Below are positions 1 through 53,091 of a DNA stretch of 53,091 bases, in pieces. Origin of the DNA: Candidatus Uhrbacteria bacterium. GTDB lineage: Bacteria > Patescibacteriota > Patescibacteriia > UBA9934. The stretch lies in NCBI GenBank assembly GCA_943354605.1, contig CALRCK010000005.1, forward strand, positions 1 through 53,091, written 5' to 3'. The stretch's first letter is position 1; every line of letters begins with the position of its first letter. The notes under the pieces are model-generated. The model was not told where the DNA came from. It ran no database searches and saw nothing but the letters and a program-made list of their open reading frames with translations. The position numbers and the translations under genes were made by a program.

Positions 1-2430
1 GGAGACCAGATGGCCGTTCACGTGCCGTTGACCACTGAAGCAAAGAAGGAAGCGGAAGAGCTCATGCTCTCCATCCGTAACTTGCTCAAGCCGTCGTTCG
101 GAGGCCCTGTGGCAACGCCAGGAAAGGATATTGCATGGGCATCTTTCTACCTGACGAGCGTCGACACGGAACCGGATGAAAAGACGTTGAAGACGTTTGT
201 GGACGAGGACGAAGTGTTGTACGCCATGGGCGAAGGAAAGATCACGCCACAAACGTGGATCCGTATTCGTCGCGATGGCAAGATGCTCGTCACCACGCCA
301 GGACGTATTCTCATCAACCAGCAGTTCCCATCGAGCATCGGCTTCCAGAACGAAATTCTTGGAAAGAAGCAGCTCGCAAACATTATTCGCGACACACTCG
401 AGTTCCACGGTCAGGAATTCACTGCAGGAATCTTGGACAACTTGAAGAGTCTTGGATTCAAGTACGCAACGCTCTCCGGATATTCTTGGGCAATGGCAGG
501 TTTGCCAACGCTGAAGGAAAAGCCAGCATTGGTTGCAGAAGGCGACAAGCGCGTGCGTGAAGTTGAAGATTACTTCAGCCAAGGGTTGCTCACCCAGAGC
601 GAGCGTCACACGCAGATCATTAAGATTTGGACCGAAATTAAGGACCGTATCGCAGACATCAGCAAGGACTCGCTTCCACATGAAAGCTCTGCGTACACCA
701 TGATTGAATCTGGTGCCCGTGGTGCATGGGGCCAGCTCACGCAGATGATCGGTATGATCGGTTTGAAGTCGTCACCTTCCGGAGACATTATCGAACTCCC
801 AGTGAAGTCGTCGTTCAAAGAAGGTGTGTCCGTGTTGGAGTTCTTCATCTCGTCGCACGGTACCCGTAAAGGTCTTACCGATACGGCTCTTCGTACGGCA
901 AACGCTGGATACCTCACCCGTCGTTTGGTGGACGTTGCGCAAGACGTGGTGGTTCGCGAAGAAGACTGTGGCGACGACAAGGGCGTGTTGTTGACAAAGG
1001 AAGAGTCCGACGAAATCGGTGAGCCACTCTTGATTCGTATCTTGGGTCGTGTCGCACTTTCCGACATCAAGGTTCCTGGGGAAAAGAAAGCCATCGTGAA
1101 AGCTGGCGATCTCATTACCGAGGTTCATACTCGTGCTATTAAGGCCACCGGAAAGGAATTGCTTGAGGCGCACGTGCGTTCCGTCATGACCTGCCGCGTT
1201 CGCCGCGGTGTCTGTATGAAGTGTTACGGATACGACTTGGCGCACAACAAGATGGTGAAGCCTGGTGTTGCGGTCGGTATTATGGCCGCGCAGTCCATCG
1301 GTGAACCTGGAACACAGCTCACCATGCGTACGTTCCACACTGGAGGTGTGGCAGGAAAAGACATTACGCAAGGTTTGCCACGTGTGGAAGAATTGTTCGA
1401 GGCACGTTTGCCAAAGCGAAAGGCCATCATGACGGAAGTCGCTGGTAAGGTGGAAATCGAAAAGGCAGAGCGTACCGTCGTTCAAGCTGGTACCGGCAAG
1501 AAGATGATGGACACCATGCCTGGTCAGAAGATTGTGAAGGTTCGTCACCTTGCTGTGGACGAGAAGGTCTTCATGCTCGGCCGTGGTGCCAAGATGAAGG
1601 TTGCTGAAGGCGACGCGGTTCGCGAAGGCGATGTGCTCGGCGCAAAGGTGGATGGCGAAAAGATCACATCCGACGTGAAGGGTGTGGTGAAGGCGGTCGG
1701 AAAGACGTCGGTCACCATCGTTCACGAAGGCGAGAAGGTTCGTGAGTACATCATTCCGCAGGGCTACACCATGTACATCAAGGATGGTGATGAAGTCACC
1801 GCTGGAGACGCGCTTACCGATGGTCACTTGGACTTGCAGGCGCTCTTTGCCGCAAAGGGCCGCGATGCTGTGCAGCGCTACCTCTCAAAGGAAATCCAGT
1901 TCATCTACGCGTCGCAAGGTCAGAAGCTCAACAACAAGCATATCGAGGTGATTGTTCGTCAGATGTTCAGCCGCGTTCGCGTGCTCAACCCGAACGACAC
2001 CGACTTGTTGCCAGGCGAAGTCATCGAGCGCGCAACATTGCTCGATGAGCAAGACAACGCCTTTGCAAAGGGCGGTAAGTTGGCCGAATACGAAGACTTG
2101 CTCCTCGGTGTGACGAAAGTCTCGCTTTCTACGGAGAGCTGGCTCTCGAGCGCATCCTTCCAGGAAACGGCTCGCGTGCTTATTGGCGCAGCAGTTACCG
2201 GAAAGATCGACGAACTGCAAGGCCTTAAGGAGAACGTCATTATCGGTCGCCTCATCCCAGCCGGAACCGGCTTCGGACTGGAAGGTTCACCAGAATTGGC
2301 GAACTTCGAAAGTCTCGCAATGGAAACGCCAACGATTACTTCCGAACTCGAAGCAGAAATCGCTGCAACCGGCCCAGCCATGGGTAAGGAGGCAAGTGCA
2401 GAAGAAAAAGCAGAAGCAGCAGGAGAATAG
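1..2430 (+). CDS. rpoC: DNA-directed RNA polymerase subunit beta-prime, C-terminal ~807 codons (5' end cut by window edge)
   Basis: Frame 1 reads GDQMAVHVPL from nt 1 (tail of the catalytic NADFDGDQMAVH motif). Conserved beta-prime blocks follow: GARGAWGQLTQM, SSHGTRKGLTDTALRTANAGYLTRRLVDV, GEPGTQLTMRTFHTGG. Confidence 0.95.
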   Translation, partial: GDQMAVHVPLTTEAKKEAEELMLSIRNLLKPSFGGPVATPGKDIAWASFYLTSVDTEPDEKTLKTFVDEDEVLYAMGEGKITPQTWIRIRRDGKMLVTTPGRILINQQFPSSIGFQNEILGKKQLANIIRDTLEFHGQEFTAGILDNLKSLGFKYATLSGYSWAMAGLPTLKEKPALVAEGDKRVREVEDYFSQGLLTQSERHTQIIKIWTEIKDRIADISKDSLPHESSAYTMIESGARGAWGQLTQMIGMIGLKSSPSGDIIELPVKSSFKEGVSVLEFFISSHGTRKGLTDTALRTANAGYLTRRLVDVAQDVVVREEDCGDDKGVLLTKEESDEIGEPLLIRILGRVALSDIKVPGEKKAIVKAGDLITEVHTRAIKATGKELLEAHVRSVMTCRVRRGVCMKCYGYDLAHNKMVKPGVAVGIMAAQSIGEPGTQLTMRTFHTGGVAGKDITQGLPRVEELFEARLPKRKAIMTEVAGKVEIEKAERTVVQAGTGKKMMDTMPGQKIVKVRHLAVDEKVFMLGRGAKMKVAEGDAVREGDVLGAKVDGEKITSDVKGVVKAVGKTSVTIVHEGEKVREYIIPQGYTMYIKDGDEVTAGDALTDGHLDLQALFAAKGRDAVQRYLSKEIQFIYASQGQKLNNKHIEVIVRQMFSRVRVLNPNDTDLLPGEVIERATLLDEQDNAFAKGGKLAEYEDLLLGVTKVSLSTESWLSSASFQETARVLIGAAVTGKIDELQGLKENVIIGRLIPAGTGFGLEGSPELANFESLAMETPTITSELEAEIAATGPAMGKEASAEEKAEAAGE

Positions 2431-2440
2431 TTCTCCAACA

Positions 2441-2475
2441 AAGACCCGGGGCTCACGCCTCGGGTTTTTGGTTTG
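2441..2475 (+). terminator. Intrinsic terminator after rpoC
   Basis: A 12-bp stem (aagacccgggc / gcctcgggtttt, two G-U pairs) with a tcac loop, running into tttttggttt. Confidence 0.55.
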
Positions 2476-2496
2476 CGTGATAGAATCGATACGATT

Positions 2497-2889
2497 ATGG
2501 ACAAGGAATTTGATCGGTGGAATGAGCAGAAGAAAATGCTCGAGGAAGTTCCTCAAAATATTTTGTTTAAGCAAGGTGAGGTGTGGTGGTGTGCAGTTGG
2601 AACAAATGTTGCAAATGAATCTTGTGGGAAAGGGGAATTTTTTGGGAGACCTGTATTGATCCTTAAAAAGCTTTCACACAATTCATGTATTGGAATCCCG
2701 CTTTCCACAAAAAAGAAAGACGGATCATGGTTTTTAGATGTACGAGTTCAGGGTGAAGGTGTTACGGCCTTGTTGTATCAAATACGAATGTTCAGTACCC
2801 ACCGCTTTCAAAGACGACTGACAACACTGAGCATGGAGGATTTTCGTCGTGTAAAAGAAAAACTCGAGGCATTGCTCGAGCTTTCTTAG
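2497..2889 (+). CDS. PemK/MazF-family type II toxin (mRNA interferase-like), no adjacent antitoxin ORF
   Basis: FKQGEVWWCAVGTNVANESCGKGEFFGRPVLILKK matches the MazF/PemK N-terminal SH3-like barrel signature (G-x-V/I-W...G-x-E-x-x-G-x-RP-x-L-I/V). ATG at 2497 is preferred over TTG at 2473. Confidence 0.6.
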   Translation: MDKEFDRWNEQKKMLEEVPQNILFKQGEVWWCAVGTNVANESCGKGEFFGRPVLILKKLSHNSCIGIPLSTKKKDGSWFLDVRVQGEGVTALLYQIRMFSTHRFQRRLTTLSMEDFRRVKEKLEALLELS

Positions 2890-2979
2890 TAATTATCACC
2901 CCAACAGAAGCTGGGGATCGGTGGGTTGCCCCAAAAGTACTTTTAGAATACACCATAAAGCAACAACGGTCAAAAGAGT

Positions 2980-3447
2980 ATGCGAATTCTCGGCATCGAT
3001 CCTGGTTACGGCAGACTCGGGTATGCGGTTATTGATGTTGTACGGGGAAAGCCGAAGGCGCTTACGTATGGGGTGATTACAACTGAACCGAAGACGTCGA
3101 TGGCTGATAGACTTTTAGAAATCGCCGCTGACGTTCGCGGAATTATTGGGAAGTACACGCCAGAGAGACTCGTCATCGAAGAACTGTTTTTTGCGAAGAG
3201 TACGACGACGGCGTTGAAGGTGGCAGAAGTGCGAGGAGTGATCTTCCTCCTAGGCGCCGAGGCCGGACTCGAAGTAGTCGAAGTGAAGCCAAATGCGGTA
3301 AAGTTGGCGCTGACGGGATACGGGAAGGCGGATAAGCGGCAAATGCAGGATATGGTGAAGGTGATTTTCGACCTCAAGAAGGCGCCAAAGATTGACGACG
3401 CAGCTGATGCATTGGCGATTGCATGGTGCGGCGCGGTGAAGCAATGA
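2980..3447 (+). CDS. ruvC: Crossover junction endodeoxyribonuclease RuvC
   Basis: MRILGIDPGYGRLGYAVID N-terminus (catalytic Asp), a typical 155-aa length, and C-terminal DAADALAIAW. Confidence 0.9.
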   Translation: MRILGIDPGYGRLGYAVIDVVRGKPKALTYGVITTEPKTSMADRLLEIAADVRGIIGKYTPERLVIEELFFAKSTTTALKVAEVRGVIFLLGAEAGLEVVEVKPNAVKLALTGYGKADKRQMQDMVKVIFDLKKAPKIDDAADALAIAWCGAVKQ

Positions 3448-3468
3448 CATGAACATAAGAGATTGTTC

Positions 3469-3548
3469 GTCATTCTGAGCGAAGCGAAGAATCCCTCGCA
3501 GGTTATCGGAATCACCGACGGAGATGCTTCGCCTACGCTCAGCATGAC
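3469..3548. repeat. Pair of inverted 25-26-bp palindromic units (GTCATTCTGAGCGAAGCGAAGAATC ... GATGCTTCGCCTACGCTCAGCATGAC)
   Basis: The arms at 3469-3493 and 3523-3548 are near reverse complements. The element is intergenic between ruvC and cca. It has the same GTCAT...ATC architecture as 44621-44714. Confidence 0.7.
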
Positions 3549-3566
3549 TGAATCTGAAAGAGAACT

Positions 3567-5006
3567 ATGCAAAAGAACATCCCAGAAATCATTACAGCCC
3601 TTTCCGAATCCCTCCGCGATGCTGGTGGACGAGCGCTTTTGGTTGGCGGATGTGTACGCGACATGCTGCTCGACATCGAGCCGAAGGATTTTGATATCGA
3701 GGTGTATGGACTCGAGCCTGAAAAACTCCAATCGATCGCCTCAGAATTCGGCGAAGTGATTGATGTTGGTCGAGCATTCGGGATTTTGAAGCTTCGACCA
3801 CTCTCCCCCCATTTATGGGGGGAGCTGGAGGGGGGCGTTGACCTCGGCATCCCTCGATCCGATTCCAAGATCGCCGACGGTCATAAGGGTTTCGATGTTC
3901 ACGTCGATCCGTTGATGTCTCCAGCTGACGCCGTGCGCCGCCGCGACTTCACCATCAACGCCATCATGATGGATCCGTTGACGGAGGAAATTATTGATCC
4001 GACGAATGGAGTTGGCGACCTCCAGCAGAAGATTTTGCGCGTCGTCGATATCGATCGTTTCGGCGACGATCCGTTGCGTGTTTTGCGCGCGTTGCAGTTC
4101 GCAGCGCGCTTTCATCTTGCCGTCGATTCGGAGTCGATGAATGTCATGAAGGCGACGGTGCCGGGATTGAAAGAGCTTTCGCCGGAGCGGTTGCGCGATG
4201 AATGGCGGAAATTGCTCGTGCTCGCCGAGAAACCGTCGATCGGGCTTCAACTTGGATTCGATCTTGGCGTGTACGACGTGTTGCATCCTGAGCTTCCAAT
4301 TTTGAAGACAACTCCGCAGAATCCAGAATGGCATCCGGAGGGCGATGTGTGGATTCATACGTTGATGGTGGTTGATGAGGCTGCGGCGCTGATTCGTCGC
4401 GAAGGTCTCGATGAAGAATCGAGCTTTACGATTATGCTCGGTGCATTGGTTCACGATCTCGGGAAGGCGCTTTGTACACGAGTGATCGATGGGAAAATCC
4501 GGTCGATTGGGCATGAAGAAGAAGGCGAGGCACCAACGCGGTTGTTTTTGAAAACCGTTGGAGTTTCGTCCACGGTCGTTGAAAAGATTGTTGGTATTGT
4601 GAAGGACCATTTGAAACCCACGAATTACTACTTGCAGGAACACGAGAAGGGAAATCCGATTACTGATGGCGCAATCCGCAAACTCGCAGCGCGAATTGCG
4701 CCAGCGACGATGAACGAGCTGTTGCTTGTTGCGGAGGCCGATTATTTTGGTCGTGGACAATGGCGGCATGGTGAGAAGAGGGAATATCCAGAACGACCAT
4801 GGCTGCTCGATCGTGCAGAGAGATTGAACGTTCTTGCCGGACCAGCGCCGCACGCTATTACCAGTGCAGAGCTCGTTGCGCTCGGCGTTGAGCCGGGGCC
4901 GAAGATGGGGGAGATCATTCGCGAGGCGGATCGACTGAGAGACGACGAGGGGAAGACCAAGGAGGAGATCCAAGAATGGATTGCCAACGAGATTCGGTGG
5001 ATGTAA
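3567..5006 (+). CDS. cca: CCA-adding tRNA nucleotidyltransferase with HD domain
   Basis: LLVGGCVRDMLLDIEPKDFDIEVYG polymerase-beta head motif, RRDFTINAI, and an HD motif (LGALVHDLGK). Confidence 0.88.
   Translation: MQKNIPEIITALSESLRDAGGRALLVGGCVRDMLLDIEPKDFDIEVYGLEPEKLQSIASEFGEVIDVGRAFGILKLRPLSPHLWGELEGGVDLGIPRSDSKIADGHKGFDVHVDPLMSPADAVRRRDFTINAIMMDPLTEEIIDPTNGVGDLQQKILRVVDIDRFGDDPLRVLRALQFAARFHLAVDSESMNVMKATVPGLKELSPERLRDEWRKLLVLAEKPSIGLQLGFDLGVYDVLHPELPILKTTPQNPEWHPEGDVWIHTLMVVDEAAALIRREGLDEESSFTIMLGALVHDLGKALCTRVIDGKIRSIGHEEEGEAPTRLFLKTVGVSSTVVEKIVGIVKDHLKPTNYYLQEHEKGNPITDGAIRKLAARIAPATMNELLLVAEADYFGRGQWRHGEKREYPERPWLLDRAERLNVLAGPAPHAITSAELVALGVEPGPKMGEIIREADRLRDDEGKTKEEIQEWIANEIRWM
3801..3836 (+). 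repeat. Family-A G/C-hairpin mini-element, in frame inside cca
   Basis: ctctcccccc-attta-tggggggag-ctggaggggggc encodes LSPHLWGELEGG, inserted between LKL and VDLGIPR of the head domain. Confidence 0.7.
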
Positions 5007-5017
5007 GAACGGTGTAT

Positions 5018-5929
5018 ATGGCTCCTCGATTTCGCTGTGTGATTCACGGTTCGTTGCGGAAGCATCTTCGCGAAATGGGGGAAGCGATGGAGATTTTTCG
5101 GAGTGCGGGAATTGAAGTGCTCGCTCCGCAGATGAGCGGAATTGTGAAAGAGGAGGATGGTTTTTTGTTTTTTAAAGGCGAGGAACAGTTCGATCCGCGG
5201 CTCATCGAGCTGATGTATTTGCAGAATCTTCGGAATCTTGGGAAGAACGGGTTTAGTTATTTCGTGAATCCTGGCGGGTACATCGGCAAAAGCGCGTCGT
5301 ACGAGTTGGGCATTGCACAGGCGACGAACGTTCCATGTTTCTTCTCATCGAAACCTGTCGATCACCCGGCATATATCGGCGAGAATGCGGTGTGGAATGC
5401 GGCGAGCCTTGCGGAATACATTGTGAAACATGGAAGGCTGCCGGTGATGACATCGGTGGCAGACACAAAGCTTGATCGGCTTTGGAAACAATTGATGATT
5501 CCGGGATCGGTGGTGACGGCGGGAGCAATTATCGAATATGCCAATCCGCGGGGGAGTGAACGCGAAGTGCTTTTAGTAAAGACGCACAAATGGGGACATC
5601 GGTTTTCGATTGTTGGTGGGAAAGTTCGTCGACGAGAACGGGTAAACGATGCACTTCGTCGGGAAGTGAAGGAAGAAACGGGCCTCGACGGCTTGGTCGG
5701 CCGACATATTTGCACCTTCGATCAAATCCGAAACTCCGGCTACTACAACACCAGCACGCAACACCTTTTCGTGGACAATGTTGTCCGCGTGGATTCTCGT
5801 CGAGTGGTGTTAAACGACGAGGCCCAGGATTACATCTGGATGCCGGTAAAACAGGCGCTCGCCGAGCTTCCGATTGAACCGAATGCGAGGCATACGTTGG
5901 AGCTGTATTCGTTCGAACGCCAAAGCTAA
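5018..5929 (+). CDS. Fusion protein: nucleoside 2-deoxyribosyltransferase/DNPH1-like N-domain plus NUDIX hydrolase C-domain
   Basis: The N-domain has GKSASYELGIAQA (NDT-like catalytic Glu context). The C-domain has the Nudix box GGKVRRRERVNDALRREVKEETG. ATG at 5018 follows the cca stop. Confidence 0.6.
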   Translation: MAPRFRCVIHGSLRKHLREMGEAMEIFRSAGIEVLAPQMSGIVKEEDGFLFFKGEEQFDPRLIELMYLQNLRNLGKNGFSYFVNPGGYIGKSASYELGIAQATNVPCFFSSKPVDHPAYIGENAVWNAASLAEYIVKHGRLPVMTSVADTKLDRLWKQLMIPGSVVTAGAIIEYANPRGSEREVLLVKTHKWGHRFSIVGGKVRRRERVNDALRREVKEETGLDGLVGRHICTFDQIRNSGYYNTSTQHLFVDNVVRVDSRRVVLNDEAQDYIWMPVKQALAELPIEPNARHTLELYSFERQS

Positions 5930-6036
5930 GCTTTAACATGCGGTGATGTGGATAATGACGTTGACCGAACAAACGCCGTACGGTAGGATACGAATATCCG
6001 GGCGGAGTTCATCAGGAACTACAACTATCGGGTGGC

Positions 6037-6077
6037 AAAAGAAGCACCACAGCATAAGGCTGTGGTGCTTCTTTTTC
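6037..6077 (+). terminator. Intrinsic terminator after the Nudix fusion gene
   Basis: A 17-bp perfect stem (aaaagaagcaccacagc / gctgtggtgcttctttt) with an ataag loop. Confidence 0.7.
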
Positions 6078-6088
6078 TGGGTGCCCAT

Positions 6089-6161
6089 GGGCTCGTGGGA
6101 GTAATGGTAACTCCGCTCGGGTTGCCACCTAGAGTTACGAGTTCGATTCTCGTCGAGTCCA
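6089..6161 (+). tRNA. tRNA, probably Ala(UGC); an alternative register gives Gly(GCC). No encoded CCA.
   Basis: Cloverleaf: acceptor GGGCTCG/CGAGTCC with G3-U70 and A73 (Ala identity elements), D arm GGAG-TAATGGTAA-CTCC, T arm ACGAG-TTCGATT-CTCGT. In the standard register the anticodon loop GTTGCCA gives UGC but with an unusual C37 and one stem mismatch. Confidence 0.65.
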
Positions 6162-6223
6162 TTCAATGGCACCCACCAACCACAACCGGCCAGCAATGGT
6201 CGGTTGTGTGTTTATAAAACGAA

Positions 6224-6248
6224 GAGCCGCCCGCAGAGCGAGCGGCTC
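6224..6248 (-). terminator. Hairpin terminator downstream of minus-strand gene 6290-6907
   Basis: gagccgc / gcggctc stem, followed on the minus strand by ttcgtttt. Confidence 0.4.
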
Positions 6249-6289
6249 CGTGGGCGGCGAGGTAGGTTGGGAGAAGGGAGGTAGGGGTG

Positions 6290-6907
6290 CTACGTCCCGC
6301 GCAGAAACTTTTCTTCATCCCAGTTTGCGAGTTCGGCTGCGGTGATGCCGAGGCCGTACTTTTCCGTGAAGAAATCGAACGCGATGGGCCCCGGGATCGG
6401 GGTGTATTTGTGGATGCACCCCGTACGGTAGCCGATCACTCGAATCATGCGAGCCTCGCACCAGCGACGATGATACTCGGACCGTTTTTCTTGATATCGA
6501 GCCGTCTGCAGGAGGTCGAGATACCGACTCACGAGGCGATCGTAGTCTTCGCCGACGTAGGGCGGCTCCATGAAGTAGTGGAGGGTGTCTTCGCTGAAGT
6601 CGAGTGGGAACGGAGTCTTCCGCATATGTGCCGGAGCGTACAGGGCGTCTTCCGTGTTGTGCGAGATCGACTCTTCCCACGCCGCGAGTCCGTACTCGAG
6701 CCAACGAACGCACGCCTTGCGCACCCAATCGAGCTTCGGACAGGCGTACCGTACGATGTTGAGCGCATCGTGGAGCGTTCCGCTGTAGTTGCTGCCCGAG
6801 AACGGAATTTCGAACGTCGGGTTTTTCTCGAGAAGCATCGCGACGTGCCGAATCGCCTCGCGAAGACTCTCAGGACGATCAGCAGAGAAGCGTTCGGTCG
6901 GTTTCAT
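6290..6907 (-). CDS. Hypothetical protein (GC-rich islet gene 1)
   Basis: A 205-aa ORF in a stop-poor GC-rich block. It is the only frame with a sensible start and a terminator hairpin. I recognise no domain. Confidence 0.5.
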   Translation of the reverse strand: MKPTERFSADRPESLREAIRHVAMLLEKNPTFEIPFSGSNYSGTLHDALNIVRYACPKLDWVRKACVRWLEYGLAAWEESISHNTEDALYAPAHMRKTPFPLDFSEDTLHYFMEPPYVGEDYDRLVSRYLDLLQTARYQEKRSEYHRRWCEARMIRVIGYRTGCIHKYTPIPGPIAFDFFTEKYGLGITAAELANWDEEKFLRGT

Positions 6908-6998
6908 GTTTTTCTCCCAGTATTCGATCCGCCGAGGGATTCAGCGGTTCGAGGCTGGGCGCGAGGGAGTCTTTCGACTCAACCTCGCGCACGGTGTT

Positions 6999-7589
6999 TC
7001 AGGCGTGCTCTGCGATCCAGGCGGCGAGAATTCGTTGGTTGAAGACGCTGCACCCGTCTTCCCAGGGAGTGCGATTGATGTAGTGTTGGAGGAATTCGCT
7101 GACAGTTCGATGCTCGCAGTTTTGCGTGGGTTTTTCTTTGAGAAGATGAGGGCAGGTCAGGTAGAGCGTGTCGAGAGACAGACGGATCACTTCCTTCCAG
7201 AACCCGGTAAAGGGTAGGTCGTCGATGGCGAACGGAGTTTTCGACGCGGTGAGCAGCTCTTCATGAGCGGCCTTCATTTGGACGTTCAGTCCCGCGGTCT
7301 TGCTCAATTCGTCGAGCGCCTTGAGTGTTTGCTCCTTTCGCCACTGCACATGCACCCACTGTGAGAAGCCTGAGGAGTACATGGTGTCACAGTGCAGGCA
7401 GCCGCTGTCGAGCCAGTCGATGCTGATCGGTTTGATGGTTGCGACGTAGATCTCCTGGACCTTGTCGAACATGTAGTTGATCCGTTCGCGCTTCGTCGAG
7501 TTTTCGTTGATCACGGTGAACTCCTGGTGTTTTTGGTCGGGTGCGTTCGGCGAGATGCCGTTCATCACCTCGACAAAACACTGTATCAT
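6999..7589 (-). CDS. Hypothetical protein (GC-rich islet gene 2)
   Basis: A 196-aa ORF tandem with 6290-6907. It shares a weak KTPF...D..F motif with its neighbour. Confidence 0.5.
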   Translation of the reverse strand: MIQCFVEVMNGISPNAPDQKHQEFTVINENSTKRERINYMFDKVQEIYVATIKPISIDWLDSGCLHCDTMYSSGFSQWVHVQWRKEQTLKALDELSKTAGLNVQMKAAHEELLTASKTPFAIDDLPFTGFWKEVIRLSLDTLYLTCPHLLKEKPTQNCEHRTVSEFLQHYINRTPWEDGCSVFNQRILAAWIAEHA

Positions 7590-7697
7590 AATTTCTCTAA
7601 CTCGTCAATATAAATAGATGTGATATAAAGGCCGTTGGATTTGGTTTATACAGTATAGGCTTGCTATGTTGATCAAAATATTTGACGGGAGAAAAAG

Positions 7698-8519
7698 ATG
7701 TTGCTATACTTGGAATATATGGCGAATCCTAAGGAATTGCTCACGCATTTCTCGGTTACCGAAGAGGAAGCAGATATTTACCTCACGGTGTTAAAGCTTG
7801 GCGCCTCAACAGCAACGGAAATTTCGGATAAGGCGAAGAAAAATCGCACGGCGACGCATTTTCATCTCAAGAAACTCGTTGATAAGGATCTCGTGAAACT
7901 CGTAAAGAAGGGTCGGACGTTCGTGTTTAGCGCCGTTGCTCCATCTGAGCTTGCCGCGCGGTTTGATCGGGTAACAACGGATTTCAAGAGTGCGGTTCCG
8001 CAGCTTGAGGCGTTGCAGCAGATTGAGGGGGAGTCGCCACGCGTTCAGGTTCGCGAATCTCGATCCGGATATTTTCAGATATACGATGATATTTCTTCGT
8101 TGCCGGAGAACTCGACGTTCTATGTCATCGAAGGGGCAACGGCGTTGCGGAACGAAATGTCGCTCCTTACTCCGGAGGCAGCGCAGGCGTTTTATGCAAA
8201 GATGGTTGAGCGGAATATTGAGGTGAAGCTCATTCTGACGGAGGAAGCTGCGGCAATTCCGCAGGCGATGATGTCGAGCGAGACGTTGGCGATTTTCAAG
8301 AAACGTCGCATTACAGCCCGCGTTCATCCAGAATTGGTGCTACCGTTCCAGGGATTGACGTTGCTGTACGGGAATACGGTTGCGTACGTTATTCCGGGAA
8401 AAGATATTGTTATCACCATTCGCCAGCAGGATATTGCCGATTCGTTTCAGGCGACGCATGAGGCGTTGTTTCAAACGGGAAAAGAATTCTCGTTCCGTGG
8501 ATCTCGCGAAAACTCATAG
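7698..8519 (+). CDS. TrmB-family HTH transcriptional regulator
   Basis: N-terminal winged HTH (EADIYLTVLKLGASTATEISDKAKKNRTATHFHLKKLVDKDLV). GGGAG lies 6 nt upstream of ATG 7698. An alternative ATG is at 7719. Confidence 0.65.
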   Translation: MLLYLEYMANPKELLTHFSVTEEEADIYLTVLKLGASTATEISDKAKKNRTATHFHLKKLVDKDLVKLVKKGRTFVFSAVAPSELAARFDRVTTDFKSAVPQLEALQQIEGESPRVQVRESRSGYFQIYDDISSLPENSTFYVIEGATALRNEMSLLTPEAAQAFYAKMVERNIEVKLILTEEAAAIPQAMMSSETLAIFKKRRITARVHPELVLPFQGLTLLYGNTVAYVIPGKDIVITIRQQDIADSFQATHEALFQTGKEFSFRGSRENS

Positions 8520-8540
8520 CGCCATGTATCGTCTTTCCAT

Positions 8541-9479
8541 ATGCAATTCACCAGGCCATTCCAGGAGTTGAGCAAAAATGACGTCCATTTGGCCGGGGGG
8601 AAGGGCGCGAGCCTTGGGGAGATGACGCAGGCGGGGATTCCGGTGCCACCGGGCTTCGTTGTTTTGCGCGATGCGTTTGATCGGTTCCTTATTGAAACGG
8701 AGCTGAAGGCGGAGGTGGAGGCGCAGCTCGATAAAGTGAATTACGAGGACGTTGCGAGTGTCGAGCGGGCATCCCGTGTGTTGCACGACCTTATTCACGA
8801 TGCGCGGTTTCCGAAAGATCTGGAGGAGGAGATTTTAATCTCGTTCGCCGCGCTTGATTCAGAATTTGTCGCAGTGCGATCGTCTGCAACGGCAGAAGAC
8901 TCATCGACCGCGAGCTGGGCAGGGGAGCTTGAGAGTTATTTGAATACGACGGAGAAGAATCTGCTCGGGAACGTGAAGAAGTGTTGGGCGAGTTTGTTTA
9001 CGCCAAGAGCAATTGTGTACCGCATGGAGAAGGGGATGCGAGAAACACACGTCTCTGTGGCTGTTGTTGTTCAGAAGATGATTCAGTCCGATGTTGCGGG
9101 AATCGCGTTCACCGTGCATCCCGTCACGAAAGACCACGACCAGATGATCATCGAGGCATGTTGGGGCCTTGGTGAGTTCATCGTCGGCGGAGTGGTGACG
9201 CCGGATTCGTACATTGTGAGCAAGAAAACGAATGGCATCATTGAAAACTACACGTCGGAACAAGACACGATGTTGATTCGCGGCGAACACGGAAACGCAA
9301 CGGTCGACGTTCCATTGGATAAACGTGAAGCACCAAAGCTGAACGCAAAACAGATCGAATCCATCGGCAGCATCTGCATCGCGATTGAAAAACATTACGG
9401 CTTCCCCTGCGACATTGAATGGGCTATGCAGTCGGGGGAGTTTTATATTGTTCAGTCTCGGCCAATTACGACATTGTAA
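8541..9479 (+). CDS. PEP/pyruvate-binding (PPDK_N, ATP-grasp) domain protein
   Basis: LAGGKGASLGEMTQAGIPVPPGFVV, VAVRSSATAEDS and IEWAMQSGEFYIVQSRPIT are PEP synthase / PPDK N-terminal signatures. Confidence 0.8.
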   Translation: MQFTRPFQELSKNDVHLAGGKGASLGEMTQAGIPVPPGFVVLRDAFDRFLIETELKAEVEAQLDKVNYEDVASVERASRVLHDLIHDARFPKDLEEEILISFAALDSEFVAVRSSATAEDSSTASWAGELESYLNTTEKNLLGNVKKCWASLFTPRAIVYRMEKGMRETHVSVAVVVQKMIQSDVAGIAFTVHPVTKDHDQMIIEACWGLGEFIVGGVVTPDSYIVSKKTNGIIENYTSEQDTMLIRGEHGNATVDVPLDKREAPKLNAKQIESIGSICIAIEKHYGFPCDIEWAMQSGEFYIVQSRPITTL

Positions 9480-9508
9480 GCTCTGCGTCAGCCAGCACTT
9501 TGAAGATT

Positions 9509-10099
9509 ATGGATCACATGGCGCTCGAAGAATGGATAGCGGGTTATTCCTCGTTTGTTGAGGGTGTTATTGGCACTTATTTTGACGCTTCGCTAGGATT
9601 TTTCAGGGTTTCTGGCATGATCAGAGATGCTCAGAGGCGTATATTAGAGATTGACAGCGATATGACTGAGTCGCGAATGGATGCATTGTCTTTTATGTAT
9701 TCAGATGGAGATCCTGGAGAGAAAAGTTCCGAAATCCATCATAAAATTACCCAAGGTGAAATGAAGAAGCGCAACAGTCCTGGAGATCGAAATGAAGTAT
9801 TTGTGGCGAATATGGCAATAATTACAATCTATACCGCCTGGGAGGTCGAATACCGTCCAAGAATTGTTGAGCTTCTCGGTCAAGCGGTCACGAGCGACAT
9901 TATGGGTGATTTACGATTTTTACGTCATGCGATTTTGCACAAAAAGGGGATTGCTGACAGTGATGTTGTGCGAAAGAGTAGACTCCTCCATTGGTACAGC
10001 GATGGGGAGCCCATCGTCATTAGTAAAATGCAGCTTTTAGAGCTTCAGAAGCTTATCGGTGAAGACATTTCAAGGATTTCGAAGTTGTTAGTAAGATAA
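9509..10099 (+). CDS. Hypothetical protein with possible HEPN-like R-x4-H motif
   Basis: A 196-aa, lower-GC ORF wedged between the two PEP-enzyme halves. DLRFLRHAILHKKG contains RHAILH (Rx4H) near the C-terminal helices. Confidence 0.35.
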   Translation: MDHMALEEWIAGYSSFVEGVIGTYFDASLGFFRVSGMIRDAQRRILEIDSDMTESRMDALSFMYSDGDPGEKSSEIHHKITQGEMKKRNSPGDRNEVFVANMAIITIYTAWEVEYRPRIVELLGQAVTSDIMGDLRFLRHAILHKKGIADSDVVRKSRLLHWYSDGEPIVISKMQLLELQKLIGEDISRISKLLVR

Positions 10100-10142
10100 G
10101 GGCGTGACAAGTAGCTTTTGTTTAGTATTATTCAAGCGAGCT

Positions 10143-11264
10143 ATGGACCTCTCGACTTTGTACAAAACACAAATTTCGCTGACGGAGTGGTTTCAGCGAA
10201 TGGGATTGGCGAATTCGGAGGCGCACAGGAAGGAGGATAACGCGAAGCGCGAGCGGCTTGCGGTACTGAATGCATATTTTGGGTTGCCGTTTGATCGGCC
10301 GACGCAATTTCCGGCGAGTGAGTTAGTGCATTCGTCACCAAGGTTTGAGGAGTTTTTACAGAATCGCGGAGAAGAGTTGTGTGCGTTGCGGTTAATTCCG
10401 GTTGATCCTGCGTTGCCGAAGCTGAGAACAAGAGGTGCATCCATTGTGGAATCGATGAAGTGGTTTGTCGAACAGGACATCGATCCCGAGCAGTACAAGG
10501 CTGATTTTGTTCCGCACCCGACGGATCACACGTGGTCAACGATTTTCGTCGTCAACCAATATGGCGCATTCGGGCAAATTGTTGCGGGATCGCACAATCA
10601 ACTCACGCAGGGTTTTTATGACGAGGGGACGGAACCGATCACGTTTTCGTGGAACGGAACATCGCTTGAGTGTAATCCGAGGAATGCCGATGCTGAAGCA
10701 CATCTTCTTGAGGTCATCGAGATGCTTCGTGTTACCGACGCTACCATTCGTGAGAAACTCGTCGTCGATTTCGGAGTGAAGTTCTTTGGCGAGTATCTCT
10801 GCGGCTATTTCGAGACTGCATCGTCAAAACAGTTCGGCGTCTGGTTCATCGATTGGAACCGAATCCTCGGCGAAGCGTACGTAGACATAAAATCTCTCCC
10901 CCTTTCGAAGGGGGAGTTGGAGGGGGTTGGAGCGAAGGAGTTACAAGGCCACATCGGTTCCCCCGGTTCCGTCACCGGTCGTGCACGGGTTATCCGTGCC
11001 GCCGATCTTGCTGGTACCGATCTCGAGCCTGGTGAGATCCTTGTTACCGACATGACGACGCCGGATTTTCTTCCTTTGATGATGAAAGCCGGGGGAGTGG
11101 TGACGGCGTGGGGCGGTATTTTGAGCCATGCGTCAATTGTGTGTCGCGAGCTCGGTAAGCCGTGCCTGACGAATGTGAAAGGAGTACTTGAATCGATTCG
11201 TGACGGTGATCTTATCGGCGTTGATGCGCAAGAGGGGAAAGTGACGATAATTTTCCGAGCATAA
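10143..11264 (+). CDS. PEP-utilizing enzyme, mobile (phosphohistidine swivel) domain protein
   Basis: C-terminal GSPGSVTGRARVI...GEILVTDMTTPDFLPLMMKAGGVVTAWGGILSHASIVCRELGKPC is the PEP_mobile signature with the catalytic His. Confidence 0.8.
   Translation: MDLSTLYKTQISLTEWFQRMGLANSEAHRKEDNAKRERLAVLNAYFGLPFDRPTQFPASELVHSSPRFEEFLQNRGEELCALRLIPVDPALPKLRTRGASIVESMKWFVEQDIDPEQYKADFVPHPTDHTWSTIFVVNQYGAFGQIVAGSHNQLTQGFYDEGTEPITFSWNGTSLECNPRNADAEAHLLEVIEMLRVTDATIREKLVVDFGVKFFGEYLCGYFETASSKQFGVWFIDWNRILGEAYVDIKSLPLSKGELEGVGAKELQGHIGSPGSVTGRARVIRAADLAGTDLEPGEILVTDMTTPDFLPLMMKAGGVVTAWGGILSHASIVCRELGKPCLTNVKGVLESIRDGDLIGVDAQEGKVTIIFRA
10894..10926 (+). repeat. Family-A G/C-hairpin mini-element, in frame inside the PEP-mobile-domain gene
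   Basis: ctctccccc-tttcg-aagggggag-ttggaggggg encodes SLPLSKGELEGVG in the linker before the swivel domain. Confidence 0.7.
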
Positions 11265-11272
11265 AACGCACT

Positions 11273-11304
11273 GCGGCCCGACTCTCCGGAGAGAATCGGG
11301 CCGC
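11273..11304. terminator. Bidirectional hairpin between convergent genes
   Basis: A 9-bp stem, gcggcccga / tcgggccgc. Confidence 0.45.
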
Positions 11305-11331
11305 CGTCCTGGCGTGGGTGTCGTCGAACGG

Positions 11332-11928
11332 TCAGGTCGGCATGGCCACCAGCGGGCACTTGAGGTGCTCACTGCTGGTGATGGTCCAACCACTGCCGTC
11401 GTTCGTGAGGGTGTAGCGGACGATGTCCGCGAAGCCGATCTTCCCGATCTCCCACGGCTTCACTGCCGCCATCTCGCAGCCCGGGGCGTGGTAGCCCACG
11501 AGGCCGAAAAGCCGGAGCTTGCCGGGGTTCCGCATTGTGAGCTCGCCGGCGATGTGGATGAGGCCCTGTGTCACGCGTTCGCGGACCGAGAAGCCCTGGC
11601 TCCACTGCTCGATCCAGTCCTTGGCCGTGCCGGAGTCCGCGAGGTGCGGTTCGAGCATGGCGAACTCCGCGAGGAACTCGTCGCCCAGGAGGTGCCCGAT
11701 GAAGAACGCCGGGTGCGGCTCCACGGGGATGTTGTGCTGGTCGAGTGTGAGGAGTGCGTGCCTCACCGTCTCCATCGACCGGTGCTGGTCGGAGCAGTAC
11801 GCTCCGTCCATGGGGGTGTCGATGTAGGTCCGCACGGAGGCGGCTACTTGCCGGAAGCCGAAGAGGGTATTGGCATCCCCCTGCTTCTGGCCGTGCCGCA
11901 TGAGGTCGATGGTCACGGTGAGTTTCAC
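11332..11928 (-). CDS. Histidine phosphatase (phosphoglycerate mutase-like) family protein, GC-rich
   Basis: VKLTVTIDLMRHGQK contains the RHG catalytic motif. GTG at 11928 is preceded by AGGAG. The longer ORF-track N-terminus runs through the tRNA region. Confidence 0.6.
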   Translation of the reverse strand: MKLTVTIDLMRHGQKQGDANTLFGFRQVAASVRTYIDTPMDGAYCSDQHRSMETVRHALLTLDQHNIPVEPHPAFFIGHLLGDEFLAEFAMLEPHLADSGTAKDWIEQWSQGFSVRERVTQGLIHIAGELTMRNPGKLRLFGLVGYHAPGCEMAAVKPWEIGKIGFADIVRYTLTNDGSGWTITSSEHLKCPLVAMPT

Positions 11929-12020
11929 TGGCGCTCCTGAGGTGATTTGGCGCGTCCCGGCGCCGGGGGTGTGAGGTGGGGGAAACGAGGGTGGGGACGA
12001 AAGAATATAGCACAATATGA

Positions 12021-12058
12021 GAAAAAACAAAAATCGCCTCTCAAAAGAGACGATTTTT
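12021..12058 (-). terminator. Terminator downstream of minus-strand tRNA-Gly
   Basis: aaaaatcg..tctc-aaaa-gaga-cgattttt hairpin, followed on the minus strand by gtttttt. Confidence 0.55.
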
Positions 12059-12059
12059 G

Positions 12060-12134
12060 TGGAGCGGGTAGCGGGAGTCGAACCCGCATCTCGAGTTTGG
12101 AAAACTAGAATAATAACCGCTATACGATACCCGC
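12060..12134 (-). tRNA. tRNA-Gly(UCC), CCA encoded
   Basis: Minus-strand sequence GCGGGTA..CTAGT-TTTCCAA-ACTCG..GCGGG-TTCGACT-CCCGC-TACCCGC-T-CCA. C2-G71, G3-C70 and U73 fit Gly identity. Confidence 0.75.
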
Positions 12135-12235
12135 AAATCCTGAGAATTTGCAGAAAGAGTGTATCAAACGTGTGTGTATCTTTCAAGAAAAATGTACGAA
12201 AGAGGCTATACTGGGGTCAATCTTTATTTTTATGT

Positions 12236-15200
12236 ATGGCTTTGAAGCACGTCGTTTCCGGGATTTTCGTAGTGTTCGTGTGTGCCCTCCCTTCCTTCTT
12301 CGCTCACGCCGCAACACCGACAGCAACGCTCGACACGACTGGTCCAACCGTCAGCCTCGTGACTCCTCGAACTGCAATTGTTGGAACAGCAGTGACATTT
12401 TCTGTCACTGCTGCTGATACCAACGGCGTAAAGTCGTGTGACCTGGTGCTCATCAACAGCGCGAATGTTGTGACGAAAACTGCAATGACCGTTACGACGG
12501 GTGCTGCAGGAACCACGGCGAGCGTTGCGAAAACATTTACCGAAGCTGGAACGTTTGGTGTGTCTGCAGCGTGTATGGATACCGGAGGGAACCTCACGAA
12601 GGGAACGTTTGCGACATTGACGGTCACTGCTGCATCAACTACCGGAACCACGACCACCACTACAACAACCACGCCTTCGAATACAAATACCGGATCGACG
12701 ACAACCACACCAACAACTACCACGACAACAACGACTACGCCATCGAATTCGAACACTGGAACGACGACGACAACAACCGATAACGCTGCGCCGAAGGTTG
12801 GATCGATAAGTCCGCTCACGGCAATCGTCGGGACCGCGCAAACATTTTCCGCATCGGCGACCGATGACAGTGGAACGGTGTCATCGTGCAATTTTGCACT
12901 CACGAGCCCCACGGGAGCAGTACAGAATATTCCGATGACCGTTGCATCTGCTGTCGCGTCGCTCTCATTTACGTTCAAAACTGCAGGAAGCTTCACTGCG
13001 TTGGCATCGTGCAAAGACGCTCTTGGCAAAGTGGGTACAGGAACCGTCGTTACGATTGTGGTTTCGTCGCCATCGACGGATTCCACAACTCCGAGCACCA
13101 ATACGACATCTCCTTCAACGGGATCGACGACAACACCGTCGAATACCACCACTACACCAACGACAACCACAACTACCACGCCAGCAACGACAACTACTGC
13201 ACCAAAGACCGATACCGTTGCACCACAGGCTGGCATTATTTCTCCACTCACGGCAATAACGGGAACTGCGCAGCCATTTACCGCCATTGTTTCGGACGAC
13301 AGCGGTGTGGTGTCGTCGTGTGTACTTCTCCTCACAAACAGCGCTGGAACCGTTGAGAAGGTTCCGATGACTCTTGCGACAGTTGCGACGAAAGGTATAT
13401 CGGCGAGCGTTTCGTTCACATTCAAGAATATTGGTAATTACGGAGCGGTTGCATCCTGTAAGGACGCTGCAGCGAATATTGGGAACGGGAAATCTGCCAC
13501 GGTCGTGGTGACTGCACCAACGTCCTCGACCACGCCAAACACAAATACCACGTCACCATCCACAACGACTCCTACAACAGGATCGACCACGCCATCGAAT
13601 ACCACAACGCCAGGGACAACAACAAACACAAATACGGACACCGCCATCGATTCTGCTGCACCAGTTATTGGTGCGATGAGCCCAACTTCGGCGATTGTTG
13701 GAACCGTGGTGACGCTTTCTTCCACCGTCACTGATGCGAGCATGATTGCGTCCTGTGTGCTTTTACTCACGAATAGCACAGGAACAACGGAGAAGATTCC
13801 GATGTCGTTGAAGTCGTCCACCACGGGCATGACCGCATCTGTTCCATTCACGTTTAAGGCCGCTGGAAATTTCGGCGCTGCCGCAACGTGTAAAGATAGT
13901 GCGGGGAACATTGGGACGGGAACATCCGTGACGATTGTGGTGAAGGCGTCGACAACGGATGCCACGACACCGGGCACGACAACAGCTCCGTCCAACACGA
14001 CTACGACCCCGGTGCCATCGACTGGAACGACGGCTCCATCGAACACGACGACAACAGCTCCAGCGACGCCGAGTACAAATACGACCACGCCGGGTACCTC
14101 GACGACCGCACCAAAAACGGATACTGCAGTCCCGTCCACTACGACCACAGCTCCATCGAATACAAACACGACAACCCCATCGACCACCACTACTGCACCC
14201 GCAACGACCACTCCAGTTGCAACATCTACAGATACGGTGATGCCTACCGTTGGTTCGCTTTCACCAACGGAAACCACTACAGGAGTTGTGACAACGTTCT
14301 CAGCATCGGTGAGTGATGACGCGGGGGAGACGGGATTAAAGTGTGCAATGGTGATTTCTCTTGGCAGAACCCCGGTAGCGAAAATTCCGAGCACGATTGC
14401 AAGCGGTATGGCATCGTCTGCATACAAATTCATGAAATCAGGATCGTACACCGGATCGGTATTGTGCGAGGATGCTGCGAAAAACCGTGGCATGGGTGCT
14501 GAAGCAACCATTGTGGTGAGCGATGCAGCGGCAACGACATCGAATACATCGACAACGACCACGACAACAACAGCTCCTTCAACGACAACTGCACCATCGA
14601 ATACAAACGCTGGAACAACCACTCCTTCGACAACTACAGGATCTACGACATCGACCACAACAGCCACGACAACGACAACCTCCACTGCGGATAGTACTGC
14701 ACCAGTGATCGGTAATGTGATGCCACGGAATGCCACGGTGGGGATCCCCGTCGTCATCAGTGCCGTCGTGAGTGACGCGGTTGGCGTGACGAGTTGTACA
14801 TATGCTTTGGATACTGTCGATCATGGCGCGATGATGCTCGGAAACGGCATGGCGCAAGCAAAATATTCGTTTATCAACGTTGGAGACCACTCAATTATCG
14901 TATTTTGCGCTGATGCAGCGAACAATGTAGGAAAGAGCACGGAAATGTTTATTCGGGTGAGTGAAAAGAAGGACGCACTTGCGCCGATTGTGGGAACATT
15001 GCCACCGGTTCAGGCGATTGCAGGGTCCCCAGTGACAGTGTCGACCACATATAGTGATAACGTTGGTGTGACGGTGTGTACCGTGTATCTTGATGCTGTG
15101 GATGCCGGTGCAATGGCATTGGCAAACGGTATGGCGACGTCATCCATTACGGTGAGCAAGGAGGGATCGCATACCCTGTACGTTGGATGCGTCGATGCCG

Positions 15201-16363
15201 CTGGGAACGTTGGTGCGAGCCCTTCGGCGACGACGATTGATGTTGTAGCAACGACTGGGGATCTGACCGTGCCAACCATCGGATCGATCAGTCCAGTAGT
15301 GGCGACGCAGAACTCCACGGTGACGTTTACGGTTTCGGTGAGCGATGATTCCGGCGTTTCGCAATGTCATCTCTTCATCGATGGTGCCGATCAGGGTGGA
15401 ATGAAATACGACGCTGCAACGCAGATGTTCAGCCGATACTACACGTTTGCACATAGTGGAACGTTCCCACTCTATGCCGATTGCGCTGACACGGTGGGAA
15501 ATCATGGCACCGGTCCTTCCACGGACGTTGTGGTAGCTGTAGCGACTGAAACGAAAACAGATGTGATTGCGCCGAGTGTTGGGATTATCACCCCAACAAC
15601 CGCTATTGCAACGATTGCTACTACGCTCTCCGCTGCGGTTGATGACAGCGTTGGGGTTGTGAGCTGTGAATTGTACGTGGATAGCGTGGATGTTGGTGCG
15701 ATGACGGTTGCCAACGGCACGGCGTCGTTCTTGTATACCTTCGCTACTGCTGGAACTGCAGCAGCAAACGCCTATTGTAAGGACGCTGCAGGAAATGCTG
15801 GACGAGGATCGTCGTCATACATCATTGTTGAGGATGCATCGGCGGCAATTGTGCCGGTTGCAGAAGTAGTGTCGAATACGGATGCATCAGCTGATCCAGG
15901 AAACCTCATCAAGCTCGCATGTTACAGTAATTCGGATGTGAACGATCCATGTAAAGCGGTGTATTACTACGGTGCAACGGATGGCATGCGTCATGTGTTC
16001 CCAAGTGAGGGGGCATTCATGACGTGGTTTGTAAATTTTGACGATGTCGTGATTGTGTCCGACGACTTCATGCAGTCCATTCCGCTTGGAACGAGCGTGG
16101 TCTATCGCCCTGGAGCACGATTGGTGAAGTTCGAGTCCTTGAAGACCGTGTATGCGGTGACGAAAGGTGGAGTGTTACGAGCAATTGATAGCGAAGAAAC
16201 CGCTGCATCGATATACGGAAAGGATTGGAATACACTTGTGGACGTTATTTCCGACGCGTTCTTTAGCAAATATCATTTCGGCGAGCCAATTACGGATGCT
16301 ACTGGGTATGATCCAGATGCAGAAAAGGAAGCAGTAAAAACAATCGACGCAAACTTAGAGTGA
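12236..16363 (+). CDS. Giant secreted surface protein: signal peptide, 9 Ig-like Cys-pair repeats, poly-Thr/Ser/Pro linkers, conserved C-terminal domain
   Basis: MALKHVVSGIFVVFVCALPSFFAHA signal peptide. Repeat unit D-x-x-A/V-P-x-V/I-G-x-I/S-P-x-x-A-x-x-G-T...SDD-x-GV-x-SC...C-x-DAAGN-x-G. Linkers such as TTTTTTTTTPSNTNTGSTTTTPTTTTTTTTTPSN. Confidence 0.8.
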   Translation: MALKHVVSGIFVVFVCALPSFFAHAATPTATLDTTGPTVSLVTPRTAIVGTAVTFSVTAADTNGVKSCDLVLINSANVVTKTAMTVTTGAAGTTASVAKTFTEAGTFGVSAACMDTGGNLTKGTFATLTVTAASTTGTTTTTTTTTPSNTNTGSTTTTPTTTTTTTTTPSNSNTGTTTTTTDNAAPKVGSISPLTAIVGTAQTFSASATDDSGTVSSCNFALTSPTGAVQNIPMTVASAVASLSFTFKTAGSFTALASCKDALGKVGTGTVVTIVVSSPSTDSTTPSTNTTSPSTGSTTTPSNTTTTPTTTTTTTPATTTTAPKTDTVAPQAGIISPLTAITGTAQPFTAIVSDDSGVVSSCVLLLTNSAGTVEKVPMTLATVATKGISASVSFTFKNIGNYGAVASCKDAAANIGNGKSATVVVTAPTSSTTPNTNTTSPSTTTPTTGSTTPSNTTTPGTTTNTNTDTAIDSAAPVIGAMSPTSAIVGTVVTLSSTVTDASMIASCVLLLTNSTGTTEKIPMSLKSSTTGMTASVPFTFKAAGNFGAAATCKDSAGNIGTGTSVTIVVKASTTDATTPGTTTAPSNTTTTPVPSTGTTAPSNTTTTAPATPSTNTTTPGTSTTAPKTDTAVPSTTTTAPSNTNTTTPSTTTTAPATTTPVATSTDTVMPTVGSLSPTETTTGVVTTFSASVSDDAGETGLKCAMVISLGRTPVAKIPSTIASGMASSAYKFMKSGSYTGSVLCEDAAKNRGMGAEATIVVSDAAATTSNTSTTTTTTTAPSTTTAPSNTNAGTTTPSTTTGSTTSTTTATTTTTSTADSTAPVIGNVMPRNATVGIPVVISAVVSDAVGVTSCTYALDTVDHGAMMLGNGMAQAKYSFINVGDHSIIVFCADAANNVGKSTEMFIRVSEKKDALAPIVGTLPPVQAIAGSPVTVSTTYSDNVGVTVCTVYLDAVDAGAMALANGMATSSITVSKEGSHTLYVGCVDAAGNVGASPSATTIDVVATTGDLTVPTIGSISPVVATQNSTVTFTVSVSDDSGVSQCHLFIDGADQGGMKYDAATQMFSRYYTFAHSGTFPLYADCADTVGNHGTGPSTDVVVAVATETKTDVIAPSVGIITPTTAIATIATTLSAAVDDSVGVVSCELYVDSVDVGAMTVANGTASFLYTFATAGTAAANAYCKDAAGNAGRGSSSYIIVEDASAAIVPVAEVVSNTDASADPGNLIKLACYSNSDVNDPCKAVYYYGATDGMRHVFPSEGAFMTWFVNFDDVVIVSDDFMQSIPLGTSVVYRPGARLVKFESLKTVYAVTKGGVLRAIDSEETAASIYGKDWNTLVDVISDAFFSKYHFGEPITDATGYDPDAEKEAVKTIDANLE

Positions 16364-17341
16364 ACGGACAACCCATCGATTGTTTGGGAGTTTCTCCATT
16401 TTGGCATTTGGCACCTTAAATCCGGCAGCGAATTTGTGACCGCCGCCGCCGTATAACCGTTCAGCAATTGCTGCGACATTTTTTGTGCGCGCTCGAGCGC
16501 TGCCTTTCACTGCGCCGTCCTCAGTTTCGCGGTACACCACAATAACATCGTGGCTTTCATTGAGGACCGCGTTGAGAAACTCGGAGACGACGCCGGCGAT
16601 GCTCTCAATCTCCTCGGGCGTTGCACCGAGATCGGTAATGTCCTTGCGCGTGACGACGGTCGCAATGCCGCCGAAGGATTCATCGATGAACAGTCGTTCG
16701 AGGGCAATTCCCCAAATGCGGAGAAAGTTTGTGGATTTATTTACGTAGTTTGCGCGAATAATGTCCTGAAGTTTTGCGCCGTGCTTTACGAGCTCGGCTG
16801 CTGCTGCAATGGCCGCGTTTGTGGTATTCGCAGAGAAGAATACTTGTGTGTCGGTGATGATCCCGGTGAGAAAACACTGCGCAGCGTTCGGGGTAATCGG
16901 ATATTGTACATGTTGTACAAAACGCCAAACCACATCGGCGGTGCTGGCTGCGGTAGGTTCGATGACGTTTGTGGTGCCGTAGTTGGGATTCGTGAGGTGG
17001 TGGTCGAACGAGATGAGGGGAACTTTACGTGCCATCTTTGCAAGGATTGGGGGGAGGTACGCCCCGTCGGAGCAGTCGCAGACGATGGCAAGGTCGATGG
17101 AGGATTGCGCGAGGACGTCGTGGTCGCGATGAATGACGTCAATCATCGGAAGATAGGAAAATGTCTTTGGAAGTGGTTTTGGAGAAAACACGTCCACACG
17201 CTTTCCAAGGTTCGTGAGGGTGTGAAAGAGCCCCATGGTTGAACCGAGCGTGTCGCCGTCTATTCGCTCGTCGGTGAGCAAAAGAATATGCTCCGCCCGG
17301 GCAATCTGTTCTGCAATATGTTGGACGACAATGGTGTTCAT
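16355..17341 (-). CDS. nrnA: DHH/DHHA1 phosphoesterase (NrnA-like oligoribonuclease / pAp phosphatase)
   Basis: DGDTLGS, DHHLTN and GGGGHKFAAGF motifs. Start taken at MNTIVVQ. Confidence 0.75.
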   Translation of the reverse strand: MNTIVVQHIAEQIARAEHILLLTDERIDGDTLGSTMGLFHTLTNLGKRVDVFSPKPLPKTFSYLPMIDVIHRDHDVLAQSSIDLAIVCDCSDGAYLPPILAKMARKVPLISFDHHLTNPNYGTTNVIEPTAASTADVVWRFVQHVQYPITPNAAQCFLTGIITDTQVFFSANTTNAAIAAAAELVKHGAKLQDIIRANYVNKSTNFLRIWGIALERLFIDESFGGIATVVTRKDITDLGATPEEIESIAGVVSEFLNAVLNESHDVIVVYRETEDGAVKGSARARTKNVAAIAERLYGGGGHKFAAGFKVPNAKMEKLPNNRWVVRSL

Positions 17342-17426
17342 ACCAAGGAGTAAGTGTACGTTGATGGGCAAAAGAAGACAAGAATCGCAAAGGCCGCCAA
17401 ACTCTGGCGGCCCCCGTGGTGCGTGT

Positions 17427-17723
17427 TCAGTTTGTTGGTGGTGGCAGCTCGAACATCATCGTGTACCCACTGCGAGAGCGCTCGGCGACTTTCATGTAGT
17501 TCCCGATGCCGCTCTTGATGATCTGGAGGTCGCAGTAGCGATGGCTACTGGTGGATCGGCGATTGCTCGAGATGACACGGTGGCCCTTGATGATACGGTC
17601 GCAGTGTTGGTTGTAGGCGATGGCGTGCTGCGCGGCCTGGTTGAAGGCTTCGAGCTCGTCGTCGGTGAACGGACAGTGATTGGCGGTGCCCAAAATCGGG
17701 AGCCAGGTGATTGCTTTTCCCAC
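17427..17723 (-). CDS. Small hypothetical protein (GC-rich islet)
   Basis: A 98-aa ORF from GTG 17723, preceded by GGAGGG. The plus-strand ORF over the same DNA is only an artefactual N-extension of smc. Confidence 0.35.
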   Translation of the reverse strand: MGKAITWLPILGTANHCPFTDDELEAFNQAAQHAIAYNQHCDRIIKGHRVISSNRRSTSSHRYCDLQIIKSGIGNYMKVAERSRSGYTMMFELPPPTN

Positions 17724-17819
17724 AAAACCCTCCGGTTTGGAGGGAAGAATATAGCAGAGATTGGCGATTTCGACCAGACTTCGACCGTAAAACCCCCTTC
17801 TGCTACACTTTCTCCAACT

Positions 17820-20126
17820 ATGTACCTGTCTGCGATGGAAATTCAGGGGTTTAAGACGTTTGCCCAAAAAACGCAGCTGGTGTTCCCGGCGCCAAAAAAA
17901 GGGGATCACGCCGTCACGGTGGTGGTGGGGCCAAACGGAAGCGGAAAGAGCAATATCGCCGACGCGATTCGGTGGTGTTTAGGCGAGCAGTCCATGAAGC
18001 TGCTTCGCGGGAAGGCAGCACAAGACGTGATCTTTTCAGGCTCTGATGGCCGTTCGCGATCAGGATTCGCCGAAGTGAGTCTCACGTTTGATAACGCCGA
18101 CAAGTCGTTGAATGTTTCGTTTGCCGAAGTCGTGATCAGTCGTCGGCTTTACCGTGATGGGGAATCGGAATATCTGCTGAATGGACAGACGGTGCGCCTT
18201 TCCGATATCCAATTACTTCTTGCCGAGGCCGGTGTTGGCCAGCGATCGTACTCGGTCATCGGCCAGGGCATGATCGACCACGTGCTGTCGGCAACGCCGG
18301 AAGAGCGAAAGATATTCTTTGACGACGCAACGGGCGTTCGTGGGTTGCAGATCAAGCGCCATCAAGCGTTACTCAAGTTGCAGAAGTCGGCGGAAAATCT
18401 TGCCGACGTGGAAATGGTGTTGCGCGAACTTGAGCCTCGTCTTTCTTTGCTTCGAAGACAGGTAAAACGTCTGAACGATCGCGAGGTGGTTGCGAGCGAG
18501 CTCAAGACGCTTTCCGCGGTGTACTACGGAACGATGTGGTGGAATGCGATTGACGAGCGATCGGCAGTTGAGGCCCAGCAAAAGGGAGCAGCCGAGCTCG
18601 TTGCCGCGAAGAAATCCGATCTTGCAGCTCGGGATGCAGAGCTTATTGCTCTTGAGAAGGCGCAGGTCCCTTCCTCGTCATCGGATGCGGACTCGATGCA
18701 GACGCTTCAGGCTGAGTACAAAAAAGCACAGCAAGATTTGGCTGATGCTCGTCGTGCACACTTTACGTTGGAACGGGAATTCGAACTCGCGAAGGTAAAG
18801 TCGCAGTCCACGTGGGCGCCGTTGCCGTTGCCGGATATTATCGCGGAGGTGAAAGATGTTTCTGTTGCGCACGAATCACTGCTCGGCAGGCTGAAGGCTG
18901 TGATGAATCTTGCCGATCTTGCCTCCATTATCGCGGATCTTGATGGCATCGCGGCGCGGTCGAAGAAGCTGCGGGATCGGTTAACGCGACCGAATCCTGA
19001 GGATTTTACACCAAGTCCGGAATCGATTGCGGCGATTGCGAATGCGCTCACGGCGGTGAAAACGGCGGAAGACGTGGTGAAGCGATCCGAAGTTGCGATG
19101 GATGCGAAGGCGAAGGCGTCGGTTGCGGCAACGTCGGAAGTCTTTGCGGTACAAAAAGACGTTCGCCGATTGCAGCAGGAATTGTCGGGACTCGAAGGCC
19201 GGGCAAATGCGGTCGCGATCGATCTTGCTCGCGTTGAAACACGACTTGAAGGATTGAAGAAGGAGATTGAAGATGCGACATCGGAGCAGGCGGAATCGAT
19301 GATAAAGACTGCCCCCGCTGAGCGTATTATCGACATCGGCCCAACGCATGATCGAGTCTTGCGCCTGCGGCATCAGCTCGAGCTTATTGGCGGTATCGAC
19401 GAATCGGTGATGAAAGAATTTGCGGAGGCTGATGAACGATCAACGTTCCTCACTACGCAGGTTTCCGATCTCCGATCCGCAATCTCGTCTACAGAAAAGG
19501 TTATCGACGAACTTGACGAGCAGATTCGTGCGCAGTCCGATGTTGCGTTTAAGAATATTGCGACAGAGTTCCAGAAATACTTTGCGATTCTCTTTGGAGG
19601 AGGTCGGTGTTCGCTCGTGAAGCTGACGAAGGAAGAGCTTGAGGATACAGCCCCCTCCGACTCCCCCATGAATGGGGGAGGGCCGGACGAGCTTGTGCAT
19701 CACGACAACGTCGACACGCTCGAATCCATCGCGAAACGTGTTCAAGAACGTAAAGATTCTGTTGTGGGCATTGATATTCAGGCAACGCCGCCGGGAAAGC
19801 GATTGAAGGCGTTGAATTTGCTGAGTGGTGGTGAGCGCGCGCTGACATCGATTGCCCTTGTTTCCGCAATTATGGCGACGAATCCTGCGCCGTTTGTTGT
19901 TCTTGACGAGGTTGACGCCGCGCTTGATGAAGCGAATACGGTGCGATTTGCGAACATCATTAACGAATTGCGAAAGCTGACGCAATTTATCGTGATTACC
20001 CACAATCGTGCTACGATGGAAAAAGCAGACGTCCTCTACGGCGTCACGATGGGTGACGATGGCGTCAGTAAGTTGTTGAGTGTGAAGTTGGAGGATTATG
20101 TGGGGGATGAAACGGCGCGACGATAA
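17820..20126 (+). CDS. smc: SMC-family chromosome partition ATPase, unusually short (768 aa)
   Basis: N-terminal Walker A (VVVGPNGSGKSNIADAIRWCLGEQS), C-terminal signature LSGGERALTSIALV and Walker B FVVLDEVDAALD. The long coiled-coil middle has no obvious hinge. Confidence 0.8.
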   Translation: MYLSAMEIQGFKTFAQKTQLVFPAPKKGDHAVTVVVGPNGSGKSNIADAIRWCLGEQSMKLLRGKAAQDVIFSGSDGRSRSGFAEVSLTFDNADKSLNVSFAEVVISRRLYRDGESEYLLNGQTVRLSDIQLLLAEAGVGQRSYSVIGQGMIDHVLSATPEERKIFFDDATGVRGLQIKRHQALLKLQKSAENLADVEMVLRELEPRLSLLRRQVKRLNDREVVASELKTLSAVYYGTMWWNAIDERSAVEAQQKGAAELVAAKKSDLAARDAELIALEKAQVPSSSSDADSMQTLQAEYKKAQQDLADARRAHFTLEREFELAKVKSQSTWAPLPLPDIIAEVKDVSVAHESLLGRLKAVMNLADLASIIADLDGIAARSKKLRDRLTRPNPEDFTPSPESIAAIANALTAVKTAEDVVKRSEVAMDAKAKASVAATSEVFAVQKDVRRLQQELSGLEGRANAVAIDLARVETRLEGLKKEIEDATSEQAESMIKTAPAERIIDIGPTHDRVLRLRHQLELIGGIDESVMKEFAEADERSTFLTTQVSDLRSAISSTEKVIDELDEQIRAQSDVAFKNIATEFQKYFAILFGGGRCSLVKLTKEELEDTAPSDSPMNGGGPDELVHHDNVDTLESIAKRVQERKDSVVGIDIQATPPGKRLKALNLLSGGERALTSIALVSAIMATNPAPFVVLDEVDAALDEANTVRFANIINELRKLTQFIVITHNRATMEKADVLYGVTMGDDGVSKLLSVKLEDYVGDETARR
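19649..19682 (-). repeat. Family-A G/C-hairpin mini-element (inverted orientation), in frame inside smc
   Basis: The reverse complement reads ccctccccc-attca-tgggggag-tcggagggggct. On the coding strand it encodes APSDSPMNGGGP. Confidence 0.65.
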
Positions 20127-20134
20127 ATATTTCT

Positions 20135-21199
20135 ATGGAACACACGTCATCAAGAAGGGGCCCTGCATTTGTTCGTCGCGGAAAAGGAACGCGCGGCACG
20201 CAACATGGCGACCGAACGCAGGGAGTTCAGAGGATCGATCGCGCTCCTCGGGATTCGCGTTCGGAGACGAGTTTTGATAATGCTCCACGTCCAAGTCGCA
20301 AACCGCCATACATGAAGGACGGCGGGCGGAGCGATCGGTTTAGCCGTGGTGATCGACCAACGCCGTACGGACAGCGCGCCCAAGGAGCGATCAGTCGTGC
20401 CGAAGGTCGGCCGAAGTTTGATCAGCGAAAGGCTGGGCCACGCGCCGCAGCAGCAACGAGCTGGGAGAACGTTGCAGAGTGGTATGGCACGCATCTTTCC
20501 GCGCCAGGAACGTATCAATCCGAAGTGGTGTGGCCGGGTGCGCTGCGGATGCTTGGCGTTGGCCCGGGAAAAACGTTCCTCGACGTTGCGTGCGGCGAAG
20601 GATCGTTCGCAAATCTCATCGTGAAACAGGGCGGGGAAGTCGTTGGTATTGATGCTGCGCCGACGCTTATTCGCCAAGCGCAGAACAAACACATTCGAAA
20701 TTCCGAGTTTTTGGTTGGTGATGCGGCGAATGCGGATCGCAACCTTCGCGATAGGAAGTTCGACGGCGCGGCACTCGTTCTTGCACTGCAAAATATCAAC
20801 GATATGACAGCGGTGTTTGCGAGCGTATCGCGAATGTTGAACAAGAATGCACCGTTCGTCATTGTGTTGAACCACCCAGCATTTCGTATTCCTCGACAAA
20901 GTTCGTGGGGATTCGAGGACGAGCGAAAGATGATGTATCGCCGTGTGGACAGCTACATGAGTGAGAACGCCATTCCGATGCAGATGCATCCAGGCGATGC
21001 ACCAACCATCAACACCACATCGTTCCATCGTCCAATTTCATCGTACGTTACCGCATTATCTGCTGCCGGTTTCGCTGTGGACGCGATGGAAGAATGGATC
21101 TCCCACAAAGAATCGACGTCTGGGCCGCGCGCAAAGGCGGAGAATCGAGTGCGTCGTGAAGTCCCGATGTTCCTGGCGATTCGGGGGAGGAAGATGTAG
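20135..21199 (+). CDS. Class I SAM-dependent methyltransferase with ~110-aa Arg/Gly-rich basic N-terminal extension
   Basis: LDVACGEGSFANLIVKQGGEVVGIDAAP (motif I). The N-terminus is RRGPAFVRRGKGTRG...RSDRFSRGDRPTPYGQR. Confidence 0.7.
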   Translation: MEHTSSRRGPAFVRRGKGTRGTQHGDRTQGVQRIDRAPRDSRSETSFDNAPRPSRKPPYMKDGGRSDRFSRGDRPTPYGQRAQGAISRAEGRPKFDQRKAGPRAAAATSWENVAEWYGTHLSAPGTYQSEVVWPGALRMLGVGPGKTFLDVACGEGSFANLIVKQGGEVVGIDAAPTLIRQAQNKHIRNSEFLVGDAANADRNLRDRKFDGAALVLALQNINDMTAVFASVSRMLNKNAPFVIVLNHPAFRIPRQSSWGFEDERKMMYRRVDSYMSENAIPMQMHPGDAPTINTTSFHRPISSYVTALSAAGFAVDAMEEWISHKESTSGPRAKAENRVRREVPMFLAIRGRKM

Positions 21200-21202
21200 T
21201 AC

Positions 21203-21248
21203 AAATAAAAGAAACTAAGTTAGTGACTAACTTAGTTTCTTTTATTTG
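21203..21248. terminator. Strong bidirectional terminator
   Basis: A stem of about 21 bp, aaataaaagaaactaagttagt / actaacttagtttcttttattt. Confidence 0.7.
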
Positions 21249-21256
21249 GAGATCGA

Positions 21257-21433
21257 TTATCCGCCGAACACTTTTGCATACAGAAGAATTCCACCAACGA
21301 TAATACAGACGAGGCCGGCGAGCATGGTGAAAAGATGTTTTCGCTCAACGCCGGGGGAGTCGTCGAGTTTAATTCCGGTACCGATAAAGAGGCCGAGGCC
21401 GAGAACCAGGAGAATAATGCCGCCGATGATCAT
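21257..21433 (-). CDS. Small membrane protein (58 aa, two predicted TM helices)
   Basis: Hand translation: MIIGGIILLVLGLGLFIGTGIKLDDSPGVERKHLFTMLAGLVCIIVGGILLYAKVFGG. TATAAT lies 9 nt upstream of the ATG. It is too short for the ORF track. Confidence 0.4.
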   Translation of the reverse strand: MIIGGIILLVLGLGLFIGTGIKLDDSPGVERKHLFTMLAGLVCIIVGGILLYAKVFGG

Positions 21434-21478
21434 ATGCAGAGATTATAGCAGAGGTTTTGTTTGGTATCCTCGAAGGGT

Positions 21479-21625
21479 ATGAATGATGAATCTGTCGATA
21501 TTTCGATGACGTGCCCCGTCTGCGGAGCGAAATGCGAAAACGAAAAGTGCAAAGTGATCTGCCGAAGCGAGAAATGTGTGTACCGCGTGGTGATGAATTG
21601 TTCGGAGTTCGAGGGGACTAACTAA
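21479..21625 (+). CDS. Small Cys-rich (zinc-ribbon-like) protein, 48 aa
   Basis: Hand translation: MNDESVDISMTCPVCGAKCENEKCKVICRSEKCVYRVVMNCSEFEGTN, with CPxCG plus further Cys pairs. Confidence 0.3.
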   Translation: MNDESVDISMTCPVCGAKCENEKCKVICRSEKCVYRVVMNCSEFEGTN

Positions 21626-21731
21626 GTTAGTCGCTAACGTAGTTAGCCAATTTGTTTGAAATCGACATGGAAGAAAAGCAGAAGACCGCGCCCGAGAGCA
21701 CGGCTTCCGTTGAAGCTGGTCTCGAACGCGG

Positions 21732-22241
21732 TCAGCGGTTGTCGTGGATGCCTTGGAAGAGGCAGTCCTTCTCGTTGACGACGACGTTGAACTTGCCCGA
21801 CTTGTCTCCGAGGAACTGCCAGGAGTACTGGGCGCCGATGCAGGTTTTCGCGATCCCGACGCTCCATTCCTGTACCTCGGTGAGGAGGAGCTGGAGGGGC
21901 ACGGGGGTGAGCCCGCGAAGCAGCGCTTTGCGGTGATAGGGCTTCGTGATCTTCCCGATCGCATCGTGGGCAGACACGTAGGCATCGTTCCACGAGAAGC
22001 AGTGCTTCCCGAATTCACACGACTGTACGGACTTGTCTTCCAGAGTGAAGCTCGGATTCTGCGGATCCCAGTTCAGGACCAGTGCGTACTGTCCGGTGGG
22101 AGTCGGAGGTCCGAGGGTTCGGTCCAGGAGGGGGAGGATGCGAAGGGCGGGAAGGGGTTGGGCGGTTTTCAATGAAGGCTCCGGGGAAAAGATTTGTGAC
22201 GCGAACATGAAAAGAATGATGAATTTTTGGGCATTTGTCAA
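21732..22241 (-). CDS. Secreted hypothetical protein (GC-rich islet)
   Basis: N-terminal signal-like MTNAQKFIILFMFASQIFS. A 169-aa ORF in a stop-poor GC-rich block. Confidence 0.45.
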   Translation of the reverse strand: MTNAQKFIILFMFASQIFSPEPSLKTAQPLPALRILPLLDRTLGPPTPTGQYALVLNWDPQNPSFTLEDKSVQSCEFGKHCFSWNDAYVSAHDAIGKITKPYHRKALLRGLTPVPLQLLLTEVQEWSVGIAKTCIGAQYSWQFLGDKSGKFNVVVNEKDCLFQGIHDNR

Positions 22242-22355
22242 TAATCCTCGCCCGGTTCTTCCAATGGAAAATTTGCACCCGCGAGAACAGGTTTTCCCGA
22301 CGTTTTTATAGGTGTTACAATACCGACGACGATCGTCCGGATTTTTCTGTAAATT

Positions 22356-22655
22356 ATGATGAAAGATTTTGCACTATTTCTGAAAGAGTACAAAGTGACC
22401 TCTTTGGCCATTGCCTTCGTCATTGGGGAAGCAAGCTCAGGGCTCATGAACTCACTTGTCAATGATTTTTTCATGCCGCTTCTTGCCCCTTTGCTCTCTG
22501 CGGAGTCGTGGCGAGAAGCGTCGTTTCATATCGGTCCTGTCACCGTTGCCTATGACAATCTTCTTGCGGACATCATCAATTTCGTGATCATCACATTTGT
22601 TATTTTTCTCGTTGCTCGAAAGCTTCTTCAGCTTGAGGCCAAAGGGAAAAAGTAA
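22356..22655 (+). CDS. mscL: Large-conductance mechanosensitive channel
   Basis: MMKDFALFLKEYKVTSLAIAFVIGEASSGLMNSLVNDFFMPLL matches the MscL TM1 region. The second TM is INFVIITFVIFLV. Confidence 0.8.
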   Translation: MMKDFALFLKEYKVTSLAIAFVIGEASSGLMNSLVNDFFMPLLAPLLSAESWREASFHIGPVTVAYDNLLADIINFVIITFVIFLVARKLLQLEAKGKK

Positions 22656-22666
22656 TTTTTGCCTCT

Positions 22667-24751
22667 ATGACGCATAGCACAGACGCATCATGGAAAAATC
22701 GCATTCTTGCCATCGCGCTTCTTTTTCTTTTGAATGTTCCTCTTCGTGTGCTTGCGTTAGGGGCTCCGGCAAACACCACCGCGGATACGTTGGTCGATGC
22801 GCCTCCTGCAGCGGACGACACTTCGGCGGATACCACCACTGATACGACGACGGAAACCGATACTAGAACTCCTGCGGATTCCACAGCAGACGGCTCAACC
22901 GATGCCTCTGTGAATGTTGGTGAACCCGAGCCCGAGGCAGAGCCTGAAGTTGAAGTAGCGCCAGATGCTTCCGTTGAGGTGTCCGAACAAGAGCCAGCAG
23001 ATTCCTCCGTGGAAACGGACGCACAAGGGCAGGCTGAAGCGGGAGACACCACGGTTACTGTGAGCGCGTGTTTCAGTGGTTCTTTGGATACCGATGGGGA
23101 TGGTATTTGTGATACCGCCGAAGGTTCAGAAGAAACGCCTCTACCGGATACGGATGGCGATGGTACGTCTGACCTCCGTGATACCGATGACGATGGAGAT
23201 ACCGTGCCAACGAAAAACGAAATCATCCTCGAGGACGATTCCACAACGATTATTGAACCGGATACGGACGCCGATGGAATCGTCGATTATCTTGATGCTG
23301 ATGACGATGGGGATGCGACACCAACAGCCGAAGAAGACGTTGATGCTGACGGGACTGCGCTCGACGATGACGTGGACGGCGACAGTATCCCAAATTATCT
23401 TGAATCGGATATTACGGATACCGACGACGATGGCGCGCTAAATGCTGTTGATGCAGATGATGACGGTGATACCGTTCCGACGGCTGAAGAAGAGGCCGTG
23501 AGCGGTGTTGGCGTCGATACCGACCACGATGGTATCATCAACGTTCTTGATTCGGATGACGATGGCGACGGCATTTCAACCGAGGAAGAATCAATAGGTA
23601 CGGTGGAAGAGAGCCTTGTTGATGCCGACAGTGACGGATCCCCAGACATCGTCGACGCGGACGACGATAATGACGGCATCCCAACATCAGAGGAGGGTGT
23701 GGCTGATACTGACGGCGACACTGTCCCAGATGAACAAGAATCAAATATTGCCGACACGGACGCCGACGGGCTCATGAACAACGAGGACGCTGATGACGAT
23801 GGGGATGGAATCCCCACGGCCCAAGAAGTATCTTCCGGAAGCTCCGGCGGCAGAAGTTCGTATCCTCGCCGTCGAGCGCCTTCGTCGTCAATCCCGCGAT
23901 ACCTTGATCCTGACGACGACGGCGATGGAATTCTTACCAGAGACGAGCAGGGTGATGCTGATGGTGATGGCTACGCGGATCGAGCGGAGTCGAACACTGA
24001 AGATATCGATGACGATGGACGGGTAAACGTAGAGGACGCGGACGACGACGGAGACGGTATTCCCACAAGCCAAGACGCCATTCCGTATGGCGATGTTCCC
24101 CTTGATTGCGCGAGCGTTTCCTACTCTGCATCGATTGTGAATCCCGACGGCTCGGTGCGAACAATGGATTCGCCCTTTGCCAAAGTGGAGTCCATTGGTG
24201 ACGACATACATCGAATTCGCTTTGAAGACTCTGGAAGCGACATGGACCACAACGATGTTGTGTTGAGAGTGAATAGCAGAGGTTGTCGAAGCGTGGTGGC
24301 CACAGTCGTGAGCGTGGATGCTTCGTGGCATCACGCAATCAATCTGACGCTTTCTGCGGACGGGGCTCCCGATGTAACCGTGAATCTTTGGAGAAACGAT
24401 CATGAAAATATCCGTACACCAAAACGCGTTGTGCTTGCAGACGCCTTTGGCGTTCAGGTGGCCGGAACGGCAGGGGCCTGCAGCCCGCTGATTACCCAAC
24501 CGCTTCGTGCGGGAAGCGGGGACGCTTTGGACGTTGGAAATCTGCAACGTTTTTTGAAGAATATTGAGGGTGCAACGATCCGTACTGACGGCGTTTTTGA
24601 TCGCGCAACGGATGGCGCTGTTCGCGCATTCCAAGAGAAGTACGCGCAGACGGTTCTTGAGCCATGGGGGCTCGAAAAAGGTACAGGGTACGTGTACACG
24701 ACAACGATGAAAATGATTAACGACTTGGCGTGCGCAGTACAATTTGAATGA
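22667..24751 (+). CDS. Secreted Asp-rich protein with thrombospondin type-3-like Ca-binding repeats and a C-terminal peptidoglycan-binding domain
   Basis: Signal peptide ILAIALLFLLNVPLRVLA. At least 15 D-x-D-x-D-G-x-x-D motifs (DTDGDGICD, DADDDGDTVP...). C-terminal LQRFLKNIEGATIRTDGVFDRATDGAVRAFQEKY resembles PG_binding_1. Confidence 0.7.
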   Translation: MTHSTDASWKNRILAIALLFLLNVPLRVLALGAPANTTADTLVDAPPAADDTSADTTTDTTTETDTRTPADSTADGSTDASVNVGEPEPEAEPEVEVAPDASVEVSEQEPADSSVETDAQGQAEAGDTTVTVSACFSGSLDTDGDGICDTAEGSEETPLPDTDGDGTSDLRDTDDDGDTVPTKNEIILEDDSTTIIEPDTDADGIVDYLDADDDGDATPTAEEDVDADGTALDDDVDGDSIPNYLESDITDTDDDGALNAVDADDDGDTVPTAEEEAVSGVGVDTDHDGIINVLDSDDDGDGISTEEESIGTVEESLVDADSDGSPDIVDADDDNDGIPTSEEGVADTDGDTVPDEQESNIADTDADGLMNNEDADDDGDGIPTAQEVSSGSSGGRSSYPRRRAPSSSIPRYLDPDDDGDGILTRDEQGDADGDGYADRAESNTEDIDDDGRVNVEDADDDGDGIPTSQDAIPYGDVPLDCASVSYSASIVNPDGSVRTMDSPFAKVESIGDDIHRIRFEDSGSDMDHNDVVLRVNSRGCRSVVATVVSVDASWHHAINLTLSADGAPDVTVNLWRNDHENIRTPKRVVLADAFGVQVAGTAGACSPLITQPLRAGSGDALDVGNLQRFLKNIEGATIRTDGVFDRATDGAVRAFQEKYAQTVLEPWGLEKGTGYVYTTTMKMINDLACAVQFE

Positions 24752-24874
24752 GGTCTTCTCAAATCGAAAAGCCGCACCCGTGAGAGCCGGGATTGGCTCT
24801 TCGAACGGATGCGGCCGGGCGTGTGTACTCAGTCAGGTTTTGCCACCCGCCACCCACTTCTGCCCCTACAGGTC

Positions 24875-24903
24875 TTGACAAAGTGTAGGATTGAACATAG
24901 AAT
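24875..24903 (+). promoter_or_regulatory. Sigma70-type promoter for rpsP
   Basis: TTGACA, 17 nt, then TAGAAT, about 67 nt upstream of the rpsP ATG. Confidence 0.5.
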
Positions 24904-24970
24904 ATGAAAGATTGAAAATTGGCGCATCCATCAATTTTCCATTTTTTATCTTCAATTTTTCTTTGTTTCT

Positions 24971-25288
24971 ATGACCACCATCCGTCTCTCACGAACAGGA
25001 AAGCGCAAGCAGCCGTATTACCGTATCGTCGTTCAGGACGGCACCAAGGATCCGTGGTCTCCAGCAATTGAGGTTATCGGCAACCTTGATCCACGGGCTG
25101 ATCGTAAGGACACCGTCGTGAACAAGGAGCGTGCGGCATACTGGTTGAGCGTTGGCGCGCAGCCATCGGCAACGGTAAAGAACTTGTTCATTGATCTTGG
25201 CCTTTTGAAGGGCAAGAAGGAGAACAAGATCACCATCACGGCCGATCGCGCAAAGAAGATTGCAGCAGCAAAGGAAAAAGCAGCGTAA
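24971..25288 (+). CDS. rpsP: 30S ribosomal protein S16
   Basis: MTTIRLSRTGKRKQPYYRIVV N-terminus. Confidence 0.92.
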   Translation: MTTIRLSRTGKRKQPYYRIVVQDGTKDPWSPAIEVIGNLDPRADRKDTVVNKERAAYWLSVGAQPSATVKNLFIDLGLLKGKKENKITITADRAKKIAAAKEKAA

Positions 25289-25365
25289 AGAGTACACAGG
25301 GCGGCGTTCTCAATGAGCGCCGTCTTTTGTATTATGGGATCATTCGAAAAGTAAATCCTGTTTTT

Positions 25366-25722
25366 ATGGAGTTCGATCAGCAGTTCGTAGAGTTCATTGT
25401 GAAGGCACTCGTGAACAAGCCAGAGGAGGTTCGATCCGACAGGAAGGTGGATGAGCAGGGTGTGTTGATTACCGTTCACACCAGTCCGGAGGACACGGGA
25501 TACGTCATTGGGAAGAGCGGAAAGACTGCAGTGGCCATTCGCACATTGCTTGCAACTATCGGTGCAAAAGCAAATATGCGCGTGTCGTTCCGTATCGACG
25601 CTCCGGCATCAAGCACCCGTCGTGCAGCAATGGGCGACGATTCTGGCGCAGCAGTAGCCGCGTTGGCGGTTGATGACCGAAAAGACGAGGACGCGGATTC
25701 CGTGGATAGTCTCACATTCTAG
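25366..25722 (+). CDS. KH-domain RNA-binding protein (YlqC/UPF0109-like) with an Ala/Asp-rich tail
   Basis: FVEFIVKALVNKPEEV...GYVIGKSGKTAVAIRTLL (GxxG KH motif), in the usual position after rpsP. Confidence 0.75.
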   Translation: MEFDQQFVEFIVKALVNKPEEVRSDRKVDEQGVLITVHTSPEDTGYVIGKSGKTAVAIRTLLATIGAKANMRVSFRIDAPASSTRRAAMGDDSGAAVAALAVDDRKDEDADSVDSLTF

Positions 25723-25733
25723 TTTCATCAAAG

Positions 25734-25773
25734 AACTACCGTGGTACCATAATCGGGCACGGTAGTTTTGTTT
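25734..25773 (+). terminator. Intrinsic terminator after the KH gene
   Basis: aactaccgtg / cacggtagtt stem followed by ttgttt. Confidence 0.55.
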
Positions 25774-25774
25774 A

Positions 25775-25899
25775 TGGAACTTCCTCGTTTGGTCGATTTT
25801 CGACTCAGATCATCGGAAACTTCCTCAACGTACCGTTACGTACGTCTCGGAAGATTTCCTTGATCTTCATCGAAACTCGCCGCAAATGAGAAACTTCCA
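25775..25899 (+). repeat. Rod-like imperfect palindrome (~125 nt) containing the 77-nt core copy 1 (25811-25887)
   Basis: Outer pairing tggaacttcc / gaaacttcca. The core catcggaaacttcctcaacgtacc..gtacgtctcggaag.tttcct...aaact.gccgcaaat is shared with 41748-41824. Confidence 0.55.
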
Positions 25900-25905
25900 A
25901 TTCCT

Positions 25906-26178
25906 ATGACTATAGACGACGCGCGTTCGGTGCTTGCTGGCGATGGGTTTTCCGACATCGATGAATGGCACGACGGGCCCAGCGTGATTTATCCGGCCCA
26001 TGAGCACGATGGCGACACCGCGCATATTGTGGTGGGAGGATCGATTTTCATTACGATCGATGGACAAGAGAAGGAATACCGTTCCGGCGATCGCTTCGAC
26101 ATCCCCGCACACACGGCTCATTCGGTGAGGATGGGGGACGAGGGATGTACGTATATTTTTGGGGAGAAGAATGTTTGA
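25906..26178 (+). CDS. Cupin-domain protein (90 aa)
   Basis: PAHEHDGDTAHIVVGG...GDRFDIPAHTAHSV gives the two cupin His-containing motifs. Confidence 0.7.
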   Translation: MTIDDARSVLAGDGFSDIDEWHDGPSVIYPAHEHDGDTAHIVVGGSIFITIDGQEKEYRSGDRFDIPAHTAHSVRMGDEGCTYIFGEKNV

Positions 26179-26183
26179 TATTT

Positions 26184-26657
26184 ATGAGCGAATTAAGGGA
26201 AGACAATCTTGAGCAACTACGTTTTGAAGAACTTGAGCGTCGATACAAGGCTCTTTATGATTACGCAAAGGATCAGCAATTTGTTGTTGTATATCGAACG
26301 GAGGGCGATTCGTCCTGGACGGTGGATCGGAGTGGTGTGGCCGCTCGGTTGCAGGGAACGTGGTACACGGATCGTTTTGCAAAAATCGCTGGTTTAAAAA
26401 GGAACATTGAAGAAATGAGCGGAATGCCTGCAAAAGTGTATTCGCTTATTGTGCCAAAGTCTTTGCTCGATTCAAGAGATCCGATGATGAAGGGGATGGA
26501 TGAGGTAAATGTTTTAAGTCAGGATTTGCTTGGCGGTAGAAAGGAGATGCTTGTGCTGGAGGAAAATATGGAAGAACCGACGCTTGAGGAATATTTGAAT
26601 CAATCCGCGTTTGTCCGTGAGTACCTCGGCCTCAAGAAGAAAAAAGAAACTTTATGA
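26184..26657 (+). CDS. Hypothetical protein
   Basis: A 157-aa ORF from MSELREDN. No recognisable domain. It overlaps the trmD start by 4 nt. Confidence 0.5.
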   Translation: MSELREDNLEQLRFEELERRYKALYDYAKDQQFVVVYRTEGDSSWTVDRSGVAARLQGTWYTDRFAKIAGLKRNIEEMSGMPAKVYSLIVPKSLLDSRDPMMKGMDEVNVLSQDLLGGRKEMLVLEENMEEPTLEEYLNQSAFVREYLGLKKKKETL

Positions 26658-27361
26658 TCCATTTCGACATCATCACGATTTTTCCAGAAGTTGTGGCGCC
26701 GTATGCGGAGGCGTCGATTTTAGGTCGGGCACAAAAAGAGAAGTTTATCAAGATTACGGGGCATGATTTGCGGAGGTTTTCGAAGGACAAACACAAAAAG
26801 GTGGACGACACGCCGTATGGCGGGGGAGCGGGGATGGTGATGATGGTGCAGCCGATTGATGACGCGGTGGAAGCGATTCGATTGCGGAAGAAGTTTTTGC
26901 GGAAGCACGTTCCAACGGTGCGCGTGATTGTGACGTCGGCAAGCGGAAAGCGATTCACTCAGGCGGATGCCAAACGATTGGCAGCATACGATCAGGTGAT
27001 TTTTATTTGCGGGCGATACGAAGGCATCGATCATCGCGTTGAAGCGGTTGTTGCGGACGAGGCGTTGTCGATTGGTGATTTCGTCTTAACTGGCGGGGAA
27101 TTGCCGGCGTTGGTGATGACGGATGCAATTGCGCGACAAGTGCCTGGGGTGTTGGGCAACACGGAAACATTGAGCGAGGAATCGCATGATCGCGAGGGAT
27201 TTTTGGAATATCCGCAGTACACGAAGCCGGAGGTGTATCGGCGTTCTGTGGGGAAAAAGGTTGTCGTCGATCTTGCGGTGCCGTCGGTGCTTTTATCGGG
27301 AAATCATAAGGCAATTGCTGCCTGGCGAGCGGAAGAATCGAAGAAGCGCGGAAAAAGCTAA
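26654..27361 (+). CDS. trmD: tRNA (guanine37-N1)-methyltransferase
   Basis: MIHFDIITIFPE, DDTPYGGGAGMVM and GRYEGIDHRV motifs. Confidence 0.92.
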   Translation: MIHFDIITIFPEVVAPYAEASILGRAQKEKFIKITGHDLRRFSKDKHKKVDDTPYGGGAGMVMMVQPIDDAVEAIRLRKKFLRKHVPTVRVIVTSASGKRFTQADAKRLAAYDQVIFICGRYEGIDHRVEAVVADEALSIGDFVLTGGELPALVMTDAIARQVPGVLGNTETLSEESHDREGFLEYPQYTKPEVYRRSVGKKVVVDLAVPSVLLSGNHKAIAAWRAEESKKRGKS

Positions 27362-27392
27362 TTTCATCCACATTTGGTGCACCTTTCCGTCC

Positions 27393-27421
27393 TTGACAGC
27401 TTTTTGGGGTTCCATTACTCT
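27393..27421 (+). promoter_or_regulatory. Candidate 16S promoter
   Basis: TTGACA, 17 nt, then TACTCT. The -10 is weak. Confidence 0.25.
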
Positions 27422-27592
27422 ACTGCCACATTCGTACTGGCTTTTATGCCTTTACGGACGTCGTATCTTCACAACTGAAGAGCAAACAACCAAGCATCAT
27501 GGAATCAACAATTCTGTGATTACAACGTCCACAATTGATTCTTGTCGCAAGACAAGTCACTAAACAGAACCACATTCGTAAGAGTGCGGATT

Positions 27593-29090
<1,498 letters not shown>

Positions 29091-29184
29091 CAATGGAAAC
29101 ATTGATTGGTCGATGCAGTTCGCAAGAGCTGTAGGACGTTGTAATCACAAAGTTGTGTATTCTGGTGCCGGTTGTTCGAAGATC

Positions 29185-29209
29185 AAAAACGCGGATCAGG
29201 CGTTTTTTT
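29185..29209 (+). terminator. Intrinsic terminator ~95 nt after the 16S 3' end
   Basis: aaaaacgc-ggatcag-gcgttttttt, with a T7 run. Confidence 0.6.
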
Positions 29210-29251
29210 GGTATACTTTGAAAAGAGTATAAAAACGATAACACGGGGGAT

Positions 29252-30278
29252 ATGCGGAGGAGCGCGAAAAAATTGAAGGTGGCGATTTCTTTAATTCCTC
29301 CGTTTGTCATGAAAACTGGCGAGAAATATGCGGGTTTCGAAATTGATCTTTGGGAAATGATTGCCAAAGAAATGGGGGGGGGTGAAATTTGAGTACTCAC
29401 TGCATAATTTTCAGGATTTATTTCCTTTATTGCAAAAGAGGAAGGCAGATGTTGCTTTTGCTTCTGCATCGGTGAACGAGGAACGGGAGAAGATTGTCGA
29501 TTTTTCGCACCCAACGGTTCATTCTGGACTTCACATCCTTCTTTCAAAAAATCGGAGAGATATTCATCTCATGAATACAATAAAGGCTTTTTTTAGTGAG
29601 GGGTATCGTCAATTATTGAAGCCCATTTTTGCTTTATTATGCATTATTTTCATTTTTGCAAACATGCTTTGGTTCTTTGAGCGATCCGGTGGAGATTTTA
29701 TTCCGACATATATCCCTGGAATTTTTCAATCCTTTTGGCTTTCCTTGTGCGTCATTATTGGCACTGATGGTGGATTTTTTCTCTATAATGTTTTTACTTG
29801 GCCTGGAAGAATATTAATAACGATTGGACAAGTAATGAACCTTGCTGTTCTCGGTCTTTTTGTTGGAGAATTGACCGCCTTCATCACAACAAGAAAAATT
29901 CGGTCAAACATTGAATCTCCAGAAGATTTACAGGACCATACAGTGGCGACGGTAAGAGGGACAACGAGTGAAAGTTGTGCGAAGCAATATGGAGCAAAAG
30001 TTATATCAGTGACGACTATTGACGAAGCGTACAAAAAACTTCGGAAGAATTCCGTTGATGCTGTAGTGTTCGATGCACCGGTACTCCGATATTTCTCCCG
30101 CAATAGTGGAGGAGATTGGTCCGAGGTTGTTGGCGAGGTTTTTCAAAAACAAGACTGTGCGTTCATGTTAAGAAACGATAGTGTTTTACGAAAAGATGTG
30201 AATCTTGCCTTATTGGTGCTTCACGAAAATGGATCGTATGACGCGTTGCAGAAAAAGTGGTTTGGAGAGCGGGAGTAA
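29252..30278 (+). CDS. GluR0-like ligand-gated ion channel (SBP_bac_3 lobes split by M1-P-M2), interrupted by a +1 frameshift at a G9 tract
   Basis: Frame A (ATG 29252) reads MRRSAKKLKVAISLIPPFVMKTGEKYAGFEIDLWEMIAKEMGGGEI*. Frame B continues GGVKFEYSLHNFQDLFPLLQKRKADVAFAS. Membrane core FANMLWFFE...SFWLSLCVIIGTDGG...LAVLGLFVGELTAFITT. The S2 lobe ends KKWFG. Confidence 0.65.
29374..29382 (+). repeat. G9 homopolymer at the frameshift site
   Basis: Counted directly as 9 consecutive G. A G8 tract would fuse the two frames (…EMGGVKFEY…). Confidence 0.85.
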
Positions 30279-30343
30279 GAGTTTATGATAGATATCAGTC
30301 ATAATCCCTTTTTCTCTAGAGAACCGTGAGGCGTTTTTTTGTT

Positions 30344-30637
30344 TTACCGATTCGGATTTTGTGCGGCGAAGCGTTCCTGGCATTCCTTCGCTTTTTCAAC
30401 GCAGGCAACTGGACTGAACCCCAGATCGTCACACCAGCGGATGGTTGAGAAGATGATGTTGCCGAGTTCACGTTTCAAGTCTTCTTCAGTAAACGAGGCG
30501 CGATCTTTGTCTGAGTTTCTGGCGATACGTGCAAGATCACCAATGCTAACGTTTAATCGAATAAGAATTTCAGACAGCGTCAGTTTTTGATCGCCCCAAA
30601 TTGTTCGAGCATCACGAAGAAGCGTTTGAACGTCCAT
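30344..30637 (-). CDS. Small MazG-like nucleotide pyrophosphohydrolase (97 aa)
   Basis: MDVQTLLRDARTIWGDQKLTLSEILIRLNVSIGDLARI...EEDLKRELGNIIFSTIRWCDDLG shows the all-alpha NTP-PPase pattern (E-x-x-E...D). The upstream part of the ORF-track entry is discarded. Confidence 0.6.
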   Translation of the reverse strand: MDVQTLLRDARTIWGDQKLTLSEILIRLNVSIGDLARIARNSDKDRASFTEEDLKRELGNIIFSTIRWCDDLGFSPVACVEKAKECQERFAAQNPNR

Positions 30638-30729
30638 AAGAAAGATGAGAATGAAAAAAATATACCACAAACGCTGCTGGGGCGTTTTTGTGTCCTGCTG
30701 TGATAAAATCAAGGCATAATTTTTCGTAT

Positions 30730-31377
30730 ATGCTTCAGCGATTTTTGAAGGCGGTTGGTCTCCTGTTTCTGTACATGGGACTTTTAGCAATTGGACTCCT
30801 TGTGTGGCTTCATTATGATCCTGAGCCTTCGGAGAGCTCATTTCTTGTTGTTTTTGTCGCGATGCTTGCAACGTTTCCTTTTGCGATGGACTGGATGGGA
30901 AAGTTGGCGTTTTACTGGAAATCTCCCATGACGACTCAAAAAAGCCTTGAGGAGGTGAAAACAATGATTTTGCGTATCGATCATCCGGATATTCCGGTAC
31001 AGGTGACGGAGAAGAACGGCGTTTTGCGCATCACGTGGAAGTATTTGGATGCACGGTGGTACGAAATTATGTCGAAACAGGGAATAACAGAGTCGTATAC
31101 GCTTCGTGTCGCCTTGAATGAAAAGAAGCATCTCGCAACGCTGACGGACATTAAGAAATCAATTTCTTGGGGAAAGGGTTTGGATTTTCTTCGATTTGGT
31201 TTTTTTGGATTCCGAGGAGTGAGCCTTGATGTAGAGATCGGGAAGGCTTGGGGAATTACCGAGTGTTTCCGGCCTGGTGTCATTTACAACTACCGATTTA
31301 CATCCAGTGAAATTCGTAATCCGGTCCTGAATGCACTTCTTGAGGCTGGCTGGGATGTACGGTATGGAATATTCTAG
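30730..31377 (+). CDS. Membrane-anchored hypothetical protein
   Basis: Two N-terminal TM helices (AVGLLFLYMGLLAIGLLVWL, FLVVFVAMLATFPFAM) followed by a soluble domain. Confidence 0.5.
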   Translation: MLQRFLKAVGLLFLYMGLLAIGLLVWLHYDPEPSESSFLVVFVAMLATFPFAMDWMGKLAFYWKSPMTTQKSLEEVKTMILRIDHPDIPVQVTEKNGVLRITWKYLDARWYEIMSKQGITESYTLRVALNEKKHLATLTDIKKSISWGKGLDFLRFGFFGFRGVSLDVEIGKAWGITECFRPGVIYNYRFTSSEIRNPVLNALLEAGWDVRYGIF

Positions 31378-31453
31378 AATCCGTGTAATCATGCATTTCT
31401 TGACGGTTCGAGCCCGCCCGTCATACAATACCCCCGCTTTTCCACTACATTTT

Positions 31454-31530
<77 letters not shown>

Positions 31531-31531
31531 C

Positions 31532-31658
31532 AGAAAACTGTTTAAAATGGTCCAGGGCGTTGTCGCGCCTTGCGCTCTGTTCTCACCGTATGTGTCTGTA
31601 TACGGCTTCGAACGGTGCTCGGCGTCTCCTGGCCCTGAACGATTTTAAACAGTTTTCT
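31532..31658 (+). ncRNA. Rod-like 127-nt hairpin element H1 (function unknown)
   Basis: A 17-bp perfect basal stem agaaaactgtttaaaat / attttaaacagttttct, plus inner cagggc/gccctg and ccgtat/atacgg helices. Confidence 0.45.
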
Positions 31659-31674
31659 TCACTCGGGTTCGATC

Positions 31675-31800
31675 GGAAAACGTACTAAGTTTGGCGAGAT
31701 ACAAGCCAATGTGAGGACCGAAGCGAGGTGTACTTCTTGGTACATTGAGCGAGGACCGGAACATTGGCGCCGTAGATCGTCAAACTTGGGTACGTTTTCC
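31675..31800 (+). ncRNA. Rod-like 126-nt hairpin element H2 (function unknown)
   Basis: ggaaaacgta/tacgttttcc, aagtttg/caaactt, gccaatgt/acattggc and gtac/gtac helices. It ends 2 nt before tRNA-Phe. Confidence 0.45.
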
Positions 31801-31802
31801 AC

Positions 31803-31877
31803 GCCTGGGTAGCTCAGTGGTAGAGCAAGGGTCTGAAGAACCCTGTGTCGTCAGTTCGATTCTGACCCCAGGCACCA
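31803..31877 (+). tRNA. tRNA-Phe(GAA), CCA encoded
   Basis: GCCTGGG acceptor, AGGGT-CTGAAGA-ACCCT anticodon arm. Confidence 0.9.
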
Positions 31878-31884
31878 CAAGAAT

Positions 31885-31911
31885 TCCGTCGAAAGACGGA
31901 GTTTTTGTTTT
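31885..31911 (+). terminator. Terminator after tRNA-Phe
   Basis: tccgtc-gaaa-gacgga followed by tttttgttttt. Confidence 0.6.
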
Positions 31912-31969
31912 TCTTTCCGCTTTACATCTCAGCCATTTTTCAGTATCCTTCCACCGTTCGCTTGTGTAT

Positions 31970-32045
31970 CGGGCTATAGCGCAGTTGGTAGCGCGCCTGG
32001 TTTGGGACCAGGAGGTCGAGGGTTCGAGCCCCTCTGGCCCGACCA
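31970..32045 (+). tRNA. tRNA-Pro(UGG), CCA encoded
   Basis: CGGGCTA acceptor, CCTGG-TTTGGGA-CCAGG anticodon arm. Confidence 0.9.
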
Positions 32046-32049
32046 AGAG

Positions 32050-32073
32050 AGAATCCGAAAGGGTTCTTTTTTG
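32050..32073 (+). terminator. Terminator after tRNA-Pro
   Basis: agaatcc-gaaa-gggttct followed by a T run. Confidence 0.6.
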
Positions 32074-32101
32074 TTTGTTGGGGATGATAAAATTCCTCTG
32101 T

Positions 32102-32686
32102 ATGGCTGACCGTATCCGTTGTGCCTGGGTTCCTGATGGCGACGAACTCTACATGAAGTATCACGACGAAGAATGGGGTGTTCCCGTGTATGACGATCGG
32201 GTGATGTTTGAGTTTCTTGTCCTTGAAAGCGCACAAGCGGGGCTGAGCTGGAGGACGGTGTTGAATAAGAGAGAGAATTATCGTCGCCTATTTGCTGGAT
32301 TCAATCCAGGGCGCATCTCCGAATTCGACGATGCGACGATCGAATCGCTTCTTCTCGATACCGGCATTATCCGGAATCGGGCTAAAGTGAAGGCTGCGGT
32401 GAATAACGCAAAAGCGTTTTTGAAGATTCAGAGCGAGTTCGGGTCGTTTGTGAAATATCTTTGGGGATTTGTGAATGGAAAAGTCGTCGATGGGAAACGG
32501 AAGGCAATTCAGGATTTACCGTCACGGTCGGACGTGTCGGATACGCTCGCGAAAGATTTAAAACAGCGCGGATTTTCGTTTTTAGGAACAACGGTGTGCT
32601 ACGCTCATCTTCAGGCGACGGGCTTAGTGAATGATCATGTGGAAGAGTGTTTCCGATATCGAGAAGTTATGAATCTTCAGCATTAA
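32102..32686 (+). CDS. tag: DNA-3-methyladenine glycosylase I
   Basis: RCAWV...YHDEEWGVPVYDD..FEFLVLESAQAGLSWRTVLNKRENYR...GTTVCYAHLQATGLVNDH closely parallels E. coli Tag. Confidence 0.9.
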   Translation: MADRIRCAWVPDGDELYMKYHDEEWGVPVYDDRVMFEFLVLESAQAGLSWRTVLNKRENYRRLFAGFNPGRISEFDDATIESLLLDTGIIRNRAKVKAAVNNAKAFLKIQSEFGSFVKYLWGFVNGKVVDGKRKAIQDLPSRSDVSDTLAKDLKQRGFSFLGTTVCYAHLQATGLVNDHVEECFRYREVMNLQH

Positions 32687-32694
32687 AACGAAAG

Positions 32695-32739
32695 CGCCCC
32701 GCGACGTGAAGCCGTAGAGTGCTTCGTGTCTGCGGGGCG
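32695..32739. terminator. Bidirectional GC-rich hairpin between tag and a minus-strand small gene
   Basis: cgccccgc/gcggggcg outer stem and cgtgaagc/gcttcgtg inner stem. Confidence 0.5.
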
Positions 32740-32763
32740 TGCGTGTTGTGTGGCATTTGCCGT

Positions 32764-33009
32764 TCATCGCGGAATGTGGTCGAAGAGCGAACCACGGCTC
32801 AGTCCCTGTTCCGTCAGGAACACGATGCGATCGCCGCCGTTGCCACTTTCCTGGCCGACGAAAGCCTTGAACGTCTTACCGTTCAGGGTCTGCGAGAGGC
32901 CGTTGACGTCGCGCCCGACGGCGGCGGCGAGTTTCCTGAGCGTCGTTCGTCCGCCGAGCGCGCGAAGGGCGTTGATGACAGTGTTTCTGTCCTGTTTCGA
33001 AATTGCCAT
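32764..33009 (-). CDS. Small (81 aa) possible winged-helix DNA-binding protein, GC-rich islet
   Basis: MAISKQDRNTVINALRALGGRTTLRKLAAAVGRDVNGLSQTL... GGAGG lies 13 nt upstream. Confidence 0.4.
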   Translation of the reverse strand: MAISKQDRNTVINALRALGGRTTLRKLAAAVGRDVNGLSQTLNGKTFKAFVGQESGNGGDRIVFLTEQGLSRGSLFDHIPR

Positions 33010-33149
33010 AGCTGTCCTGGCCTCCAGAATCAGTGTAGTAATGGCGATGCGTTCTGTCGAGGCAAGGGGATTTGATACGATTCGATTGCGACGAATCAAC
33101 CCTTAGCGTTGAGCAACCCTAAGGGTTGAAGGAAATGAAATATTGAAAT

Positions 33150-33797
33150 ATGCGTTCACTTTCTTTAAATTATGAGCTCAACCTTTGGAATGATGCTTCT
33201 ATTTTTTCGATTGGCGTGGACGAAGTTGGACGCGGATGCCTCGCTGGCCCCGTGGTTGCTGGTGCGGTGATGTTTGATTGGTCGAAGAGTGATGAGATCC
33301 ATAAACTCGCGGATGCATTTGTGATTCGCGACAGTAAAACATTGTCTCGCGAGCGTCGCAGATCAACTGCTGAGGCAATTCGGAGTGTCGCGCTTGCCGT
33401 TGGTGTTGCCGAGATCGGCCCCATCGAAATCGACGAGATCAATATTCTTCAAGCGACGCTGAAAGCGATGAAGAATGCGATAGAGGGGGCTTCTCCCCCT
33501 CCTTGCGAAGGAGGGGGCTGGGGGGAGGTGAGGGTCCTCGTCGACGGCAATCAACGCATTCCGCTTCTTTCGATTCCGCAGGAGACGATCATCGACGGCG
33601 ATGCGAAAGTTTTTTCAATTGCCGCGGCGTCGATCGTTGCAAAAGAGCATCGCGATGCGCTGATGGAAAAGTTCGATCGTGATTTTCCGGGGTACGATTT
33701 TTCGTCGCACAAAGGCTACGGAACAAAGGCACATCAGGCCGCGATTCGTTCCATCGGATTGTCGCCAATTCATCGGAAAACATTCTGGCACGGGTGA
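33150..33797 (+). CDS. rnhB: Ribonuclease HII
   Basis: IGVDEVGRGCLAGPVVAGAV, DSKTLS and SIVAKEHRD motifs. Confidence 0.9.
   Translation: MRSLSLNYELNLWNDASIFSIGVDEVGRGCLAGPVVAGAVMFDWSKSDEIHKLADAFVIRDSKTLSRERRRSTAEAIRSVALAVGVAEIGPIEIDEINILQATLKAMKNAIEGASPPPCEGGGWGEVRVLVDGNQRIPLLSIPQETIIDGDAKVFSIAAASIVAKEHRDALMEKFDRDFPGYDFSSHKGYGTKAHQAAIRSIGLSPIHRKTFWHG
33490..33528 (+). repeat. Family-A G/C-hairpin mini-element (variant), in frame inside rnhB
   Basis: cttctccccctcc-ttgcg-aaggaggggg-ctggggggagg encodes ASPPPCEGGGWGE before the conserved VLVDG. Confidence 0.65.
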
Positions 33798-33816
33798 TGT
33801 ATACTTTGAGCAATCT

Positions 33817-33936
33817 ATGGCAACGCGACGCGCAGCAAAAACAAAACTTCCACGGGTAACCATTCTCGAAATTGGCGTTGTGCTTTCCATCCTGGCGTTG
33901 ATGACGGGGTTGATCGCGATTCTCTTGGCGAGTTAG
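33817..33936 (+). CDS. 39-aa peptide resembling only the N-terminal helix of a type IV pilin / pseudopilin
   Basis: MATRRAAKTKLPRVTILEIGVVLSILALMTGLIAILLAS. The TILE-hydrophobic helix is reminiscent of the G-FTLIE class III signal. Confidence 0.25.
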   Translation: MATRRAAKTKLPRVTILEIGVVLSILALMTGLIAILLAS

Positions 33937-33980
33937 TTCCGCGTTGCTGAATTTGGCGTTTTTCCGTACAGTGGCGGTCT

Positions 33981-35363
33981 ATGGACGCCCTGCGCGACGT
34001 ACTTGAAACGGCGAGCTCGCATGTTCCAAAATACACTGCTCCGCTTGGCCTTTCGTGTGAGGTCATTTTGCGCATTGCGTCGTCGAAAAACGAACCAGAA
34101 TGGGTAACGGAGAAGCGGCTGAAGGCGCTCGACTTTCTCGCCGAAAAGCCGATGCCAAATTTCGGCCCAGCGCTCGATGGTCTCGATTTAGAATCGATTT
34201 CATATTTCGTACAGCCGGATTCGAAGGAACATCGCACATGGGACGACGTGCCAGAAGAGATTCGATCAACATTCGAAAAGCTCGGCATTCCGGAGTCTGA
34301 GCGGAATGGTTTGGCTGGTGTTGGTGCACAATACGATTCAGAGATTGTCTACCATAGTTTGCAAAAAGATCTCGCGGATCAGGGCGTCGTGTTCTTGAAT
34401 ATGGACGTGGCGGTTCGTGAACATCCGGATCTTGTTCGCGAGCATTTCATGATGAGCTGCGTGCCGGTTCACGATCATTATTTCGCGGCACTGCATGCGG
34501 CGGTGTGGAGCGGTGGGACATTCATTTACGTGCCGAAGGGTGTGAAGGTGACCATTCCGCTGCAGGCGTACTTTCGAATGAACGCGGAACGTGGGGGGCA
34601 GTTTGAGCATACGTTGATTATTGCGGATGAGGGGAGTGAAATTCATTATATCGAAGGCTGTTCGGCGCCGAAGTACGATTCTGCAGCATTGCACGCGGGA
34701 TGTGTGGAGATCCATGTGAAAAAGGGCGCTGCGGTTCGCTACACGTCCATTGAGAACTGGAGCAAGAATACGTTTAACCTCAATACCAAGCGCGCATTGG
34801 TCGATGAGGACGGAACGATCGTGTGGGTGAACGGAAACATGGGGAGTGGTGTGACGATGTTGTACCCGATGTCGGTCCTTCGCGGCGCGCGAGCGAAGAG
34901 CGACTTTCTTGGCGTTGCATTTGCGGGGCCAGGGCAGAATCAAGACACCGGGCACAAGGTTGCACTCGTTGCACCGAACACTACAGCGAATGTCCGATCG
35001 AAAAGTATTGCGGTTGGCGGGGGAGTGTCCACGTATCGCGGATTGGTAAAGGCGACGAAGGGCGCAGTTGGCGCATCTGCGACGATTACGTGCGACACGA
35101 TGATACTCGACGGGGAATCGCGAGCGATGACGATTCCGATTGTCGACGATTCTGCGCCGGATTTTTCGGTGACGCACGAAGCAACGGTGGGAAAGCTTGG
35201 TGACGATCAGCTCGCATATCTCGCGACGCGCGGATTGAATCCAGAAGCATCACGCCGCGCGATTGTGAACGGATTTTTCGATCCGATCGTGCAACAGTTG
35301 CCGCTGGAATACGCCGTGGAGTTCTTGGAACTCGTCGGATTAGAAATGGAGGGAAGTTTATGA
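33981..35363 (+). CDS. sufB: Fe-S cluster assembly protein SufB
   Basis: 460 aa with the typical SufB C-terminal beta-helix region (HTLIIADEGSEIHYIEGCSAP, ATVGKLGDDQLAYLATRG). Confidence 0.9.
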   Translation: MDALRDVLETASSHVPKYTAPLGLSCEVILRIASSKNEPEWVTEKRLKALDFLAEKPMPNFGPALDGLDLESISYFVQPDSKEHRTWDDVPEEIRSTFEKLGIPESERNGLAGVGAQYDSEIVYHSLQKDLADQGVVFLNMDVAVREHPDLVREHFMMSCVPVHDHYFAALHAAVWSGGTFIYVPKGVKVTIPLQAYFRMNAERGGQFEHTLIIADEGSEIHYIEGCSAPKYDSAALHAGCVEIHVKKGAAVRYTSIENWSKNTFNLNTKRALVDEDGTIVWVNGNMGSGVTMLYPMSVLRGARAKSDFLGVAFAGPGQNQDTGHKVALVAPNTTANVRSKSIAVGGGVSTYRGLVKATKGAVGASATITCDTMILDGESRAMTIPIVDDSAPDFSVTHEATVGKLGDDQLAYLATRGLNPEASRRAIVNGFFDPIVQQLPLEYAVEFLELVGLEMEGSL

Positions 35364-35441
35364 CGAAGCTAAGCTTAGCCGTCAGGAATCTCAAAAAATA
35401 AGTGGAATATCGATTTTCAAAATTTGCTAAGCTAAGCTTCG
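35364..35441. repeat. 16-bp inverted repeat pair in the sufB-sufD spacer
   Basis: cgaagctaagcttagc (35364-35379) and gctaagctaagcttcg (35426-35441). Pairing is 15/16 complementary. Each arm contains AAGCTT. Confidence 0.6.
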
Positions 35442-35451
35442 CCGAAAAAGT

Positions 35452-36132
35452 ATGACTCTCAAACACGAAAAACCACTCTCAGAATCGCCGATTGTATCGT
35501 CTTCGATCGGGGACTTCGTTTTGGATATCGATGTGTTGTCTGGCATGAGTGTTTCGCATCGAATCGATGTTGGATTGCATTCTTCGATCTCGATTGCTGC
35601 GCGAGTTCATGCTGGCGCATCGCTTTCAATAGTTATTGTCGGCGATGTTGAATCAGACTGCATCATCGATCGTGCGATTTCGGTGATCGGCGATTCCGCA
35701 TCGATTGAACTTTCATCATCGATTCGCACAAGAGGGAATGTGCGATGTGATATTTCCGATGACATTGATGTTGTCGCGAATGATTCGCGATGCATTATCG
35801 ACAATCGAGTGGTGGCGCACGATGCATCTCGCGCCGTGATTCGTGAGCGAGTTGTCGTTCACCAAGCGGTGAACAGTGGAAGTATCGCAACAACAATTCG
35901 CGGAATGCTCATTGGAGAATCGGCGAGTGTCCGAGCAATTCCAGAACTCGATATTGCGACGAACATGGTAAGTGCGAAACATGCGGTGAGTATTGCTCGA
36001 CCAAGTGCCCAGGCATTGGCATACTGCGCCTCACGAGGAATTGATCGTGATGCGGCGATGACCATGATTGCGGACGGGCTCTTGTGCCCGGCGGGGTCGG
36101 CTGAGACAACGTCCGACGTTGACCGTCAATAA
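35452..36132 (+). CDS. sufD: Short SufD-like Fe-S assembly protein
   Basis: Position after sufB, and a C-terminal motif KHAVSIARPSAQALAYCASRGIDRDAAMTMIADG typical of the SufB/D family. Only 226 aa. Confidence 0.65.
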   Translation: MTLKHEKPLSESPIVSSSIGDFVLDIDVLSGMSVSHRIDVGLHSSISIAARVHAGASLSIVIVGDVESDCIIDRAISVIGDSASIELSSSIRTRGNVRCDISDDIDVVANDSRCIIDNRVVAHDASRAVIRERVVVHQAVNSGSIATTIRGMLIGESASVRAIPELDIATNMVSAKHAVSIARPSAQALAYCASRGIDRDAAMTMIADGLLCPAGSAETTSDVDRQ

Positions 36133-36139
36133 TTCGATT

Positions 36140-37339
36140 ATGAAGGCTTTTTTAAAAAACAATCAGTCAAAGTCCGACTTTGACTTTCACACTCAATTTC
36201 CAGGTCTTCGCCGAGACGTGGCGTATTTGGATAACGCCGCAACGACGCAAATGCATCAGTCCGCGATTGATGCGATGCATGCGTATATCGCCGGTGGACG
36301 ATCGAATGTTGGACGTGGCTTGTACCCGATGGCCGAGGAAACGATGAGGCGGTATGACGCCGGGCGATCAACGGTTGCGAATTTTGCCGGAGTGGATGCC
36401 GGACGATGCATTTTTACCAAAAGCGTCACCGAGGGATTGAATGCGATCGCATTCGGATTGCGGGAGCGACTTCAGCCTGGTGACGAGATTCTCGTTTCCG
36501 CATTCGAGCACCACGCGAATCTTTTGTCGTGGCGACGCATCGCCAAAGAACGTGGTGCGATGGTGAAAACGATGCCAATGACGCCATCTTTTACGCTTGA
36601 TCTTGATCGCGCAAAAGCGATGATGAGTGATCGAACGAAGATTGTTGCTGTAACGATGATGTCGAACGTTCTCGGGACGGTTTTACCGATCCCCGATCTC
36701 GCCGACGCCGCGCATTGTGTCGGCGCTCTCATTGTCGTCGATGCCGCGCAAGCCGCCGCGCACCTTCCAATCGATGTCGTTGATCTTGGTGCTGACGCAC
36801 TCGTATTTGGATCGCACAAATGCTACGGCCCGGCGGGAATTGCGGCGACGATTCTCTCACTCGACCTCATTGATTCCATGGAGCCGATGATTGTTGGTGG
36901 CGGAATGGTGGATCGCGTTACTGCCGATGGCGCAACCTGGCGGCAAGGAATTGAGAAATTCGAGGGCGGCTCTCCGAATGTTGAAGGCGCGATTGGTTTT
37001 GCTGCGGCGCTCGATTCAATTGCATTCCCGAATCAGGGGCTCCGGTCCCGTCTTGTCACAGATCTGAAATCGATCTCCGGCGTGACGGTTTTCGACCCGC
37101 CGGGTGCGGTTGGAATTGTTTCCTTCACCGTCGACGGCATGCATCCCCACGACGTTGCCGACATGCTCGGTCAGCGCGGTGTCTGCGTGCGGGCTGGAAA
37201 TCACTGTGCTGCGCCACTTGTCGAGAAACTCTCTTCAACAGGAACGTTGCGCGCGAGCTTGGCGATGTACAACGATGAACGAGATATTGAGGCACTTGTG
37301 AGCAATCTGAAAGAAATCGTAAAGAAGGCGAAGGCCTAA
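36140..37339 (+). CDS. sufS: Cysteine desulfurase (class V aminotransferase, SufS-like)
   Basis: YLDNAATTQ, SAFEHHANL, SHKCYGPAGI (PLP Lys) and RAGNHCA (catalytic Cys). Confidence 0.88.
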   Translation: MKAFLKNNQSKSDFDFHTQFPGLRRDVAYLDNAATTQMHQSAIDAMHAYIAGGRSNVGRGLYPMAEETMRRYDAGRSTVANFAGVDAGRCIFTKSVTEGLNAIAFGLRERLQPGDEILVSAFEHHANLLSWRRIAKERGAMVKTMPMTPSFTLDLDRAKAMMSDRTKIVAVTMMSNVLGTVLPIPDLADAAHCVGALIVVDAAQAAAHLPIDVVDLGADALVFGSHKCYGPAGIAATILSLDLIDSMEPMIVGGGMVDRVTADGATWRQGIEKFEGGSPNVEGAIGFAAALDSIAFPNQGLRSRLVTDLKSISGVTVFDPPGAVGIVSFTVDGMHPHDVADMLGQRGVCVRAGNHCAAPLVEKLSSTGTLRASLAMYNDERDIEALVSNLKEIVKKAKA

Positions 37340-37341
37340 AT

Positions 37342-37701
37342 ATGCTTCTTGAATACGAAAATCTTCTTGCGCTTGCGAATCGCCAGCATCGCCGAGGCCC
37401 AATGGTGGACGCTTCGGTTTCCGCGACCGCGGTGAACGCATCGTGCGGCGATGAGTGCACGGTGTGGCTGAAGATCGTCGATGGCGCAATCGTCGACGTC
37501 TCATACGAAGCGAAGGGGTGCGTTATCAGCAGGGCATCGGCTGCGGCGATCGCCGATGCGGCAATTGGTCCTATTGGTCGAATAGGTCCTATGAGCGGAA
37601 AAGACACGCGAGTCCTTCTTGGCGTCGCGGTGAGTCCACTTCGCGAACGGTGTTTGACGACACCCTTGAAAGCGCTGCAAGATGCTATTTCCAAACTATG
37701 A
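37342..37701 (+). CDS. sufU: SufU/IscU-type Fe-S scaffold / sulfur acceptor
   Basis: NASCGDECTVWL, AKGCVISRAS and a C-terminal Cys context. Confidence 0.8.
   Translation: MLLEYENLLALANRQHRRGPMVDASVSATAVNASCGDECTVWLKIVDGAIVDVSYEAKGCVISRASAAAIADAAIGPIGRIGPMSGKDTRVLLGVAVSPLRERCLTTPLKALQDAISKL
37564..37592 (+). repeat. Family-B 3 x 9-bp tandem (attggtcct attggtcga ataggtcct), in frame inside sufU
   Basis: Encodes IGPIGRIGP. Related copies at 46389-46418 and 47453-47481. Confidence 0.7.
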
Positions 37702-38348
37702 GTCTTGTTGTTGATCATCTTTCCATTGCCCGCGCCGGAAAAGAAATCCTTTCGGATATTTCTTTTGTTTGTGAACCTGGTGAACTTATCGTGATCCGCG
37801 GAAAAAATGGGGCAGGGAAGAGTTCGTTGCTTTCTACGTTGATGGCGTTGCCTGGTGTTGAGGTTGTCTCGGGAAACTTTTCAATCGACGGCGAATCGTT
37901 AACCTCAAAGAAGACGTACGAGATTGCACGATCTGGAATGTTCCTTGCGCACCAAGAGCCACCAGCGATTGATGGCGTCTCTCTTGGTGTTGTTGCTCGT
38001 GCGGCACTCGAGACGATGTGCGGTGTAACGGAAGTCCCCGAGGCGCAGCGCCGCATTCGCGAAGCCCTCGCGCAACTCAGCTTGCCCGAAGACTTCGCAC
38101 ACAAAACGTTGCACGCCTCGATGTCGGGCGGCGAAAAGAAGCGTGCGGAACTCTTTCAGCTCGTGCTCTTAAAACCAAGATTCGCATTGCTCGACGAAAT
38201 CGACTCTGGCCTCGACGCCGCCGCCTGCGCCATCACCGCATCCGCAATCGCAAAGCTCCGATCATCCGGAACCGGCTTCGTCGTCGTCACACATTCGGAT
38301 GCGTTTGCGGAGGCGTTACAGACGACGAAAACGATAAAAATTGGGTAA
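37698..38348 (+). CDS. sufC: Fe-S cluster assembly ATPase SufC
   Basis: Walker A GKNGAGKSSL, signature MSGGEKKR and Walker B ALLDEIDSGLD. ATGA overlap with sufU. Confidence 0.9.
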   Translation: MSLVVDHLSIARAGKEILSDISFVCEPGELIVIRGKNGAGKSSLLSTLMALPGVEVVSGNFSIDGESLTSKKTYEIARSGMFLAHQEPPAIDGVSLGVVARAALETMCGVTEVPEAQRRIREALAQLSLPEDFAHKTLHASMSGGEKKRAELFQLVLLKPRFALLDEIDSGLDAAACAITASAIAKLRSSGTGFVVVTHSDAFAEALQTTKTIKIG

Positions 38349-38400
38349 AGGAGCTGCGGTAAAACATTGCGAACATTAGCCAAGAAAATGCTGTTCTTGC

Positions 38401-38429
38401 TTGACAAAACGGCATTTTTCTGCTATGAT
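38401..38429 (+). promoter_or_regulatory. Near-consensus sigma70 promoter of the DGR target gene
   Basis: TTGACA, 17 nt, then TATGAT. GGAG lies 6 nt before ATG 38485. Confidence 0.5.
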
Positions 38430-38484
38430 AAAAGGGTAAGTTTCAATTGATCCCTCCTTCAACCCTGCACATTCTGGAGCTTTC

Positions 38485-38994
38485 ATGGATGCCACCACCG
38501 TTCTTTCCCTCGTCTCTGCTCTTCTCGCCGACACCAGCATCTTCGGAGCCGCCAAGCGCGCCAAGCTCGAGGCACTCCTCGCGGAGAAGCCGCCGATCGG
38601 TGGCATGATCGTCCAGTTGTTGGCGCTCACGCCGAAGTTCGACTGGGTCAATCCGGAGATCACGGACGAGCACTTTCCGACGGTCGAGCCGAACCTGGAC
38701 GGTGCGCAGCTCGAACACTACGGCAAGAGCATGTCTTCCACAGCTGTTCTCGCTGACTTCAAGAGCCGTGGCCGTCGCGCCGCCACCGCCGCCGAAACGC
38801 TTCTCTACGGGATCATGAATCCGGAGGAGCAGCGGAAGTACTGGATCGTTGGTCTCGGCCAGGTCTGGCTCTACCCCGGCATCGGCGATTACGTCGTCGT
38901 CTTGGACGAGCACGATCGCGAGCGTTACGCGAGCCTCTACGCCTTTGCGCGCGACTGGTATGCGAGCTACCGCTTCCTCTCGTTCCCGCAATAG
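38485..38994 (+). CDS. DGR variable (target) protein, 169 aa, VR at the C-terminus
   Basis: The last 43 codons are the VR. GC-rich. No signal peptide or TM seen. Confidence 0.8.
   Translation: MDATTVLSLVSALLADTSIFGAAKRAKLEALLAEKPPIGGMIVQLLALTPKFDWVNPEITDEHFPTVEPNLDGAQLEHYGKSMSSTAVLADFKSRGRRAATAAETLLYGIMNPEEQRKYWIVGLGQVWLYPGIGDYVVVLDEHDRERYASLYAFARDWYASYRFLSFPQ
38861..38991 (+). repeat. DGR variable region (VR)
   Basis: 131 bp matching 39387-39517 with 15 mismatches, 14 of them opposite TR adenines. It ends at the last sense codon. Confidence 0.85.
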
Positions 38995-39386
38995 TTCGGC
39001 ACTTGGAACCTTGGGCACTTGGGCCTGGCGCTCGAACCCTTGGTTACTGGTCGGATGGTTACGGTTTTACGCGGTTCGCACGTCGCGCTCTGTCCTACGA
39101 AGGACGGGGCGCGATTCTGTTTGATATACTTTTTTTTGGAAAGTAGATTGGTAAGGCTTGCGGCTACGAATGGCTTCGGGCGATCGAAATCTGGAATACG
39201 CGGAATGTGCCAGAAGATGGATTCGTTTTGCGAATCGTCGTGCGCCATTGCTTGTTTCTCCAACATGAACTCATTGGTACAAAACCTGGTGAGCGTATTG
39301 GCTCCACAATATATTCAATCCTGAGTCGCACCATGTGCTCGCGTCGAGGGATGGTGGTATGGATGGTTTTTGTACACATTGGTGGG

Positions 39387-39517
39387 AGGTCTGGCTCAAC
39401 CCCGACAACGGCGATTACGTCGTCGTCTTGAACGAGAACGATCGCAAGCGGAACGCGAACCTCAACACCTTTGCGAACGACTGGAATGCGAGCAACCGCT
39501 TCCTCTCGTTCCCGCAA
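39387..39517 (+). repeat. DGR template region (TR)
   Basis: The Asn-codon-rich copy (…WLNPDNGDYVVVLNENDRKRNANLNTFANDWNASNRF…). Noncoding context. Confidence 0.85.
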
Positions 39518-39527
39518 CGGGTTCATG

Positions 39528-39557
39528 AATACTCCCACCAAAACTGGTGGGAGTATT
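39528..39557 (+). other. Perfect 13-bp hairpin 10 nt downstream of the TR
   Basis: aatactcccacca-aaac-tggtgggagtatt. It overlaps the avd stop codon on the other strand. No T run on either side. Confidence 0.75.
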
Positions 39558-39876
39558 ACTGTAACGAGGCCATCCACTTTCCGAGCATTTTCCCAACGTC
39601 ATTAAGGGGACTTCCCAGTGTGCTATAGGGTTTTGTTTCAATAAGTTTGAGTTCCCAAATAATATTGAGAAAGAATTTGAGCGCATCAAACTTCACGCTT
39701 GCACGCTGAAGAATTTGCAGTTTTTCCGTTCGTTTACTATATGCAGCGAGAAGAATGAGTTCGAGCACATCACAAAAGAGTGTGTCGATTTTTGCGCCAA
39801 GAGTATATCGGTTTAGGCGCGGAAAGTTTTTGAGCTGGTATTGCCAAGCCTTGTAAATTTCACTCAACGTATGCAA
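39556..39876 (-). CDS. avd: Avd-like accessory variability determinant (four-helix bundle, 23S rRNA IVS protein family), antisense to TR and RT
   Basis: LSEIYKAWQYQLKNFPRLNRYTLGAKIDTLFCDVLELILLAAYS...KFDALKFFLNIIWELKLI...LNDVGKMLGKWMASL. The only plausible in-frame start is TTG at 39876. The ORF-track N-terminus would overlap the RT. Confidence 0.6.
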   Translation of the reverse strand: MHTLSEIYKAWQYQLKNFPRLNRYTLGAKIDTLFCDVLELILLAAYSKRTEKLQILQRASVKFDALKFFLNIIWELKLIETKPYSTLGSPLNDVGKMLGKWMASLQ

Positions 39877-39886
39877 AACAGGAACA

Positions 39887-40936
39887 TTGCCGAACGCGTT
39901 TTCGGGGGGGGGCGAGCATAATCGAAAGATTTTTAGGATTTCATTTGAAGAAATAGTATCAATGGAAAATCTGCTTGATGCGTGGAGTGAATTTTTGGTG
40001 GGGAAACGGAAGAAACCTGATGTACAAACGTTCAAACAGAATCTTTTAGAGCATGTTCGCATGCTGCACGACGATCTTGTTGGGCATCGCTATCAGCACG
40101 GCGCATATTACCATTTTCGTATCACCGATCCAAAACCAAGAGATATTCATAAGGCAACGGTTCGCGACAGGCTTCTCCACCATGCAATTCATCGCAAACT
40201 GTATCCGTTATTTGATCAAGTCTTTATTGCGGATTCGTTTTCGTGTCGCGTTGAGAAAGGAACGCACAAGGCGATGGATCGATTTCGAGCTTTTGTACGA
40301 CAGGTGAGCAAGAACGACACGCGAACATGTTGGGCACTCAAATTGGATATCCGAAAGTTTTTCGCGAGTATCGATCACGATCTCTTGTTATCGATACTGT
40401 ATCAACGAATCCCAGATTTAGAACTCATGTCGTTGTTTGAACGTATCATTGACTCATTTCATGGGAATGAGCATGGAAAGGGAATTCCATTAGGAAATCT
40501 CACGTCACAACTTTTTGCGAATGTGTACTTGAATGCCCTGGATCAATTTGTGAAACACGATCTTCGATGTAAATATTACATTCGGTACGCCGATGATTTT
40601 GTGGTGTTGTCGGAAGATCGGGATTGGCTCGTGAAACAACTGCCGAAGATTGATACGTTTTTGTGGGACATGCTTCGACTACTATTGCATCCAAAGAAGA
40701 TTGAGCTTCGCACTTTTGCATCTGGTGTTGATTTTTTGGGGTGGAACCATTGGCCAAGCCACAGAACATTGAGAACGGTGACGAAAGAGCGTATGTTTCG
40801 TCGCTTGCTTCAAAAGCCAACGGAACCCGTTTTTGGTTCGTATTCAGGTTTGCTCCAACACGGGAATGCACAAAAGATCGAAAACGAGCTTAAAAATACA
40901 CGCTGGTTTTTTTCAAGAGAGATGAATCTCGTATGA
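39887..40936 (+). CDS. DGR-type reverse transcriptase
   Basis: SFEEIVSMENLLDAWSEFLVGKRKK N-terminus, DIRKFFASIDH, GIPLGNLTSQLFANVYLNALD (DGR hallmark) and YIRYADDFVVL. The start is uncertain (TTG 39887 or ATG 39962). Confidence 0.85.
   Translation: MPNAFSGGGEHNRKIFRISFEEIVSMENLLDAWSEFLVGKRKKPDVQTFKQNLLEHVRMLHDDLVGHRYQHGAYYHFRITDPKPRDIHKATVRDRLLHHAIHRKLYPLFDQVFIADSFSCRVEKGTHKAMDRFRAFVRQVSKNDTRTCWALKLDIRKFFASIDHDLLLSILYQRIPDLELMSLFERIIDSFHGNEHGKGIPLGNLTSQLFANVYLNALDQFVKHDLRCKYYIRYADDFVVLSEDRDWLVKQLPKIDTFLWDMLRLLLHPKKIELRTFASGVDFLGWNHWPSHRTLRTVTKERMFRRLLQKPTEPVFGSYSGLLQHGNAQKIENELKNTRWFFSREMNLV
39904..39912 (+). repeat. G9 homopolymer between the avd start and the conserved RT N-terminus
   Basis: Counted directly. 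It encodes GGG if the RT starts at TTG 39887, and lies 50 nt upstream of ATG 39962. Confidence 0.85.
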
Positions 40937-40985
40937 ACTTAGCACTCTTCACAAGGGACTGCTAATCGGGTACTCTTAAGGGACT

Positions 40986-41579
40986 ATGTCTGACATCCAA
41001 TCCAACTACCTTATCCCTTCCGTGATTGAGAAAACGGCGAATGGGGAGCGCGCGTACGATATTTATTCGCGATTGCTTAAGGACCGCATCGTATTCCTCG
41101 GGACCGAGATCGATGACAGTGTCGCGAATGCGGTGATTGCGCAGCTTCTTTTCCTTGAAAGCCAGGATAAGGAAAAGGATATTACCCTGTACATCAACTC
41201 CCCGGGAGGATCGGTAACCGCTGGATTGGCGATTTACGACACCATGCAATACATCCAGCCGAAGGTGTCCACCATTTGTATTGGGATGGCGGCGAGCATG
41301 GGTGCCGTGCTGTTGGCCGCTGGAGCGCCGGGGAAGCGTTTTGCGCTTCCAAATGCTGAAGTGATGATCCACCAGGTGCTCGGCGGCGTAAAAGGCCAGG
41401 CAACGGATATTAAGATCCATGCGGACCGTATTTTGGCCGTTCGCGACAGCTTGAACGAGATCCTGTCAAAACACACAGGAAAACCGATGAAAACCGTGGC
41501 GGTAGACACGGAGCGCGATAACTTCATGACCGCGAAAGAGGCCCAAAAATATGGGCTTATTGACAAAGTGATCGCCTAA
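40986..41579 (+). CDS. clpP: ATP-dependent Clp protease proteolytic subunit
   Basis: [30 protein letters not shown] (catalytic Ser) and MIHQVLGG (His). Confidence 0.93.
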
Positions 41580-41710
41580 AAGGTACAACGTGACCTCCTC
41601 CCACACTTTCTCCTGCGGTCACGACAAGCATGGGGATACAAGATTTTTGAGCACTTTGGCTTAGGCTGAACTGTTTCAATACTTTTATCTTCTTGACCGC
41701 AGAACAAAGC

Positions 41711-41837
41711 GTGGGAGGGTTTTATTTGGGCAATTTTGGCCTTGCGCCATCGGAAACTTCCTCAACGTACCATGAAGTACGTCTCGGAAGCTTTCCTCGT
41801 CGCGCGCCCAAACTTGCCGCAAATAAAACCCTCCCAC
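41711..41837 (+). repeat. Rod-like 127-nt hairpin element H3 containing the 77-nt core copy 2 (41748-41824)
   Basis: An 18-bp perfect basal stem gtgggagggttttatttg / caaataaaaccctcccac, extended by ggcaa/ttgcc. The apical part is the conserved core. Confidence 0.6.
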
Positions 41838-41863
41838 AGTCAGTCGACCTGAGCTCAAATCAC

Positions 41864-41900
41864 AATCCCTCCGAATTCCTGGTGGTTTCGGAGGGATTTT
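41864..41900. terminator. Hairpin terminator between H3 and the VanW gene end
   Basis: An 11-bp stem aatccctccga / tcggagggatt followed by ttat. Confidence 0.5.
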
Positions 41901-41904
41901 ATGA

Positions 41905-43764
41905 TTACTCCGAAATGACGTCGTCCGTTGGAGCGGTGGTGCTGGTGGCTTTGCCGACGAGACAGGTTTCGGGGAGGGCGCGATAGGTTGAAAGGAATGG
42001 GGTGACTTTTGTGGTGCCGTCCGGATAGACGACGGTGTAGTCAAAGGTTGCGACAGCGCCAGGGAAGCCGTGCTGGCATTGCTCAACGCCAGGAGCGAGC
42101 GTGTCGGTTTCTTTGACGACTTTCGACCCCATCGACGTTCGTGAAAGTACGGTTGGTGGATTGTAGCTTCCAGTTCGACCATCTTTGGTGCCCCAGAAGG
42201 TGAAGGTTACGGCGTTCAGCTCGTCGTCGAATGCCGTCACAAGGAGTGTGTACGTTGGCATGTCGTTTTTGAACTTGAAGTCTGGGGCAGGGTCGTACAG
42301 CGTTGCATCGGTGCCCGGATTGCCGTTGTTCACGTCGTTGTAATAGGAAATCGCGAGGGAGTGATTTCGTCGCTCCACCACCTCGAGACCTGCGTGCATC
42401 ACGGCACGGAATGCGGTGGTGCCAAGCTGACACAACCCGCCGCCAACTTCTGGCTTAATCTCATCGCCTTTAATAACGAGTTCCGAAAAGTATCCGTCGT
42501 CCAGGGTAAACGGACGCAGATGCTCAAGGAGAGAGACGGTCTCGCCGGGGGCAATAAGAATGCCGTTGAGTTTTTCGGCGCCGTGCTTAATGTTTGCCTT
42601 TCGATTCGCGGTTGGATGGGAGAATGTTGTGGTTGCTTCTCCAACGATTTCGCTAATACCAAGGCCGTTCGCGTCCTCAGTGCTGATGCTTGGCATTTCC
42701 GTTCGTGTTGCCACCGTGATTGGCGCGTCGGCAGACGTTGCGGTGCCGAGCGCGGCTTCAAACGCAGCAAAGAACGCGTCGTCGTCCACGACGGTTCCGT
42801 TTCTGCTGCCTTGAAATTCGTTGACTTTGCCGCCGTCCAGTGTGAAGCGGGCATTTTGTGCGCCGATATCGATAGTAGCGTGAAGTTCGTTCAGGAAATC
42901 GACCATTTTTTCCGGCTCAAGGCCAATAACGGGCCCGCGTTCACGGTCTTGTGTGGGAAGAATCCAATCCGCAATGGTGCGCGTGCTAATGGTCCATGTC
43001 TGTGGTTCGCCGTTCGCATCTGTTCCGGTGATGGTGTATGGCGCCGCATCGATCGCGGCAGCGGCAAGTGGAATAAGCGATGTTGCGTCTGCGGTGGTCA
43101 TGTACGGCGTGACTGGCATGGTGCTGACGGTTACGGGTTTGAGGACGAGATCTTTTGCGTCGGCAGCAACGGCAGTCATCGTTGAATCGAGGTTGAGTGT
43201 TTGGCCATTGGTTCCTTCGGTAATCGTAATCACAGGATCTTTGCCGCGGGGGAGCGATACTGCAAAGTCGGTGGCGGTTGCCTGAGTTTGCGCATTTGGG
43301 AACGCAGAAAGCATCGCTTCTTTGAGCCGATCGTCGTTGACAACGACGCTTGCCGCAAACGACTTTTGGCCGAAGAGCTGGAAGTACAGCGTGAGAATGC
43401 TGTCGATCACGGGGTTGCTGTTGTGGCCGACGGTGAGTGCTTCTTGGGCTGCGGCACTTGGATCCCAGTCCACAAGATTGTATGCGACATCGCTGCCGTT
43501 TGAACTAAAGAGGTCGATGATATGCGTTTCGTCATCGACGACGACCGGAAGACCGGCGCTGATCATGGCGTCGTATGCCTTTTGCAGCGTGGATGTTGCG
43601 GCAAGCGCGTCCATACCGGAAAGATTGATACCGGCAACAAAAACGTTTTGCGCCACACGTCCTTTGTATGCGGCGTGGGCGTTCATTGCGAACATCGTCG
43701 TCGTGAAAAGCCCCGCAAGGAGAATTGTCAGGGTAATCAGGAGGGCGGCGTGGACCTTTTTCAT
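41905..43764 (-). CDS. VanW/YoaR-like membrane-anchored protein
   Basis: N-terminal TM ALLITLTILLAGLFTT. VanW-domain core GGGLCQLGTTAFRAVMHAGLEVVERRNHSLAISYY. Confidence 0.75.
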   Translation of the reverse strand: MKKVHAALLITLTILLAGLFTTTMFAMNAHAAYKGRVAQNVFVAGINLSGMDALAATSTLQKAYDAMISAGLPVVVDDETHIIDLFSSNGSDVAYNLVDWDPSAAAQEALTVGHNSNPVIDSILTLYFQLFGQKSFAASVVVNDDRLKEAMLSAFPNAQTQATATDFAVSLPRGKDPVITITEGTNGQTLNLDSTMTAVAADAKDLVLKPVTVSTMPVTPYMTTADATSLIPLAAAAIDAAPYTITGTDANGEPQTWTISTRTIADWILPTQDRERGPVIGLEPEKMVDFLNELHATIDIGAQNARFTLDGGKVNEFQGSRNGTVVDDDAFFAAFEAALGTATSADAPITVATRTEMPSISTEDANGLGISEIVGEATTTFSHPTANRKANIKHGAEKLNGILIAPGETVSLLEHLRPFTLDDGYFSELVIKGDEIKPEVGGGLCQLGTTAFRAVMHAGLEVVERRNHSLAISYYNDVNNGNPGTDATLYDPAPDFKFKNDMPTYTLLVTAFDDELNAVTFTFWGTKDGRTGSYNPPTVLSRTSMGSKVVKETDTLAPGVEQCQHGFPGAVATFDYTVVYPDGTTKVTPFLSTYRALPETCLVGKATSTTAPTDDVISE

Positions 43765-44186
43765 ACGGTCAGTTCGTTGCGGACTGGGAGATGAACGTCT
43801 CCGCGAGCTTTATTGAGGGTAATGGTGAGAATGCCGTTTTTGAGACTTGCGTCCGCGTCGTCGGGGGTAATGCGGCAGGGAAGGATAATCGACCGTGAGA
43901 ACGCGCCCCAGAAACATTCCTCGTAGTGCACCGTGGCATTGAGCGGGAGTTTCGCGATGACGCGTTCGCCGCGAATTGTGACCATATCCTCATTGATGGT
44001 TATGTGAAGATCATTTTCTGACACGCCAGCAATGGCCGAACGAATAATGACGCGATCGGGTGTTTCAATCACGTCCACCGCTAATTGACCCTCGGTTCGC
44101 GCGAAATCAAATTCATCACGTACGCCAGTGGTATCGCGTTTCTTCGAAAACATATTGCCTTCATTGTACGTCATTTGAATCTTCAT
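43761..44186 (-). CDS. Hsp20/alpha-crystallin small heat-shock protein
   Basis: LAVDVIETPDRVIIRSAIAGV...GAFSRSIILP...ASLKNGILTITLNKA. A 4-nt overlap with the VanW gene start suggests an operon. Confidence 0.8.
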   Translation of the reverse strand: MKIQMTYNEGNMFSKKRDTTGVRDEFDFARTEGQLAVDVIETPDRVIIRSAIAGVSENDLHITINEDMVTIRGERVIAKLPLNATVHYEECFWGAFSRSIILPCRITPDDADASLKNGILTITLNKARGDVHLPVRNELTV

Positions 44187-44242
44187 GTCTCTTCATCTTT
44201 ATGTGGATTGTTTGAAACGTCATTTTGTGGTGAAATAGGTCT

Positions 44243-44602
44243 ATGAAATTTCTTCCCCGATGGATCGCGTCGGTGCTGACGATAGGCGTTTTTCTCTCGC
44301 TGTCGTTTTGTGGCGCAATGATGTCGGCATCGACAACGACGGGAATGGCACATGAGATGTCTTCTGTATCGTCGATTCAGTGTGTTGGGGGATCATGTTC
44401 GTCCTCGGAGATGCCCTGTGCGGTGCAGTGCCTTCAGCGTCTTGACCGTTCTCAGCAGCGAGTTATTGCAGAAATTGTCGCTTCGGTCGCATTGATTGCT
44501 TTTGGCATCAGTTTCTTTGTTCACGATTATTCCAATGAAAGAGTGAGCGTTTTCCCCGCTCCGCCGTGGCGGGCTCATCGGCTTTTTGCATTCAGGGAAT
44601 AA
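44243..44602 (+). CDS. Cys-rich membrane protein, hypothetical (upstream of the copper module)
   Basis: Signal/TM ASVLTIGVFLSLSFCGA, a Cys cluster (QCVGGSCSSSEMPCAVQC) and a second TM. Confidence 0.45.
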   Translation: MKFLPRWIASVLTIGVFLSLSFCGAMMSASTTTGMAHEMSSVSSIQCVGGSCSSSEMPCAVQCLQRLDRSQQRVIAEIVASVALIAFGISFFVHDYSNERVSVFPAPPWRAHRLFAFRE

Positions 44603-44620
44603 TGGGTTCGTTTTACTCTT

Positions 44621-44714
44621 GTCATCCCCGCGTAGGCGGGGATCCAGAGCCTGTTTCGCATTATTCTCAAATTATTTCTCTTGAGTCGTGGATCCCCGCC
44701 TGCGCGGGGATGAC
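44621..44714. repeat. Pair of inverted 25-bp palindromic units (GTCATCCCCGCGTAGGCGGGGATCC ... GGATCCCCGCCTGCGCGGGGATGAC)
   Basis: Arms at 44621-44645 and 44690-44714. Each arm is itself a ccccgc/gcgggg hairpin. Spurious ORFs translate it as PRVGGDP / PAQAGI. Confidence 0.75.
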
Positions 44715-44729
44715 CAAAATACGTATCGT

Positions 44730-46052
44730 ATGCCGAATACTTTCCACTTTTCTGTTGCGGGGACGCACTGTGCGAGTTGTGAGATTGTGATCGAACGGGA
44801 ATTGAAGAAACTGTCCGGGGTTGTGAAGGTTGAGGCATCGGCTGGTGCGAATACGGTTGCGGTAACGATGCAGGACGGGAAATCGATTTCTGCCGAAGAA
44901 TGCACAAAAGTGCTCAAGCAGCATGGATACACGTTTTCGAGTTCATCAAGCGTGCCGCGGGTGTTTTCGTGGGATCGAGCGATTCTTGCTGTCGTCGTGA
45001 TCGGAATCATCTACTTCCTTCTCACATCGACCGGAATTCTCAATTACGCGCCAGAGGAGGCGACCGGAAAAGGATTGATCGCGGTGTTGTTCGTTGGAGT
45101 TGTCGCGTCGTTTTCTTCCTGCACTGCCGTCGTGAGCGGATTTCTCGTCGCGCTTTCATCGAAAGCGGCGCAATCGAATGCATCGGCGACATTCGCTGCA
45201 AAGATGCGACCGCACTTCGCGTTCAATGTTGGTCGCCTCATCGGATTTGCAGGCTTCGGCGCATTGGTTGGCGCTATTGGAAGCCAGCTCGCGTTGTCGT
45301 CCACGATGAACGGCGTGTTGATCGTCGCCATTGCGCTGTTGATGATCGGGTTCGGTGTCGATCTCCTCAATGTTCTTCCTGCCGGGCTTGCCATTCGTCC
45401 GCCAAAGTTCTTGTCTCATCGCATTCACTCGATCGTTGAGAGCAAAAGTCCGTTTGCGCCGGCGATTCTTGGAGCGGCAACATTCTTCCTGCCGTGCGGA
45501 TTTACACAATCGATGCAGCTGTATGCACTATCGACCGGATCACCGATTCAGGCTGCATTAATCATGACGACATTTGCCGTTGGTACGCTTCCGGCATTGG
45601 TTGGGTTTGGTGCTGCAACGTCGGCGTTCCGAGGGAAGGCTCTTGAACGACTCACCTTCGGTGTCGGTGCGTTCGTTGTGGCGCTCGGCATTGCGAATGT
45701 TGGGAATGGTGCTACGCTTCTTGGCTGGCAAGGATTTTCGTTTGGAGATGCCTCTATAACCGTGGCTGCGCCAGTGCTCGTGGACGGCAAACAGCTCGTG
45801 ACCATGGAGGCGTCGGCATTTGGATACAATCCTGATGTGATCACGGTGCGAAAGGGATATCCTGTGGATTGGGAAGTGTACGGCGGAAAGAACCTTGGTT
45901 GCGCAAGCACGTTGGTGATGAACGCGTTTAATGTGAAGTCGGCAATCCGTCCGGGAGATAATACGATCGCCTTCACGCCGACAAAGGCGGGGACGTTCCC
46001 GTTTAGCTGTTCGATGGGGATGGTGCGCGGAACCATGATCGTAACGGAATAA
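44730..46052 (+). CDS. Fusion protein: HMA metal-binding domain, multi-TM permease-like core, and a C-terminal cupredoxin-like domain
   Basis: FSVAGTHCASCEIVIE (CxxC HMA), about 6 TM helices, and C-terminal ...GCASTLVMNAF...FPFSCSMGMVRGTMIV (Cys/Met copper-site-like). Confidence 0.65.
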   Translation: MPNTFHFSVAGTHCASCEIVIERELKKLSGVVKVEASAGANTVAVTMQDGKSISAEECTKVLKQHGYTFSSSSSVPRVFSWDRAILAVVVIGIIYFLLTSTGILNYAPEEATGKGLIAVLFVGVVASFSSCTAVVSGFLVALSSKAAQSNASATFAAKMRPHFAFNVGRLIGFAGFGALVGAIGSQLALSSTMNGVLIVAIALLMIGFGVDLLNVLPAGLAIRPPKFLSHRIHSIVESKSPFAPAILGAATFFLPCGFTQSMQLYALSTGSPIQAALIMTTFAVGTLPALVGFGAATSAFRGKALERLTFGVGAFVVALGIANVGNGATLLGWQGFSFGDASITVAAPVLVDGKQLVTMEASAFGYNPDVITVRKGYPVDWEVYGGKNLGCASTLVMNAFNVKSAIRPGDNTIAFTPTKAGTFPFSCSMGMVRGTMIVTE

Positions 46053-46053
46053 T

Positions 46054-48228
46054 ATGAAAACCACATTTCCGGTTTCTGGCATGCATTGCGCGTCGTGTGC
46101 AGTGAATATTGCCAGTTCTTTGAAGGATGTTCCGGGAGTAACCGATGCTGGAGTGAATTTCGCAACAGGGAAGGCGACGGTGGAATACGACGACGCAAAG
46201 GCGACCATGGCGCATCTGCGAAAGGCCGTAGTCGATGCTGGGTATTCGGTACCGATGCAAAACCATCCCGGCATGGACCACGCATCGATGGAGCACGGGG
46301 AACATGAGCACGATGGTGATTTGGCTGTTGCTCGTCGTCGAGCGCTTTGGGCGTCGGCGCTTGCTGCGCCGGTGCTTGTGATGAGCGTAATAGGTCCTAT
46401 TGGACCTATAGGACCGATGTTTCAAGCAGTCCTTGCGACGATTGTTGTTCTCGTTTTTGGCGCGTCATTCCACAGAACAACGCTCAAGCTTTTGAAGCGG
46501 GGTCGGGCGAACATGGACACGCTGGTGTCGCTTGGAACGATTGCCGCGCTCGGTTTAAGCTGGTTTGAGTTTTTCCGTGATGGTGATTTGTACTTTGAGG
46601 CGGCGGCGGTGATTACGGCGTTTATTCTGCTTGGTCGATGGGCAGAGGCAAAGAGCCGTGGTCGGGCAAGTGAGGCGATGACGAAATTGCTATCGCTCGC
46701 GCCAAAGATCGCACATCGTGTGGTTGGCGATACCATTGAGGAGGTTGCGATCGATGCACTCAAGATTGGTGACGTCGTCATCGTGAAGCCAGGAGAAAAG
46801 ATTCCATTGGACGGAAAAATTATTCAGGGAACGACGACCATCGACGAATCGATGGTGACGGGGGAGAGCGTTCCGGCGCATCGAGTGGAAGGCGACGAGG
46901 TCATCGGCGGAACGGTGAACATCGATGGCGCATTGCGAGTTTCGATCACAAAAACAATGGATCAATCGCTCCTCGCGCAGATTGTGAAAATGGTGGAGGA
47001 CGCACAGACGAAGAAGGCGCCGATCGAGAAACTCGCCGATAAGATTTCGGGCGTTTTCGTCCCGATCGTGATTGCGTTATCGATCCTCGTGCTGATCGGC
47101 ATGATCGTTTTCGGCACATCGATCGATGCCGCGGTGATTCGTGCGGTCTCTATTCTCGTCATTGCGTGCCCATGCGCCCTTGGTCTTGCGACGCCGATTG
47201 CGATTCTGGTTGGAACTGGTGCTGGGGCTGAACGCGGCGTGCTCGTCAAAGATGGAACAGCTCTTGAGCATGCGTCTCGAGTGACTCGTGTGTTCTTTGA
47301 TAAGACGGGAACGCTGACGGAAGGGAAACCGGTTGTTACTGATGTTTTGTCGTTTGGATCAATAACCAAGGAAGACGTGCTCGCAAGAGCTGCCGATGTT
47401 GAATCGCTTTCGGAACATCCACTCGCCGCGGCAATTGTTCTTGCGGTCGGAGATAGGACGAATAGGACCAATCCGACCAATACACTTGTGACTCCAGGTG
47501 AGGGAATTTCTGGCTCAGTTGGCAGCGCCGATGTTGCCGTCGGTACAGAATCGTTCTTGCGAAGTCGAGGAATGAATCTTCCCGATCTTTCATCGGCATT
47601 CGCGCTTCGATCAGAGGGGAAGACGGTGGTGTTTGTTGGTGTGAACAAGGAATGCATCGGTGCGATTGCGCTGCGAGATGAGCCGCGAACTGGAGCAAAG
47701 GAGGCGATCGCGAACCTGAAGAAGATGGGGATCGCGGCCACGATGGTGACGGGGGATCATGCGGATGCGGCGAAAGCGATCGCAAAGCGAGTCGGGATTG
47801 ATGATGTGGTTGCCGAGGTAAAACCGGGGGAGAAGCGGAATGTGGTGATGGGGGCGCAGGAAAGGGGGGAGGTGGTGGCGTTTGTGGGGGACGGGATTAA
47901 CGACGCTCCGGCGCTTTCGCAGGCGGATTTGGGCATTGCGATGGGTTCGGGGACGGATATTGCCATTGAGGCCGGTCATGTCGTGGTGCTTTCCGGCGGG
48001 CCTTCTGCTTTGGGGGCGGTTGTGGATGCTTTGCGGTTAACTCGGGTAACGTACGCCGTTATTCGCCAAAACCTGTTTTGGGCCTTTGCATACAATATTA
48101 TTGGAATTCCCTTGGCAATGCTGGGCTTTTTAAGCCCGATGTTGGCCGGCGGAGCCATGGCATTCTCCTCGGTTTCCGTGGTTTTGAATGCCCTTCGGCT
48201 CCGAAAGTATGGGAAGAAAGTTGCATGA
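46054..48228 (+). CDS. copA: Copper-translocating P1B-type ATPase
   Basis: HMA domain GMHCASCAVNI, CPC in the TM helix (IACPCALGLATP), DKTGTLT and GDGINDAP. Confidence 0.92.
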   Translation: MKTTFPVSGMHCASCAVNIASSLKDVPGVTDAGVNFATGKATVEYDDAKATMAHLRKAVVDAGYSVPMQNHPGMDHASMEHGEHEHDGDLAVARRRALWASALAAPVLVMSVIGPIGPIGPMFQAVLATIVVLVFGASFHRTTLKLLKRGRANMDTLVSLGTIAALGLSWFEFFRDGDLYFEAAAVITAFILLGRWAEAKSRGRASEAMTKLLSLAPKIAHRVVGDTIEEVAIDALKIGDVVIVKPGEKIPLDGKIIQGTTTIDESMVTGESVPAHRVEGDEVIGGTVNIDGALRVSITKTMDQSLLAQIVKMVEDAQTKKAPIEKLADKISGVFVPIVIALSILVLIGMIVFGTSIDAAVIRAVSILVIACPCALGLATPIAILVGTGAGAERGVLVKDGTALEHASRVTRVFFDKTGTLTEGKPVVTDVLSFGSITKEDVLARAADVESLSEHPLAAAIVLAVGDRTNRTNPTNTLVTPGEGISGSVGSADVAVGTESFLRSRGMNLPDLSSAFALRSEGKTVVFVGVNKECIGAIALRDEPRTGAKEAIANLKKMGIAATMVTGDHADAAKAIAKRVGIDDVVAEVKPGEKRNVVMGAQERGEVVAFVGDGINDAPALSQADLGIAMGSGTDIAIEAGHVVVLSGGPSALGAVVDALRLTRVTYAVIRQNLFWAFAYNIIGIPLAMLGFLSPMLAGGAMAFSSVSVVLNALRLRKYGKKVA
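46389..46418 (+). repeat. Family-B 3 x 9-bp tandem inside copA (copy 1)
   Basis: aataggtcc tattggacc tataggacc encodes IGPIGPIGP between the HMA domain and the first TM helix. Confidence 0.7.
47453..47481 (-). repeat. Family-B 3 x 9-bp tandem inside copA (copy 2, inverted)
   Basis: ataggacga ataggacca atccgacca encodes RTNRTNPTN. The reverse complement matches the sufU copy at 23 of 29 positions by hand alignment. Confidence 0.65.
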
Positions 48229-48249
48229 GAAAGCGGTTTATGCTATAGT
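48221..48249 (+). promoter_or_regulatory. Promoter of the RRM protein gene
   Basis: TTGCAT, 17 nt, then TATAGT. The -10 plus discriminator TATAGTATCGTCGCT resembles 52923-52937. Confidence 0.4.
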
Positions 48250-48328
48250 ATCGTCGCTAAGCATCCGTGACGTCATTACTTCTCCGTGAGGAGCAGGGAA
48301 ACGGCACTGGAGAAGTAACTAAGCCATT

Positions 48329-48586
48329 ATGGCAGACAACGCACGCGTTTTCGTCGGCGGCATCCCGTATGCAGCTACCGAAGATGAACTCAAGGCACTT
48401 TTCAGCGCAGCAGGTACAGTGGTTTCCGTTTTCCTCCCAATCGAGAAGGAAACTGGCCGCAAGCGTGGATTCGGCTTCGTCGAATTCAACACACCTGAAG
48501 AGCAGGAAAATGCAGTGAAGATGTTCGACCAGACCGATTTCGGTGGTCGCACGATCTCCGTTTCCCAGGCTCGCCCACGCGATTAA
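48329..48586 (+). CDS. RRM (RNP-1/RNP-2) RNA-binding protein
   Basis: RVFVGGIPY (RNP-2) and RGFGFVEF (RNP-1). Confidence 0.85.
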   Translation: MADNARVFVGGIPYAATEDELKALFSAAGTVVSVFLPIEKETGRKRGFGFVEFNTPEEQENAVKMFDQTDFGGRTISVSQARPRD

Positions 48587-48613
48587 TTCGCAAAGCGACT
48601 TGGTGCGGAATCC

Positions 48614-48645
48614 AAAAAATCTCCTTCGGGAGATTTTTTGTTTTG
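48614..48645 (+). terminator. Intrinsic terminator after the RRM gene
   Basis: aaaaaatctcc-ttcg-ggagatttttt followed by gtttt. Confidence 0.7.
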
Positions 48646-48658
48646 GTATACTCCCCAC

Positions 48659-49717
48659 ATGCCAAAAGCGGAAACATCGTTCGACCATCAGCATATTGCG
48701 AAGTGGTTTTTTCTCATGCTGTTTGCGGGGGTGAGTATTTTGTTTTGGAAGGTGCTTGAGCCGTTCATCATCGTGTTATTGACGGCGGGAATCGTTGCGA
48801 TCCTTGTCGCACCACTCGAGCGACACGTGCGGCACTGGACGGGGCATCCAAAAATTTCGGCGTTTATCATGATTTTGCTGGTGCTTTCGGCGGTGGTGAT
48901 TCCGCTTGCGACGCTTATTCTTGTTGCCGCGGATCAAGCTGTTGAAATTGTGCAGGACACGTTGGCAAATCCGGTGTGGGTGCAGTCGTTCGACTTCCGA
49001 TCACTTCCGTTCGTGAGTACGTTGCCGAGCATCCTCGTGTCGCAGATTGCGCTCATCGATCTTGGCGAGATTCTTCGGAACATTGCGCTGTGGATCGTCC
49101 ACAACATCGGAGCGATCTTCGCGAGCTCGGCCGATATCGTGTTTAAAACATTCATTTTCTTTGTCTCGTTATACTTTTTCCTTCTCGATCGCGAGAAGAT
49201 CAAGGCTGAACTTATTGCGCTCAGTCCGTTGCGCGTCGCGATCGATAAAAATATCACCGATCGTTTGGTTGCAACCGTTCGCGGCGTCGTTTTCGGCTCG
49301 TTGATCGTTGCTATTGTTCAGGGAATCGTCGCCGGCATCGGCCTCACACTCTTCGGCGTTCCGGGTGCGCTCATTTGGGCCGGGCTTGTCGTTATCGCCG
49401 CGCAAGTGCCGATGCTTGGCACGTCGATGATTATGATTCCTGCGGTGTTGTACCTCTTTTTGTCTGGACACGCCCCCCAAGCTTTCGGTTTGCTGGTGTG
49501 GTCGCTGTGTGTTGTTGGGCTTATCGATAACCTTATTCAACCGTTCATTGTTGGAAGCCGAACGCGGATGCACGCGTTATTAATCTTGCTGTCGATGCTT
49601 GGTGGATTGAATGTGTTTGGTCCCATCGGTTTCATTCTCGGCCCCGCAGTGCTCGCGGCATTTTTAGTACTCCTTGAATTGTACAAATCGGGTATTCTTG
49701 AACGCGCAAAAGTGTGA
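48659..49717 (+). CDS. AI-2E/PerM (UPF0118) family transporter
   Basis: About 8 TM helices and the typical length. The C-terminal region (…PMLGTSMIMIPAVLYLF…LIDNLIQPFIVG) fits the family. Confidence 0.7.
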   Translation: MPKAETSFDHQHIAKWFFLMLFAGVSILFWKVLEPFIIVLLTAGIVAILVAPLERHVRHWTGHPKISAFIMILLVLSAVVIPLATLILVAADQAVEIVQDTLANPVWVQSFDFRSLPFVSTLPSILVSQIALIDLGEILRNIALWIVHNIGAIFASSADIVFKTFIFFVSLYFFLLDREKIKAELIALSPLRVAIDKNITDRLVATVRGVVFGSLIVAIVQGIVAGIGLTLFGVPGALIWAGLVVIAAQVPMLGTSMIMIPAVLYLFLSGHAPQAFGLLVWSLCVVGLIDNLIQPFIVGSRTRMHALLILLSMLGGLNVFGPIGFILGPAVLAAFLVLLELYKSGILERAKV

Positions 49718-50517
49718 CAACGGAAATGGTCATTTTCGGTGTTGGGATGATCGCGGTCATTGTGTTGATCTGGTTTTGCATTTGGCATTTCGTCACAAAA
49801 TACGGCAAGGAATTTCATCCAGTTTCTGCCGCAGACTTGAGCAAGAAAGCGCTTCGCAAACAGCAATTGAACACCGAAGTTTTTCTGACAGAGGACGAGA
49901 AGCGAGCGATGAAGAGAGGGAACTGGAAGGCGGGGATTATCGTTGGCGTTATCCTTTCCCTTGTTGCTGGGATTACCGCTTGGGATTATTGGCGTTTTGC
50001 GGTGAGGGGCGAACCTGTTCAGGCAACAATTACCAACGTGAGCAAATACCGATCCAGCGGAAGACACCACCGGACAACATATACCTACACGCTCAACGCT
50101 GACGTAGACGGCGAATTGGTGACCGATTTGTACAGCGCGGGGAGTTCTGGGGGGTACACGGTTGGAGAAGTTGTTGATGCCTATGCAGACACATCCGGAG
50201 CGCATACGGATCTGGCAATCGCAAACGTAGTGAAAACCTCGCCGTTTACCACGGGAGGTTTGGTCTTTATTGTTGGTGTTCTTGTTGGCTCTGCAGTGTA
50301 TGCACAGGGGAAGCGAATACGATCTGGACGCGCGAAGATTGCGAATTTGCCTGTCCGATTCCGAATGGCGCGTATCGCGAACTTGCCAACAGACCCCGGA
50401 TCTCCGACAGTTTCCTCGGTTCCGTCCGCCGCAACGAAGACCAATTCAGACGGATTGCCGATGTATACCATCGGTGGCAACCGTGAGACACCGAAGGATG
50501 ATTTTCCAAAATCTTGA
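49714..50517 (+). CDS. Membrane protein with a DUF3592-like beta domain
   Basis: TM, then an extracytoplasmic GEPVQATITNVSKYRSSGRHHRTTYTYTLNADVDGELV segment, then a TM. GTG start overlaps the preceding stop. Confidence 0.5.
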   Translation: MTTEMVIFGVGMIAVIVLIWFCIWHFVTKYGKEFHPVSAADLSKKALRKQQLNTEVFLTEDEKRAMKRGNWKAGIIVGVILSLVAGITAWDYWRFAVRGEPVQATITNVSKYRSSGRHHRTTYTYTLNADVDGELVTDLYSAGSSGGYTVGEVVDAYADTSGAHTDLAIANVVKTSPFTTGGLVFIVGVLVGSAVYAQGKRIRSGRAKIANLPVRFRMARIANLPTDPGSPTVSSVPSAATKTNSDGLPMYTIGGNRETPKDDFPKS

Positions 50518-50801
50518 CTATCACGCTTATGAGCAAGTTGCGCAACGATCATTTTATGACTGGCCGCGAGATTGCGGACACGTTTAACGACTATGAAGTT
50601 TTGGAGCGCGAGGCGCGAATGCAGCAGATTCCTGAAGATCTTCGTTTGGGTCGGTCGGTGATTGGTGATATCGACGACAGGGATCAAGCTGCGCTCGATG
50701 CATGGGTGGAAGATTTGCTCAAGGAAAGCCGAGAGCACACGGATCGTATCCGTGAAATTCGGAAAGCCCGTTCCGAGACTATTGGGATGAAAATTCGATA
50801 A
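50514..50801 (+). CDS. Hypothetical protein
   Basis: A 95-aa ORF (TTG 50514, or ATG 50529). Charged and helical. No domain recognised. Confidence 0.4.
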   Translation: MTITLMSKLRNDHFMTGREIADTFNDYEVLEREARMQQIPEDLRLGRSVIGDIDDRDQAALDAWVEDLLKESREHTDRIREIRKARSETIGMKIR

Positions 50802-50809
50802 CATTATCT

Positions 50810-52111
50810 ATGTCGGCTGAAACCTATCGCATTGAAGCATTGCCGTACTACCCTCCAAACAAGGATGAGGCGGCGGCATTGGATATTGCGGAGCGATATC
50901 AGCGTTTTCCGCCGATTGCTGCAGCAACGGAGGCGATGCAGGGCGTATTGCGTGAACGAACGCATTCACCGGCATTTGTCCAAGAAATTTTCTTGGCTCT
51001 TGAGGTATTGAAGCGCTCGGTGGAAACACTCGCGCTCTCGCAGAAAAACCAGGAGGACTATCGACTAGTGGACAAACGATGGATGCGTGGCCCGGAATTT
51101 ATGCGGGAGGCTCTGGAAAAAGGTCGGCTTGCGATGGAGCTTGATGTACGAAGAGACAAGGACGGAGAGTTTTGGGTGTCGCATGCCACTGGCGCGAAGG
51201 CAAGCATGACCCCACCGCACATTCACGAGCTCACGACCGAAGAAATGAGAGAGCGAGGGGAACGATTCACCGTCGCGGAGGCGTTTGAGATTTTTTCCGA
51301 ATATCACGATGGTCGGCACAAGCTCATCCTTGAGTTGAAAACGCTCGGGCCCCATGCGCTTCAGTTTCCTGAGGTCGTTGCAAAACTTGGAACACTCATT
51401 GATACATATGATTTGCGTGATGCTGTTGCAATTTCGTCGCTTTCTCCTGGGATTTTATTGTCAGTGCATCGTGAGATGCCAGATGTCCCGCTGATTTTAA
51501 ACGGCGGCATTGTTCCGGGGGTGAGCTATGAGCGTCCACAGACAGCGCAGGGGCTTATTGAACGTGGAATGGGTGCAATTCGGAGATTTTTTCTTCCTGA
51601 TGATGAAAAGTGGCGAGCATTTGGCATTACACTGCCTTGGATTGGGACGCCAAGTGAGATTGTGGTGTCTGCTGGGCCGGAGAGCCCAATTCGTCCAGAC
51701 GGGGAAGGAACACAAACCGGGTATGCGTTAACACGTTTGCCGGAGGATCTTGTTACCGTTTTGCAGCAGCAGATTGCGGCAGGAAAAGATTTTGGTGGAA
51801 TGGTATCGCTTTCTGCGGTGACGATTCTTGCAAGCGTCCTGGAAACCGTCGGAGCACATGAAAAAGCCGCAGAAATGCGTCGGTATTATGCAGAGGTTGT
51901 TGCTACACTTGGATTGGGGGTTATGGCGACAACATGGGGACAAGAGCTTGCCACGTTTCCAGTGCTCGGCGAGACAGTGTTCAAACATCTTGCTCCAGAA
52001 CAGCAAATTGCAGCGTTTAAGCGAGAGCTCGGGCCCGAAGTGATGGTGTATACGAAAGCGCCGGAGGATTTCGCTCACCATCTTCCGGATTTCGTTCAAA
52101 CGTACGAATAA
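50810..52111 (+). CDS. Glycerophosphodiester phosphodiesterase (GDPD)-like domain protein
   Basis: MELDVRRDKDGEFWVSHA and LILELK resemble the GDPD catalytic E-x-D-x-x-x-T/R-x-DG-x-x-V-x-H core. Confidence 0.5.
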   Translation: MSAETYRIEALPYYPPNKDEAAALDIAERYQRFPPIAAATEAMQGVLRERTHSPAFVQEIFLALEVLKRSVETLALSQKNQEDYRLVDKRWMRGPEFMREALEKGRLAMELDVRRDKDGEFWVSHATGAKASMTPPHIHELTTEEMRERGERFTVAEAFEIFSEYHDGRHKLILELKTLGPHALQFPEVVAKLGTLIDTYDLRDAVAISSLSPGILLSVHREMPDVPLILNGGIVPGVSYERPQTAQGLIERGMGAIRRFFLPDDEKWRAFGITLPWIGTPSEIVVSAGPESPIRPDGEGTQTGYALTRLPEDLVTVLQQQIAAGKDFGGMVSLSAVTILASVLETVGAHEKAAEMRRYYAEVVATLGLGVMATTWGQELATFPVLGETVFKHLAPEQQIAAFKRELGPEVMVYTKAPEDFAHHLPDFVQTYE

Positions 52112-52257
52112 GTTTAGTGTTTTGCGACGGTGTATTCCTCCACAACGACTTCGTTTCCATTTCCAGAAAATTGTGGAAAGCGGCTGGGCGCACACAACGC
52201 TGTGTACTGCGGATCCGTTTGCGTCAACTTCATGAATCGTCATGATTCCTGTGGGTA

Positions 52258-52830
52258 TTAGCCCGGACGCCGTCGACGGTAGAGCTCGAGGACTTTTGTG
52301 AGAATTGATGCCACGATTTCGTTCGTGACAATACGCTCTGTGGAAAGGGTGAACGTATCGGTATCATCTTTTGTGTCTAGTGGATTTGTGTGTTGAATGA
52401 TTTCGATATTGATTGAGGAAGCAGTGTCGTGCTCTTCGGACCATGTGGCAATAATGGTGTCGTTCACGAACCACGGTTCGTCGAAGTCGAGGGTGGGATC
52501 TCCATCGGCTATTGTGTGTTGTTCGTCGGTACTCAGATCCGGAAAGAATGATTTGAGCGGCAATATTCCTCGAATGTATATTGTGATTTCTCGTGTATCT
52601 TTCCCGCTCTTTGACGTGACCGCTCCGATGTTCCAATGCACATCCCAGTTCACGAGCGTTGTGCGGTGCAAGAGCAATACATGTTCGTTTCGGTTCGCGC
52701 GTCGTTCACCGGCGGTGAGGGGTATGTCTTGAGGATTTGGGTCGAAGAAGGCAAAAAATGTCCGGAGCTGTTGTTCAAGCGCCGCGTCGTGATGGTGTTC
52801 TTTTGAAGATTTTTCGAACGTTGGAGGCAT
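52258..52830 (-). CDS. Hypothetical protein
   Basis: A 190-aa ORF. No domain recognised. Confidence 0.45.
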   Translation of the reverse strand: MPPTFEKSSKEHHHDAALEQQLRTFFAFFDPNPQDIPLTAGERRANRNEHVLLLHRTTLVNWDVHWNIGAVTSKSGKDTREITIYIRGILPLKSFFPDLSTDEQHTIADGDPTLDFDEPWFVNDTIIATWSEEHDTASSINIEIIQHTNPLDTKDDTDTFTLSTERIVTNEIVASILTKVLELYRRRRPG

Positions 52831-52900
52831 AGGCTCGTTCTATTGTAGCGCATTGGGTTTTTGAATAAAAAGCCCAACTGTTCTCGCGTGATCCTTTATT

Positions 52901-52928
52901 TTGACGAAAACCGATTTTTTGATATAGT
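52901..52928 (+). promoter_or_regulatory. Promoter of tRNA-Glu
   Basis: TTGACG, 16 nt, then TATAGT, followed by the GC-rich discriminator ATCGGCGCT. About 28 nt upstream of the tRNA 5' end. Confidence 0.45.
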
Positions 52929-52956
52929 ATCGGCGCTCAATAAGACAGTTCTCTAG

Positions 52957-53031
52957 GGCTCCATCGTCTAATGGTTAGGACACGGGCTTTTCAAGCCTGT
53001 AACCGGGGTTCGACTCCCCGTGGAGTCACCA
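52957..53031 (+). tRNA. tRNA-Glu(UUC), CCA encoded
   Basis: GGCTCCA acceptor, CGGGC-TTTTCAA-GCCTG anticodon arm, CGGGG-TTCGACT-CCCCG T arm. Confidence 0.88.
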
Positions 53032-53054
53032 TCACCGAATCGGTGTCCAAACAG

Positions 53055-53080
53055 AGCTCCCTGAAAGGGGAGTTTTGTGT
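53055..53080 (+). terminator. Terminator after tRNA-Glu
   Basis: ctcccc-tgaaa-ggggag followed by ttttgtgtt. Confidence 0.55.
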
Positions 53081-53091
53081 TATCTCTGCGA

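Follow-up and report, generated by a model that had tools for sequence, protein, structure and literature searches.

The 53,091-nt stretch of DNA analysed here (the window) carries, between the suf operon and clpP, a duplicated segment of 131 nt next to a reverse transcriptase gene, and the question raised by this locus is whether these parts belong to one intact diversity-generating retroelement (DGR) and, if so, of what kind. A sequence-only reading had proposed a complete DGR in this place, comprising a target gene with its variable repeat (VR), a template repeat (TR), an accessory variability determinant (Avd) and a reverse transcriptase (RT), and each of the defining sequence-level features of a DGR that could be tested for that proposal was found. 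We read the locus as an intact chromosomal DGR of the CPR/Patescibacteria type, with a probability of about 0.9. It is a typical case of a kind of DGR already known to be very common among the ultra-small cells of the Patescibacteria (CPR); its exact layout is abundant there, both in the related loci collected here and in the literature (PMC8144416), and nothing about it is different in kind.

Layout and boundaries of the cassette

The target gene, with the VR at its 3′ end, is followed by the TR RNA gene, by avd on the minus strand and by the RT gene on the plus strand (Table 1). All parts are intact: the RT has its YADD and SQ motifs, Avd is full-length, and the TR adenines are kept at codon positions 1 and 2. 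All of the lineage-specific cis elements are likewise conserved at the window locus. The suf/clpP setting given in the sequence-only reading was confirmed, with SufB/D/S/U/C encoded on the upstream side and ClpP on the downstream side; VanW and a 16S rRNA gene are also among the flanks, and the insert contains the four DGR parts only.

The boundaries were delimited by comparison with L093, a syntenic sister genome in which the cassette is missing and the gap from sufC to clpP measures 69 nt. Homology between the window and L093 ends at around 38317–38380 and picks up again at 40933. The entire 2.56-kb cassette, including the target gene, is a module that was acquired or lost between sufC and clpP.

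Table 1. Features of the cassette, in window coordinates.
Feature	Position	Strand	Remarks
Whole cassette, insertion/deletion relative to sister genome L093	38381–40938	.	2.56 kb
Cassette flanking sequences	38371–38380; 40935–40943		GAACATTAGC (38371–38380); GAACTTAGC (40935–40943)
Putative target gene promoter, sigma-70-like	38401–38429	+	TTGACA, 17-nt spacer, TATGAT, TG before the −10
Target (variable protein) gene	38485–38994	+	169 aa, VR at 3′ end
VR	38861–38991	+	last 43 codons of target gene
IMH-like VR 3′ end	38969–38991	+	23 nt, identical to TR end 39495–39517
CTTGG array, putative cis element	38995–39050	+	motifs at 39002, 39010, 39018, 39039; right after stop codon
Terminator-like hairpin with T-run	39082–39137	+	closes target transcript; conserved in L001–L003
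Conserved extended −10 of TR RNA gene, putative	39122–39130	+	TGATATACT
Structured TR RNA leader	39137–39386	+	helices ~39156–39181, 39277–39375 (enclosing two hairpins), 39318–39352
TR	39387–39517	+	33 adenines; 9 AAC codons in VR frame
Post-TR stem-loop	39528–39557	+	12–13 bp, overlaps avd stop codon
avd	39556–39876	−	106 aa, TTG start
DGR RT	39887–40936	+	349 aa from TTG 39887, or 324 aa from ATG 39962
Poly-G tract (G9), putative regulatory role	39904–39912	+	28 nt from avd start, inside RT ORF 5′ end

Host and related loci

SufS (88% identity) and the RT both have their best named matches in Patescibacteria MAGs, and the 16S gene of the window is unlinked from the 23S gene. Judged from these sequence signals, the host is evidently a Patescibacterium. 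The same cassette, with adenine-biased VR/TR pairs, occurs in Candidatus Uhrbacteria MAGs, and both the layout and the bias recur at every related metagenomic locus with enough flanking sequence (44/44). The RT is 53–75% identical to those of hundreds of such CPR elements. At one related locus, L090, the 17 Ns that the assembly has in the VR fall exactly on TR-adenine positions, which shows that this DGR lineage is active in nature.

The repeat pair and its adenine bias

A repeat search recovered the VR and the TR as a 131-nt direct repeat of 89% identity at a spacing of 526 nt, in agreement with the two places at which the recurring segment had been reported. Base-by-base comparison gave 15 mismatches, 14 of which fall on TR adenines, with T (six), G (six) or C (two) at the corresponding VR positions. 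The lone mismatch outside adenines (TR-G 39451/VR-T 38925) lies at codon position 3 and is synonymous (CGG/CGT, Arg). Given a TR with 33 adenines in 131 bases, 14 or more of 15 mismatches would land on A with a hypergeometric probability of 4.3e-9. The earlier count of 15 differences, with 14 at an A of the downstream copy and one G to T, was thus reproduced, as were both of the peptide strings quoted for VR and TR, and the bias towards TR adenines was upheld in the computed alignment. Almost all in-frame TR adenines (31/32) occupy codon positions 1 and 2, and only one TR codon can mutate to a stop. No second VR was found when the 53-kb window was searched for additional copies.

Two details of the first description needed adjustment. 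The VR, presented as the last 43 sense codons of the target, does close the ORF, while its 131 nt amount to 43 codons plus 2 nt. The VR and TR ends, presented as an identical stretch of about 24 nt, are indeed identical, over a length of 23 nt (the string quoted for it has 22 nt). This IMH-like tail starts after the last adenine mismatch, has a 22-nt core of 64% GC and occurs in the window in these two copies only, compared with 0.02 expected by chance. IMH and IMH* are indistinguishable by sequence, as has been reported for some DGRs (Wu et al. 2018, PMC5758913).

The reverse transcriptase and Avd

The RT matches Pfam RVT_1 (E = 6e-21) and carries the motifs LGNLTSQ and YADD. DGR RTs are recognised by (I/L/V)GxxxSQ in RT domain 4 (PMC3521204), a pattern that LGNLTSQ fits; the two motif strings that had been assigned to the DGR clade, PLGNLTSQLFANVYL and YIRYADDF, were both reproduced. 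The best relative in the PDB is the bRT of Bordetella phage BPP-1 (8ub7; E = 3.7e-43), which scores 151 bits, compared with 64 bits for the RTs of group II introns and retrons. Homologues number more than 8000; among those with a named source, Patescibacteria supply the closest. Close relatives share the N-terminal extension FSGGGEH; upstream of the conserved RT N-terminus there is no ATG or GTG start, and the TTG start and read-through of the G9 tract are needed.

The ORF that the sequence-only reading had likened to Avd, giving no strand, lies on the minus strand, as does avd in all related loci in which it was detected. Most DGRs, though not all, have this accessory protein. Its match to the Pfam bAvd-like family (E = 2e-12, 48 bits) is above the cut-off of 40, and that to NCBIfam DivGenRetAVD (E = 7e-19, 68 bits) is below the cut-off of 80, so that homology to Avd is detected by HMM at the Pfam threshold. 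Comparison of Avd with PDB sequences gave no meaningful match. The avd and RT genes are divergent, with their start codons approximately 10 nt apart.

The target protein

A consensus scan upstream of the target gene gave 11/12 matches to a promoter, and from its sequence the gene would be strongly promoted. The target protein belongs to no Pfam or NCBIfam family and has no signal peptide. In an AF2 model with a pLDDT of 91, its N-terminal region is helical and its C-terminal part is predicted to adopt a C-type-lectin-like fold. A C-type lectin (or Ig) fold on which the VR is displayed is a feature by which DGR variable proteins are recognised. The top Foldseek matches in the PDB and BFVD are all C-type lectin domains, at weak scores (E = 9e-3 or worse, TM 0.3–0.5), and the assignment to C-type lectins, resting on these scores, is accordingly a weak one. 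Using a target profile against PDB sequences, we obtained no meaningful match to any solved variable protein. Homologues are few (13 in a set of 5.8 billion proteins), and their hypervariable columns are exactly those of the VR; two of them, P0006 and P0007, show no difference outside it. At two loci (L010 and L011), target homologues stand as orphans with no local DGR.

The TR RNA gene

The TR would be expressed from an RNA gene of its own, separate from the target and composed of an extended −10 element, a structured leader of ~250 nt, the 131-nt TR and a hairpin. In the 44-locus alignment, the extended −10 aligns with TGnTAnAAT-like boxes. The promoter scan had given a weaker call there, with TTGATA as the −35 box; this was dropped in favour of the extended −10 after the alignment.

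RNAalifold predicted 46 pairs across the 44 loci, 40 of them with compensatory changes. Paired cells amounted to 90.9%, compared with 69% in shuffles and ~45% in slid controls, and none of 500 shuffles (0/500) reached the observed score. The RNA of the window has an MFE z-score of −3.2. A search of 38950–40000 against Rfam gave no match, either at the gathering score or at E up to 1. Just 3′ of the TR, where Avd-binding stem-loops have been predicted in 207/278 DGRs (Handa et al., bioRxiv 10.1101/2023.10.23.563531), the helix seen here (alignment columns 666–672/704–710) is kept lineage-wide with compensatory changes. The T-run that stands behind this stem-loop in most relatives is not present in the window.

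Proposed mechanism and alternative readings

To our knowledge, the mechanism of CPR-branch DGRs is poorly understood and no CPR element has been reconstituted. Following the BPP-1 paradigm, RT and Avd would bind the structured TR RNA, and the TR would be reverse-transcribed from its 3′ (IMH*-like) end, with misincorporation opposite adenines during this step. The cDNA would then replace the VR and recode up to ~20 codons (nine AAC codons, ~10^18 possible peptides). The recoded residues would sit on the C-terminal strands of a small binding protein with a predicted C-type-lectin-like fold.

An RT of another class (group II intron, retron or Abi/DRT defence) beside an ordinary duplication of 131 nt would call for a different account. 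The best NCBIfam models of the RT are indeed those of the group II intron RT (133.7 bits) and of DRT families, with no match to a DGR-RT model, but these scores are far under the cut-offs (133.7 vs 300), and Rfam returned no intron RNA or retron family. With bRT by far the best solved relative, the SQ motif in place, an Avd gene adjacent and a mismatch asymmetry of p = 4e-9, we give this account practically no credence; it was refuted by the adenine-biased mismatches, the bAvd match and the similarity to bRT. We also consider it very improbable that the DGR belongs to a phage or prophage and serves to diversify a receptor-binding tail protein. The prototype BPP-1 and many gut DGRs are phage-borne, and the cassette is an indel whose GC content departs from that of the window (52%), being 62% for the target and 43% for avd/RT; however, it lies among suf, clpP, VanW and 16S genes and brings only the four DGR parts, the 169-aa target has no tail-fibre domain, and the CPR clade is cellular according to Roux et al. 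(PMC8144416).

That the element is a DGR by descent, now silent, with a VR frozen from past retrohoming and the element off or decaying, appears unlikely to us. Such a history would agree with the identity of the VR in L012, the sole other contig of the strain, which is 99.9% identical to the window over 1756 nt, and with the one synonymous difference outside TR adenines, which suggests time since the last homing. It would also agree with the dependence of RT translation on a TTG start and an in-frame, slippage-prone G9, and with the existence elsewhere of orphan target homologues. Against it stand the intactness of every part, from the YADD and SQ motifs and the full-length Avd to the adenines at positions 1 and 2, and the conservation of all lineage-specific cis elements; moreover, the identical VR of L012 is weak evidence because this contig may share the window's population.

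Comparison with known systems

Since avd runs opposite to both TR and RT, the element that we read as an intact CPR-type DGR falls in the CPR-typical architecture B3, TR-(avd)-RT, to which "90% of the CPR set" belong (Wu et al. 2018, PMC5758913). Roux et al. 2021 (PMC8144416) define a DGR clade 2 restricted to CPR and describe the CPR clade as cellular; judged by host, target type and best hits, the element fits clade 2. With CPR DGRs at large (PMC5758913, PMC8144416) it shares the arrangement of TR, avd and RT in both order and strand, a cellular, chromosomal location and a small target with no recognisable transmembrane or conserved domain, whereas its target protein family, with 13 homologues, is rare. 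AvpA-type minimal variable proteins of DPANN/CPR DGRs (Handa et al. 2016, PMC5006420) are likewise small and domain-poor, with the VR as the C-terminal lectin-like part; the present target has no detectable sequence similarity to any solved variable protein, and its fold matches generic C-type lectin domains only, at E ~1e-2.

The BPP-1 DGR (mtd-avd-TR-brt), the mechanistic prototype, has in common with the present element an adenine-specific flow from TR to VR, an RT homologous to bRT, an Avd homologue and a GC-rich IMH-like end. Also shared are the placement of the VR at the C-terminal end of a C-type-lectin-like fold (predicted here) and a stem-loop just 3′ of the TR, comparable to the Avd-binding element of Handa et al. 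Unlike in BPP-1, avd is inverted here and placed between TR and RT, the RNA segment before the TR serves solely as a non-coding leader and is not avd coding sequence, and IMH equals IMH*, with a CTTGG array instead of a GC hairpin/cruciform after the IMH; the element is chromosomal, whereas that of BPP-1 is phage-borne.

The locus adds one more complete, well-delimited DGR from a Patescibacterium, its target being rare and very small; this is of use for annotation and no surprise. The comparative by-products weigh more: a 2.56-kb cassette with precise boundaries that one genome has and its syntenic sister lacks, a TR RNA gene that is supported by covariation and has a putative promoter of its own, and a lineage-wide post-VR CTTNG array together with a junction poly-G. 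These features are possible determinants of target recognition and regulation.

The post-VR array and the junction poly-G

An array of CTT[GTA]G motifs follows the VR in 44/44 related loci, at a mean of 3.4 motifs per 80 nt compared with a background of 0.24, and with a modal spacing of 7–8 nt. Within the window, its site is the sole place with at least four motifs per 80 nt; behind the orphan target homologues, the array is absent. No GC-rich hairpin follows the IMH, the 85 nt after the VR folding worse than shuffles (z = +1.79), and the first hairpin past the VR is the terminator, 90 nt downstream. A GC inverted repeat downstream of the IMH is required in BPP-1 and Legionella and occurs in 34% of DGRs; it is not universal (Wu et al., PMC5758913). 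Because IMH and IMH* are the same here, the recipient would have to be recognised through what follows, which would be the CTTGG array after the VR and the hairpin after the TR. The array, which is unstructured, is a candidate cis mark of the recipient site; standing in place of a hairpin, it may tell the recipient VR from the donor TR.

At the avd/RT junction, a G-run of 6–14 was found in 60/67 related loci. The explanation that G9 merely encodes a conserved Gly-Gly-Gly was rejected, as in 34/60 loci the run precedes the first start codon of the RT. Within the reach of our full-text literature search, which did not extend to the CPR survey of Paul et al. 2017 (Nat Microbiol), there was no description of the CTTNG array or the poly-G. 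It is conceivable, if rather doubtful, that CPR-type DGRs use a set of cis elements unlike that of BPP-1, made up of the post-VR CTT(G/T/A)G array and the junction poly-G, both of which the window carries. Prone to slippage, the poly-G may switch the mutagenic machinery on and off stochastically or set its dosage; between L090 and L091, two nearly identical loci, the length of the run differs by one G.

Repeat pair, reverse transcriptase and Avd

A repeat search of the window recovered a 131-nt direct repeat with 89% identity, whose upstream copy, the variable repeat (VR), forms the end of a 169-aa target ORF and stops two bases before the stop codon. Base-by-base comparison with the downstream copy, the template repeat (TR), revealed 15 mismatches, 14 of which lie where TR has A. 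As TR contains 33 adenines in 131 nt, the probability of at least 14 of 15 mismatches falling on A is 4.3e-9, confirming the adenine-specific asymmetry described in the sequence-only reading. The fifteenth mismatch (TR G to VR T), in a third codon position, leaves the amino acid unchanged. The final 23 nt are identical in VR and TR and occur nowhere else within the window, and a search of the entire 53 kb yielded no additional VR-like copy. The 32 in-frame TR adenines occupy codon positions 1 (n = 13), 2 (n = 18) and 3 (n = 1); together with nine AAC codons they permit a peptide diversity of ~10^18, and a single codon (AAG) is mutable to stop. The VR on the sole other contig of the window strain is the same as that of the window.

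Coordinates of the retroelement and its associated features
Feature	Positions	Detail
Near-consensus promoter of target gene	38401–38429	
Target ORF	38485–38994	169 aa
VR	38861–38991	
CTTGG array	38995–39050	directly after VR stop codon; motifs at 39002, 39010, 39018, 39039
Terminator-like hairpin of target gene	39082–39115	
Extended −10 box	39122–39130	
Helix enclosing two hairpins	39277–39288 with 39365–39375	12 bp; ends 11 nt before TR
TR	39387–39517	
Stem-loop after TR	39528–39557	12–13 bp; 10 nt after TR; kept through compensatory changes in relatives
avd ORF	39556–39876	minus strand
RT ORF	39887–40936	plus strand
Poly-G tract (G9)	39904–39912	avd/RT junction

The RT ORF encodes a reverse transcriptase (Pfam RVT_1, E 6e-21) carrying YADD and LGNLTSQ, the latter fitting (I/L/V)GxxxSQ, the signature that characterises RTs of diversity-generating retroelements (DGRs) (PMC3521204). 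Of all solved structures, the Bordetella phage DGR RT 8ub7 matches this RT best (E 3.7e-43, 151 bits), compared with ~64 bits for group II intron and retron-type RTs. In NCBIfam, no DGR-RT model matched, and the group II, DRT and retron models matched far under their cut-offs. The adjacent ORF is an Avd homologue, scoring over the cut-off of Pfam bAvd and under that of NCBIfam DivGenRetAVD (E 7e-19); its TTG start lies 10 nt from the plus-strand TTG opening the RT ORF. The earlier observation and its interpretation as a DGR were thus both right, and all quoted peptide strings and RT motifs were reproduced; the one amendment is the strand of avd, left unstated in that reading, which is the minus strand.

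Genomic context and architecture

The window is chromosomal, encoding a 16S rRNA gene, tRNAs, RNase HII, SufB/D/S/U/C, ClpP and VanW. The best named relatives of both SufS (88% identity) and the RT belong to Patescibacteria MAGs, with the closest cassettes found in Candidatus Uhrbacteria MAGs. The layout is exactly that of architecture B3, defined as TR-(avd)-RT by Wu et al. (PMC5758913). Using 80 metagenomic loci with RTs 53–64% identical to that of the window as a comparison set, we saw that avd occupies the strand opposite to RT wherever it was detected. All 44 loci with enough flank displayed the order VR, ~270–420 nt, TR, avd(−), RT(+), with adenine-biased mismatches, and the TR-encoded peptides follow a common pattern throughout the related lineage. 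The shared layout and the B3 match make this element an ordinary member of a large described class. The window DGR is of a known, abundant kind; what makes it worth attention is that it is cleanly and fully delimited, together with its lineage-wide features.

Delimitation of the cassette

A sister genome (L093; SufS 87% identical, flanks 73–92% identical at the DNA level, same gene order) lacks the DGR cassette, and its clpP follows sufC after 69 nt (10200–10300). Homology to the window ends just past the sufC stop codon and restarts at the RT stop codon, which defines ~2.56 kb (38381–40938) as an indel containing exactly the promoter, target, TR RNA gene, avd and RT. The flanks, GAACATTAGC (38371–38380) and GAACTTAGC (40935–40943), form an imperfect direct repeat, GAAC(A)TTAGC, which may be due to chance and to which we give little weight. 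Two other relatives harbor HD-domain genes at the same sufC/clpP intergenic site. In a window of 52% GC, the target has 62% and avd/RT 43%; three related cassettes share this sharp split (window included: target ~60–62%, TR 57–59%, avd and RT 43–46%), independently of the surrounding genome GC. These relatives lie in other genomic contexts, and related cassettes occupy unrelated neighbourhoods.

Just 3' of clpP, a 112-nt sequence (41725–41836) recurs ~16 kb upstream (25788–25899) with 75% identity. The copy near clpP is largely palindromic, with perfect 18-nt arms (41711–41728 and 41820–41837), and the pair may represent a small repeated intergenic element.

Target protein

The target belongs to no Pfam or NCBIfam family, and only 13 homologues were found among 5.8 billion proteins. 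Their alignment revealed a conserved scaffold with hypervariable VR columns; two homologues (P0006 and P0007) are identical except in VR. An AlphaFold model built on this alignment reached a pLDDT of 91, and its best matches in PDB and BFVD were all C-type lectin domains, albeit weak (E ~1e-2, TM 0.3–0.5). We read the modelled target as a putative C-type-lectin-like fold, minimal and divergent, preceded by a helical segment at the N-terminus. Neither an obvious signal peptide nor an obvious membrane span was seen on direct inspection of the sequence, in agreement with the CPR DGR targets of Roux et al.

The closest target homologues, L010:5001–5513 (73% identity) and L011:5001–5519 (60%), adjoin TrmB-family regulator genes, with no TR, avd or RT within 4–5 kb. 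Their VR-equivalent segment has diverged despite this absence, which makes them possible targets of a DGR that is remote or has been lost.

Structured TR RNA and a proposed mechanism

Conservation of the ~250 nt upstream of TR exceeds that of the proteins, and across the 44 loci this region begins with a conserved extended −10 box. RNAalifold predicted 46 pairs on the 44-locus alignment, of which 40 show compensatory double changes. Pairing held in 90.9% of cells, versus 69% for column shuffles and ~45% when partners were slid 1–3 columns, and none of 500 shuffles reached the observed covariation. In most relatives a T-run follows the post-TR stem-loop, suggesting that their TR RNA is a separate transcription unit; in the window this T-run is degenerate. 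It has no Rfam family. In the Bordetella phage prototype BPP-1, RNA flanking TR wraps bRT-Avd, and Avd-binding stem-loops are predicted just 3' of TR in 207 of 278 DGRs, CPR included (Handa et al., bioRxiv 10.1101/2023.10.23.563531); the window RNA is accordingly the expected functional analogue and introduces no new principle.

What the analysis shows is the set of parts with their order and strands, together with the adenine asymmetry, the conserved structure of the RNA and the cis motifs found across the lineage. By analogy with BPP-1 work, from which the retrohoming steps are inferred, RT-Avd would bind the structured TR RNA, prime near the TR 3' end and copy TR with misincorporation opposite A, presumably halting near the 5' helix; the TR-derived cDNA would then replace VR.

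A CTTGG array downstream of VR

The IMH-like and IMH*-like 3' ends of VR and TR are identical, so VR/TR discrimination would have to use the flanks, as anticipated by Wu et al. (PMC5758913). No hairpin directly follows VR, the next 85 nt folding worse than shuffles. Across the 44 loci, CTT[GTA]G density after VR is 3.4 per 80 nt versus 0.24 in background windows (~14-fold), with spacings of 7 and 8 nt dominating; no other 80-nt stretch of the window holds four such motifs. The array is absent after three target homologues without an adjacent DGR core (L004, L010, L011). It is an obvious candidate for VR/TR discrimination. We found no prior description of the CTTNG array or of the poly-G tract in the literature searched, a set that did not cover the principal survey of CPR DGRs (Paul et al. 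2017).

Poly-G tract and a trace of diversification in a related locus

Of 67 related loci, 60 carry a G-run of 6–14 (mostly 9–11) at the junction where avd and RT diverge. In 34 of these 60 the first RT start codon comes after the run, which thus falls outside the RT coding frame and argues that the tract is conserved as DNA or RNA and not as glycine codons. The sole open N-terminus of the RT in the window and in its nearest relatives runs through the tract.

Two related loci from separate assemblies, L090 (a public one) and L091, match each other throughout 2438 nt save for VR Ns and G-run length. Between L090 (383–500) and L091 (1540–1657), 17 VR positions are N in L090, all at TR adenines, providing direct evidence, as a population-level trace, of this DGR lineage diversifying in nature. 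The junction run is G10 in L090 and G9 in L091, evidence that its length is unstable or hard to assemble.

A second G9 run (29374–29382) splits an SBP_bac_3/Lig_chan gene (29252–30278; solute-binding/ligand-gated-channel-like product) into two frames, the upstream ending ...EMGGGEI* and the downstream continuing GGVKFEYSLHNF...; adding one G or removing two would rejoin the frames as a single ORF. The run represents either a contingency locus or an error in assembling the homopolymer. It and the tract at the avd/RT junction are the only G/C runs of at least 8 in the 53 kb.
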